61,037 nucleotides of DNA from Girardia tigrina (lineage: Eukaryota). How positions within the stretch are numbered: the first letter of the stretch is position 1; every line of letters starts with the position of its first letter. Below the pieces are notes generated by a model, which was given only the letters and a program-made list of their open reading frames with translations, was not told the origin of the DNA and searched no databases. The stretch spans positions 21,296-82,332 of the forward strand of contig MQRK01248113.1 of the NCBI GenBank assembly GCA_001938485.1, in the 5' to 3' direction. Shown here piece after piece: positions 1 through 61,037 of this stretch. The position numbers were made by a program, and so were the translations under genes.

Positions 1-244
1 ACAGTTCAGGGTTCCTGTAAATAAAAAACAAATTTATAAAATGTATTACGTTTTTAAGACATGAGTATGTAACATAGAATAAGAGTTCAGTAATATTTTC
101 TATAATTTATATCTAAACGCGATTGTGAAGGCGAAACAGATAATGAAGCAACTGTAACCCTACTTTTGGCCCACCCTGTATTTAAATAACTACTTCAACA
201 TTATTTTTAATATAAACACAAAATAGTTTAGAAAATATACTTTT

Positions 245-825
245 ATTTAATCCATAAGAAAGTTGTATGTGATTCCTCGTACAAATTCTAGTATTTCTCT
301 ATTTTTGAAGTCATTGACGACTTCCAAAATTCATTCAACAGCTAATGTATGCTTTTTTCATTTTGGTGTATGCTGATCTTCTTGAAGAAATTTTTCATAT
401 AATTGATCAACTGATTTTTGGATCATGCATCATCCATCTATGAACTTCCAAAGAGAAGGATGATCTTCCCCGAATTCTTTATTCAATCTTCTGTGGGCAG
501 CTTCGGCAAAATTATTGGTCCTACATTCATTATTTATTGTTCTCAAATAACACGACCAAATGACCGGGTCGAAAAGAGGCTGGTAGTGTACATTATTATA
601 CAGCAATCTTCCAATATAATAATCTTCAAAGTAATCTAAAATAGGAGTAAATTCTTAACTTAAACTATTACTCAAGACTCCAAATGATCTTTCAAGTTCC
701 TCTATTGAAACAAAAGCCAAGGCAGCTATCATGCGCGTCTTAGGAGCAAAATCTGCATCTTTATTATAGCGACTGATTAGGCCTTCGTCTACCAGTTTAC
801 GCCTTATATTTTGAACTAAATGGTT
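245..825 (-). mobile_element. MULE/MuDR-like transposase fragment (C-terminal half, disrupted)
   Basis: Minus-strand translation: HLVQNIRRKL...MIAALAFVS...LDYFEDYYIG...RTNNFAEAAHRRL...HPSLWKFI...EFVRGITYN, matching MULE transposase C-terminal motifs; has stops/frameshifts. Confidence 0.8.
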
Positions 826-1489
826 AGGAATTCTTATGGAATCGACATTGCATATCTAAATCAGAGATTGTCAAAGGTTTTGGGATTTTATCCAAGAAAT
901 TTTTATCTAAAAAATATTGGATTCTTTATCAAGGGAAATCTCTTCAAAACAACAACTAATTAATAATTTTATGTTGCTTTATTTTTATTGAATCATTTCC
1001 ATAATATACGAGATTTATATTTCTTTGAAAAAAAATTAAAATTAAAAAAATATAGTATAATTTTTTCTGTAAAATTAAAATATGTACAAAATAAATAAAG
1101 AAATAGTATAGAAAATAAATTAATAATATTAAATAAGCAAAAATAATACCTTTTTTTAAAATTAAAGATATTCAATTATAAAAAGAATAAATAAAAATTA
1201 TAAAGAAATCTAAATAAAATTTATTTTATAAAAAACTCTTGCTGCCCAAAATATCACTGAAAATTTTATAATTTTTCTGCTAAATTCAAACAAGGAACCG
1301 GAAGAAGAATTCGAATCACTAAGAACTTGTTTCAATTCCTGTGTAAAATAAAAATTTTAAATATAAAATTAACAAAAAAATATTATTAAAAGTATAAGTA
1401 ACTTAAATAATTACTAAAAGTATAAATTTTAATATTTGTCGTATATTTCAAGAATAAATTGACAAAAATTAAATGTTTTTTACCACGTT

Positions 1490-1720
1490 TTTATTAGCTT
1501 GCTTTCTTGTCTGTTTGTCTGTTTGTCTGTCTGGAACAAATCTTGCGATTGATTTTTCGACCACTTTCAGTCATCCAATTGAGCTGAATTTTTTTATACA
1601 GGCTTGCTTCCGATGACAATACAAAATTTTAAAACATTTACGACTCTACATAAACCGTATATGCTATAATTAAATAGCTTATGTCTTATACGGGAAAATA
1701 ATCCGTGTTAATGATGTACG
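1490..1720 (+). mobile_element. Helentron/DINE-1-like (HINE) non-autonomous repeat fragment
   Basis: Begins TTTTATTAGCTT, followed by a (GTCT/GTTT)n microsatellite; the same 5' start recurs at about 9880 and 37430. Confidence 0.5.
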
Positions 1721-2059
1721 GAAAAAATTAATAAATTGAACAAATATTGTGAAAATCAAGTGATAATTAAGTGTAGAAGTATTAAAATTAGGTTTAAAAA
1801 GTTTTATTTTGGTTTTATTATCATTTCTGTTATTCAAAATCAATCGAACGATTTGAATTCCTAAATGATAACTAAAAATAGTTAAATAATATTATTAATA
1901 AAAAAAATTTTTATTTTGATAAAAAATGAAAATTTTAAATTTCTTATTTTTCAGATATGTTTTGCTACTTTTCCACGTATCCGGAAATTTCTACGAAGAC
2001 AATTTATATGATGAAAATTTATACGAATGTAAAATTAATAAAAGTTTATTAAAATACTA

Positions 2060-2555
2060 ATTTAAAAATTAGAAGACGGTATTTTAAAATACAATTTTTT
2101 ATTAGAGCAATATATTTCGACTGAATATATGTCATCATTAGTTGATTCTGATTGTAGTCCGTCATCTCTGTAAAAGGGTTCGTGAGCATGGATATCTAAG
2201 TGGTAGTAATAATATTGCTGAACATAAAAAACATTGTAAATCATCGGTTGAAATAAATAATTTTAAAGTTTTATGTGGCAATTTTAAAGATTATTGGGAA
2301 AGAGTCTCGTGTGAGGCATTAATAATTAAAGCGGTTAATCCAGCAAGGAATGTCCAATCAAGTGACTCGTCAACTTTGTTGAAAGTTTTTGCGTGAAACA
2401 TCAATTACATAATCGATTATATAATAACCATTTTAACATATATAAGCTTAACAGCTACAATCAGAATCGCATCATGATGAATGATAATCCGTCAAAATAT
2501 ATTGCTCTAAGAAAAAATTGTATTTTGAAATGGCTTCTTCTAATTTTTAAAACAA
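2060..2555 (+). mobile_element. Penelope-like element 3' fragment (GIY-YIG C-terminus + pLTR) with an inverted partial pLTR at its 5' end
   Basis: ORF 2142-2396 RHLCKRVREH...CEALIIKAVNPARNVQ; 2060-2158 is an inverted copy of 2455-2555; near-identical to 34320-34377 and 35447-35745. Confidence 0.85.
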
Positions 2556-2847
2556 ATATTGTCATTGTTTTTAAATTTATCAGTAAAATACTAATTTGTT
2601 TTTATTTTAAATTAATTTGGAAGACTAATTAAAAAACTTGATTTAAATTGGTCCTGAAGAAAACAGAATTTTAATATTGTCTACCAGAAAAGAATTTTCA
2701 TCTTCTTTCTATTTCTAATTATCGGTGTACAGATAATTCGGATTGTTTGAATCCTTTTTGAATAGACAATTTCTGGGCTACTACAACATGTGTGGATTAC
2801 ATTAGTGTATGCGTTACTTCTAAACTATTCTCAGACATGCTACACTA

Positions 2848-3073
2848 TTTTTTTAAAAGCATTAAAACATCTCTTCATCCTCGTTGCTCTGGCTGAGGGA
2901 GCCGCTTTAGTCGAAAACTATTTGACCATGCAACAGGTATTACAGGTTTACATGGTACATCTAGCAGACAGATTGCCTGACCTGACCTCACCCAAATAAG
3001 TACTAACGGGGCCGTTGGTTGCTTAACTTCGGAGATTGGACGAGATCCGGCGTATCCAACTGCGGCCATTGAC
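2848..3073 (-). mobile_element. 5S-rRNA-derived SINE (SINE3-like) or chimeric 5S pseudogene
   Basis: Minus strand 3073-2988 reads GTCAATGGCC...CCGGATCTCGTCCAATCTCCGAAGTTAAGCAA...GTTAGTACTT..TGGGTGA (5S 5' ~90 nt with A box, IE and C-box remnant), then about 135 nt of non-5S body ending in A7. Confidence 0.75.
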
Positions 3074-5424
3074 TACAAATATTAATATAGATTCATATTT
3101 AAACTTAATATATTATAAAGTCTTTTTCAGTCTTTTTTAATATGTTGTAAAAATAGTATTTGTATAAATTTCCATTCATATAAATTTCCTTCTTGTAAAT
3201 TCAATAGCATTCCTTTTCTATGCCATCATGAATTCTGTAAATAAGTAAATTGACATTGTTTATTTTTATATGCAAAATAAATTAATTCTATTAAACAAAT
3301 AACCTCACACTTTTCTTTCAGATTTATACAACTTATTAAACAGTGCTTCAGTAATTATCTTTTCATAAGTATAATTAAATTTTTGATTAATTCCTAATAT
3401 ATATCTTGTTTACTAAATCATTTTTCATATTTATATCCATTAAATTGTTCATTACTTAAATAAAAAACAACTTTTAAAGCTTCCTCGCGCAACAACTGAA
3501 TTTATAAATCCACCTATTTCCTTACTCTCTATTCTTCAATTCTAGACAGAACAAAATCAGTAGAAAAGTTTTACAAATCGAAGAGAATTATAAAATAAAA
3601 GAGATTTTTAAATATTACTTTTATTTTCTTTGAACTAAATTTCAAGAAAACATTTAAATGCATTTAATAGAAAACTCATTTAATGAGCAAAAAGACGTGA
3701 AACAGAAAAAAAATTTGAAAACTTTTTTGATTTTATTAATTTAAATAATACTTAAGACACAGCTGAAAATATTTACTATGGCCACACATGATTAATTTTC
3801 ACAGATTCCTGTGATCATCAAACAAAACAAACAATTAAAGGAATATACAGGAAAGTATCATTTAATTATACTCTACGTAGCGGATTTTTAAAAGAACTTA
3901 CTGTTTGCGACGCGGTGTGGAAGGGTTTTCAGGAGCACCAGGACCCATGTAAGTCAGATCTCTGGAGACAGTCAACGCTGATTTAATTTTTTTCAGTGAA
4001 TTTTTCGAAAGTAGTATCAATAAATACGAGAACTTCGCATTTTAAGATATTAAAAAAATAAAATTAATTTTGATTAAATTTGAATTTTAAAGTTAAAGTT
4101 GATCTTGAATATATACGATTGTTGTCTTACTTCGGAGAGCGCAGCATAACATAATACAATTTAGATTGAAAAGCAAAATAATAAATGATTTTTATGTTAG
4201 GCGGCAGTAACTAAGTGGTGCCCTGAATGATTAAATTAAAGGTGGACATTCATAAAACCATTGAAGGTCACAAAAGAGGTTTATCAAATGTAAAGAGTTT
4301 TCAAAGTAAATACATATAATCAAATTGAATTGAAGTACATTAGTATGGTAATATAAGTTTTGTGTCTTTTATAAGATATATTAATAAATACAAATAATAA
4401 ACAGAAATAAAAACTTAATTATTTTGTCAAATGATTTTTATATTTAATTTTTGTTGCTATTTTCTTGGTATTTTTTGTTTTGATGTTAAATGTAATCAAA
4501 AATGTATTTATATAAAATTTAAAAAAACAATGAAATAGAATTTCATTAAAAACTTTGGTCACCCTAACTGATTAATAAAGTTTATATATCCGCACTCACA
4601 AAACATGTCTTGCAATAAAATTAATGAATATATGTTATGTTACTCATGTCGCTTATTAACGGAACAACATAGCAATCATATATATTAAAATTATTAAAAT
4701 TTGAATTTTTAATTGATTTGATTTTGATGTTATAGAAAAAAAATCATAAAAGTTAATACTTTTTTTAACAAAAATAATTAAATTTATATGTAAAATTGTA
4801 GATTTTATTAGTGTTAATAGTATACTAATAAAACATCACATCTGTTAACCATTTATTTAATTTTATTTTAAAAACTTATTTTATTATTTAATCTTTTATA
4901 AATAATTAATAAATAATAAAATTATTTAAAACAAAAATATTACTATTTATATTTGAATATTAATAAACTGTTATAAAAATTTGAAAAAAAATAATTAAAA
5001 AAATTAAAGAACGCAATATTATTGATAAAATTAAAAAAATATATAAAATTGAAAATAAAATAATACTTTTTAACTTAAAAAAATCACTTTTTGATCAGAA
5101 AAGTTAATGTTTTCTGTCAAATTTTTTAACAATATGACAGATAATAAAAATTTTGAAATACAAATTTAAATATTAATTGTAAAGATGTATATCATTTTCT
5201 TTACGTTTTGATTTTAAAAACTGGTAATTTTCAACGCCAACAAATATTTTATTTGGAGTAACACCCGATATACACCTTGACCTTTACAAAAGACAAAATA
5301 TTTGAACAAGTTAATTATTTACAACATCATTATTTTTATGGATAAAACGGTTTCACACACACACTATATATATATATATATATATTTCAAATTACAAGTC
5401 ATGACTTGTAATTTGAAATTTACT

Positions 5425-5451
5425 TCACAACTGATGATGCCGTAATGGCGA

Positions 5452-5460
<9 letters not shown>
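5425..5460 (+). ncRNA. Minimal type I hammerhead ribozyme core (PLE-type), 3' part of stem I lost
   Basis: CTGATGA-T-GCCG-TAA-TGGC-GAAA-CATA, then (AT)n. Confidence 0.65.
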
Positions 5461-5485
<25 letters not shown>

Positions 5486-5489
5486 TTAC

Positions 5490-5897
5490 TATATTACCCA
5501 TATAATTACATAAAATTGATTTAAATAAAATTACTCTGAAAAAATTGATCCTTGTACAATCGCTCCCCAAAAATTGCTCTTCATAAAAATTTCTCCTCGA
5601 ATAATTGCTCCCTGGTAAATTTCTCGCAAAAGGGTGAATTTTAAAAGCAAAAATAATTTCAAGTATAATATGTATACAATATTGTACAGTCTTTATGATA
5701 CGATCTATTAAGGTTAGAGTTAATCATAACCTCTAACCTCGTAACACCTTACCCTAACCCAGTTATTCATGGAGCAGTTTCTGTTCATCAGTAGTTTTTT
5801 AGGGAGCAATAATGAGAGGAGCAATTTTTACAGGGAGAAATTTTTGAGGAGCAATTGTACGGGGAGCAATTTTTTTGAGAGCAATTGTCTGGATCCC
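5490..5897. mobile_element. Non-autonomous foldback/MULE-like element with TIRs made of ~15-bp tandem repeats
   Basis: Left arm has AATTGCTCC-type units and right arm GGAGCAATT-type units at ~15-bp period; ends in GGATCCC; centre has TAACC/TAACCC-like repeats. Confidence 0.7.
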
Positions 5898-8279
5898 AAA
5901 TCCATATGTTTTCGGACACGTTCAATATTTTTTTCTGAAATATTTTAAATTATAAATAATACATAATTGGTATTATAGATAAATTATTTCGATATTCTCA
6001 ATACAATTCTAAAATAATTTGAAGAAATCAAATAAAAAAATTAGTAAAAATTTTTTTCGCATTTAAAATTTTGTTCAATAATTCAAAAGAACTCGAACAT
6101 TTGCTTTTCAATACATATGTGACGACATTTTTTTCTCATAATATTTTTAATAAAAGGTTCAGTAAAATAGTATTTTCTCAGTAAAAAATTATATTTTCTC
6201 AAAATAAATAAGCAAATAAATGGTAGTTATTTTTTAAAAATATTTTTCCCCTCAGTATTTTAAGTTTTATTTAAGCAAAAAATTACAAGACAGTATTCAA
6301 ATGGATAACTCATTTCTCTCAAATTGTTATTTGTTTCGTACTTTCTGGATGTTTCACGTATTTCAAGCTTGAATTTCATGAATCGGGTACTTAATGGGTT
6401 AAATGACAAAATAGAGATAAGTATTAGGTGAACCAAAATTACTTTCCGATATTTTGTTCCTTTTTGTCTCATTTGTTTTCTACCAAATAAAGATATTTTA
6501 TATGAATGTATTACAAACTAATGTAAAGGTCTTGAATCTTTCTATTATAGTATATTATTAAAATTTTTAATCGATTGTTTATTGATTTCTTTAACCTCTA
6601 AAAACTTGTGAAAAAATAGAAATTCGTGATATTTTACACCATTATTGGAAACAAGAAAGTTATGTGAAATTGAAGGTGACATTGCAGTCTGATCATTGGA
6701 TATGTTAAAAGTTATTTATAAAGTTTCTTTATGAATTTATGAAATAATAAGATGAAGAGATTCAGGCTTGTGACAATTAATTTTCCGGTAATATGCATTA
6801 TGTCCAACATAGTCCTCATGTCTCTAGTCTTTCTATTTAACTAGTTGCAATCAGTTCAATATAGTGTTCATGAACAAATTGTGGAATGATCGAACATTTT
6901 TAGATATCAATTAAGATGTTTTCTTAGTTTTTCTTGAATTAAAAGAAAAAAATGTTCCATATGAAACATGTATTTCAACAAAACATTTAACCAAAAATAA
7001 AATATAAATAATAAATATTATATAAAATGACATTATGAGGAGTTAGTTTAAATCTACACTTCAAAATAATTTATTATTTTCTTAAATTTGAAAGTTTTAA
7101 AAAATTAAATAAATTCAAAAAGTTTTAAAATTACAAATGATCTTAAAAGGAAAAACCATCAAAATATATAAAAATAAAAAAAAAATTTTACAGCCATAAA
7201 AATTAATACATTTAAAAAAACTTTGAAATAAGAATTTTAAAATAAATAATAAATGGATTAAAATTTATAATATTTTTAAGAAATAATTTCTTAAAATGAA
7301 AGGCTTGTGGTAAATTTAAATTTAATAGTTTTACGATAAAATTTTATAAAAAAAAATTTAGTTATTATTTAAAAAATTGATTTTAAATTTACAAATTAAA
7401 TTTTAAGAAACATTTAATATATGTATTTTGGCGAAATAATTGAATTAACGGGAAATTTGTTTGTTTATGTGTATAATTGTCATTAATAAAGTTTTGCAAT
7501 AAATATGACCTTGAAATTTCGGATAATGAAAATGGCATAATCGCAATTTACAAATATAAAAGTTAAACATATGATTTTATATTATTGTGAATGTTATCTC
7601 TCTCGTACGATTTTTCATAAGGAATCTTTCAAACATTTTAACGGAGGATTTATAATATTTGTACTTATTTTTATCAAATAAAGCTAAAAGAACTAAAGCG
7701 TAAAAGATTTCTCATGAGAAAATATTAAATTTACAAAATAATTGGTGTAGATATTGTAACAAATGAAATACATTTCAATAATCAAAATTTTATTGTTCCG
7801 TTTACTTAGAAACTTATTATTAAAATTTCGTCCACAGATTCCTCATCAAATATTACTCAAGGGAGACCAGGTTAAAGACCAGGCACGAAGGTCCATGGCA
7901 ATATATACAAGATACAGCATATTTGTGCTATGGATTTGTTTATGTTATCACAGTTTGAACAAAAGAACGAAATATAAACTTATAGTGATAAAATATTTTT
8001 TGATGACATTTAATTAACTATTTTTACTAATCAGAAATTATTGCAAAGTTATAAACATTATTTCAAAATACGTTTTTGAGCATAATATGTAATGTTTATG
8101 GAGACCGGAACCCGACAGTTCCTCTTAGCACATTTTCTTTTATGTAAATATAAAATTATATTTTAAATATTTTTAAAAATTATTAATCAAATTAATATTA
8201 ATTTTTAATGGTATTTAATTAAAATAACTGTAACGAAAATTGTTCAGCAGCAATCCATTTTGCACGAAAAACTTGAACA

Positions 8280-9260
8280 TTTATTTATAAATAAAATAAA
8301 CATTTGATGAAAACAAGTTGATTAGAACAAGTTGATATGTGCGATTAATGAAATTACATTTGAAAAATGAACTGAATTCGGATTTCTGTAAGACATTAAA
8401 TTCTTCAACTGAAAATACTAGTTTTTTATATAATTTAATTAAAGATTTAATCATTTCAAACAATAATTTTTGTTGATTATTAGCGTACCGAACCGTAAAA
8501 GACTTCAAAGTATGTAAAGACTATGTAAAGTATTATTTTTCAATGGTAACATTTTCGGTAATAAAACTCGGAACTATGTCTCAAGGTACAAGACTTCTTC
8601 AAGCATGCTTTGAGAATTGACCAGTGGAAATATAATTTTGATTTTCACAAAAAATCTGTAAATCAATTATTAAGGAATGTAAAAAACAATGGCGAATTAT
8701 ATTTATGATGAAAAACTGAACGCCACTTTTCAAAATTTATTTTTGGTATTGTTATTAATTTCGGCAGAATATCTGCCGTCTTGTGACTAAATTAACATTA
8801 GTTTTGCAGCTTATATATAAAAGTCATTATGCCATAAAGGCTCTATTTGAAAATGTTTAACAGGGAAGTTGAGTGTGAAGCTTGAATATTAATTTTTATT
8901 ATCTTATAATTCCATATATCTTATTATTGAGGCCTCACACGTTACTCTCTCCTGGTAATATTTAAATCGATTACACAGAATTTGAAAATGATTCATCACT
9001 TAAGTTAAAAAATGTATTTTAGACATCAAATTGAAAAATACCAAATAATATACGTAAATATATAAGTTTTTTATTCTGTGAATCGATTTTATTTTTTCAA
9101 AGAGAGCCTTCATTACATAATCAATTGCACAATCATTCATTTCATATATAAGCTGTGAAAACTCATGTTAATTTAGTGTGGCGATGGCGAGTAATCCGTC
9201 AAAATTAATATCAAAATCAAAAATAAATTTTGAAAAATGGAGTTCAGTTTTTAATCATAT
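8280..9260 (-). mobile_element. PLE remnant: pLTR + ORF N-terminus (minus strand) with an inverted pLTR copy
   Basis: 8700-8860 (minus) and 9090-9260 (plus) are inverted homologues, both with degenerate hammerhead cores; homologous to 57325-57530. Confidence 0.65.
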
Positions 9261-9864
9261 GTCAATTATGCTTTAAATGTATTAAAGAACTATTTTAATG
9301 CGATAAAATTCCCTAAACTAATTCGAAAAAAATGTTTTGACAATTGAAAAAAAGACATTCTCTTTTAATAAATGGTCTTTCTGTAAATTTTATATAATAT
9401 AATGAATATTTTGTTACATCTAAAATGGGGACTGTCTTGATGTTGCTCTAATACTACAAAAAATTAATAGTAAAATAATTGTTAAACTAAAAATTTATAT
9501 TTATCGACCAATCGATATTTCGCTGACTATAATAATTTTAATTTTAATATAATATTTTGTAGTCTTATAAATAAATATAATTAGCAATGTTAAGTAAAAT
9601 ATAAATAATAAAAATAATTTTTCCCTCTTTCCCGAACCAACCCACATGAGACAGTCACTTATTGCAAGACTTGCCTGACTGAAATGAATAAGGAAGAGGA
9701 TTATTAGTCTAATATACATATAAATATATGTTTAGTAATATATAATAATTATATGTTATTTATTTTTACTAAATAATACAGGGTCTAATTAAGATTCATA
9801 CAAGCAATTTGGATATAGAAAAGGTTCATAGGAAAGCATTATTTATAATTTAAAATTGTATTAC

Positions 9865-10275
9865 ATACTTTTTCCATTCTTTTTATTAACTTACTTTCTA
9901 TATAGGTATATATATATATCCATGGAATTTAGAAACCTGTTTTTGAAGGCCTTTTACTCATTCGATTTTCTTCAAACTTTGCATACTTACTAATTCTCAA
10001 TGACAATAAATGATTATGTAAAAATTTGATCGAAAAAAAATCTTTTTAAGATCCCGAAATTGGAAAAAAAGGGAAAATTTGGAGTTCCCGAACAATATTA
10101 ATTCCAAGATATCTATTTATAAATTATAAGTAGTTTTTTATTAATTTTTAATGTTTTTTTAATTGAAAATTTTTAAATTTTAAATATTTTAAATTTTAAA
10201 ATCTTTGTTGACAAAGTAGAGTTCTGTCTGCATAAAGAATGGTTATAAAAATTTAATTTTTTGATTTACTACTTT
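9865..10275 (+). mobile_element. HINE-like interspersed repeat
   Basis: High similarity to 37415-37460 plus 41770-42090 (TTTTCTTCAAACTT.GCA.ACTTA..ATTCTC.ATGACAATAAATGATTATGT). Confidence 0.7.
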
Positions 10276-11049
10276 TTATTTTCAATGTACTTTAATCTTC
10301 AATGAACTTATATAATAATGGAAGTCATAACCATGAAATGTAACTATTAATAAGGATTACTGGTATAATAAAATTAAAATTAAATGCCGCACAACTACAG
10401 GTTTTTCATAAAAACTGTACTTCCATGGCTCTCAGAAAAAAACTAAACTTAATTTTACTGAGGCTATGATGAGTCATCTCAGAAAATGTTTCGAATTCTG
10501 TTAATAAAACATGAGAAAGGGTATTAATGTAATGAATAAACAAGTATGAAACTTATAAAAGATCTAAACAAACCACAACATCAACAGACATTGAAACTGT
10601 ATGCATATGATTCACTTTGGATTTAGAATTGAGAGATTGACGCAATAATTTAAACACTTGTTTAAAGGCACTACAGTCAAAAGAATAATGGAAAATTTGG
10701 AGCTAAGAATTTAATATCCAAAGATGCTACGGTCGCATATCACAAGAGTAGTTTTCTTGTTTTATAAATGCTATAAAGAATATACTGAACAGAAGGGATT
10801 AAATGGACATACGAAGAACGTACATAAGAACACAATGCTTTAGCAACTGAAAGATGGTGGGTCTTATTCTGCTTCATTGAAAACTGCCACTAACTTACAA
10901 TATGAATAGTAACAGCTGCATATCAATATATAATTGATTACCTAATAGCAACAATAGACATCATAGTAAACATAACAAAATATGCTTGAAACGCGCTAGT
11001 CTTAACACCAAAGAGAGTGATAGAGGTGAGATACAGAGAGAAGTATTAA

Positions 11050-11795
11050 TATTCCGACTGGACATAACGTTCTATTCTACCCTAGAAAAAAAATATATTT
11101 TGTTCCAAAATATTATTTACACAATAAAACTATTCATCTAAGTCCACAATCATTTCATATCGATACGCTAGTTTACGTATCTGCTCGAAAACCATTCTCA
11201 CTTCTTTGAATCAAAGAACAGTAGAATGCCTCATTGATTCCGTTAATTGACTGGACTTTGCACCATTTCATTAAATGCTGCACTGAACGAATGCTACCAT
11301 AATCAAATGGAGTTCAGCCTGGACTTTAAGTTGGATGCGGCAGAACCTTGGTCTTCTTTTCTGTGTATGGTATAAAAAATATCTTGCTGCACCAAGACGC
11401 GGTCAGGTGTCAACTGTTGCAAATTTGCCTGATCGGGACTGATCTTTTAGGCTCATGTAAACAGATGTAAATCGTTGTACCATCTTGCAATTGCATCATG
11501 ATTGAATTTTCCCTGACCTTAAGCATCATATATATCTTTTGTAACATTTCCAGTTGATAAGTTTGCTTCCAACAGTACCGAATAAAAACTAGAAGATTAA
11601 TATTGTCCATTTCCATCTTTTATTTTGTTTTGAACCAACTAATAATAAATGTATTAAATATATAATCTATAAAAAAATCTTTAAAAAATATTAATTACTA
11701 GTAATAACCATTAGAATATTGTCCAAGTGTATAAGTGTATTTGCAACAAAATGTTTTTTTTTCTATGGTGTATTAAATCTTTTAGGCCCACTTAT
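11050..11795 (-). mobile_element. Degenerate, internally deleted mariner element
   Basis: N-terminus MEMDNINLLVFIRYCWK...ARWY; C-terminal PFDY..FRS.Q...FDSK...RKL..RY-like remnants. Confidence 0.6.
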
Positions 11796-13046
11796 AATAT
11801 AATATAATATAATATAAAACAATTTAAAATCTAAATAAATTAATTTTAATTTCAAAATTAAAAAAATTAAAAATTAAAAATTAAAAATTAAAAATTAAAT
11901 TAAAAAAAAAACAAAATAATTAAAAATTAAAAACTATTTATCATTTATAATTATAAAACTTTCATAATAATTAACAGTGGTTTTAATATTTTTAAATAAT
12001 TATTTTATCGAAAATGAAAACTGGTCTCGAAGTCCCAATAACATCATACTATAAAGCATAAAATTTCAATAAAACAAGGAACAATAACAATATTTTTGAA
12101 TAATTAAAATGTTATCCGTCTATAAAAAATAAATAAAAATAGGAACTGAAAGAGATCAATAAACTATTATAAATATAATTAATGAATTTTACTTTCCCAT
12201 ATTTTATTGTTTCTCATTTAACCAAAAAATATCTACTCTAATTTTAACATAATTAAAAAAATTAAATTTCTTAATTTAATAATAATAAATAAGAATAAAT
12301 TTTCGATACTGTTAGTGTTGTATTCGCGTCATCCTTTTGAAGAATTAATAAATACGGTCGAATTGATTAAAAAAACTCATATTGCAAGAGATAAAAATTT
12401 TTATCAGGGGTATTAAGAACACTAATATGATTTTTAATATTTTTATTAATATTACAAATTTGATTGTCCTGAAGACAATCTCCGTTAAAACTTTTGTACG
12501 ATTACATCTGTCGAATTAACTAATGACTTTAATCTTATTATCTGAATAAATGAAGATTACTTGAATTGTTAAAATATTTCTTTGAAATATAATTCGTTAA
12601 AAATTAAACTGAATATTAATTACTCAAAAATATTAATTCAATTCATTTATTTAAAAATTGTAAATTAAATTGATAAAATTATTTAAAATTTTATAAATAT
12701 TTTAAATTAGAAATAAATTTTTAACAGAAAATATTTTCATATAATAATAATAATTAAAATATTAATCAGCCATCTGAGTAGGAGTGACATGATTCCAAAT
12801 CAGTATAAAAACACTCAAAAAACATCAAACATTCAAAATATTCCTTACAAGAGGGAAAAATTTCAAAATTATCTGCTATAAATTTTAAAATTATGGGGAG
12901 AGAGGGGTGGGAAGTGTTATATTTAAGATCTTAAGTTTTTCCTCAATATAACACTTTACAAGTGTTTTAAAAGTTTTTGAAAGTTCATAAATGATGCCTT
13001 GATTTAACAGTGGATAGCTGCATTATTTTCCTTGCTTCTGATGATT

Positions 13047-14330
13047 TGTTTTAGAAAATTCTTTCCCCGCAATTCGTTCCTAGGAACATTTGTTTTCAAC
13101 AAATTGTCCCTGACATAATTTGTTTTTTCTTATTAATGCAAAAAGACTATTGTAAAACCTTTATAGATAAATACAAATGACATCATAATTAACAAAAAAA
13201 CTAATTAAAAGTCAAATTTTCTATCATGTTTATACATTTTCAAAGTCAAACGTTAATTATATACACAATATATCAGTGTGTAAATGTCATTTGTTTTGCA
13301 ATGGATACGTTTAAATTTAACATGAGTGAACAAATATTTTAAAAATTTGCAACTCCTCACTCTGATATTGGTATTATCAAAGTGTGAACAGTTAAGTGGC
13401 TGCGACAATGTAGCGTCGGTAGGGTCTCCTTGTGTAGTGGGGGATGACTATTTTTATCTCCCCGTAACTCATCCCAATCTTGATCGTCACCTTAGCAAAT
13501 GACCTGCCCTCGTTAGTCTTATTGCCTCCTCTGCCGATGATATTCATGATGAGATCATTTAGAATCATCATCGCGATGCAATTTGAAGCAATATTGTCCT
13601 ATCATTATAAAAATTATTCATTTTGTTTTCGACTCCAATTCATTTTCGATCAAGTAATCATTGATATTCGTTAAATAATCGATATTCATGAACTCGCCAT
13701 GATTGTCAAACCGACTCAACAACCAGATCGGTAATCCATTTTCGCTATACTCACTGAAATGAGACCGAATCGCGTTTCGTCTTTCGATAATCATTTTCAA
13801 AAATGATTTTTGAGATCCTTCTGTGTCGATTTCCGAATATTTTGGCCATATTAGCGGATTTTTGGCGAGGTAGTCGTAATCGACTGATTCGGTTTCGATT
13901 TTTTGGATTGAAATATCCATCGGTTCCGATTCCGGTCCTTCGATCACCGCAATCGGCTTCAATCTCGTCATAATGTGTTTTAATTCTTTCACTGCGTCTC
14001 TATTGGCGAGATTCGCATTCTCTGGCGCTTTTGGAGCGGCTCGTTTCCTTGTCGTAACACCGGAGAATATTTTTCGATCGGAATTTTCATCCAATGGATT
14101 TATTTTCCGATTTCTCAAAACCATCGGTCGGAGATTCATTTTTATCACCGTTCAGAAAAGCAGAATTTAATTTTCTTTTCAAATTAAATATATTTAATAT
14201 ATTTCTATAATAATTAAAAAATCGATGTCGCTATCAAACTTTATTTAGTTCTCAATACTCACAATAACTAATTCGTTTAAACAAAACGAATTTTTGGCAA
14301 TAAATTTTCTAACTCTAACTCTACATATTT

Positions 14331-14365
<35 letters not shown>

Positions 14366-14521
14366 ATTATAGATATTGGATTAATATTTTTTTTATTAAA
14401 CATTTTTTTTAATTCATTCTGAAACACATTTTAATCAATAAATTTGTCACAATAGTCTTTTTTTATATCTGGGACGATTTGCAGAGAACTAATTTTCCCA
14501 GGTTCGAATTTCAATGATCCC
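13047..14521. mobile_element. MULE/foldback-like non-autonomous element (Pack-MULE-like) with ~100-130-bp imperfect TIRs
   Basis: 13070-13170 aligns to the reverse complement of 14430-14515 (AATTCG..CCT.GGAA.ATT.GTT.TC..CAAAT.GTCCC.GA.ATAA ... AAAAAGACTATTGT); ends in GATCCC like the 5490-5897 element; CTGATG occurs in both flanks. Confidence 0.6.
13618..14148 (-). CDS. Truncated mitotic cyclin (A/B-type) N-terminal fragment, no cyclin box
   Basis: 176-codon open, GC/CpG-richer ORF with a D-box-like RAAPKAPEN, the cyclin A-like PMDIS motif and a pre-cyclin-box helix DYLTNINDYLIENE; stops before any MRAIL motif. Confidence 0.6.
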   Translation of the reverse strand: MIKMNLRPMVLRNRKINPLDENSDRKIFSGVTTRKRAAPKAPENANLANRDAVKELKHIMTRLKPIAVIEGPESEPMDISIQKIETESVDYDYLAKNPLIWPKYSEIDTEGSQKSFLKMIIERRNAIRSHFSEYSENGLPIWLLSRFDNHGEFMNIDYLTNINDYLIENELESKTK

Positions 14522-15865
14522 CTGATGTAGGTTAAACCTTCGGAATGTTGTTATTTAAAATGAAAATAATACATCCTTCAAACGGAAATACATCGAACAA
14601 AATTTACAAAGAGAAACTTATAAATTATAAAAGAAAAAACTAAATCATTTTTTGAAAGAAAGTAATAATAGTTTTATATAATATGATTTGCAAATAAAAT
14701 GAAGACTTGAACAAGAATTTATAATTTTTTAATGGCAGCCGTTTCTGCTAGAAACTATCTATAAAATAATTTTTATGTGTTATCAGAAATTTTGTTTTAA
14801 ATAATTCCAATTTTACTTTGAATTAAAATAATTATAAATATTTTAAATTATTAAATTACTCAATCTTAGTACTAAATGTTTTTGTTATGTGTAGATGAAT
14901 ATGAAAAGAACATATGAAAAGAAGATATGAAAAGAATTCCGAAGATTGTTTAAAGCAAAGTACAAAATGTTTAAGGAAATAGATGAGTTTACATTTGATA
15001 TTGGTTAGGATTTCTGATGAGTTCATAAAATATTTGAATTTAAGATTTACATAAAAATAAGATTTACATAATTAAAAAAATTAATTAAAGTTAAGATAAA
15101 TTTTGTGATAGGTTATTAAAATTAAAGATAATAAATAATAATAAAAAATTACTATAAAGTTAATAAAGTAAATTTTAATTTTGGATTCGAATATAAAACT
15201 TAATATTTAAATTTGAAGTAACAATATAAAAATTAAAATTATGTCGTAACCTAATTTTGTCCGAATATAAATAAATTAAATGAGGTGTGAATTAATCAAA
15301 TTAAAATTGTAATTTAATTTTATTTGAAAACAAAATTAAAATTAAAGTTGGAATATAATTTTATTTAAATACAAAAATTTAATTGAAATATTATAACAAA
15401 TCCGAATATAAATTAATATTTAAATTAGGATGAACCACTGAAGTGTTATTTCGAAAATTATAATAAATATTAAAATAAGAGACATAATAAAATATTTGGG
15501 ACAAAAATTTTTAATAAAATTCATTTTTAATGTTTTAATAAAATACAATTATAAAAGTAAATTCTTAGTAAATGAGATATTAATATCTGAATTTATATTT
15601 ATTTTCATTTATAATGTTTTGTATAAAAAGTAAGTAACTAGGTTCCTCGAAATATTTGTTTAAAAAATTGTTATTGTTATATTAATAAAATTTTGGTATT
15701 ATGAGCATAACTTCTGAATTCAAACCTAATAATATTAATTTGATAAATTAATAAAATTAATTGACAAAAAAGGATTTTCAAAGGATTTATCAATCAATTT
15801 AAACTAAAAAGAAATTAATATGTATTTATTATATTTTTAATTTTACATTTAAAATCCTCACTCAC

Positions 15866-16010
15866 TTTTGTTTCCACTGACAAATTTAGTTTACAAATTT
15901 GCGAGAATGATATTCCTGCGTCAACTAACGCTCCAGTGAATTCCGAAGAATGCTTTTGGCAAAATCTTTTTGATTGCAAAACAACACAATCATGTAAATC
16001 AAAGTAAATC
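15866..16010 (-). other. Probable host-gene exon (product unknown)
   Basis: ttttttag acceptor, gtgagt donor, one open frame (IYFDLHDCVV...NLSVETK); 49-nt intron to an upstream island whose frames all contain stops. Confidence 0.4.
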
Positions 16011-16368
16011 CTAAAAAAAGAAAATTAAGAGAACAAGCATTCCAAAATTTTATTAATACTTTTCAAAAATTATAGACTTTTGCAATTATATTTTGTTTGT
16101 AATTTCTTGTCAACAAGTTGTATTTCGTCAAAAGCAAGTAAAATATTGCTGCAATTGAGAGTAATAATGTCAGTAAGCCAAGTTTAATAACTATGATATA
16201 AGTTATGGAAAAAGCAAAGGTTTTAGTGGAACCCCTTCTCAAGTATATACACATAATGAATGTACAAATTAAATTTCATTATTAGAAACTTCATTTTATT
16301 AGAAAAGTTTCTTATAATATTTAAATAAAAATATTAACATATATATATATAAATTTAAAATTTAATAA

Positions 16369-16419
<51 letters not shown>

Positions 16420-16541
16420 CAGTCTTGTGAACGCAAGTTTAATATTTTGAAAATATAATTTGATCAAAGCTTTTTTTATATAATTATTGGACATGTTTCA
16501 ATGTATATATACATCATCATTAACAATTTTCGGATATTTAA

Positions 16542-16762
16542 CCCTTGAATGCATCTTGTATCAAAAATGATACAACAAACGTTTGAAAGTGCCATGTGTA
16601 AATAATTGCTGTCCTTTGTAAATAAATTATCTTTGTACATTTTTGTCTATGACGATTATAACAAAACATGTCAAAACTCCCGCCAATATTGATATAAACG
16701 TCAAAATTCTTTAAACGTCAAAAAATATTTCATGAAAAAATAAAAAATCATGCATTTAAGGG
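16542..16762. mobile_element. piggyBac-type MITE
   Basis: TTAA TSD on both sides; TIRs CCCTTGAATGCAT / ATGCATTTAAGGG. Confidence 0.85.
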
Positions 16763-19232
16763 TTAAATACAATTTTAATTGATATATTAACATTAAAAGA
16801 TATATTTAAAATTAAATATGTTTTAGCTTCGAAAGATTAAAGAATATTAATAAACAGAATATTAATAAAATTTACAATTTCTATCAATTGTTGTCAAAAA
16901 TATTTGTTTTTTTCAATAAAATTTGAATTGCCCACAGACTTTTGCACAGGTTAAAATTTGAAAATTGAATGTTCGTCATAAAAAAATATTAACAATTAAT
17001 TGGGAAAAGATTTATTTGGCGTAAAAGTTTATAAAAATTACATATCTGGTCAAAATTTAAGCTTGCCACCTTAATGGCTTAATTGGGAAAATTGTGATTT
17101 TTTTTACTGTTCAAAGACTTTGGCACGGTACGGTATTTACTGAGCCCATTGAGTTTATTGTTCTAGTTGTATAAATACAACAATAAAGAGCATTGAAAGA
17201 AAAATATATCATTTAATTATTGTTTATTTTAAACGAGTTAATCCTATGTCAATCTTTCATAAATCATACAAATCGTTGAAAAAATTCATATAATTCTACA
17301 AAATAATAAAAAAATAATTGAATAAGTTTAAAAATATTTTTATATTTTAAATATCTTTTAATAAATATTATAATCATTTAAATTTTGTGATTTTTAATTT
17401 AATTTTCTTAAAGAATATACGAAAAACCCGAGTCGGTTGGGTGGGTTGGAAATAATCTTAATTTGTTTTCGGAAAAAGAACTTCATCCTTGATTAGTAAT
17501 CAATATAAATTAATACGCTTCCCTTCAATTACAGCGATGGGATATCTTTCTTCATTAATAATGCCACTCTTGTTTTAATTAGTTTATTATATATTCAATT
17601 ATAATAAAAATATGAAAAAGAAATTATTAATTATTAATATTCTTTACTCTACTAAAATATATGAATTATCAAAAACATAGCGACATAAGTAATCGAGTGA
17701 TATTAATGCTTTGTATATATCATAACAGACAAGTTTTTGTAAACACATTAAAAATAACAAAACGAGACCTGAATGCTCAATCAGACCGTAGTTAAAACTT
17801 GTGTCCTTCCGCTCTAAAACACGTCGCAATTTGACAAAGTACTCTTTTACAGTCTTTATGGAGGAAGTTATGATATAATCAGATGAATTCTTTAGATATT
17901 CACCCGAAATAACTTCAGTAAATTGAAATGACTTCTAAGGTATTCTCATGAAAAGCAGGCAGATTTATTTAGTTATCTTGGTAACCATTCCCTGAAACCT
18001 CAATGACTAACAATATAGTGTCCATGAAATATTGCTTAAGTCCAATCTCTTACGCCTGTATCGTAAGAGAAAGATGTCGAATGTGGTTGAAAAATATGTT
18101 TCATGATTTTGGATCATGCCGAAAGCTGGCATATTTTAAACAGTTCTTGGTAACTATTGCCAGAAACTGTTCCTTCAGAAACAAGGGGCTGAAAAACACA
18201 TGAAACTGCATAGGCAATTCTTTTCGTAATTGTTTGGCCAAGATTAACAGTTTGCAAAGTGTATGTTTTTGTACCAGTTAACTGACCAAATTAATTTAAA
18301 TTTCGCTACATCAGACAAAATGAATTCAATAATGAAATTGAAACTGTTTTGAAAGGCCAAAACTATTTCCTCGCAAAACTAAATCTTGCTAACTGAATCT
18401 TCCTCCTTTAACTCATATATTAATCCTTTATCTGGTCTACATAACCTAGGAAAATTACAGACTGAACCTGTGGGTTTCCCTTAAGTGAACAGATTGTTAA
18501 TATATTTGCTGTTAGTTGCAGGTTTATCCCATTCTTAAATAAACAATTGTTGAATAGATATGTTGTCATTTAATCAGAACTTTTGTCATATCGTCCAAAT
18601 CATTTGTTCACTCGTAGATCATTGCATAAAAATGAAATGAATGGAAATGTCGAATAACATAAATGGTCATTATTATGTTATGCCTACTCCGGTACAATGC
18701 ATTATTAAAGCTTTCTTTTCTTGAAATTCTAGTCACTAGGATGAAATATCGAACTAAATTATACAGAAAGACAACAGATAAATGTCTAGTTTTTTTCTGA
18801 GGAAAAATATTTAGATGGTATAATAAAAGGCTTAGATCACATAGTTTACCATTTTTTTCCAATTTTAAAATTGCAGTAAATTGCATATAAAAATATTCCT
18901 TTAGTACGTTTGCGGTAAAACATGTACACAAACAAACAGATATATTACTACATTAAGGTTACATTAGACAAATTATGTATAAAAACACGGGATAATAAGG
19001 GACTTAATGAAGAAAACATTGAAGAGCACAAACAAATAATCGAACTACCATACTCTGAAAGATTAAAATCATTTAAGATAAGTTTTTGCAAGAATAAAGG
19101 TAGTGTCAAAATGGGTTCCATGATATTCAAAATTCGAAACCTCGTCTTTAATTAATTTAAAACGATTTGTGGATTGCAAGCTAATCTTGTTTATAAAGTA
19201 TCACGGGTGTAAAAACTCGTACATTGGAGAGA

Positions 19233-19319
19233 CAGGGATCAACTGTACGGCCAATGGGCATACTTCTACGTAGTATCCCTGAGTAACTAGAGATCTCGGT
19301 CTCTAGGCTAAAATGTCCA
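19233..19319 (+). ncRNA. HDV-like self-cleaving ribozyme
   Basis: P1 CAGGGAT/ATCCCTG, P2 TGGGCAT/ATGTCCA, P3 ACT/AGT, L3 TCTACGT, J1/4 (G)AGTAA, P4 CTAGAGA/TCTCTAG, J4/2 GCTAA with the catalytic-position C at 19308. Confidence 0.8.
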
Positions 19320-19641
19320 AGAGCTAGCCGATTATTGCGGAACAGCCGGCAATAGATCGTATTCAGGAATGGGCCAGCAATCCATTCACTAGGCTAAGCT
19401 TTATAATCTGGGTGTGAAGGCTGTGGGGAGTAGTGACCCAGCTGTCGATGGTTGGATTGCATCTTAATGATCTGGGATGAATCAATCCCGGTGAAGGGTG
19501 TTGTAATGACGTCTTTGCATCTTCGGACAGGCGGAACTAAGGCATGGATCCCAACATTAGGGGAGTGCCCGTTGAGAACCATCAGCGTCCCAGGCCTCCT
19601 AAATAGCCTCAGGCTTAATACCGTTAAAGGAGTAGAGGTGC
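19233..19641 (+). mobile_element. Short non-coding retroelement headed by the HDV-like ribozyme
   Basis: Exact 12-bp TSD ACATTGGAGAGA (19221-19232 and 19642-19653); GC-richer than the flanks; the PLE protein motif resumes after it. Confidence 0.8.
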
Positions 19642-20091
19642 ACATTGGAGAGAAAAATCGTCACTTGTAAACCTAAATTACTGAGCATTCATAATTGAGT
19701 CCATAGAGTAGAGTTCTTGATCATTGGTTACATTGCAAAAATAGATTGTCTTATGTTTTAAAGGATGAGTTTTCTGTTTTACAGAAGGGCTTTGATTCAC
19801 ATTATGAGAGACAGTTCTTCGAATCATCATTAAAGACACTACACCCATTAATAAACATCTAAATTAGACTAAGTAAAGCTGTTTCAATTCTTCAAATTTT
19901 TAAAATAAATAAAAACAATTTACCATTGAAATCCAATATATTTCGAACACTTCAATATTTACTGATGAATTCTACAATAAATTAACCTTTTCTTATCTTA
20001 CATATAAAAATATAATTGCTGATTATGTTAAATTAATTGCGAAAAAATAATAATTTTCTAAAAAAGCTTTAAAAATATTTTTCACACGCAC

Positions 20092-20122
<31 letters not shown>

Positions 20123-21851
20123 ATTAATTAATAATAATTAATTAAAATATAAATGTATAAGATAAGGAATTATTCTAGGTGGACAAAATGAAACATTCGA
20201 AAAACAACCTCCACGAAAGAAAAGAAATGGCAGAAAATTAATAATTCCCGGGAGATCTAATTAAAAAACATTGGGATTATAAAACTGTAAAGTATATCGA
20301 AATTAATCTCCATCTTCATCGACACTCGCAGCATCATGAAAGAAGATTGAATTTTCAAAAGAAAAATAATTAATAATTTTATTTTCGTAAAAAAATGATT
20401 TGTTTTCTTTTTGTTGATATTTATTTTGACAATTAATCCGTTAAAAAAATGTTTTGAAATTAATTTCCATTACCAAAATTAATTGAAAAATATTTCTTTT
20501 TTGTTCAACAGAATTCGATGTTTGTAGATTAAAACAAAGAAATGTCTGTAATTTGAAAAATATTGTAAACAATTAATTGCTTGTCTTTGTTTATTGAAAA
20601 CAAATTTAATGGATTTTTTTATATTTCGATTTACGGATAAAAAAAATAATTAATTTTTGATAATAATTATTTAAAACGATAAATGAGCATAAATTGGATA
20701 GATGATTCTGCATGACCACAAAATGTAAGGTTATGCTATAGGATGTCATTACCTTCTAACCATGATCTTTTAAGAGTACATAAAGTCACTTTAACAGTTA
20801 ACAGGAACTAAAAATGTTAAGAAAATTTTTGAATAAAGGTTAAATTAAATATGTACAAATTATATTTAAAAAAAAATAAAAAGCTTTGATCAACAAAAAT
20901 TGTTTGGAAAAAATGTATAAATAATGTCGTTTGGGATGTATAATATTGAGATTCGACGAAGAAGCCAAATATAAATAATATTTTCATAAAACCTATTGGG
21001 TTCTTGATCAAAAGACATTATCATGAACACAAAAATTTATTTCTATAACAATTTGAATTTTTTAAACAAATATTTTTGAGGATCTTTTGCACTTTCTTTT
21101 TACACAACCATTATAAATAAAAATAGATATAAATAAAAATATGGTTAGTATATTTTTTACAAATTAAAATTCTATATTCTTTTTAATAAAAAATTATTGT
21201 GAATTAAAATTTTGTCACAAAGATTTTGTTGCGTCTTTTATTAATTTTTCAATTTTATGATACATTTAAATTTACCTGCTTCTCAATTACATTTTCCAAA
21301 ATAGAATTAAAATCGTATTTTTTATTTAAGTCGATATAATGGTTTTACAATTATTTTTTTTAATTCCAATTACTATTTCCAAAAAAATGATAATTACATT
21401 TTTAATTTACTTTGATTTAAAAGTTACCAAAATGGTTTAGTTTACTTTTATTTCGCAAATAAAATGTCAAACTTTAAATTACTTTTTTATTTTATTTCAA
21501 TTAAATATTTTAATCAAATTTGAAATTAACTTTTTTTACTTTATAATAAATCATTACATAAATCTTTTAATAACCCTACCGTAAAATTTATTTTATTTCT
21601 TACTTAAATTAATTTTTTACATTAAATTTCTGAAAATTTTATTTTATATAGATATCTATAACAATATTTTACGGAATTTAATTGTTTGTTTAATAATTTG
21701 ATAAAATATAAAAATTTTATATTTTATGAACGCTCCCAACAAAACCAAAATCCAATTAATTTTTCATTAAAATAATGTAGTAAATATTGTGCATAAACAT
21801 TTTACAAAAATAATGCATAAATAATGCTAAGACTTTATATACGATTTGTAG

Positions 21852-22170
21852 GGTAAGCGTCTCTGGGCCGTATCGACTGCTGCTCTCAAGAAATAAGAAT
21901 TCACCACATTTATTATTAGAGGTGAGAAGACAATAAATATCCCTGTATGATAATTACTTCACTGGTCTCAATTATCTTAGGTTATATCTTTGCAAAAGGC
22001 TAGGGAATAGGCACAGATTCCGTCGGCTGAGTGTCCAATGCGTGCAGTTTCATGGATAAAACAATATAAAAAGCTTCTTTTAAAAAAATACAATATTCAT
22101 CCATTAAGCTGAAGTGACATTGTCGATATAATAACTACGGGAACAAAATACAGAAAAAAAGGACACCGTC
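21852..22170 (+). pseudogene. Two exon-like segments joined by a 36-nt GT-AG intron, with in-frame stops
   Basis: ttgtag|GKRLWAVSTAALKK*EF...NIP|gtatga..cttag|VISLQKARE*AQ...PLS*SD...GHR|gtattt; product unknown. Confidence 0.45.
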
Positions 22171-22717
22171 GTATTTATTTATGTACACAAACCATTATTT
22201 CTACTTATAAATCTATTAAAATATATTTTTTGAATAATTTTTTTAACATTTATAATATACATTTATGAAAGTTGTCTTAAAAAAGAATTAAATCACATAA
22301 AAAAATCATTATTCAAAAAATAAATTTGTTATAAATCAAAATTAATCATGTACACTATTTTATATCACAAAATTTTATTCTTATATTTTACACGAAATTG
22401 GCCATTTTTTTAATTTGTGCGTTTTCCCAACAATTATATATTTTATATTTTCTATATACATCGTGGTTTGCTTGGTACACAATCTCCAATTTCTGCTGTA
22501 ATTTAAAATATAAGACAAAAATACTACAGAAAAACGTTTTAAAAAGTCTATAAATACGTAAATATTATAAATTTTAATGTTTCTTACCAAAGATTTTGTT
22601 TTTATACTTAGAAACCATAAATACACAAAAGTTGAACATTGTTAACTTTCATTACAACAATTTTACAAAGTAAAACTGAGTGTAAATTTTATTATACTTA
22701 ATTGAAACAGTATAATA

Positions 22718-23857
22718 CAGGGTGATCATAAAGTAACTACCGGGTTTTAAACTGCAAAAACTTTTGAATTATATTGTATTTCTTTTTAATTATAAAGGTG
22801 TCTTGAAGCTTGTTCTTTAAAATTTAATTAAAATTACATTTTTAAATGTATTACTTGTTGTTATTGTTTTAAGTGTAAGATTCAAAATGGATGTAAATCA
22901 GCGTGTAAAAATTGTTATTTTATTTGCGAAGCATGAGTCAGAGACTTTAGTAAGAAGAGAACTTCAACAACTTAAATGGAAAAATATTCCAATCGAAAAA
23001 AGTATTAGAAGCATCTTCAAAAAGTTTGAAGAAACAGGAAGCGTTCTAAATGCCCCAGAATCTGGAACACCACCAATTGATGATGGAAAGAAAAATGAGA
23101 TACCAGAACATTTTAAGCACGAACCCCAGTCTTCTATCAGGAAATCGTTGTCAACTCTGAATCGCTCTTATGGAACTGTTCAAAAAGTATTACGAAACGA
23201 CTTTAAAATGTTCCCCTACAGAATTCAAGCCACGCAACTTTTGTATGAAGAAGATTGCGCTCTTAGACGTGTTACGTATGAAATGTTAATATAATCGATA
23301 CATGCAGATGAAAATTTTCTTAGTAACCTGATATTCTCTGATGAGTCAACTTTCTATCCTAACGGCATTGTAAACAGACATAACCGTCGTATTTGGGGCG
23401 CTAAAACACCAACCGAAACATATCAGAGGTCACAGGTTAGTTAAAAAGTTAGTGTTTGGATGGGGTTGTCTTCTACTAGTATTTATGGGCCCTTTTTTAT
23501 TGAAGGAAACATAAAAGAGCCGCTTTACCAGTATATATTAAAAAGTTGCTTTATGCCCTCGTTATTATTCAGTGCCCATTATTCAGTGATTGTGCGACAA
23601 TTTCTGGATGAAGCGTTTCCACAACGTTGGCTGGGACGATGTGGTCCATATGTATGACCGGCCAGGTCACCTGATTTGATACCACTCGATTTTTTTGTGT
23701 AGGGATATTTGAAGAATGAAGTGCATAATAGAAAACCAGAAACAATTCAGCAATTTAAAGATTGTATTTGTAAAGAAGCGGCAAAATAGATGGTGAAATG
23801 TGTCAAAATGCCATTAAGTCTTTTCATGGACGCCTTAAACATTGTATTGATGTCGAT
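22718..23857 (+). mobile_element. Tc1/mariner-superfamily element (rosa/DD41D-like), disrupted, 3' TIR missing
   Basis: TA-CAGGGTGAT left TIR; HTH ORF 22887-23294; IFSDESTF..NG.VNRHN.RIWG; *PARSPDLIPLDFFV*GYLK. Confidence 0.8.
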
Positions 23858-24314
23858 AATTTATTAATTAGAGTCATGTGAGTCTTTATTATTATTTATT
23901 TGTTTGTTTTGCTGCCACGAATTATGTTAATTGGGTGTGTGGCCATTGAGAAAGAGTTGTTTTTGTTGGTTTGCGAGTATTGAAATGAAAATGACTCACT
24001 CTAATTGGTCGTTGGTCATCCAATCAGAGCGAGTCAGTAGAGAGAGATTTTCTCCCATGTTTTTATTTTAGGATTTTTTTAAGATTATGATTTTCAATGT
24101 GATGACTCTCTTGAAATTTTGATTCTCTCAAATTAAAAATTTTCTCTCTGAGTTTTATTTTAAAAATGTCGAAATTATTTTGATTAAATTAAAAACGTAT
24201 CAAAAATTTTAAATTCTGAGTTATTTTATATTTCTTTGAAAAAAATAAAGCTGAGAAATCATTTTCTTTAATAATGAAGGTTGTTGATAATAAAAATAAA
24301 AATGTGTCATTATA

Positions 24315-24486
24315 CACTGGGTCCAGCACACTGAGACCGAGCTTTTGTATGATTCCTGGTGCCCCTTTGCTACAAGCAACCGGTCTTCAGGGCAAACTGG
24401 GGACCGGCCGGAACAAAAGCTTTCTTATAAAATTGTTCATGCTTCTGAAATTATTTTTCCGTCATTAGCAATTATATTTGTTAGTT

Positions 24487-24523
<37 letters not shown>

Positions 24524-24605
24524 CTTTGAAATTTTTGTCTTCCATTAATTTTTAACTTTCAACTTTCAAATAAATTGGTGATTGTATATAAGCTGGACTC
24601 CCTGT
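24315..24605. mobile_element. Small Tc1-like MITE
   Basis: TA-CACTGGGTCCAGC ... GCTGGACTCCCTG-TA imperfect TIRs. Confidence 0.4.
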
Positions 24606-24840
24606 ACATTGTTATATTTAAAATTTTAATCAGGTTTTTTATTTTATCTTTTAATTTAATTCTAAATATATCAATATATCATTGACAACAAATTATTTTA
24701 TAAAATTTAAATTTAAATTTTATTGAAATGAAATACATTAATTATCATTCAGTGCCACAATACTCTTTCATAATTTTTAATTTTTTTTCTAAACTCAAAG
24801 TATTTTGTATGAAATAATCAAATCATTTAAAAACTCACAG

Positions 24841-25159
24841 AATACATCACTCTGGCCCTTGAAAAAGTATTCTGAACTTACAAATTTTGTTGAATGTAAC
24901 AAAACACGTACGTACAGTGGGGACAAGATATTTAGACCAAACAATCACTACCTTATTTTGTTTCACAATGAAGTCATATCGTTTTATAAGGTTTTATAAT
25001 GTTCGACTGTGATATTTAAACTGTTTTACAAGCAAACAGCGGTAACACTAAATGTTACTAAGTACATCATTATATCCTTTACTCCTAATTCTTCTCAATA
25101 CATTTTGTTTGAAAATATCATTTCGGTCTTCATATTCGAATCAAATGAACTAATGTAGC
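24841..25159 (+). pseudogene. Exon-like segment, ~106 codons with two in-frame stops
   Basis: cacag acceptor, gtactt donor; one frame open except for one TAA and one TAG. Confidence 0.45.
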
Positions 25160-26233
25160 GTACTTTATAGTTTAGTATTTAGGCAATTCTATATAATTTA
25201 TATTTTAATTATGTCAAGGCATTTTAAAAATTAAAAGAAATGTTGACAATAAAAATGATATTATTTACAATACAAAAACGATAATCAAAGGTATGACTGA
25301 AAAGCATTTAGATAAGGCAAATTAATTTACTTCTTTAAAACTAGAAAAATAACTGAAAGAAATAAAAATATTATAAATTTGACAGAAAAATAATTATTTA
25401 ATTTGTTTAAGAAAAAAAATTAAATTAATTAAAAAAGTAAATTTTGAAATTCAATAAAAGTTATTATTTCAATAAAATATTTAAAAACTTTCAAGAACAA
25501 TAATTTTATTTTATTTAAATAAAATAATAATTCCTATTTCAATTTGACATCTGAATGAAACGTTAATGATTGAGATACAAAAAACATCATATTTTTTAAA
25601 TATAATAATTGAAATATTCACAATAAAAACGGAATAATTACAATGAATTTTTTTGTAAAAAAATACTTCAAATATATTTTAAGACTTTAATCGAAAAGTT
25701 GAGATTTTATTTACTTTTCTTTTGTAAATTGAGATATTTAGGGGTTTGATGTATGAAAAGAAAAATATTTTAGACAAATTGAGGAAAAATACTTTCATTT
25801 GTTTTATTTTATTTTATTTTGAATCATTTTTCACATGATCGATTGTTATTCATATTAATAACTGTTATTATGGATGTTTCTTTTGAAATTATATTCGGTG
25901 TATAAAACTATTTTTCAACTAATTTAAGATCGAAATTTCATCCTTTTGACTGTTGTCGAATTTATCAAAAAGTACTATCAGATCATCTACACTATTTTAT
26001 TAACAACTAAATGTTTAACTTATAGTTAAAAATATTATTTCTTTCCAGGCTTATTTGAATAAGTATGTATCACTAATAGATAATACAAATCACGATTATA
26101 TTTATTATGTACAAAATGTATTTTAAGTTAGAATAATGGTAGAAGATCCACTAAAACCTTAATGATCTAAGTAGATTAAAAAATAAAATTATCAATAAAT
26201 AATGACAATTAACATGTATGACGCCTATATGTA

Positions 26234-27462
26234 TACCACGTTGAGTCAAAAGTTATTCATATTTTCGTGCGACTATTATATTTACAAAAAAATTTACAAC
26301 ACTTATTATATAGTCCATCATTTTTAATGACTGGGCCATTATTCTGCGCATCGATCAATCCCATGGCGATATCCTGCGTTAGTCTCAGAGGAAAAAAATT
26401 CCGCGATTCCAGTTTAGATCTATTCCACTGAACCAAAGCGCCTCCATTGTATGAAGTGGAAGAAAGACCGAATTAGATGATAATCAAAAGGGGCAAGGTT
26501 CGAGCTATACGCTGAGTAGGGAATGACTTCGATGCCTTATATTTCATAATTTTTTGCTTTATCCTTCGTGATATATGAGCTGGAGCAAAGTCATGCTGTA
26601 TGATTCAACAATCTTGGGTAGTTAGAGCACAAAACATCCTAGACTCGCTGTAATTGTTCAGCATAAAGGTTACCATTGTGGCTCGACTATCAGGAACAAG
26701 TGCGTTCCAAGTGCGCAGGCCCCTCGTAATTCTACCCAACAGTTGTGATCTTGATAAACAACTTACTGAGTTGTTTGATCATGCTTAATCCATTGCTTAC
26801 CTCCACTAGAATTACTGAAGAAAATCCACTTTTCATCTTCTATAATAATTTGCTTCCAAAAAAGGTTGTCTCTAGGATTATCGAATAGTTCGCTGCAAAG
26901 ATCTATTCGATGATAGGCTAGAATATTTGTTAATTCATGGGAAACTCGGAGTGGATTTTTATTTACAAAACCTAAGTTAGGCAGATGACAAATAATGGTG
27001 CTTTGAGGATGGCTGAGCTCCTCGGACAGCCTGCGGGTGCTAATACAGGGCTGTTGGTCAACCAGGACACCAAAACTAATGGTCGACCTAAACGTTTCTG
27101 ATCTTCACAACTGATATCTCCATGATCAAAACGATAAAACCACCACTGATCTGTATTTTAGTTGAGAACATTTTTGTCTTCCTGGTGCATATTTCTCAAA
27201 TCGCAGCTGCTGCTGTTAAGCCTTTTTTCAAATCATGTCAAAATAAAACACGAATTACTGTTTATTCTTCAATCGTTCTAAAATGTAAAAGATAAGAGTA
27301 TAAAGTTTAAAGATTTAACTTTTAAAATGTAATTTGATTTACCTTTTTATGAGCTTTAAAATGATATAAAATGTTGTGTATAAATTTTAGACCTAACTGA
27401 TCTGGTAAAACAATAACTTTAATCCACTTAAAAACATGAATAACTTTCGACTCAACCTGGTA
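26234..27462 (-). mobile_element. Near full-length degenerate mariner
   Basis: TIRs TACCA.GTTGAGTC.AAAGTTATTCAT with TA TSD; DEKWI, QHDFAP and YSSNLAPFDYHL remnants on the minus strand. Confidence 0.9.
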
Positions 27463-27737
27463 TATAATATTTAGATTTTAGTACTAAATGCAAGTATCAT
27501 TTTAGAAATTAAAATTTAGAAAAATTAAAAAATATTCACATAGATATAGATACTTATAAAAAGAGTAAAAGAAAATATGAAAATAATTTCCTACAGAATG
27601 CTTGATGCAAATTATAATGTTTTGAAAAGATAAAATTTTATAAACCTTTAACATGCTCAAATCATTATACAGATATTACATTACATATAGCAATTCAATT
27701 ATATTTCCAGTCAAATATGATATTAAAATTCATAAAA

Positions 27738-28727
27738 TTGGGTTGGCCAAAAAGTCATTGCGTTTTTCAGTACGTCCTAATAAAACGCTTGAAAATATAA
27801 AACGATTTTAAAATTTAAATTCAATTATATATTCGGAAACCTTAATTTTCAGATTATGTTTATACAAAATATTAATTGATTTTGTTTTAATTTATTACTT
27901 TACCATCAATTCGAAATGGAAAATCAAAATGAGCATATTCGTCATGTTTTGTCGCATTATTTTCGCAAAGGGAAAACCGCTGTGCAAGCTCAAAGGAAGA
28001 TATGTTTTGTATATGGTAGTGACTCCTTAAAACTTCGACAGTGTCAATACTGGTTTTCTAAATTTCGTTCTGAAAAATTTCATCTGAAAGATGCACCACG
28101 CTCCGGTCGACCAGTTGAAGTTGATGGCGACAAAATAACAGCACTGATCAAATCTAATCCACATATGAGGACAAGAGAAGTTGCAGAGACTCTAGAAATA
28201 TCAAAATCAAGTGTTGAAAGTCATTTAAAAAAACTTGGCTTCGTCAGTAAACTCGATATGTGGTTACCACATGAAGTGAAAGGAATTCATTTAATGAAAC
28301 GTATAGACATTTGCGATTCCCTTTTGAAGCGAGAACAAAGTGATCCATTTTTGAAGCGCTTGATTACGGGTGACGAAAAATGGATTGTTTACAACAATGT
28401 GGAACGCCGACGATCATGGACAAAACGTGGTGAGTCTGCCAAAACGATCCCAAAAGCAGAAATTCACCAAAAGAAGGTTATGCTTTCCGTCTGGTGGGAT
28501 ATTAAAGGAATTGTGATTTTTGAACTCCTTCCGAGGAATGAAACCATCAATTCAGGCAGATATTGTGGTCAGATGGAGAAATTGACTCATTCAATTCAAC
28601 AGGAACGTCCTGAATTGGCAAATCGAAAAGGAGTTGCAATTCAGCATGATAATGCAAGACCGCATACAAGTTTGACCACTCGCCAGAAACTCAAGTAAAA
28701 AACGCAATGACCTTTTGGCCAAACTAA
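27738..28727 (+). mobile_element. Mariner (mellifera-like), 3' internal deletion
   Basis: TIRs TTGGGTTGGCCAAAAAGTCATTGCG; the ORF jumps from RQKL directly to the right TIR. Confidence 0.95.
27916..28698 (+). CDS. Truncated mariner transposase (lacks YSPDL and the third Asp)
   Basis: MENQNEHIRH..., WLPHE, TGDEKW, HDNARPH. Confidence 0.9.
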   Translation: MENQNEHIRHVLSHYFRKGKTAVQAQRKICFVYGSDSLKLRQCQYWFSKFRSEKFHLKDAPRSGRPVEVDGDKITALIKSNPHMRTREVAETLEISKSSVESHLKKLGFVSKLDMWLPHEVKGIHLMKRIDICDSLLKREQSDPFLKRLITGDEKWIVYNNVERRRSWTKRGESAKTIPKAEIHQKKVMLSVWWDIKGIVIFELLPRNETINSGRYCGQMEKLTHSIQQERPELANRKGVAIQHDNARPHTSLTTRQKLK

Positions 28728-29460
28728 TAGAATCGTATCTTATTATGGACTAATTATTATTTTTAAAGGATGAATTATAGAGATATGAGCTCTCAGACTT
28801 GTCTTTTTGTTTTGTTTATAAAATTCCTAAATGAAGGTTCTTATTTTCCTTTATGATGACAAAAATATTATAAAAATTAATTGTTCACTCTTTATTATTG
28901 TTTTAATTACCAAAGGAAATCTTTAAAATTATGTATTAAACATAATTAATTAATATATAATATATAAATAAAGTAAAAATTTATTATTATACACTCTAAT
29001 TGATAAAATAATAAAATAAAATTCAACAATAATTATAAAATGGCGTAAAAATAATAAAGTTTATAAATAAATAAATTATGTATTTTGTTCATATAAACAA
29101 AGTGTCATTAGATTAATAATTATTAATAATTAGATGATTTTGTTGATAAATAAAGTGCCATCAGAATAATTAACATCCAATCTTTATCTGTATATTATTA
29201 AAGTTCCCATCAGAATATAGGAATAAACCTACTGAAGGAAGATGATTTTATCTTCACATTTGTATCCGTATCAATTACCGAAATTTTCATCTACAAACGA
29301 TAATACTGAAAGGATTCTTGTTTACATTCACTCAATTCCTTTTATGTATTATCATTTTTATGGAACAAATTTATGTTTGTTTTAATAAAATTTTAAACAT
29401 TCAAAATTCAGAAGAATAACGAAAATTAATATTTTATTTATTTGTTTATTGTTATTTATT

Positions 29461-30733
29461 TTAGGTTGTTTAAAAAATAATGTCGTTTTTTGAATGGTCC
29501 TGATGTTTGATCATGTTTTGAAATAAATCTTTATCATTTATTTATGTTTTATACATAATTTTAAAGCTTATGAAAAAAATATATATTTCTATGATACTTT
29601 GTTTAAATATTAACTTTAAAATAACGTGTTTATTTAAATAGTTGTAAATATGCAAAAAGCGCAATTACGAGCAATTTTTATATGAATTCAAACTTGGCCA
29701 CAAAGCATCGGAGGCCGCCCGTAATATCAAAGGTGCATTGGGCGTTGGAACCACAAACGAACGTATGTTACAACGTTGGTTCAAAAAATTTCAAGAAGGA
29801 GATGAAACTCTGAAAGATGATGATGGCCGTGGACGGAAACCTGTTATTGAAAATGAAAATTTGAAGGCTCTAGTAGAAGCAAATCCACGCACAACAGTTC
29901 GAGACATTGCGGAGGAATTAGATGTCACGATAGGAACAATTTCAAACATCTGCGTGACATTGGGAAGTCGAAAAAACTGGATAAATGGATTTCATACGAA
30001 TTAAATGACAATAAAAAAATGCGTCATTTTGAGGCATCGTCTTCACTTCTTCTGCGGAACAAGAAAGATCCGTTTCTGGACCGAAATGCTTAAAAGTGGA
30101 TTCTCTACGACAAACGGAGACGTTCTTCTCAATGGTTGGACCACGATCAAGCTCCGCAATTCTTTCCTAGGCCAAGATTGTACCCAAAATATGATGGTGA
30201 CTGTTTGGTGGTCTGTAACCGGTATTAATCATAATAGCTTCTTAAATTCACAAAAAAACAATTACGGTAGAGAGATACGGTCAGGAAATTGTCAAAATGA
30301 ACCAGAAACTCCAACCACAACAACCAGCATTATTCAATAAGAAGGGGCCTATTCTTCTCCACAACAACGCTCGGCCAAACATCGCACGTCTGACAATGCA
30401 ACTGTTGAACGAACTTGGCTACGAAACTTTGAGTCATCCACCATAATCGCCTGACCTCTCGCCTACTGATTATCACTTTTTCAAACATCTTGACATTTTC
30501 CTCTAGGCGAAATACTTCAAAAATCAAGGGGATGCTAAAACTGTCTTCAATGATTTCATCGCCTCCAGAAAGTCAGAATTTTATGCAACCGGAATAAATA
30601 AACTTGTGCAACGTTGGCAAAAGTGTATTGATGCTAACGGTTTCTATGTCGATTAATAAAGTTGATTCTGCGCTGAGATATTTATCTTTAAAGATTAAAG
30701 TTAAAAAACAACATTATTTTTTAAACAACCTAA
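29461..30733 (+). mobile_element. Full-length frameshifted mariner (cecropia/Hsmar1-like)
   Basis: TIRs TTAGGTTGTTTAAAAAATAATGT; YEFKLGHKASEAARNI, QRWFKKF, HNNARP, HPP*SPDLSPTDYH. Confidence 0.92.
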
Positions 30734-31794
30734 TATTATTTATGTTTCTATAAGTAGATGAAGTAATAAGATGTTATTTGTAATTATTCTCAGTTAAAAG
30801 AATTAAAATTTATATTATAAATATATATTGTAGTTTCCGTAAAATTAATTATGTTTCCTATATAATTATAATCACAATTATAATAAATAGAATAATTAAC
30901 ATTAGAAAATGTTTCATTACTTTGAATTTTACAGTTTACTTTTAGGAGATTTTTTTTGTTCAATCGATTGTTACTTTTAAAATCTTTCATAGAGAGAAGA
31001 TTAAGTATCAAAAACTATTTATTCCTTTATTTTTATTTCCTTTATGTAAATAATATAACAACAAAAACATCGTACTTTAATAAAAAAATAATAAATTTTG
31101 CTGTGCAAGTCAATTAAAACAAAAATGAATAACATTATTTGATTAATTTGTTTTCATTATATTGAAAACCGGAAGACATCATCTTCAGTTGTTCGTTCGT
31201 CTGTTTGTTTAAAATATTATTGGGAAAAATAAACTTCTCAAAAATAAAACTGGATTTTTATGTTTACTTTTGTCATTAAAAAGATCACTTTAATGAGTCA
31301 TTTGATTTTTGGTGTTTTTATTTTTTATTCTCAAACTGATTTACAGCTTGAATATTAAATAATGTACCAAAGAAAATTGTAATGATTATTTTTTGTCAAA
31401 ATAATTAATAAAAAAATATTAGACAAGAAAATCTTTCTATCAATTTGGTAATTAGAAATTTTCTTTTTAATTATATTTTCCGTTTTTAAAATTTTTAAAT
31501 TATAATTATTCAATTAGATTTTTATAATGTTCAAAGAATATAATATTATAAAATAAAATATAATATGATATAAAATAATATAATATATTTTTTATAGTAT
31601 AATAGTATATTGTAATATGATTTAAAAAGAAATCCAATTTCTATGTATTAGGTTCGTGATTAAAATTGGAATTCATAATTTGTAAACTTTATTTCTATTA
31701 CAATTTTCATTATTGAAACAAAATTTATGAGGAACAATATTCCGATTACATAATCCAGATCTAAAAATTCTAAATAGAAATAATAAAATTGATG

Positions 31795-31833
<39 letters not shown>

Positions 31834-34377
31834 TATTTTTTCAATTTTACATAAATCTTATTTTGTTTCTGTTTTATTATTTTTTTACAAAGTTTATAAA
31901 TTTAAATCTTTAAAAATATTTTAATGGACATATCCTGCAACAAATTCACNNNNNNNNNNNNNNNNNNNNNNNNNNNNNNNNNNNNNNNNNNNNNNNNNNG
32001 TTTCTGTTTTATTATTTTTTTACAAAGTTTATAAATTTAAATCTTTAAAAATATTTTAATGGACATATCCTGCAACAAATTCACATCCTAAATATTTTTC
32101 TTTGATTTTTAAATCTTTGAATTGTAAATTATTTTTAATAAAAAATCTTTTATTTGTTCTTAATAAAAATCGCAATCTTTTTAAAGTTTATTTTCTGTTA
32201 AGTAATATTACTTTTAGTTTTTTAAAATTTATTTTACTTAATCTTGATTAAAAAAGTATTATGAAAAGAAAATTTATAAATCCTATAGCCTAATTTATTT
32301 TATTTGAGAATAAGATTTTCATATTACGATTTTAAACATTTCAACAACTTTCTTTAAAAAATTAAATCATTAAGTTTTTTTTGGACAAAAATATTTTGTT
32401 CTTTAAAAATTAAAAAACGAAATAAAACTTATAACGCCAATTAAATTCAATAACATTATGATTTTAAATAGTAATACAAAATATATGAAAATCTTCTTTA
32501 TAATATTCCTTAACTTCGAAAATGATATTTTAATTGTGAATTTTTAAAACTTAATTTTTATAAAAAAATTGTCTCAATTTAATTAAAATATTATCATTAC
32601 TCTAAAATTTTTACAAAACTTATTTCATTTTAATTAGTAATATACTATCTGTGAAATATTTTACAAAATTATTTCAATTTAATTGGTAGAAATGCTACCT
32701 ATAAAATATATTTTATAAAACCTTATTTATTTTAATTAGTAAAAAATATTATCTATAAACTTAAATTTTTATTTAAAGATTATTTCATTAAAATTAATTT
32801 ATCTAAAATATAAATATGATTTTTAAAAAATATCAAAAATTTAAAGTTCACCAAAATTAAAAGTTCACTATGTATTTTTAGAATTTTAGATGACGCCATT
32901 TTAAAACACAATTTTTTATTAGAGCAATATTTCGACGGAAAATAAAACGCTTATCAATCTAAGAAATTTTTTTGGTGTTTGTAATTTTAATGTGGATAAT
33001 ACTATATTGAATTTAAGCAATGTTATTTTATCGAAAGAGGAAATAGATTTATTAAAATTTGGACCAAAACATGGAATTCGCAGAAAAAATTCATTACATT
33101 GAAATTTCAAGCTTCAATTGAATCCATGTGTAATTTTTATTCAAATATTCCAGTATTAAATTTGTATTTTCATTATTTTAAAAACACGCTTTTTAAAAAT
33201 TCATCAGAATATTTAAACAAAAATAAAAACAAAACCATGATGATTTTAAATTTTTTAAAAAAACTTATATAGGAAAGATATTAGTGTTTGCAGATTTGAT
33301 AAGGGGAATGCATTAGTGGTTTTAAATAAAATAGATGATTTAAATAAACTTGAGTTAGTTTGAAATGGTTTACAATTTCAGAAGATTGATAAATTTCATA
33401 AAATTGTAAACTTCCGCCTTTAAAGATTATGATTTTCTCTGTTTATTGCTAAATAAATTAATTAAAGATGGTCTTTGTAAATATGGTTGAAAAGATAGTA
33501 AAAGACTTGCGTCCAATAGACTCTCAGTCGGTGAAACGTTATGGATTACCTAAAGTTCACTAGGATGGTATCCCTATGAGACCTGTCTTATCTATGATCC
33601 GCACTTCTCAATATAATGTTTCAAAGTTTCTCGATCATTGAAAAAGTTGTTTTCTTCGGAATTTTAATGCTGTGACAGTTTTGAATTTGCTGAATTCATT
33701 GCTAACTTTCCTTCAAATAATAATAAAAATGAATTTATTATTTCTTTTGATATTGCGAGTTTATTTACGAACGTTCCTTTGTCTGAGATAATTAACATGT
33801 TTGTGAAATCTGGAAAAAATAATATAAATCTTCAAAAAAGATTTAGATGAGGTAGTGTTTTGGAAATTATTGACTTTTGCAACATACAATACTCATTTTC
33901 TTTCCAGAGATTGTTAGTATAAGCAAATTAAGGATGTGGCCATGTGATCCCCATAGCACCAACACTTGCTTCGATTTTCCAGTGTAGAATTCAATAGAGG
34001 ATCAATCTTTTCACTGGAGCTAAACCTTTAGTCTATAAGCGTTATGTTGATGATATATTTCTATTATTTTTTGAGAAAGATCACATGTCTCGTTTTTTGG
34101 AATATTTGAATTCCTGATTACAACCATATATTTCAAAACAATTCAAATTTTCTATTCTAAGATCAATGAATACAATGAATTTGAATTTAAAATCGTATCA
34201 AAAACATATAAAATGCAGAATAACTTCAGTAATAAATCGAAAACTCCTTTGAGTTTATGCTCGGATCTTGTGTATAAATTTGAGTGTAATGGGTGCAATA
34301 CCACATACATTGGAGAGACAGTCCATCATCTCTGTAAACGGCTTCGTGAGCATGGATATCTAAGTGGTAGTAGTAAT

Positions 34378-35446
34378 TGTATTACCCTACTTATTTTTGT
34401 TGTTTTTTTGTTTGTGACGTGTGTATGTGTGAAGGAAGAGTAAACGACTCTCATCTTTTCAGTTATGTAATTACTTGATCATTATTTTGACCTTATGTAA
34501 TTCATATTTTTTATTTTTTTTATGTTTTTATATTTTTGTTTTTATATTTTTATTCATGCGTTAAAAAAATTTATTTTTTTTAACCAGTTTGATAAAATAC
34601 TGTTTTTAATGATAAAAGAGATTTATCATCGACAATAATTCAGTTCAAAATTCTTGCTGAAATGAATGGGAAAATGCCTTGTTACGTTGGGTTCAGTGCT
34701 TGTACTAAATTAGGTTATCAATGGTTTTTGGCAACTGACATGAATTCTAAAACGTATCTTACTGATAAATTTATTTACCAACGTATTCATCAACAATGGA
34801 AAGCATTTAGAACAATAGAAAACCATTCTTTTAATGTGACAATGCAGACGGATACATCTAATGAAAAGGGTTTTTCTTAGCAACTTTCAAGCTCAATTCG
34901 TGTGGCCAAATATAATATCTGGGACTTCTAAGACTGTCAAATTCCCACTCACTCAAATCGGCAGTATTATTATTATACATTATTATTGTGAATGATTTAA
35001 AATTATTTGAATACAAATTCAAAAATTAAAATCGATCACAAATAAACGATAATAATATTTTGACGACTGAATAGCTGCCAAGACAGCCACTTTCCTCATA
35101 AAATCTATTCGAACAATTTTTAAACGGTTGACGAAACAACGACAGTTACCGACGAATTCTTTGAGCTTTTTGACAATTATTAATCGGTTTACCAATCAAC
35201 GACATTTACCGACGATTATTTGAGCACTGTATTTATTATTTGTATTGTAACGGTTAATTTAATTTATTGGTTAATCTAGTTATCTTATTTTTAATAATTT
35301 CGATTTAATAATTTCGGTTTACCTACAACTGTTGTTGGTGGAGCGGAATTATTGTATCTATATTTGAAACCCTACATTCTTGTTAGAGATAATAATTTCG
35401 GTTTACCTGCAACTATTGTTGGTGGAGCGAGGTTGTTGTATCTACA
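34378..35446. mobile_element. Solo LTR inserted in the PLE endonuclease domain
   Basis: TGTA...TACA termini and 5-bp TSD GTAAT; the uninterrupted homologous site is visible at about 2190-2225. Confidence 0.8.
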
Positions 35447-35702
35447 GTAATATTGCTGAACATAAAAAACATTGTAAAATCATCCGTTGATATAAATAAT
35501 TTTAAAGTTCTATGCAGCAATTTTAAAAATTATTGGGAAAGAATCTCGTGTGAGGCATTAATAATTAAAGCGGTTAATCCAGAAATTAATGTTCAATCAA
35601 GTGACACAAACTTTATTTAAAGGTTTTGTGTGAAACAGTGATTACACAATTAATTGTGTAATCACCATTTTAACATAAATAAGCTTAACAGCTATAATCA
35701 GA

Positions 35703-35745
35703 ATCGCCTGATGATGACGGACATTCCGTCGAAATATATTGCATC
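35703..35745 (+). ncRNA. Minimal type I hammerhead ribozyme in PLE pLTR (intact core)
   Basis: GC-CTGATGA-T-GACGGA-CAT-TCCGTC-GAAA-TATA-TT-GC; palindromic short stem III. Confidence 0.8.
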
Positions 35746-35789
35746 AATGAAATTATCAATTAATAATAATAATAATAATGTAATCATTA

Positions 35790-36417
35790 ATAACAGTGTG
35801 GGTGGCGCAGTGGTGGGACTGCGGTGGATTGGTGAAGGTGGCGACTCTATTGACAGAGGGGAAGAACAAAATAATATCTCACCCGGAAAAAGAGGAAATA
35901 AAATAGAGTCATTTTTTTTGATTTTTAAGGTCATTAAATTCCGTGCCCTATTTATTATTCTACACAGGTTTAAAACCTGCTTACGGTCAACTATGGTAGA
36001 GAATAGACTGAATGGCCTTTGCAAGATGAGTGTCCAACGTCATATAATAGACGAAATACAAGAACAATATTTTATAAATGTTCTTAATCGGTTTGCGTTA
36101 GAAAAGAGAAGGTTGCAATTTCTTTTCACAGAATAATTTGTGGCTCTAAGTAAAACACTTTTGAAAAAAATGCGTGTTCTGATATATATCAATTTGAATA
36201 TTTTCTTTTTAATGTTGTGTATTGTGTAAGCTGTGGTTTATTAATGTGATTTACACTTTTATGATTTCGAAATTGATGAGAAGGAAAATAAATAAATTGC
36301 TATTTTAAAAAAATTCTACCCAGTAGAATTTTAAAAATTTGCCCCCCCTAGAAAAATTTTACCTAGGAAAAGTTTTAATTTTTCCACCCATTGGAAAAAA
36401 TTTTGCGGGTGCCTATG
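35790..36417 (+). mobile_element. hAT transposon 3' fragment
   Basis: RFKTCLRSTMVENRLNGL...FALEKRRLQF (hAT dimerisation-domain-like); terminal TGCGGGTGCCTATG. Confidence 0.75.
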
Positions 36418-37039
36418 CGTTAGTTTACTCTATTTCTTTATTATTTGTGACATTATGTTTACAAATTAAAAAATAAAATCTAAAAATTTGCAATTTTACA
36501 AGGTATAATAGGTAAATTGTTGTAATTTGACTTTTTAAAAACATCTTAGTGTCAAGTACTAGAAACAACAATTATTTACTTGCAGGCATTGCTCTTCAAG
36601 ATGGACTTCCTTGAAATATTATTATGTTTAAGGATCTCATTTGAATATGTTGCGTAACATTTTACTATGGGAGGAGAGAATTTCGTCAAACAGTTTACAA
36701 TTCCACCATATTCTAAAATAGAATTTTATATTATTATTTCCGATAAAAACTAAAACATTTACCCTCGTAAATATATTTGTAGCGACACATGGACAAAATC
36801 GATACCACGTCAAAGTCAATATCATCGATCACTTCTGAAAAATGACACTTGCTTTGGTTTATTTTTTCCAAACATTTGGGATATTTTTCAGCAGAACTTA
36901 AGAAATATTTTTTTCCATTTAATAGTTATATTAATAACATAGTTTAATTTGTTTGTCATTTTCTCACAAATATAATTGAGATTTTAAATAATATGTTAGT
37001 AAAATAATTAAATAATAAATTAAGGAATTCAAGTAAACA

Positions 37040-37100
37040 TTTAAAGTACATTAAAAGTACATTAAAGTACATTAAAAGTACATTAAAGTACAATTAAAGT
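37040..37100. repeat. Short tandem repeat (TACATTAAA(A)G) x about 5
   Basis: Directly visible. Confidence 0.85.
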
Positions 37101-37581
37101 AGTATTAAATTTTAAGACAATATTACAGTAAAAAATTTTAAATATTAAGTAAATTTTAGAAAAAAACATTTATTAAAAATAAGAAAACTTAATTTAAAAA
37201 AGAGCATAAAAATTAAAAAAGTTCTGAAAGTCATATAAAAACAAATAATTTAAAAATAGAAATGTACATAAAATTAAAAGAATTATAAAGTTTTCAATAT
37301 TATCAAAAGGAAAATGAAAATTTCGTTTAAAATGTTTTATAAATAAAATCATTTTTTTGAGTGGATTACATGTTGTGCTAAGAGGTTATTATGAAGTGGC
37401 AATGCATTTTCAATCTTCTTTTTCCATTCTTTTTATTAGCTTACTTTATATATATATATATNNNNNNNNNNNNNNNNNNNNNNNNNNNNNNNNNNNNNNN
37501 NNNNNNNNNNNNNNNNNNNNNNNNNNNNNNNNNNNNNNNNNNNNNNNNNNNNNNNNNNNNNNNNNNATATATATATATAAG

Positions 37582-40500
37582 GTTATAAGTTAAATACAAA
37601 TAACAATAAAAATTTAGTAAAAGATAATGAAGAAAATAACAAAAAAATTGTGAAAAAATTTAACCAGTTGTTTGAATCAACTGAAATTAATTCTCTTTTA
37701 AAAAAAATGAACAAAAATAATTTTCCTCGCGGAAACCCGAAGGGTTTCCGCGCGGCAGGTCCTGAAATAACTGAGCCGGGCCGTGCGGTCTCTAATGAGC
37801 TGCGTATAACTATACAAAATAATGCCAAACATGTAGAAAACTCTAACGATAAAAATAATAATTCTGAAAATAATGAAAATAACACTGAATTATCTAATGA
37901 CGTAATATTATATGAATCTTCTGAGACCGCCGAAACACCTTTAGTTAACCAGAAAGAGGTCATTATCATTCAGGTCATGATAGCGATAACCTCATTCATC
38001 TTGCACCGGCCGCATCTGACTTGACTAAGCCACTATTCTTTCCATCACCAATTCTTGCAGCAGATCATGTCAGTAGAGATAATTTTGAACACGCCTTCGA
38101 ACTGATGCATGACCAAATAAAAAGACAATCTGTTGCAGTTGCCAGCATCGTGATGGCTGAAAAAATAGTAATTACTGATTCCGCAATTAAAACTCTGGAA
38201 AATATTCAGAGACATAAAATTTTATCAACCTTTATAAAAAATATTAACTGTGTTGCGGAGGGGGTAGAAAGAGTAAACAACATCCCACGCTGGTTCTTGG
38301 ACAAACTAAATAGATAGTCTTTTGAATTAGGAATCCCAGCACCACTCTCATTGAAAGAAGCACTCATAACACATGGAGCTCCGACTGTCTTCTCTCCGGA
38401 GAAATTAGAGTACATCTTAGAATCTACATGTGACAGATGTCACAAACAGTGCAATGGCTATGGCATAGCACTCAGGCTACTGTGTGACGAGATCTCGTTG
38501 AAACTTCATGACTCTCTAAAAAAGACAATCACGAAGAAGCCAAAAATAAAATCTATAAAACTTTAAAATTACTAACCAATCTAGATAGCACATTTAGACT
38601 TAGAGATGCTGATGTAAAACTAAAGATTAGGTTACAAAATATTGTCAAAGAACATAAAATCACTTTACCAAACTATGCAATTTTCAAAAGTCTATTTTCA
38701 ATCAATGACATTAAAGTTGCCTCTGAGAACATTATCAAAAAACTGTCAATATTAAAAAATAATAATAGCAATGATGATATAAAGACAAATGATTCTATGT
38801 CTAATGATGCAACCAGATCGGTTCTACCGACTGTTGCTGCAACCAGATTGGTTTTACCTATTGTAGCTGGTAAATGTGACAACGCTGCTACGACTAAGAA
38901 ATCCGGAAGGACCGAGAGTCGTGTAACTGTCGTCGCCAAATTTTCCATTCCGGTTGACCTTGATGATAGTCTTGGACTGTGTCACTGGTCGACCTAACAA
39001 AATAAAACATTGCTAATGACAGTGATAGTGACTTATTCTCGGATGCTTCCTGCGTGTCTTCGAGATTAGTAGCTCCAAAAAATAAAAAATATAAAAAAAT
39101 AACAAAAAAATTTGATGGGATGGCCCTGCAACTTCAACTATTGTTGAAGATGCTGATAGGCCGCCAGATCCGTCATATTGGTTCGACAACGATGATATAA
39201 ATACTTTCTTGGAATACATCAGTATCTCAAAAAAGTCTCGGGTCCTGCTAGACTTTGTTGCAAATAAGTTGTTTCATGGAGAAAACGATTTAAATTCGGT
39301 CTTTACTGGCTTTAATGCAAAAAAGGAGATTTATGTGTAGTTCCAATCAATTACAACAACACACATTGGCTCGCACTGTGCTGCACGCCGGAACACGCGT
39401 ATATGTACAACTCACTGAGTAACTGACCGTGTGAGAAAACAGTCACAACTCTAGTGGCGCCACTCATTACTACCATAAACGAAGTAGTCACAGACAGAAA
39501 AAATAAACCATATAGAGTGTGGCTCCCGCTGAAGTTCCCGAATGTGAGCAGCAGACGAACAATAATGACTGTGGTCCTTTTGTTTGCGGCTTTATAGAAA
39601 ACATAATAAACGAAACAATAAACCCGCACTTTGAAATAAACATAGAAAACATCCGAAAATGTTGTCATCAGCTGCGTCCTCATTTATCGGATCGTGCTGC
39701 GGGAAGAACTGGGGTTGGAGACATTTCAGTCAAAAAGAGACATTTCAGAGATATCTGAAATAAAAGTTTATTGCCCGTTATGTATATCAGACATGCAATG
39801 GATTCTAGTAGTTTTTGATGTTAACAACAAAACTACCATCGTTTATAATGTCATGGAATCCCTAACACTGGAACAAGAACTGGCAATCAAGAGCATCAAT
39901 GATAATCTTCTCTCCTTCTTTCAATTAGGAGATGAAGGTTGGATTTTGAAACAATCCAATGATTTGCCAACTTCACAAAAATTCGCAGAGAGTGGATACT
40001 GGATTGCCAACTCTATATGGCAATTGTATCACAATAACCCCCCCCCAACAATGATGTACGAGAAATAATTTACAACATCACTAAAAAGAAAGTTCAAAAG
40101 AAAATTAGAAGACAAGAAAAAGCAATCCATATTAATAACATAACAAAACCTATAGTCACAAATGAAGAAGGTTTCCGTTATCTCGGAGCAGACTTTACCA
40201 GAACGACAAAATTCACTCCTGAATGTCTATTTCTATAAGCTATTATGGACTTGAAAAAAATAATCAAATCAATATTATTTCCCTGACAGAAAATAGAAGA
40301 GTATAGAATCTTTATACACTCACGATTCACCTTTCATTTTCGAAATCATAATATACTTACGGATTATGACCACCACGAAACAACGAAATCTATCTTTAAA
40401 GGCGGCCTTGGCGTGTAAATTCGTCGTTACTTGAAAAAGATTTATGGAACAGTCCCAAATTTATCCAATGACTACATTTATGCTGACAAGAAAAAGGGTG

Positions 40501-41760
40501 ATTTTGGCGTAGTCTCTACCCGAGATGAATACACAATGCAATCTATAATTCAAGCGTACATGAACATGGTGTGCTCTGACGAAACATCGTGTGATCTCAC
40601 ATTTATCAATTTATTCAATACGCTAGACAGATATCACGGTACTAAAAAAGAATGGACACTCTCTGATTGCCTAAACTGGATCAACACAGGTGGCAAAGAG
40701 AATGGATTTAAATCTTGGGGGACCAAGATTCGGAATTCACTCAAGTACCTGAAAGGCATTGGGTTACAAATTCAGTTCGTCACCCACGAGCTAGGTATTA
40801 GTTTAAAAGTTCACATATCCAATGACTCCATGATACTAAGTGAACATTCAATTGACAATATGACTTTCCACTTGCACAGAATCTATAACAAAATGAAATT
40901 TGACAAATGGAGCAAATAAAGGATTGCTGGAATGTCTGCCATCTTATTTGCAGAACACAACTTCAGCTCCAAAGTACTTTACAACGAGTCACTATCCATC
41001 GAGGAAGGCGCTTTTTACACAGCGCAAGGACTAATAGTTTACCAACCAATTATAAGCCGAAAAAACCAAGGCAACAATCGATGTGCATGGTATGTGGTCA
41101 AGATATAGAAACACAGATGCATGTCCTATGTTGGCGTAAACCCAACAGCACTCTAATACAGGCGAGACATAATGTAATCGCAGAAATCGTCACAGATACA
41201 TTAATTGCAGAGAAACCAATTTTAAAAATCATCATGAATCGAGAGTGTGATTGGTCTGTGTATGGAAGCCGGGTTAATTTACAATTTTATAACCATGGAA
41301 CCAAAGAACTCTGGCTTATAGATATAAAAACCCCTTATGCACAATAAAAGCACTTAAACATGCCAGAAATAACAACAAAAAGAAATATAAAGGTCTGCTA
41401 ACTGAAGCAAAAGCGGCTCATTAAGGGTGGACTGTAATATTAGGAGCAATTGTTGTCGGCTGATTAGGATCTTGGACAGTTGATAATGACAACCTGCTTA
41501 AAAATAAATTACATCTTTCAGGTACAACTATAAAAAAATTAACCAAAATGTTGATAGTGTCGAATATCAAATATTCCATCTCGACGCGGCATAAACACAA
41601 TACCGGTCAATATAACCAACTGATGTCAAATGCGGTGACGACAAATCTTACTGACACAGTCACGGCAGATGCACCATTAATCGGTTAATAACATTAATAT
41701 CAACACAAGTCATAGATGCTCTATACAGCGACCATAGGTTTGAGTATTCAATGTTTATCC
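37582..41760 (+). mobile_element. NeSL-like RLE non-LTR retrotransposon with Ulp1-like protease domains; most of the RT is deleted
   Basis: WFDNDDIN..PINYNNTHW..YNSL..QQTNNNDCGPFV (peptidase C48-like); FRYLG; YIYADKKKGDFGV; CMVCGQDIETQMHVL; RHNVI; LIDIKTPY; K.KY; IVVG*LGSW. Confidence 0.88.
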
Positions 41761-41769
41761 CAGGATATC

Positions 41770-42090
41770 TTTACGTATTTCAACTTGAAATTTTGTTATA
41801 ATTTTCTTCAAACTTGGCACACTTATTCATTCTCGATGACAATAAATGATTATGTGAAAATTTGGTTAAAAAAACTTTTTAAGATCCCAAAATGCGAAAA
41901 AACGGAAAATTCCGAGTTCCAGAGCAATATTAATTGAAAAAGATCTACTTATAAATTAAAAGTAGTTTATATTAATTTCTTATTGTGTTTTTTAAATCAT
42001 TTTTTTAATTAAAACTTTGTTTGCAAAGTAAAGTTAAATCTGTATAAAGAATGGATATAAAAAATTTAAATTTTTGATTTACTAGTTTTT
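41770..42090 (+). mobile_element. HINE-like repeat, 3' part (5' part at about 37415-37460)
   Basis: Homologous to 9930-10275. Confidence 0.7.
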
Positions 42091-43766
42091 ACTATCTACC
42101 AGATCAGTTTCAAAATATTAATAATTAAATAAGTACAAAGTCAAATGAATATCTCCTTTTGTATATTTTATTTTCTAATATACTTGTTTCAGAATTGAAT
42201 TAAAATAAAAAAAGGAAAATCGACATCGGAATTTCAAATTCCAGTTTCAATGCATAATATATATACAGTTAGAATACATTAAATATGTTCCGCAATTGCG
42301 TAACAAGAATCAGCGATTACGCACAGAAATGTTGTGTAATTGAAATTGAAAACTCCTATTGCGAGTAAGGTCTTATTGTGTAATTACATATGAATATTTA
42401 GAGATCCTGTAAGAGTTACAACGTTTGTTACAGAAGTGTCACACCATGTTACGAAGGGTTAATAAACATCAGTAATTTTTGATATAAATTGTGATTTTTA
42501 CTATTTTTAGTATAATACAATTTAGTTGAGATCATACGTAATATCTTAAAAAAATTGGACTTAAGAAAACACAGAGATACAAAACAAGTAAATTCAAAGT
42601 TTTGAATTTATATTTTATACTATTTATATATTTTAATACAAATATTCTTCATAAATTATATCCATAATTTGCGTCAATTTGTGTATGACAAATTGTTTGA
42701 CATGATTATCAATCTGTTTCAACAAATGTCAATCAAATTTATATAACATATTCATTGAAACAAAACATTATATCCATCAAATGAATTGCTGTTTGTTCTT
42801 TTGATATAATTTGGGGAATAAAATCAGTTCAAAGTTAAAATATTTATAAAATAAATATCACAGTTTTTATTTTCAAGATTTACTAAATATCCATTTATCA
42901 ATTTGAAGAAGATCAATTAATCAGAGAATTTTATTTCAACTCGTTAAATGGAAAGTCGTGTCACAAATGCAAGCCATATGTATTGCACATACACTGAAAT
43001 ACGAAAGATTTCTCATTGAAAATATTTCATTAAATATCTCTTTCCAACTTTTCTTAATCATTTATCTGTCGTGTATCAATTAAATACCTAAAATAAAGAA
43101 GTGTTTGAATACTTTATATAAGTAATTTTATATGACTTCTTTTGTTGTCAGAGCACTTTTCCAATCCTTTTTTAACACTTGTCCCTTTTATATAAAATCA
43201 GTTTAATCTTAATCTTATTTTCTTAACATACTGACCGTTTTTGGTTTTATTAATATGTACCATATCAGATTTTATCAAAAAATCGCCCCGTAAATATACG
43301 TTATTGTAGAGACTAGTCGCTTAAATAATAAAAAAAGACATAAAATTATCAATAGACAATATGATAAGCAATCGCAAGGATTTACTAAGGATTTAACAAT
43401 TTTCTACCAAGATAATTCTGAAGATCTCAAATTCAATCTCCTAACAACGATTATTTATATATTAAATTCTCTTCGATAATTTTTTTCAAATACAAAATTC
43501 GATCCTCAATGATTATACCAATTATTATTTCAAACCAAAACATCAGGAAGAATTGCTATTCCCAGATTCTATCCACTGCCGGAGCCTAAAAAAACAAATA
43601 CACGTTGTTCTATTTAATTCTCCGAACGAATACTTAAATAAAGTAACGCACTATTATTTATTCTTTACTTCTAACGACTCATTTGCTTTTTACAATAATA
43701 CATCATTTCTTATTTTTGTTCTGTGTCAATAACTTAGTTATATTTATTTAGATTTTAGACTGTGTA

Positions 43767-46053
43767 CTAAGCTGATTCAAAATATTTTTCGTTTTTCCAC
43801 TCATATTTTAAAAATAACAAATCATGTTAACAGACCACATTTATTCTTCGAAAGCAGACTTTTATTTTCGATGGTCTTCAACCATTTTTCAGCCAGTTGT
43901 TCGATTTAACGAGTATAATACTCTGTCATTTCGGAAGCAAAGAAAATGCGGCACCCTTGTTCAACCTCTTCTATTGAATTGAATTGCCGCCCTTTGAAAA
44001 AAATACGCGATTGTCCGAAAGAGGTGAAAGTCGCTGTGAATAAGGTCGGGGCTGAAGGTAGGGTGTGGCAAAACTTCGATACTATGTAGCTCTTGCACTT
44101 TACCACGAGTCAAATGTCAATCTATATCGTTGTCTTGTTCTAGAAGAACTCTGTTGCAATTGACTAATGTCAAATAACGTTCGCAGAGAATGAGGTAGAC
44201 TCTGTTAGGCTGCTGAGTGTATAGGTTGGCATTCACAGTACATCCCTCCGGAACCAGCTCTTATATATCATCCCATCTAAATTCTACCATACACAGAGCA
44301 TAACTTTGCAATCGAAGCGTCAATGTTTAAAAACGGATTGAGCAAACATACCAGGGTAGAGACACTGCTTCTCTTTGTTGAGATTACGGAAAATTATCAA
44401 CTTTATAACCCCTATCACGATCATTTTGAAGAAGATCAAGTAATGGGGGTGAGAAAGCAATACTTTGCAGAAATCATGTCGTTGTTTTGCTTGAGTGGCT
44501 ATCAGTTCATGAGGAATTTGCCGACACTGTCTATTTACAAGGCCAAGCTGATGAAGATGACGCTGAATAGTGGATTGTGAAGGACCAAGCATGGCTATTC
44601 TTCCACAGCTTGACATAGAGGGTCATCATCAACAACAAATGGTCGTCCAGAGCGAGGTTGATCTTCGAAATTAACGTCACCTCTTGAGAAACACTTGTGA
44701 CCCTCGAACATTGATCCTACCTTCGCCATTTACTTCACCTATATCCCGAGCTGCAGCAGCTGCGTTGAAGCATTTTTCCAGTAATCTCGCAAAAGGAATT
44801 GAATTCCGCATTTTTCGCTCTCCATAATCTGATAAGATGTTTAATGAAATGTTTAAGGCAAATTTTTAATGAAAAATGCTACACTTTACAATGAGATTCG
44901 TATCGAATAATAAATATTGGGTTGGTCAAAAAGTCATTGCGTTTTTCAGTACGTCCTAATAAAAAGCTTGAAAATATAAAACGATTTTAAAATATAAATT
45001 CAATTATATATTCTGAAACCTTAATTTTCAGACTATGTTTATAAAAAATATTAATTGATTTGGTTTCAATTTATTACTTTACCGTCAATTCGAAATGGAA
45101 AATCAAAATGAGCATATTCGTCATGTTTTGTTGCATTATTTTCGCAAAGGGAAAACCACTGTGCAAGCTCATAAGATGATATGTTTTGTATATGGTAGTG
45201 ACTCCTTAAAACGTCGACAGTGTCAATACTGGTTTTCTAAATTTCGTTCTGAAAAATTTTATCTGAAAGATGCACCACGCTCCGGTCGACCAGTTGAAGT
45301 TGATGGTGACAAAATAGCAGCACTGATCAAATCAAATCCACATATGAAAACAAGAGAAATTGCAGAGACTCTAGAAATATCAAAATCAAGTGTTGGAAGT
45401 CATTTAAAGAAACTTGAATTCGTCAGTAAACTCGATATGTGGTTACCACATGAACTGAAAGAAATTCATTTAGTGAAACGTATAGACATTTGCGATTCCC
45501 TTTTGAAGCGAGAACAAAGTGATCCATTTTTGAAGCGCTTGATTACGGGTGACGAAAAATGGATTGTTCACAACCATGTGAAACGCCGACGATCATGGAC
45601 AAACCAGAAACTCTTATCACTGGGTTGGGAGGTTTTGCCGCACCCACCATATTCTCCAGACTTGACCCCATCGGATTTTCACTTATTTAGATCACTGCAG
45701 AATTCCTTAAACAGAAAAACATTCGCCAGTGATGATGACATCAAATCGTTCCAAGACGGCTTTTTTTGCTGACAAAGGCAAAGGTTTTTATGAATCAGGA
45801 ATAATGAAGCTACCGGAAAGGTGGAAGAAAGTGATTGAAAATAATGGACAGTATATCGTATAAAAATATTTGTGCATCCATGTCATTTTTTGATAATAAA
45901 TATTTTAGTAAAAAACGCAATGACTTTTTGGCCAACCCAATAATTTAATATTAAATAATTTGAACATCAATAATGCAAAAAAATAATATTTATATAGAAT
46001 AACTGACACAGTGTAATGCATAGAAAAACGAAAAAACCCTTAAATCACCCTAG
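43767..46053 (-). mobile_element. Degenerate mariner containing a nested mariner
   Basis: TIRs CTAAGCTGATTCAAAA..TTTTCGTTTTTC / reverse complement at 46021-46053, TA TSD; transposase remnants EDQPRSGRP, QIPHEL, GRQFNSIEEV. Confidence 0.85.
44917..45940 (+). mobile_element. Mariner (same family as 27738-28727), in-frame central deletion
   Basis: Near-perfect TIRs, TA TSD; ORF 45095-45772 joins RRRSWT to QKLLSLGWEVLPHPPYSPDL. Confidence 0.95.
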
Positions 46054-46693
46054 TATCTATCGTTTGTTCTCCAAAAACTGATACTATAAATCCGCCAATA
46101 CTAATAAAATTTTAAATTATTGAAGAAAACCAGTCTATAGCATCAGATGATGCTCCAAGAAATATTCTGAATGGTAAATAACTTCAAAATTTTTATCCTA
46201 TGCTAATATATCTTTTTTTTCCGCTCAAGTATTACAAATTGATATGTAAAAAGTTATATTTAAAACAAATTGCTAGCGTCTTGTCAGGGTTAAAACTTTA
46301 AAATTACAAAAATATCCAAAAATAAGATTTTAAAGCTATTCAAAAAATAAAAAAAGTTAAAATATATTAAAGTGCGTATTTTGCTTATTTATTTATTTAA
46401 TAACAATTTTCTTCCCATTTCGAAAGTTTGTTTGCTTTACAAAATCAAAAGGATCTTCAAAAGTAAACAAGGTTATTTTTGTCAATTAACTACTATTTTT
46501 TTATAAAATTTAATAATTTATATTTGCAATTGCATATCTAAATTATAAAATGCAATCTTCAGAATTATATTTTCATATTTTATTCTGCGCAAAAAATATT
46601 TTCTTAATGATTGAATACATAATTGACATAAAACAAAACATAAAAAAATCCAACTTGAAAACGAAAAGAAAGATAAATCAAAACTGTTCCTAC

Positions 46694-47002
46694 TTGCATA
46701 TGCTAAGCAATTTGCCTATGAAAATACCGTTGATAAAAGAGTCTATCTTTGGTGAAAGCTGTGAACTCAATTTTTGTCGTTCGGTCTGTCTGCATTGATA
46801 AACGATTTGCCTATCTTCCGACGAACATGGCGGCTGCGTTGGAATGAGTTTAGCTAAATATCGAAACGAAAATAATAAATCTTATTCTAATTTCATAAAA
46901 ACAAATATAAATTAATTACAAAAAATAAAACCAAAAGAAAACTCGACAAATGAACCGCTAATTGTTCTTCTCTGATCACCGACAATTCGTTATTTATGAC
47001 AT
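46694..47002 (-). other. Two probable host exons (47002-46943 and 46853-46694), product unknown
   Basis: Phase-consistent GT-AG intron giving an open frame VINNELSVIREEQLAVHLS-TKLIPTQPP...GKLLSIC. Confidence 0.45.
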
Positions 47003-47570
47003 TTGATAAAAAAATAATAAAAATGAGATTTTGTTTTTGAAAATTCAAAATATATATTTTCAGCTCAAATGTTTTGAGTCATAAATATATGATAGCATTT
47101 ATTTGAGCAATTAACACTTAGATATGTTATACAAAATTTCTAAATTGTTCCATTTGCATTGCAACTATCAACAAATTATACTTAATTTCAAAAAGAAATT
47201 GCAAAGTTTATAACTTTATATTAAAAAAACGTCTTTGAAGAGACATTAGGAAGTCCATCACTGTTGTAGTATTGCTTGAACTTGGATAAATTTAATACTA
47301 AATTAAATGAAGAACAATTGAATTTCTTAACATTTATTACTAGATAGGAAGTAAAACTTTTATATGGTAAAAGGTTTCGTATCCATTCTGGGTATCCTTT
47401 TAACTCTGATTCACCTTTATAGTAATCCTTTTCTGTCTACAGTATTGATAATTTCAAATACATGATGAAGGTGATCAAAATAACATGACGTTACTTGAAG
47501 CCAACTAACATAGTTCGTTACAGTTAAAGTGGATAATTGATTCAATAGAAACAAATAACATGAAAAAGAC

Positions 47571-48400
47571 GGGAGCCGGCTAATTGATTTAAAAAATGGT
47601 CTAAAACGAATTAGTCTAAAAACAAATCGGTCTAAACAACACAATCAACATAACAATAAGTGAAATTAAAATAGTAAAAAATCCGATGTTGTTTCAGTCG
47701 TCGTGATTGCTGTTGCCAACTTTGGTGTGATCGTCGGTGCTGTCGGCCAGATGGTTGGAATTGATGATAGCGTGATCGTCGTCGTATTGGTTGCTGTTGT
47801 TAACGTTGCCATACTTGATGTGGTGCGTGTTGTAACTTTCGAGCTGTATATTGGAATCATGCTTGTGGTGACTGTCGTTGTTGTTGCAGTGTGTGTGTGG
47901 TTTGTGGTTGTGGTGAATTTTATTTAAAACCGCTTGTATTTTGTTTAGTGTCATTTATCAATTGTCCACTTTAACTTTAACGAACTATGCTAGTTGCTTT
48001 CAAGTTGCATTTCACATTAGAGCTACTCAATGGAGAAAATCTAAAATTTTTATATCAGTCACTTCATCATCCCAAATATGTATAACTGTGTTTAGTCTCT
48101 CTGCACAATATTATCTTTTCTCTTGCTGGTTGCTGTCTACTAACAAATTGTTCACTTTTTAGTGACTTTTCATTTTTTATTACAGTGATAAAATTCCAAT
48201 ATATTTGGATGATTACATGATAAAGAAAGCCACAATGTCATGCCCAAAAACACTCCTTCCAAAACACTTCCATGGCAGTTTCGCATCTTGATCTCGAAAA
48301 TGGGAGATCGTTATCCTTTTCGTAATTTTAGACAAATTTCTTGATAGGTTAATTTATTTGTTTAGACCAATTTTTTAGACCAATTGACCTAAGGCCAAAA
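47571..48400 (-). mobile_element. MULE-like element with repeat-built TIRs, a transposase 3' remnant and a Thr-rich insert
   Basis: AAT.GGTCTAAA units at 47590-47660 are inverted at 48330-48395; minus strand HPNI/WNFITVIKNE...DFLH*VA; Thr-rich frame 47666-47925. Confidence 0.65.
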
Positions 48401-51400
48401 AGATGAAGGATATACGAAGTGCAATCTCCGTCTATAAGTAAAATACCAAAAATCTTTTAATAAATAAAAATATTATAATACAACTTGATTCAATTAATCT
48501 AAAAAGTAAATTTAAAGACTTAAACTAAAGATTTATTTTTTCCTTTTAACTAAGTTTAATATATGTTAATATAGATTTATATATGAATCATTATTGATTC
48601 GGTGTTATTAATCATTGATCCGCGTTTTAAGTCAAAGATAATAATAATATTGTTTCTATATTTTTACTTAACATCGCACTGTAAATATATTATTATTTTT
48701 TAAATTTCCATCTAATGTCTATAAAAAACTCTCATCTCCATCGAGTGTATTTTTAATCGGTACTTAAAATTATGTTTTTTATCAATATTTTTTAATTAAA
48801 ATAAGTTTATTTTAATAATAAAAATATACATAATCTTTAAAATGAATTTTATGTTTACATAATTTCGTATTGATATGCAATACCAAAATGTAATAATTAT
48901 AATTAAGTAAATTTTACATGATCCTTTTCATTTGAACCTTTAAAATTATATCTTATTTTTATATTAGTATTGTAATCAATTTCAGCATTATACTTCTATT
49001 ATGTTGTAAAAAATTGTTTATAAATATTTTTAATCACATATTAGATTTTATATATCAAAAGGATCATCCATTTCGAATTTGAGAAAAAACATAGAGATCT
49101 CTAGTGCAAGTAGAACGGTCATATAGATGGATATTGCAACACCATTTGGATCTGAATTTCGAAAAAGAGTACTGGCCTTTCAGTAATAAATGCCATTCTC
49201 GTTATACAACCTTTAAGGAAGAAAAGATATTACAATATCTGTTTACAGAAATCCTCTTTAAGAGTGTTGGCTTATGGCTAACTTTAGTGGTTACTTTATG
49301 AGCAAACAAAGTTTGTAAGATTGTTAGTCTTACAATGATCAGAAAAACGATGTTATTGATATCTATATTTGTCTAAATTGTAATTAATTCTTTTTTTTTA
49401 ATTCCAATTATTTTGTATTTTTAATCTTGTCGTAATTGATTTTAATAACGACCTGGTCGACAAAAAATATGTTTGGTACTATGAGTTTTGCATGAGTATC
49501 ATACATATTTGAAGGCTACATATTGGTAAAAAGTGAAAAGAATAATAAAAATTACCCTTTCGCATAGGTAGAGGTTGCAAAAAATATATTACAAGAGTTA
49601 TATCATCGAAGAGTGATCATTATCAGATGCATGACATCCATATTTATAACATAATTACTAAGAAAGTCTCCTTTAATTGAAATTTTATTATAAATTACAT
49701 TATAATTAATGATAATATAAAAATTAAAATCTGAAATAATAATTATTTTTATAAAAAACCTTTAACAAAATTGTTCTTCAATATTTTCTAATCTCTGTTT
49801 TGTAACAAATATACCCTAAGCCTTATTTTTTAAAAAAATTAGGTATCTTTTTTTCAAAAATATTATATATATGTATATATATATATATAACTCCAGGATT
49901 AGTAATTCCTAAATAATTGTTTAATTAACTGTTTTGATATTAAGAACACGTTACCCATGTAGGGTAAAGTTTAGTGATGAAAATCAAATTATATGAACAT
50001 AAAATTCGAAACGACGGAAGAAATCGCAACTGCCCTTTATAGTTCACATCAGTGGCACTAGAGGGGCATCAGATTTGCGCTCGTTGATCCGGTAGGATGG
50101 GATTTTCAAACGAAACCCGCACGTACAAATTGCCGGGCTTCAATTGATTAATTGGCATCATTACATCAGGTTTAATGTGAAAATATTATTTTTGTACAGA
50201 CATCACTGACACTTTTCATTGAAAACTCGGTTGAATGTTCTTGGCATTTTCCCTAATTCAATCATAAATACCAAAACAACGGAGACAAAAATTGAAAGTG
50301 CTAAATTTGTATCATTAATGTAACAAATATCTACAGAGAACTAAATAATGCGTCGTCAAAAATAAATACAAACTTCATTTAGTTTGAGGAAGGGGGATAC
50401 ATATTGGAGTGGTGTGAACAACGATGCGTGGAGTTAATTGGAAGGAGATAGGGATAGATTGTAATTAATAGTCTCGAATGATATTCTGTCAATTATAATT
50501 ATTTTGTAGTTTATATAGTGCAAGTAATACGCTCTTTGCACTTCAATCACGGATAAATTGAATCTTAAAAGTCACGATTTTCAAAATACAGAATAAATTC
50601 TTTAAAAAACGTATTCAAAATTATATATTTGTTTTAAAAAAACAAAAAAAAACCAAAAATATTTTTTCGATTTTCTTAAAATAATATTATAATATTTTTT
50701 TCGTGTTTGAAAAACAAAATTTTCTTTTAAAATAATATTTTTAATCAATTTTTAAGTTATTAGGTTAATAAAATAATTTTTTATTTTAAGAAAATATTAT
50801 TTTTTTAGTATAAATTTTTAAAAAATAAATAAATATATTTTAATTTAATTTCTGATTTATTAATGTCAATTTTAATTAATTAGAATTCATAAGTAAATTT
50901 TTAATTCTGAAAAAAATAATATAAGATAATTAAATATTACTTTAAGTATAATAAACAATATTTTTTTTATTTTTCATTTAAAAACAAGTTTTTTATTTTA
51001 CAGAAAAAAACAATCAAATGTTTTTAGATTTGTTGAAAAAAATAATTTTAAAAAGAAAAACTGTGATTAATCAACGTTTTGAAAATTTTCCAGAAATTGC
51101 TAATTTTAAGAAAATTTATATTTAATTATACAATTTATTTAAACATTTCGATTGAAAAAAAAACAATTAATTTTCACTTCTTCGATAATTATTTGATCAG
51201 AAAATTTCCATTGAAAAATAAATTTAAATAAAATTAATTAATATTCCGCTGCATGTGGTTACCGATTCAGCTAACATCTGGACCGGGATGGAATTAGACT
51301 ATTCCATAATGTGTTGAAAATAAACAACATCATATGTTGCTGGTATAGAAGATAGATTCTTTATTAGTTATTTTGACACTTTAGAAGACTTTTTTTTAAT

Positions 51401-51526
51401 TTTGCATTTTAATTGAAATAAAATTGTAATAGAGGGGAAATTAGTTTTAAAAAGTGTCAGAAAAATATTATAATTTTTATTATTAACGTAAGTTTTGTTT
51501 AATTAATATGAATAATTTCATAATGA

Positions 51527-51585
<59 letters not shown>

Positions 51586-51635
51586 NNNNNNNNNNNNNNN
51601 NNNNNNNNNNNNNNNNNNNNNNNNNNNNNNNNNNN

Positions 51636-51667
<32 letters not shown>

Positions 51668-51670
<3 letters not shown>

Positions 51671-52058
51671 TTAGGTGCAAAAGTTTGTGAGTGCTTGTTT
51701 CTACACTGCTTTTTGTCGTTGCACTGTTTATAAACAGGTTGCAGCCATGCACCCAAATTCCCTGCAGGACTTGATCAAAATAGTGGAAACTGTTTGAACT
51801 CAAAAAGTTACACCAGACTATTGTAAAAAAAATTAAGCCGTTTGATACCTGACCGAATTCGTTCTGTTCTCAAAAGTAACGGTAAACACACAAAATACTA
51901 AACATATGTGCCAGTTATGACAAGTTTTGATAAATTTGTGTCTTATTATAATGTTCTAATAAAATCTTTGTATTTTGGTGTGCTTTCGTCAATATAATTG
52001 CAGTTGGGAGCAAAAGACAATTTAACAACAAGCGTTCACAAACTTTTGCACCTGACTG
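51668..52058 (+). mobile_element. Tc1-derived non-autonomous element
   Basis: TIRs CAGT.AGGTGCAAAAGTTTGTGA..GCTTGTT, TA TSD; C-terminal remnant IPDRIRSVLKSNGKHTKY*. Confidence 0.9.
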
Positions 52059-52356
52059 TATAAATATTTATGTATGTATAATACGTTACTATTTTTAACA
52101 TTTATAAATGACGAAAAACGTTTCAACATAATAGCACATTCAGTTGTGAATATATATCAAATTACAAGTCATAAATGTGGTGCATTGATTATCACGTAAT
52201 TTATATTTATTTTAGGATACACAAATACTTTTTCTCGTTTTAGAGATTAAACAGAGAACAAATAAACTGAAATAAACGTTTTGGTTTATTAAAAATATTA
52301 AAAATGAAAAAATATTAAAAAAAAAACAGAAAACATTTCATTCCAACTTTTATTTA

Positions 52357-52394
52357 AATGTACCAGTTTCGTCTGCCAAGACATCTTCAGAATT
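52357..52394 (-). ncRNA. Minimal type I hammerhead ribozyme
   Basis: Minus strand: AATT-CTGAAGA-T-GTCT-TGGC-AGAC-GAAA-CTGG-TA-CATT. Confidence 0.7.
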
Positions 52395-52529
52395 AAGACA
52401 AAGATTTGTCCACTTTTTTTTATTTATTACAATTTTTGCATCTCTTCAAATATTAAAAATGTATTAATATGATTAGAAAAATGACAGCAAATTTAATCAT
52501 GGTTTAAAATGCTAATTAATAATTCTTGA

Positions 52530-52700
52530 GTGATCTTGGCTTTACTATATCGGTCCATATCGGGATTACAGGGACTTATCTAAAAATATATAGTTTATGC
52601 GGTCCTGGAAGGGTTTGGTAGCCGTAAAGAGGTGTGATAAACATATACATACATACATAACTTTACGGTCAAACCGAATTCAATAGACATTATTGATAAA
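52530..52700 (+). mobile_element. DINE-1/HINE-like fragment
   Basis: AATATATAGTTTATGCGGTC core-like motif and (CATA)n. Confidence 0.35.
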
Positions 52701-52968
52701 ATAAAATGTGCTAACAGTATAATTATAGCTCTATCTGGAAGGAAGTCGAAATTCCAAAATATAGATAATATTTTTAATAATTAAATAGAAGTTTCCGATT
52801 CTTTTTTGTTTTGTGTTAACTAACTAGATAGTACATGTGTCTTGTACAACAAACCAAAGGATGCAAAAGAAGTATTTAAATAAAATTGAAACTTTTTAAA
52901 TTAAATTATGTTTAAAGTATGTTTAAAAAAAGATAATATATATTTTTATACAATAAATTGTATATAGA

Positions 52969-53011
<43 letters not shown>

Positions 53012-53661
53012 AAGATAAATAATACTCAACATTGTTCAAATGAAAGTAATTATTAAAAATCTTGGCAGAAAAATCAATAATTCAAATTCAACAGAAATCC
53101 TGCGATTGCGAAAAGTTCAATTTCCTCTCAATCTTCGTCATTTGAATAATTCGTGCGAAGATCCCGCTAGCCCGACACTCGATATTCCACAAATTCCAAT
53201 AACTACATTAAATAAAATTCTCTAATTCTCTATCTCAAGTGTCTGTCTGTGTCAAATCTCGTTAGCAATCCGAATAATTATTGTATGTCAACTATCTTTT
53301 ATGATTGGTTTTCTGCTAGCTTTTTTGTATAGTTAAATTAAATTCATTAAATTAAGATTTAATCTTTTTTAATATTTTTATTTATTAATATTATTTTTCG
53401 TTAAAAAAGCTCACTGAACGTCAGTTTCAGTTAGCACTTTTACAGTTAGTTACAGTTTTGAAATATTTTTGTCTTAAGGCATGAGAAGAAAATTTCCGAG
53501 ATATTATTATTTGAACATTAAAAAACCATTCTTAAATTTCCAAAATGATTAGTCATATTTTATTAAGGGAATTATATTAACATATATCTTTGTTACTTCA
53601 TATTTTTCATTTATATTCTTTGTTAATTTATATTTTTATTAAGAGATGATCAGGATCAATG

Positions 53662-53692
<31 letters not shown>

Positions 53693-56355
53693 CCAATATT
53701 AAAATATTAAATATTAAATATATTCAGAAAAATGTTGAATTTAACGGAAAGGAAATAGCTACAATTATAAAGCTATTTTTTATAATTACAGTAAAATTTC
53801 TAAGTCAAATTAAATTTTTCATGTTAAAAATTTTCAAATTTGACAAATAATGGAAAAAAATATTTAATTGAAAAATCTTTATGCATTAATTTTGCCGACA
53901 TTAATAATAACAACTATTTATTTTGATCCTAGTTGGATTGATCCCTCGGATTGCCGAATAAGTTCTGAGAAGTATGGGAGTATGTTTTAATTATTTTAAC
54001 CTTTGATTAGTAGAATAAGAAACTTGTACTATACAGTTAATTGATAAAAAACAAAAGTGAAATTTGAAACTTCTTTTTTAATAATAATAAGAAAATTTAT
54101 TTATATCTCATATATTGAAAAAAGCGCTTTTGTATTCAGTTTTTCCATATAAGTGTGTATGCATATCATTTTCAAACCACTTTATGGGGGTACTAGACGC
54201 TTTTAAGACCCCATAAACTATATATTTTCGGAAGGGTATAAACAAATATAGTAAGGTCATCTAAAAAATGCCAATAATTAGAATTACAGCTTATACAATC
54301 GTGATTTTTCTATGAAAGATGATGTCAAGTAATTCAGTCATAATGGTAGTGAAAGATATTTCAATCGCATTTATAATCATTCTGGGCCATAGTGGATATC
54401 TCAAAATCAACGTTATTTTCAAGTTATTGAATGAAAAAATATGATTTATTTTACTAAAATGTTCACTGTAAATACTGATGCTTTCATAACACTGAGCACT
54501 ATTTAATAGGTAAATCTTGAAATATCATACAAATTGCAGTATAATATGCTATTCGCAGTTAAAAAAACTAATCTACCAAAAAGAAAACGCATTGTAAGTC
54601 ACTGAATGCTGTGAATACTGATCTATATATTGTTTCTTTTTGTTAAATTACATTTTTAAAAATCATGAAGTTCCTTTTTCGTAGATTATTTTATATTTTT
54701 ATAAGAATTCGTTTTATGTAATTAAATTTTTATCGTCTTTAATTATTTAAATTTAAGATCTAAATCTTTGTCTACTATTTTTGCATATTTATATTTGTAT
54801 TATTTTTGTATTTTAATAAATTTATTCTGTAAATATATAATTTTATTTTTTTCTAATTTCTATTTTTCTACCAACACAACTTCTTGTCATACAAATACTT
54901 TTATAATTATGGACTGTAAGTAGAAAACATTTTTAATATGCAAAATAAATATTATGAAAATAAAATATAAATTTACCAAATTTTTCGAATGAAATTTAGT
55001 TTATTCCTTTCAAATTATAATTCAATATCTAATTTAATAATGTTTTACTATTTTGTTGAAAAATTTGCATCTGCTTTTACATTCTACAAATCATCAACAG
55101 CTGAAAAATAGTAAAAAAAAGAATAAATAAAAGAGAAGATTATTTACTTTATTTACATTCTCTTAAATTAAAAAAGATTTTCTTTTAATTTCTCTTTTTG
55201 TTGTTAAACTTCATTTCATTTTTTTTAAAGACGACCCGAGTAATCTCAATTATCTTCATTGTAATTAATCAAGATTAAAATATTTTTTTAATTTTGTAAT
55301 ATACAAATTTTGACAAAAAATTAATTTCAAAAGATAATTTACGACTTCTAATTTATACGGATTTACTTTGATTAAGCGCAGCCGCAAAATATTAATGCTA
55401 AAAATTTATACTTTTCATCTTTACTGACACAAATAAGAGACGGAAAAAATTAACTTAAATTATTACGAAAAAAATAAAACTTGTCAATTAATATTAATTA
55501 AACAATTTTGAATTTATTTAATTTTATTTTAATTTAAAAATAAATATAAAATAAATAAATTATTAACTAAAGGCTAATAAAAAATTAAAACGAGACATAA
55601 TTATTTTTATTTAATAATATCAAAAATCAGCTATGATTTTCTTTACAATTTTTTTATAATTCCATACGATTCATCTAACATTCTTAGCAATTAAGTGATT
55701 TATATTCTGTGAAAGCTTTTTTATTATTTATGAGTAAAATTAATTCTTCCTGCTTTGATTTGTTGAAGGTTTCTGGAACGAAGATCAGATGAATAAAAGG
55801 GGATGTCAAGCTAAATTAAAATTATTTTGCTGACAAGAAGCTTTGAAAATGTTTGTTTTGGTCCCAATCATTTTGGTACATCCTTTTTTTTAATACTACC
55901 GTTTATATTATACTACGTAATATTATACTACTACTAAGTTATTCAAAATATAGTAAATTGCATTTCAAAAAATAAAAATTGTATTTTAAATTCGTATTTA
56001 ATAATAAAAAATATGAATTTATTATGAAAATTATCAATTTCATTTGAAAAAATATAAATTAAATTTGAAAGAAATCTTAATTAATTATGCAAAAAATTGA
56101 CTCCAAATGTAAAATTTTTATTCATACTTATTTAAAATTCTTCCTTGATGGTAAGCTGAATTGCAAACGTATATTGTTAAAACCTTGTTTTATTAAATTT
56201 AGACTATTCATATTAAATTAATAATTTTTTGATATTAAATTGGTATATTTCATATTAAATACATATTTTTTTTCATAATTGAAATAAAAATTGCTTAGTT
56301 TTTGAAGTCGGAAAAAAAATTGCCTAATTTGTGAATTTGATAAAAAATTGCCTAA

Positions 56356-56561
56356 CCCATTAATGCCGAGAATTATGTAATATGAAATTTTCATAATTTT
56401 CCATAATTTTCATAATTTTTCATAAGTTTTCATAATGCCTGGTGACAGAGAAACAAAACATGTATACACCTTATCAACGAAACATAACTAAATGCAATGT
56501 TTTTACTTTTACAGTCATTTTTATTAGCTGGACACGAATGTTCCCGTTCGGCGTTAATGGG
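56356..56561. mobile_element. piggyBac-type MITE
   Basis: TIRs CCCATTAATGCCGA / TCGGCGTTAATGGG; flanks CTAA and TTAA. Confidence 0.8.
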
Positions 56562-57279
56562 TTAATCCACGAATTCGGCAAATGAGGAGCCGAGTACACG
56601 AATTCGGCAATTACACAAATTCGGCATAACAGATCATACTTACTACCGCTAAAAATTTTATAAATAAATTTACCAAAGACCAAAACAGCGATACTAAAAC
56701 GGTATGTACCAGTTTTAGTACATTTAATTGCTTCTTTACAATTCCTGTCATTTCTTTTTGTCAAGCAAACTTCATGAAAACATTTACCAACTATCGTTAG
56801 TTTTCTGTTAATCAATTTTTGATATGAAAAATAATATTTATAGAATAAATAAAAAACTACGAAAAATCTACATTGTTAAATGTTTAGTATGTCTGAAAAG
56901 GAAAGAGTAAAAGTTGTGTTTCTAAGGGGCAATACGCGAGTTTGCCGAGTATTGAGTACTTTATGCTTTATTTAGTTAATCTTTATCATAAATTTGGTTT
57001 TCAAATCAATCTTTATTTACTTGTTCTATAAAATCTGAAGCATTTTTGTCAAGCTTTAATGACAAATATAGTTTTGGAAGGAAATATTACAATACAAACT
57101 GATCAAAGTAGTATGGTGAGTCGCTCCAAAAATGTGTGAGAACGATAAACGACCCTCGTAAGGTACCAAAACGTACATCAATTATTTTTATATTCTGGCT
57201 ATGTTTATCGTTAAGAAAATAATAATACACAAAATAAGATTAAATATAAATGTTTATATATAAATATAAATAAATAATT

Positions 57280-57530
57280 TAAATTAAAAAACCAAACGCC
57301 ATTTTTGAATAATATCCATGGATCCGAAAATTAATATTCAAGCTTTTGCTAATTTCACCTTCTTTGTGAAACATTTTCAAATAGAGCCTTTATGACATGA
57401 TTAATAAAATAATCATCATTTTCATATATAAGCTATAAAATCTAATGTTAATTTAGTCTAATGATGGCAGGTAATCCGTCGAAATTAATAACAATATATT
57501 TTACAAAATGGTGTTTGGTTTATCATCCTT
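57280..57530 (+). mobile_element. PLE solo pLTR fragment with degenerate hammerhead
   Basis: DPKINIQ ORF end; CTAATGA-TGGCAGGTAATCCGTC-GAAA-TTAA-TA; homologous to 8700-9260. Confidence 0.7.
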
Positions 57531-58755
57531 TTTTACATTTCTAAGTAAATAATTTATTCTGAGAATAAATTTCTAATATTTTTTTCCTAAAAATCATATA
57601 ATCAAAATATATAAAGCATAGACATAATTATTTATATAATTATTCATCTAAAACAATGCATTTTTAGATATTTTTAATAATTAACACACAAAAGAAAGAA
57701 AATATAAAGAGGAAATGCTTAAGAATCGATTTTCTCCTAAAGAAAAAAGAGCTATTTTTATAAAAAGAAAACTTATTTTTCTTTCTCAACAGAAATATGA
57801 ATTACATATTTGAAGAATACAATTTCCACACTACTATATTTTCAAAACTGCAATATAATATATATGAAAAACAAATTTTTTTTATTTATTTATTTATTTA
57901 AAAATATTAACTAGAATTAGTATCAAAAACGATATAAAAATTGATAAATGTAAAATTAAAAATTATTTTTTTTATCAAATTATACAATTTTTATTTTAAA
58001 CTTTTTACAAAGCCAAAAAATAATAATTGACATCTTGCAAATAAAATATAAATTAGATTTATTGATAATTGGAATAATTAATTAATTAATGATGGACAAA
58101 ATAATATTTTAGAATCCGATATTTATATTTTCCAAATCCGTTATATTTATATGTACAACTTATTAATAATTTATTATGTATATATTTTTCATTTACATTA
58201 AAAAGTCATTGAAAGGGAAAAATAGAAATATAAAAAATATTTTTATTGCATTTATTCATCGAATCCATATCTGATAATAAAATAATCATGTTTCAACATT
58301 ATATTTGTTACAAATTCGCAGCAGAAATTATTAAAAACTTAAATAGAATTATAGATTCCTGGAGAATCTAAATGGAGCAACCGACCAAATTTTATGTAAT
58401 TTCAAAACCGTAATCTTTAAAACCCAAAACGACATTAAATATAAATATCATTTGAAAGAAACACTTTAAAAGATTTAAAACGCTTTATTCAACGATTTCC
58501 GGCAAAAAGATAAACATTTAAAAAAAGGTTTTCTCTCTGTCAATCAAGCAATTAAAAATAATTAAGTAAGTGTTTGTTATTAATTTTTTATAATTAATTT
58601 GTTAGTAACATGTTTAGAAATATCTATAATTGTATTGTCATTATTAAATTTGGATTAGTTTTAGTAAAAGAACTGTACAGTAAATATTATTAAATTTTCT
58701 TTAAATTTATAATAATAATTATTATAAATTTAATAAGTATATTTAAAAATAAATG

Positions 58756-58790
<35 letters not shown>

Positions 58791-58791
<1 letters not shown>

Positions 58792-59192
58792 GACCAAAGC
58801 TGAGAAAAGGGACCACAAGTAGGAAAATGAGTTAAGAGTGCCACGTTGTAGGTCTCATAATAGTTAACAACTGTGCAAAAAATCATGCTGATATTTCATC
58901 ATTTGACTCTCCTACAGATATTACAATGGTCATATTCGTAAAAACTCGTTTTTGAGAAAACGCGAATTGAAACATGTTTATTAAAATCACTGCTACACAC
59001 ACAAATTGAAGTTGGTAGTTAAGACCTATAAATAGGTCAGAACAACAAATGATGCATGCTATATTCAGGGGCATGGATTGACCTATTGAAATAGAGAACT
59101 ACTTTAGCCCCATTTTTGACCAATCCGCTATTACAGGCGATTTCCGGGCTTTCTGTGCAGCGACTTGTGGTCCCTTTTCTCAGCTGCGGTCA
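58791..59192. mobile_element. MITE with 30-bp TIRs in a (TA)n/(CA)n tract
   Basis: TGACCAAAGCTGAGAAAAGGGACCACAAGT / ACTTGTGGTCCCTTTTCTCAGCTGCGGTCA. Confidence 0.88.
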
Positions 59193-59232
59193 CACACACA
59201 CACAAACACACACACATATATATATATATATT

Positions 59233-59605
59233 TAAAAGTAAAATCTATATGCAATAAATACGAGGGATAAAGAGAAGACGACTCCTTTTGAGATAACAAT
59301 CACATCATCAGGTCAATCGAAATGATGCATCTAACTAACAAATTATATTGTGAATTTACAATAATTAAAAATATTTTACAAATAAATCATTCGATTCAAA
59401 CTAAATCGTTTCATTTTTCCTAAAGATTAAGCAAAAATACACTGAATGCGATTAATTTCATTCTCGCAAACCAAAAACTGTTAAAAATTATGAACTCTCG
59501 TATGTGTTTATTTAATACATTGTGTAAACTGATGTGATGATGGGATTGTTATCTCAAAATGAGCCATTTTACCCCTTGTATATATTGTATATAATATTTA
59601 CTTTT
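59233..59605. mobile_element. Foldback/MITE with ~80-bp imperfect TIRs
   Basis: TTTTGAGATAACAATC.CATCATCA at 59286-59310 is inverted at 59535-59560; similarity extends outward. Confidence 0.7.
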
Positions 59606-61037
59606 CGATGTTTATATTCTAACGAGAAAATCCAACATTTTATAAACGTTTTGGAAAGAACAAATAAATTTAAAACAAAATGCATTAGTCGGTGTGTGAT
59701 TGGCTGAAACTGATCAAATGTGTTATTATACTAAGTCACCAGTCTCAAACTTGATGCAGTTGAGAGAACACGCTGTTCTCTCAGATTGCCATTTGGCCAG
59801 ATATTTCAGTCGAATTACATTGATGAGATTTCGGATTGTTTTGGGTTTGATGTGAAGTCTAAAAGAGAGTGTATTGCATTGAGTGTGGTAAGTTTCATCT
59901 CGAAGATTAGCTTTAGTTATCTTATTTATAAATTCCTGTTACATTGTAAAATACGGAATGATAGAGTAAACATCGTTTTCTCAAACGGCAATTGATAGCT
60001 GCCAATGGTTGGTTTCCGAGAATGGGATTGATTGTGTTTAATGTATTTTTGTCTAATTTTAAAGAAAAAATGAAAAAAACATCATTTAATCTAATGATTC
60101 ATGAATAAAAGATTTTTTAATTATATACAAATAAATTATAAAAGAAAAGAAATGTAATTTTAATTTTTATTAAATAAACAATATTGGTTTTTAACTAATT
60201 AAAATAATTTACAGTTATAACCACTTAAAATAATAAAACTATTGACATTAAAATAAATAAACTATAAAAAGGATAAATATTTTCGGTAGAAAAAACTAAT
60301 TAAAATATTAATTAAATTATAATTTATAAAAAGGAATAAGGGTTGATAAAAAATTTAAAAGTGCAATACAAAAATCTAAGGAACAATTAAAAGGTTTTTT
60401 AATGAATATTTCTATACAATAAATATGAATTTATTATTTTCAATTAGACAATGACCATTTATGTTCAATTGGCTTAGTTCCTAAAAACAACTTCCTTTCT
60501 ATTATTAAAATGTCGTCTAAAAGTCTAAATTAGAGTAAAATAGAGAGTGATTATTTTTTTCTAAATATAAATCGAAAATTCATCAAAACCTATTAGAAAT
60601 TCTACCCACGGTTTTAAAGAGCTCTTGCAATTTTATCTGGCATGAAAATAATTTGTATTTATTTTTCCCATTAGTAAATTGATTCATAAATTTCTTACCA
60701 GAAATAGGATATGTATTTTTCCCGTTTTTTTTTCCGTACAAAAACCTTTGAAAAATATCCTAAGTATTGAAAGATAATTGGATAGAAATTAAATAACATT
60801 TTACACAATAGAAATATTTTTTAATTTATTATTTGTAACAATTAAAGAGGAATGTAAATCGCGCCTCCTATTTTTTATTAGGAACAATTTATTCAGATAA
60901 TCAAATGATCTGAAAAAATATCTCTGTAAGGAAAATTAACTATATATTACTATTTATATTAAATTATCATATTGCATATATATATTAAATTGTAAATTGG
61001 ATCCAGATTAATTTTATAAACTCCTGATTTGTTTTAA

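Follow-up and report, generated by a model that had tools for sequence, protein, structure and literature searches.

The 61,037-nucleotide stretch of Girardia tigrina DNA analysed here (the window) probably holds a young solo long terminal repeat (LTR) of a Bel/Pao retrotransposon that carries the spliced 5' end of a host cyclin mRNA, likely captured by template switching and probably maintained as a swappable beginning, in frame, of a ubiquitin-Gag polyprotein, not as a functional cyclin peptide. Of the structural part of this account, namely the vehicle, the donor and the splicing of the cargo, we are highly confident; towards its polyprotein part we lean only slightly. The features on which the argument is built are the following.

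13071..13168, plus strand: left arm of an older inverted repeat, the end of a dispersed repeat family (from arm pairing).
13363..13610, minus strand: older, decayed KH-domain-like fragment, a separate dispersed repeat (39 other matches at 71-80% among the best 40 of 113 candidates).
13619..13623, minus strand: downstream copy of the 5-bp target site duplication (TSD), AAATG on the minus strand (from the sequence).
13621..14139, minus strand: ORF P0001, 173 codons, 172 of them in the LTR and one from the TSD, the stop then lying in the flank (open reading frame).
13624..14426, minus strand: Bel/Pao solo LTR of 803 bp (genomic copies with the same ends; neighbouring polypurine tracts, or PPTs, and primer sites in other copies).
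13626..14187, minus strand: captured 5' part of a spliced cyclin mRNA (5' UTR, exons 1-2 and the start of exon 3), probably in the U5 position (comparison with the donor, L136/L137/L138).
14217..14426, minus strand: LTR portion common to the whole family, about 210 bp, probably U3/R (about 70-78% identity to LTRs with other cargo).
14427..14431, minus strand: upstream copy of the 5-bp TSD, AAATG on the minus strand (from the sequence).
14434..14510, minus strand: right arm of the older inverted repeat, at whose inner edge the LTR is inserted (from arm pairing).

Among the best 40 of 997 candidates from a search of the window's own genome with 13030-14540, non-self matches span only about 13604-14465 and nearly all cover 13624-14426; almost all end at 13624 and many at 14426. 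Read on the minus strand, this interval starts with TGTTTC and ends with GAAAACA, making it an LTR of the TG..CA type. Within an older inverted-repeat stretch, the cyclin ORF and the sequence upstream of it form a younger unit of their own, 803 bp long. The ORF, uninterrupted as the earlier note had it, runs for 177 codons from stop to stop, or 173 from the ATG at 14139, and fills most of the 803-bp LTR. With the window LTR being 98% identical to its nearest copies, the frame is still open because the solo LTR is young, and not despite old terminal inverted repeats (TIRs), as had been supposed. P0001 alone matched no Pfam family and had no longer homologue among 417 candidates, its atlas matches being unnamed clusters only, of low recognition; the donor exon likewise had no longer homologue among 386 candidates. 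The family-wide part of the LTR holds a (TA)n(TG)n run, a hairpin at about 14271-14291 and an AATAAA at 14240-14245, and terminates at ATCGATTTTT. This AATAAA, together with the end of the shared part, places the cyclin cargo in what would be U5.

Judged from shared ends, TSDs, PPT and primer-site junctions and the protein domains of related loci, the cyclin piece is carried by a Bel/Pao solo LTR. Perfect 5-bp TSDs, different from each other, flank seven of the ten solo copies with both ends, and L011 additionally. At least 91 cyclin-type LTR ends occur in the genome, counted as exact matches to the last 18 bases; a PPT precedes the 3' LTR at 43 junctions, all cargo types taken together, and the primer site lies downstream of 5' LTRs at 15 exact junctions. 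In L091 a cyclin-type 3' LTR (93%) stands behind integrase and DUF5641, with Pfam returning Integrase_H2C2 and rve, both under the curated cut-off, as well as DUF5641. In L141 a cyclin-type 5' LTR precedes a ubiquitin domain, and L176, with different cargo, reads ubiquitin, DUF1759, RVT_1 and Peptidase_A17 in this order; Pfam made no call for an element protease. Two LTRs 92% alike lie 6950 bp apart in L100, with gag-pol between them. The primer site may match initiator Met tRNA; a tRNA-like half whose loop reads CAT (L225) contains its complement, and ARAGORN and Rfam called no tRNA in five of five loci. Some LTRs (L011, L058, L194-L196 and L214) end in TA instead of CA, which in the cyclin type is the donor's own letter; L011 has this TA end and yet a perfect TSD. 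Two family LTRs in the same orientation in L097 (G000:C236954), about 7.9 kb apart and with different cargo, are 74% alike over their first 200 bp only, and represent either one element with a fresh cargo swap or two neighbouring elements. L058, L067 and L082/L093, in which one LTR is preceded by a PPT and followed by a primer site, or internal sequence lies directly behind the LTR start, point to tandem or rearranged elements.

The inverted arms, from which the earlier note had concluded that a Pack-MULE-like DNA transposon carried the fragment, are real. As can be seen from their alignment, 13071-13118 and 14463-14510 are identical at 37 of 48 positions, and the shared AAAAAGACTATTGT block pairs at 14 of 14 (13140-13168 with 14434-14462). 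Their local score of 91, which includes an AT-rich extension, compares with 35.6 +/- 14.3 for 1000 random window pairs, four of which score as high. The CTGATG taken for part of a decayed TSD is indeed present on both sides, but a TSD of about 9 bp is unsupported: 40 x 30 boundary pairs yielded no 8-, 9- or 10-mer with at most one mismatch, and the only two 7-mers at the arm boundaries are, by rough estimate, at chance level. Pack-MULE TSDs measure 8-11 bp. An exact 26-mer of the arm recurs at eight loci, and a partner arm is absent from all six of these read over 4-10 kb, on contigs that are short. The arms did not carry the cyclin. Next to the LTR lies the KH-like fragment, of which a homologous frame in L032 matches KH_1 (E 4.6e-4, just under the curated cut-off) and which occurs at other loci without these arms; an assignment of 13392-13620 to a FLYWCH/Mutator transposase remnant was dropped, the sequence being KH-like instead. 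Among the loci with this repeat (L017-L035), the upstream part of L019, L020 and L025 resembles by eye a mitochondrial-carrier fragment, so that the repeat may be another chimeric gene-fragment family. Elsewhere in the window, on the plus strand, 22821-23291, 27880-28695 and 45059-45769 look by eye like pieces of Tc1/mariner transposase ORFs, the last two near-identical, and 37581-41344 holds GC-richer ORF pieces with the look of a decayed non-LTR retroelement.

The source of the cargo is, on sequence comparison, an A/B-type cyclin gene of the same genome. A Cyclin_N scan of the genome returned a paralogue at 69% identity and led on to the donor, present with identical matches on three contigs (L136/L137/L138); the 69% paralogue itself (L051/L086), at one point considered the donor, was superseded by the closer L133-L138. 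Donor exon 3 is 93.4% identical to the window LTR over 274 nt and then runs on into a cyclin box (Cyclin_N, E 1.4e-8) that is missing from the window ORF, in line with the earlier reading of this ORF as an A/B-type cyclin fragment from the 5' side that stops short of the box. The donor exon matches cyclin B1 and cyclin A2 chains with close scores (27.3 and 24.5 bits, respectively). The donor 5' UTR and exons 1-2 correspond to LTR positions 240-525, and both donor introns, of 55 nt and 3132 nt, which show GT..AG splicing in contigs from one sample, are precisely missing from the LTR. That a transposon had captured a cyclin fragment is thus borne out, by spliced cargo inside an LTR with its own TSD. 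The closest LTR examined is 96-97.5% identical to donor exons 2 and 3, pointing to recent capture. At the cut point the donor reads AAAATATTGG and the element AAAA[C/T]A at the LTR end followed by TTGG of the primer site. Donor and element agree here in nine of ten bases, and in ten of ten in L058; the donor T at the junction is retained in L058 and in one run contig. At the 5' junction the likeness is weak, and both comparisons are for the cyclin donor only. A deep contig from run X2 over L136 5947-6017 joins LTR-type 5' sequence to donor-type exons continuing into the cyclin box; it is most likely an assembly chimera and may otherwise be an LTR-driven full cyclin transcript. A trans-spliced leader common to donor mRNA and LTR was considered and rejected: the 76-nt 5' piece on the run contig is LTR-type, as are ten of the ten examined among its 24 exact genomic matches. 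The same genome holds an expanded, divergent family of cyclin-box genes (72 Cyclin_N candidates, such as L036, L037, L040-L042 and L050), several with stops.

Sister LTRs have about 210 bp in common with the window LTR and then diverge into the fronts of other genes. Pfam identifies Pro_isomerase (cyclophilin), Tubulin (just under cut-off), Striatin and Histone among this other cargo, alongside further pieces, and judged by eye the cargo is frequently chimeric. The 35 primer-site junctions present four main LTR-end tails, each in the primer-site frame, and one stray. At 18 of the 19 5' junctions the longest upstream open frame is the primer-site frame, with a tie at the remaining one; in the two alternative frames a stop follows within 1 and 4-29 codons. 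When the donor of the DWTKT tail was sought, all hits examined (27 of 28 loci) were copies of the element. Two linker types follow the primer site, each closing in a divergent ubiquitin with Gly-Gly before Gag (L176:637-1740, plus strand; L141:1-318, minus strand; L100, L169, L172-L175 and L177), and the ubiquitin domain with its terminal Gly-Gly directly adjoins Gag. In one natural copy, L212, a stretch of 391 stop-free codons starts in striatin cargo, crosses the primer site and ubiquitin and reaches the first Gag residues; L212 is without part of the linker present in L176 and meets a stop soon after ubiquitin. The AT-rich linker (80-90% AT), which ends in a second Gly-Gly motif at a G run, is open for longer than shuffled sequence (P<=0.022) in eight of 15 testable loci and not in the other seven, the copies being related; an intron in its place was rejected by eye, as no convincing acceptor was seen. 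No cyclin-type copy was seen to run in one frame from cargo to Gag: the frame shifts 1-3 times in most 5' copies, at runs of A, T or G that differ from copy to copy, and the ubiquitin frame relative to the LTR end varies among copies. A protein search for relatives of the ubiquitin-Gag arrangement found none among 21 matches, which is weak evidence.

The cyclin piece itself bears no sign of amino-acid constraint. In 29 well-aligned copies, changes shared between copies (60 nonsynonymous or stop, 22 synonymous) do not differ in kind from private ones (107 and 51; Fisher p=0.46). Seven of the 36 copies, whose 5' parts are deleted or replaced, are left out of this test; with their exon 3 included the outcome is the same (p=0.36). 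A raw dN/dS of 0.51 against the donor, at one stage read as purifying selection, was discounted, private changes giving the same or a lower ratio (about 0.56, versus 0.72 for shared changes). At the D-box site (14017-14043) the donor reads RAALKALEN, which fits RxxLxxxxN, whereas the window copy reads RAAPKAPEN, which does not. Twenty of the 29 well-aligned copies are without stop or frameshift, in a sample that favours the best matches. With no purifying selection on the peptide and a broken D-box in the window copy, it seems to be the frame and not the peptide that is kept. LTR-type contigs of low depth occur in RNA-labelled runs of one sample and could derive from DNA; such runs gave no contigs over the flanks of the window locus, which is uninformative.

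These observations are consistent with the following mechanism. Host mRNA is likely picked up by template switching in first-strand synthesis: the polymerase, primed at the primer site, would slip within a few bases onto a co-packaged host mRNA, copy it to its 5' UTR and rejoin the element near R. The captured segment would sit in U5, which is single in element RNA, and could therefore be replaced without breaking strand transfer. The cargo would then supply the start of the element polyprotein, and in-frame captures would spread because only those that keep the frame could still make Gag-Pol. Cleavage by deubiquitinases after Gly-Gly is well established, and host deubiquitinases cutting at this position would free Gag whatever lies ahead of it. 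Recombination between LTRs would finally leave many solo LTRs, each an intronless gene-front ORF.

A rival reading accepts the same solo LTR and RNA capture and regards the cargo as a passenger upstream ORF, with Gag starting at its own internal Met and the common frame reflecting only the avoidance of early stops or a small number of founders. The absence of any cyclin-to-Gag copy fully in frame, the lack of constraint on the cargo and the fact that there are just about four independent 3' tails speak for it, as do Met codons between linker and ubiquitin, given which Gag may not need the cargo start. Against this, one frame is kept by four tails and by their internal chimeric joints, the frame stays open into ubiquitin or the region ahead of it in L212 and L157, and some 97 AT-rich linker codons stand open ahead of the first Met in L176; we consider a mere passenger unlikely, if to be taken seriously. 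N-terminal cyclin fragments can compete for APC/C, and the cyclin front might be kept for an effect on the host, either as a D-box peptide of this kind or as RNA silencing the cyclin gene, favouring transposition in dividing cells. Leu at the D-box core in the donor and in 14 of the 26 covered copies, the open frames of most aligned copies and the LTR-type contigs in RNA-labelled runs would fit such a role. However, the share of synonymous changes is no higher among shared than among private ones, Pro replaces this Leu in the remaining 12 of 26 copies, including that of the window, and the slot is equally occupied by unrelated genes, so that a host effect appears improbable and the cyclin-box-less regulatory peptide envisaged in the earlier note is disfavoured.

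The two remaining alternatives concern the vehicle. Retroposition by a LINE enzyme, with the resulting processed pseudogene landing in an LTR that later multiplied, would explain that the cargo is intronless. It would have to do so without a poly(A), with a 3' truncation exactly at the LTR end, at a cut point resembling the primer site and with unrelated genes repeatedly filling the same slot, and none of the copies read shows a TSD or A-tail around the cargo; we rate it as very improbable. Even less credible, and refuted as far as the cyclin is concerned, is the original proposal of a DNA transposon that picked up the cyclin fragment and has the arms as its TIRs. Although the arms belong to a genuine dispersed repeat family, the cyclin unit moves without them, its copies stopping at the LTR ends, having their own 5-bp TSDs and belonging to a Bel/Pao family; the cargo is spliced, an 8-10-bp TSD is lacking, the six other arm loci read over 4-10 kb have no partner arm, and what the arms enclose is at most the older KH-like fragment.

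Returning to the solo LTR with captured, in-frame cargo, we put forward, with the scales evenly balanced, a general picture of a Bel/Pao family whose polyprotein start is supplied by the host. Host mRNAs would repeatedly refill its LTR slot with their 5' UTR, their start codon and their first 120-180 codons; the ubiquitin joint would make Gag indifferent to the cargo, and solo-LTR formation would act as a genome-wide factory of promoter-bearing, intronless gene-front ORFs, possibly evading sequence-based silencing or borrowing host translational control. Such a family would show concretely by what vehicle and mechanism the fronts of host genes can spread on a large scale through the genome of an animal: with capture inside the LTR, an element that retains gag-pol can transport and exchange its cargo, and wherever a solo LTR remains, so does an open gene fragment behind a promoter. 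Testable now are the origin of new LTRs by primer-site template switching, a modular Gag polyprotein built on the ubiquitin joint, and small RNAs from the cargo directed against donor genes. For annotation the case is a warning, as gene-front ORFs mimic expanded, truncated gene families.

Parts of the arrangement have counterparts in known systems. In yeast Ty1 gag starts inside the 5' LTR, the LTR-encoded start being short and the element's own; here, too, coding would start in the LTR and cross the primer site, but with 120-180 codons of exchangeable host sequence. Pestivirus polyproteins contain captured ubiquitin as a cleavage signal, comparable to the host-cleaved ubiquitin joint that we propose here from sequence. 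Neither host mRNA fronts inside LTRs nor ubiquitin-Gag Bel/Pao elements were found in the literature searched, which mostly excluded subscription papers and Repbase, and a term search of PMC3118150 gave no mention of ubiquitin. Belpaoviridae have LTRs of 0.2-1.2 kb, a PPT of about 10 nt, gag-pol with DUF1759, RT, Pao RNase H/peptidase A17, integrase and DUF5641, and a non-coding stretch after the 5' LTR, with an 18-nt primer site for tRNA-Arg/Gly (PMC8742986). The present family agrees with this description in its 803-bp LTR, PPT, primer site, DUF1759/RVT_1/Peptidase_A17 and integrase with DUF5641, whereas its post-LTR stretch reads in frame, a ubiquitin domain lies ahead of Gag and the primer site may match initiator Met tRNA. 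With Pack-MULEs and animal Pack-TIRs, as far as these are covered in the part of PMC6431247 consulted, it shares the spread of host gene fragments by a transposon, and differs in its RNA-based LTR vehicle, spliced cargo and 5-bp TSD, the TIR-like arms being bystanders. In LTR-mediated retrocopies of animals, yeast (Ty) and maize (Bs1), internal ORFs are partly replaced by the captured copy and the resulting element is non-autonomous, and one mosquito case involves a BEL element (Tan et al. 2016, PMC5131818, in the sections consulted). Partial intronless mRNA pieces, short junction likeness, multi-gene chimeras and further rounds of retroposition are common to these retrocopies, as presented in those sections, and to our family; unlike them, the cargo here resides inside the LTR, is present in both LTRs of gag-pol-bearing elements, persists in solo LTRs and lies in the polyprotein frame. 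LTR-mediated retroposition as such is already known; what appears new, against the literature searched, is that the cargo lies within the LTR and shares the frame of the putative element polyprotein.
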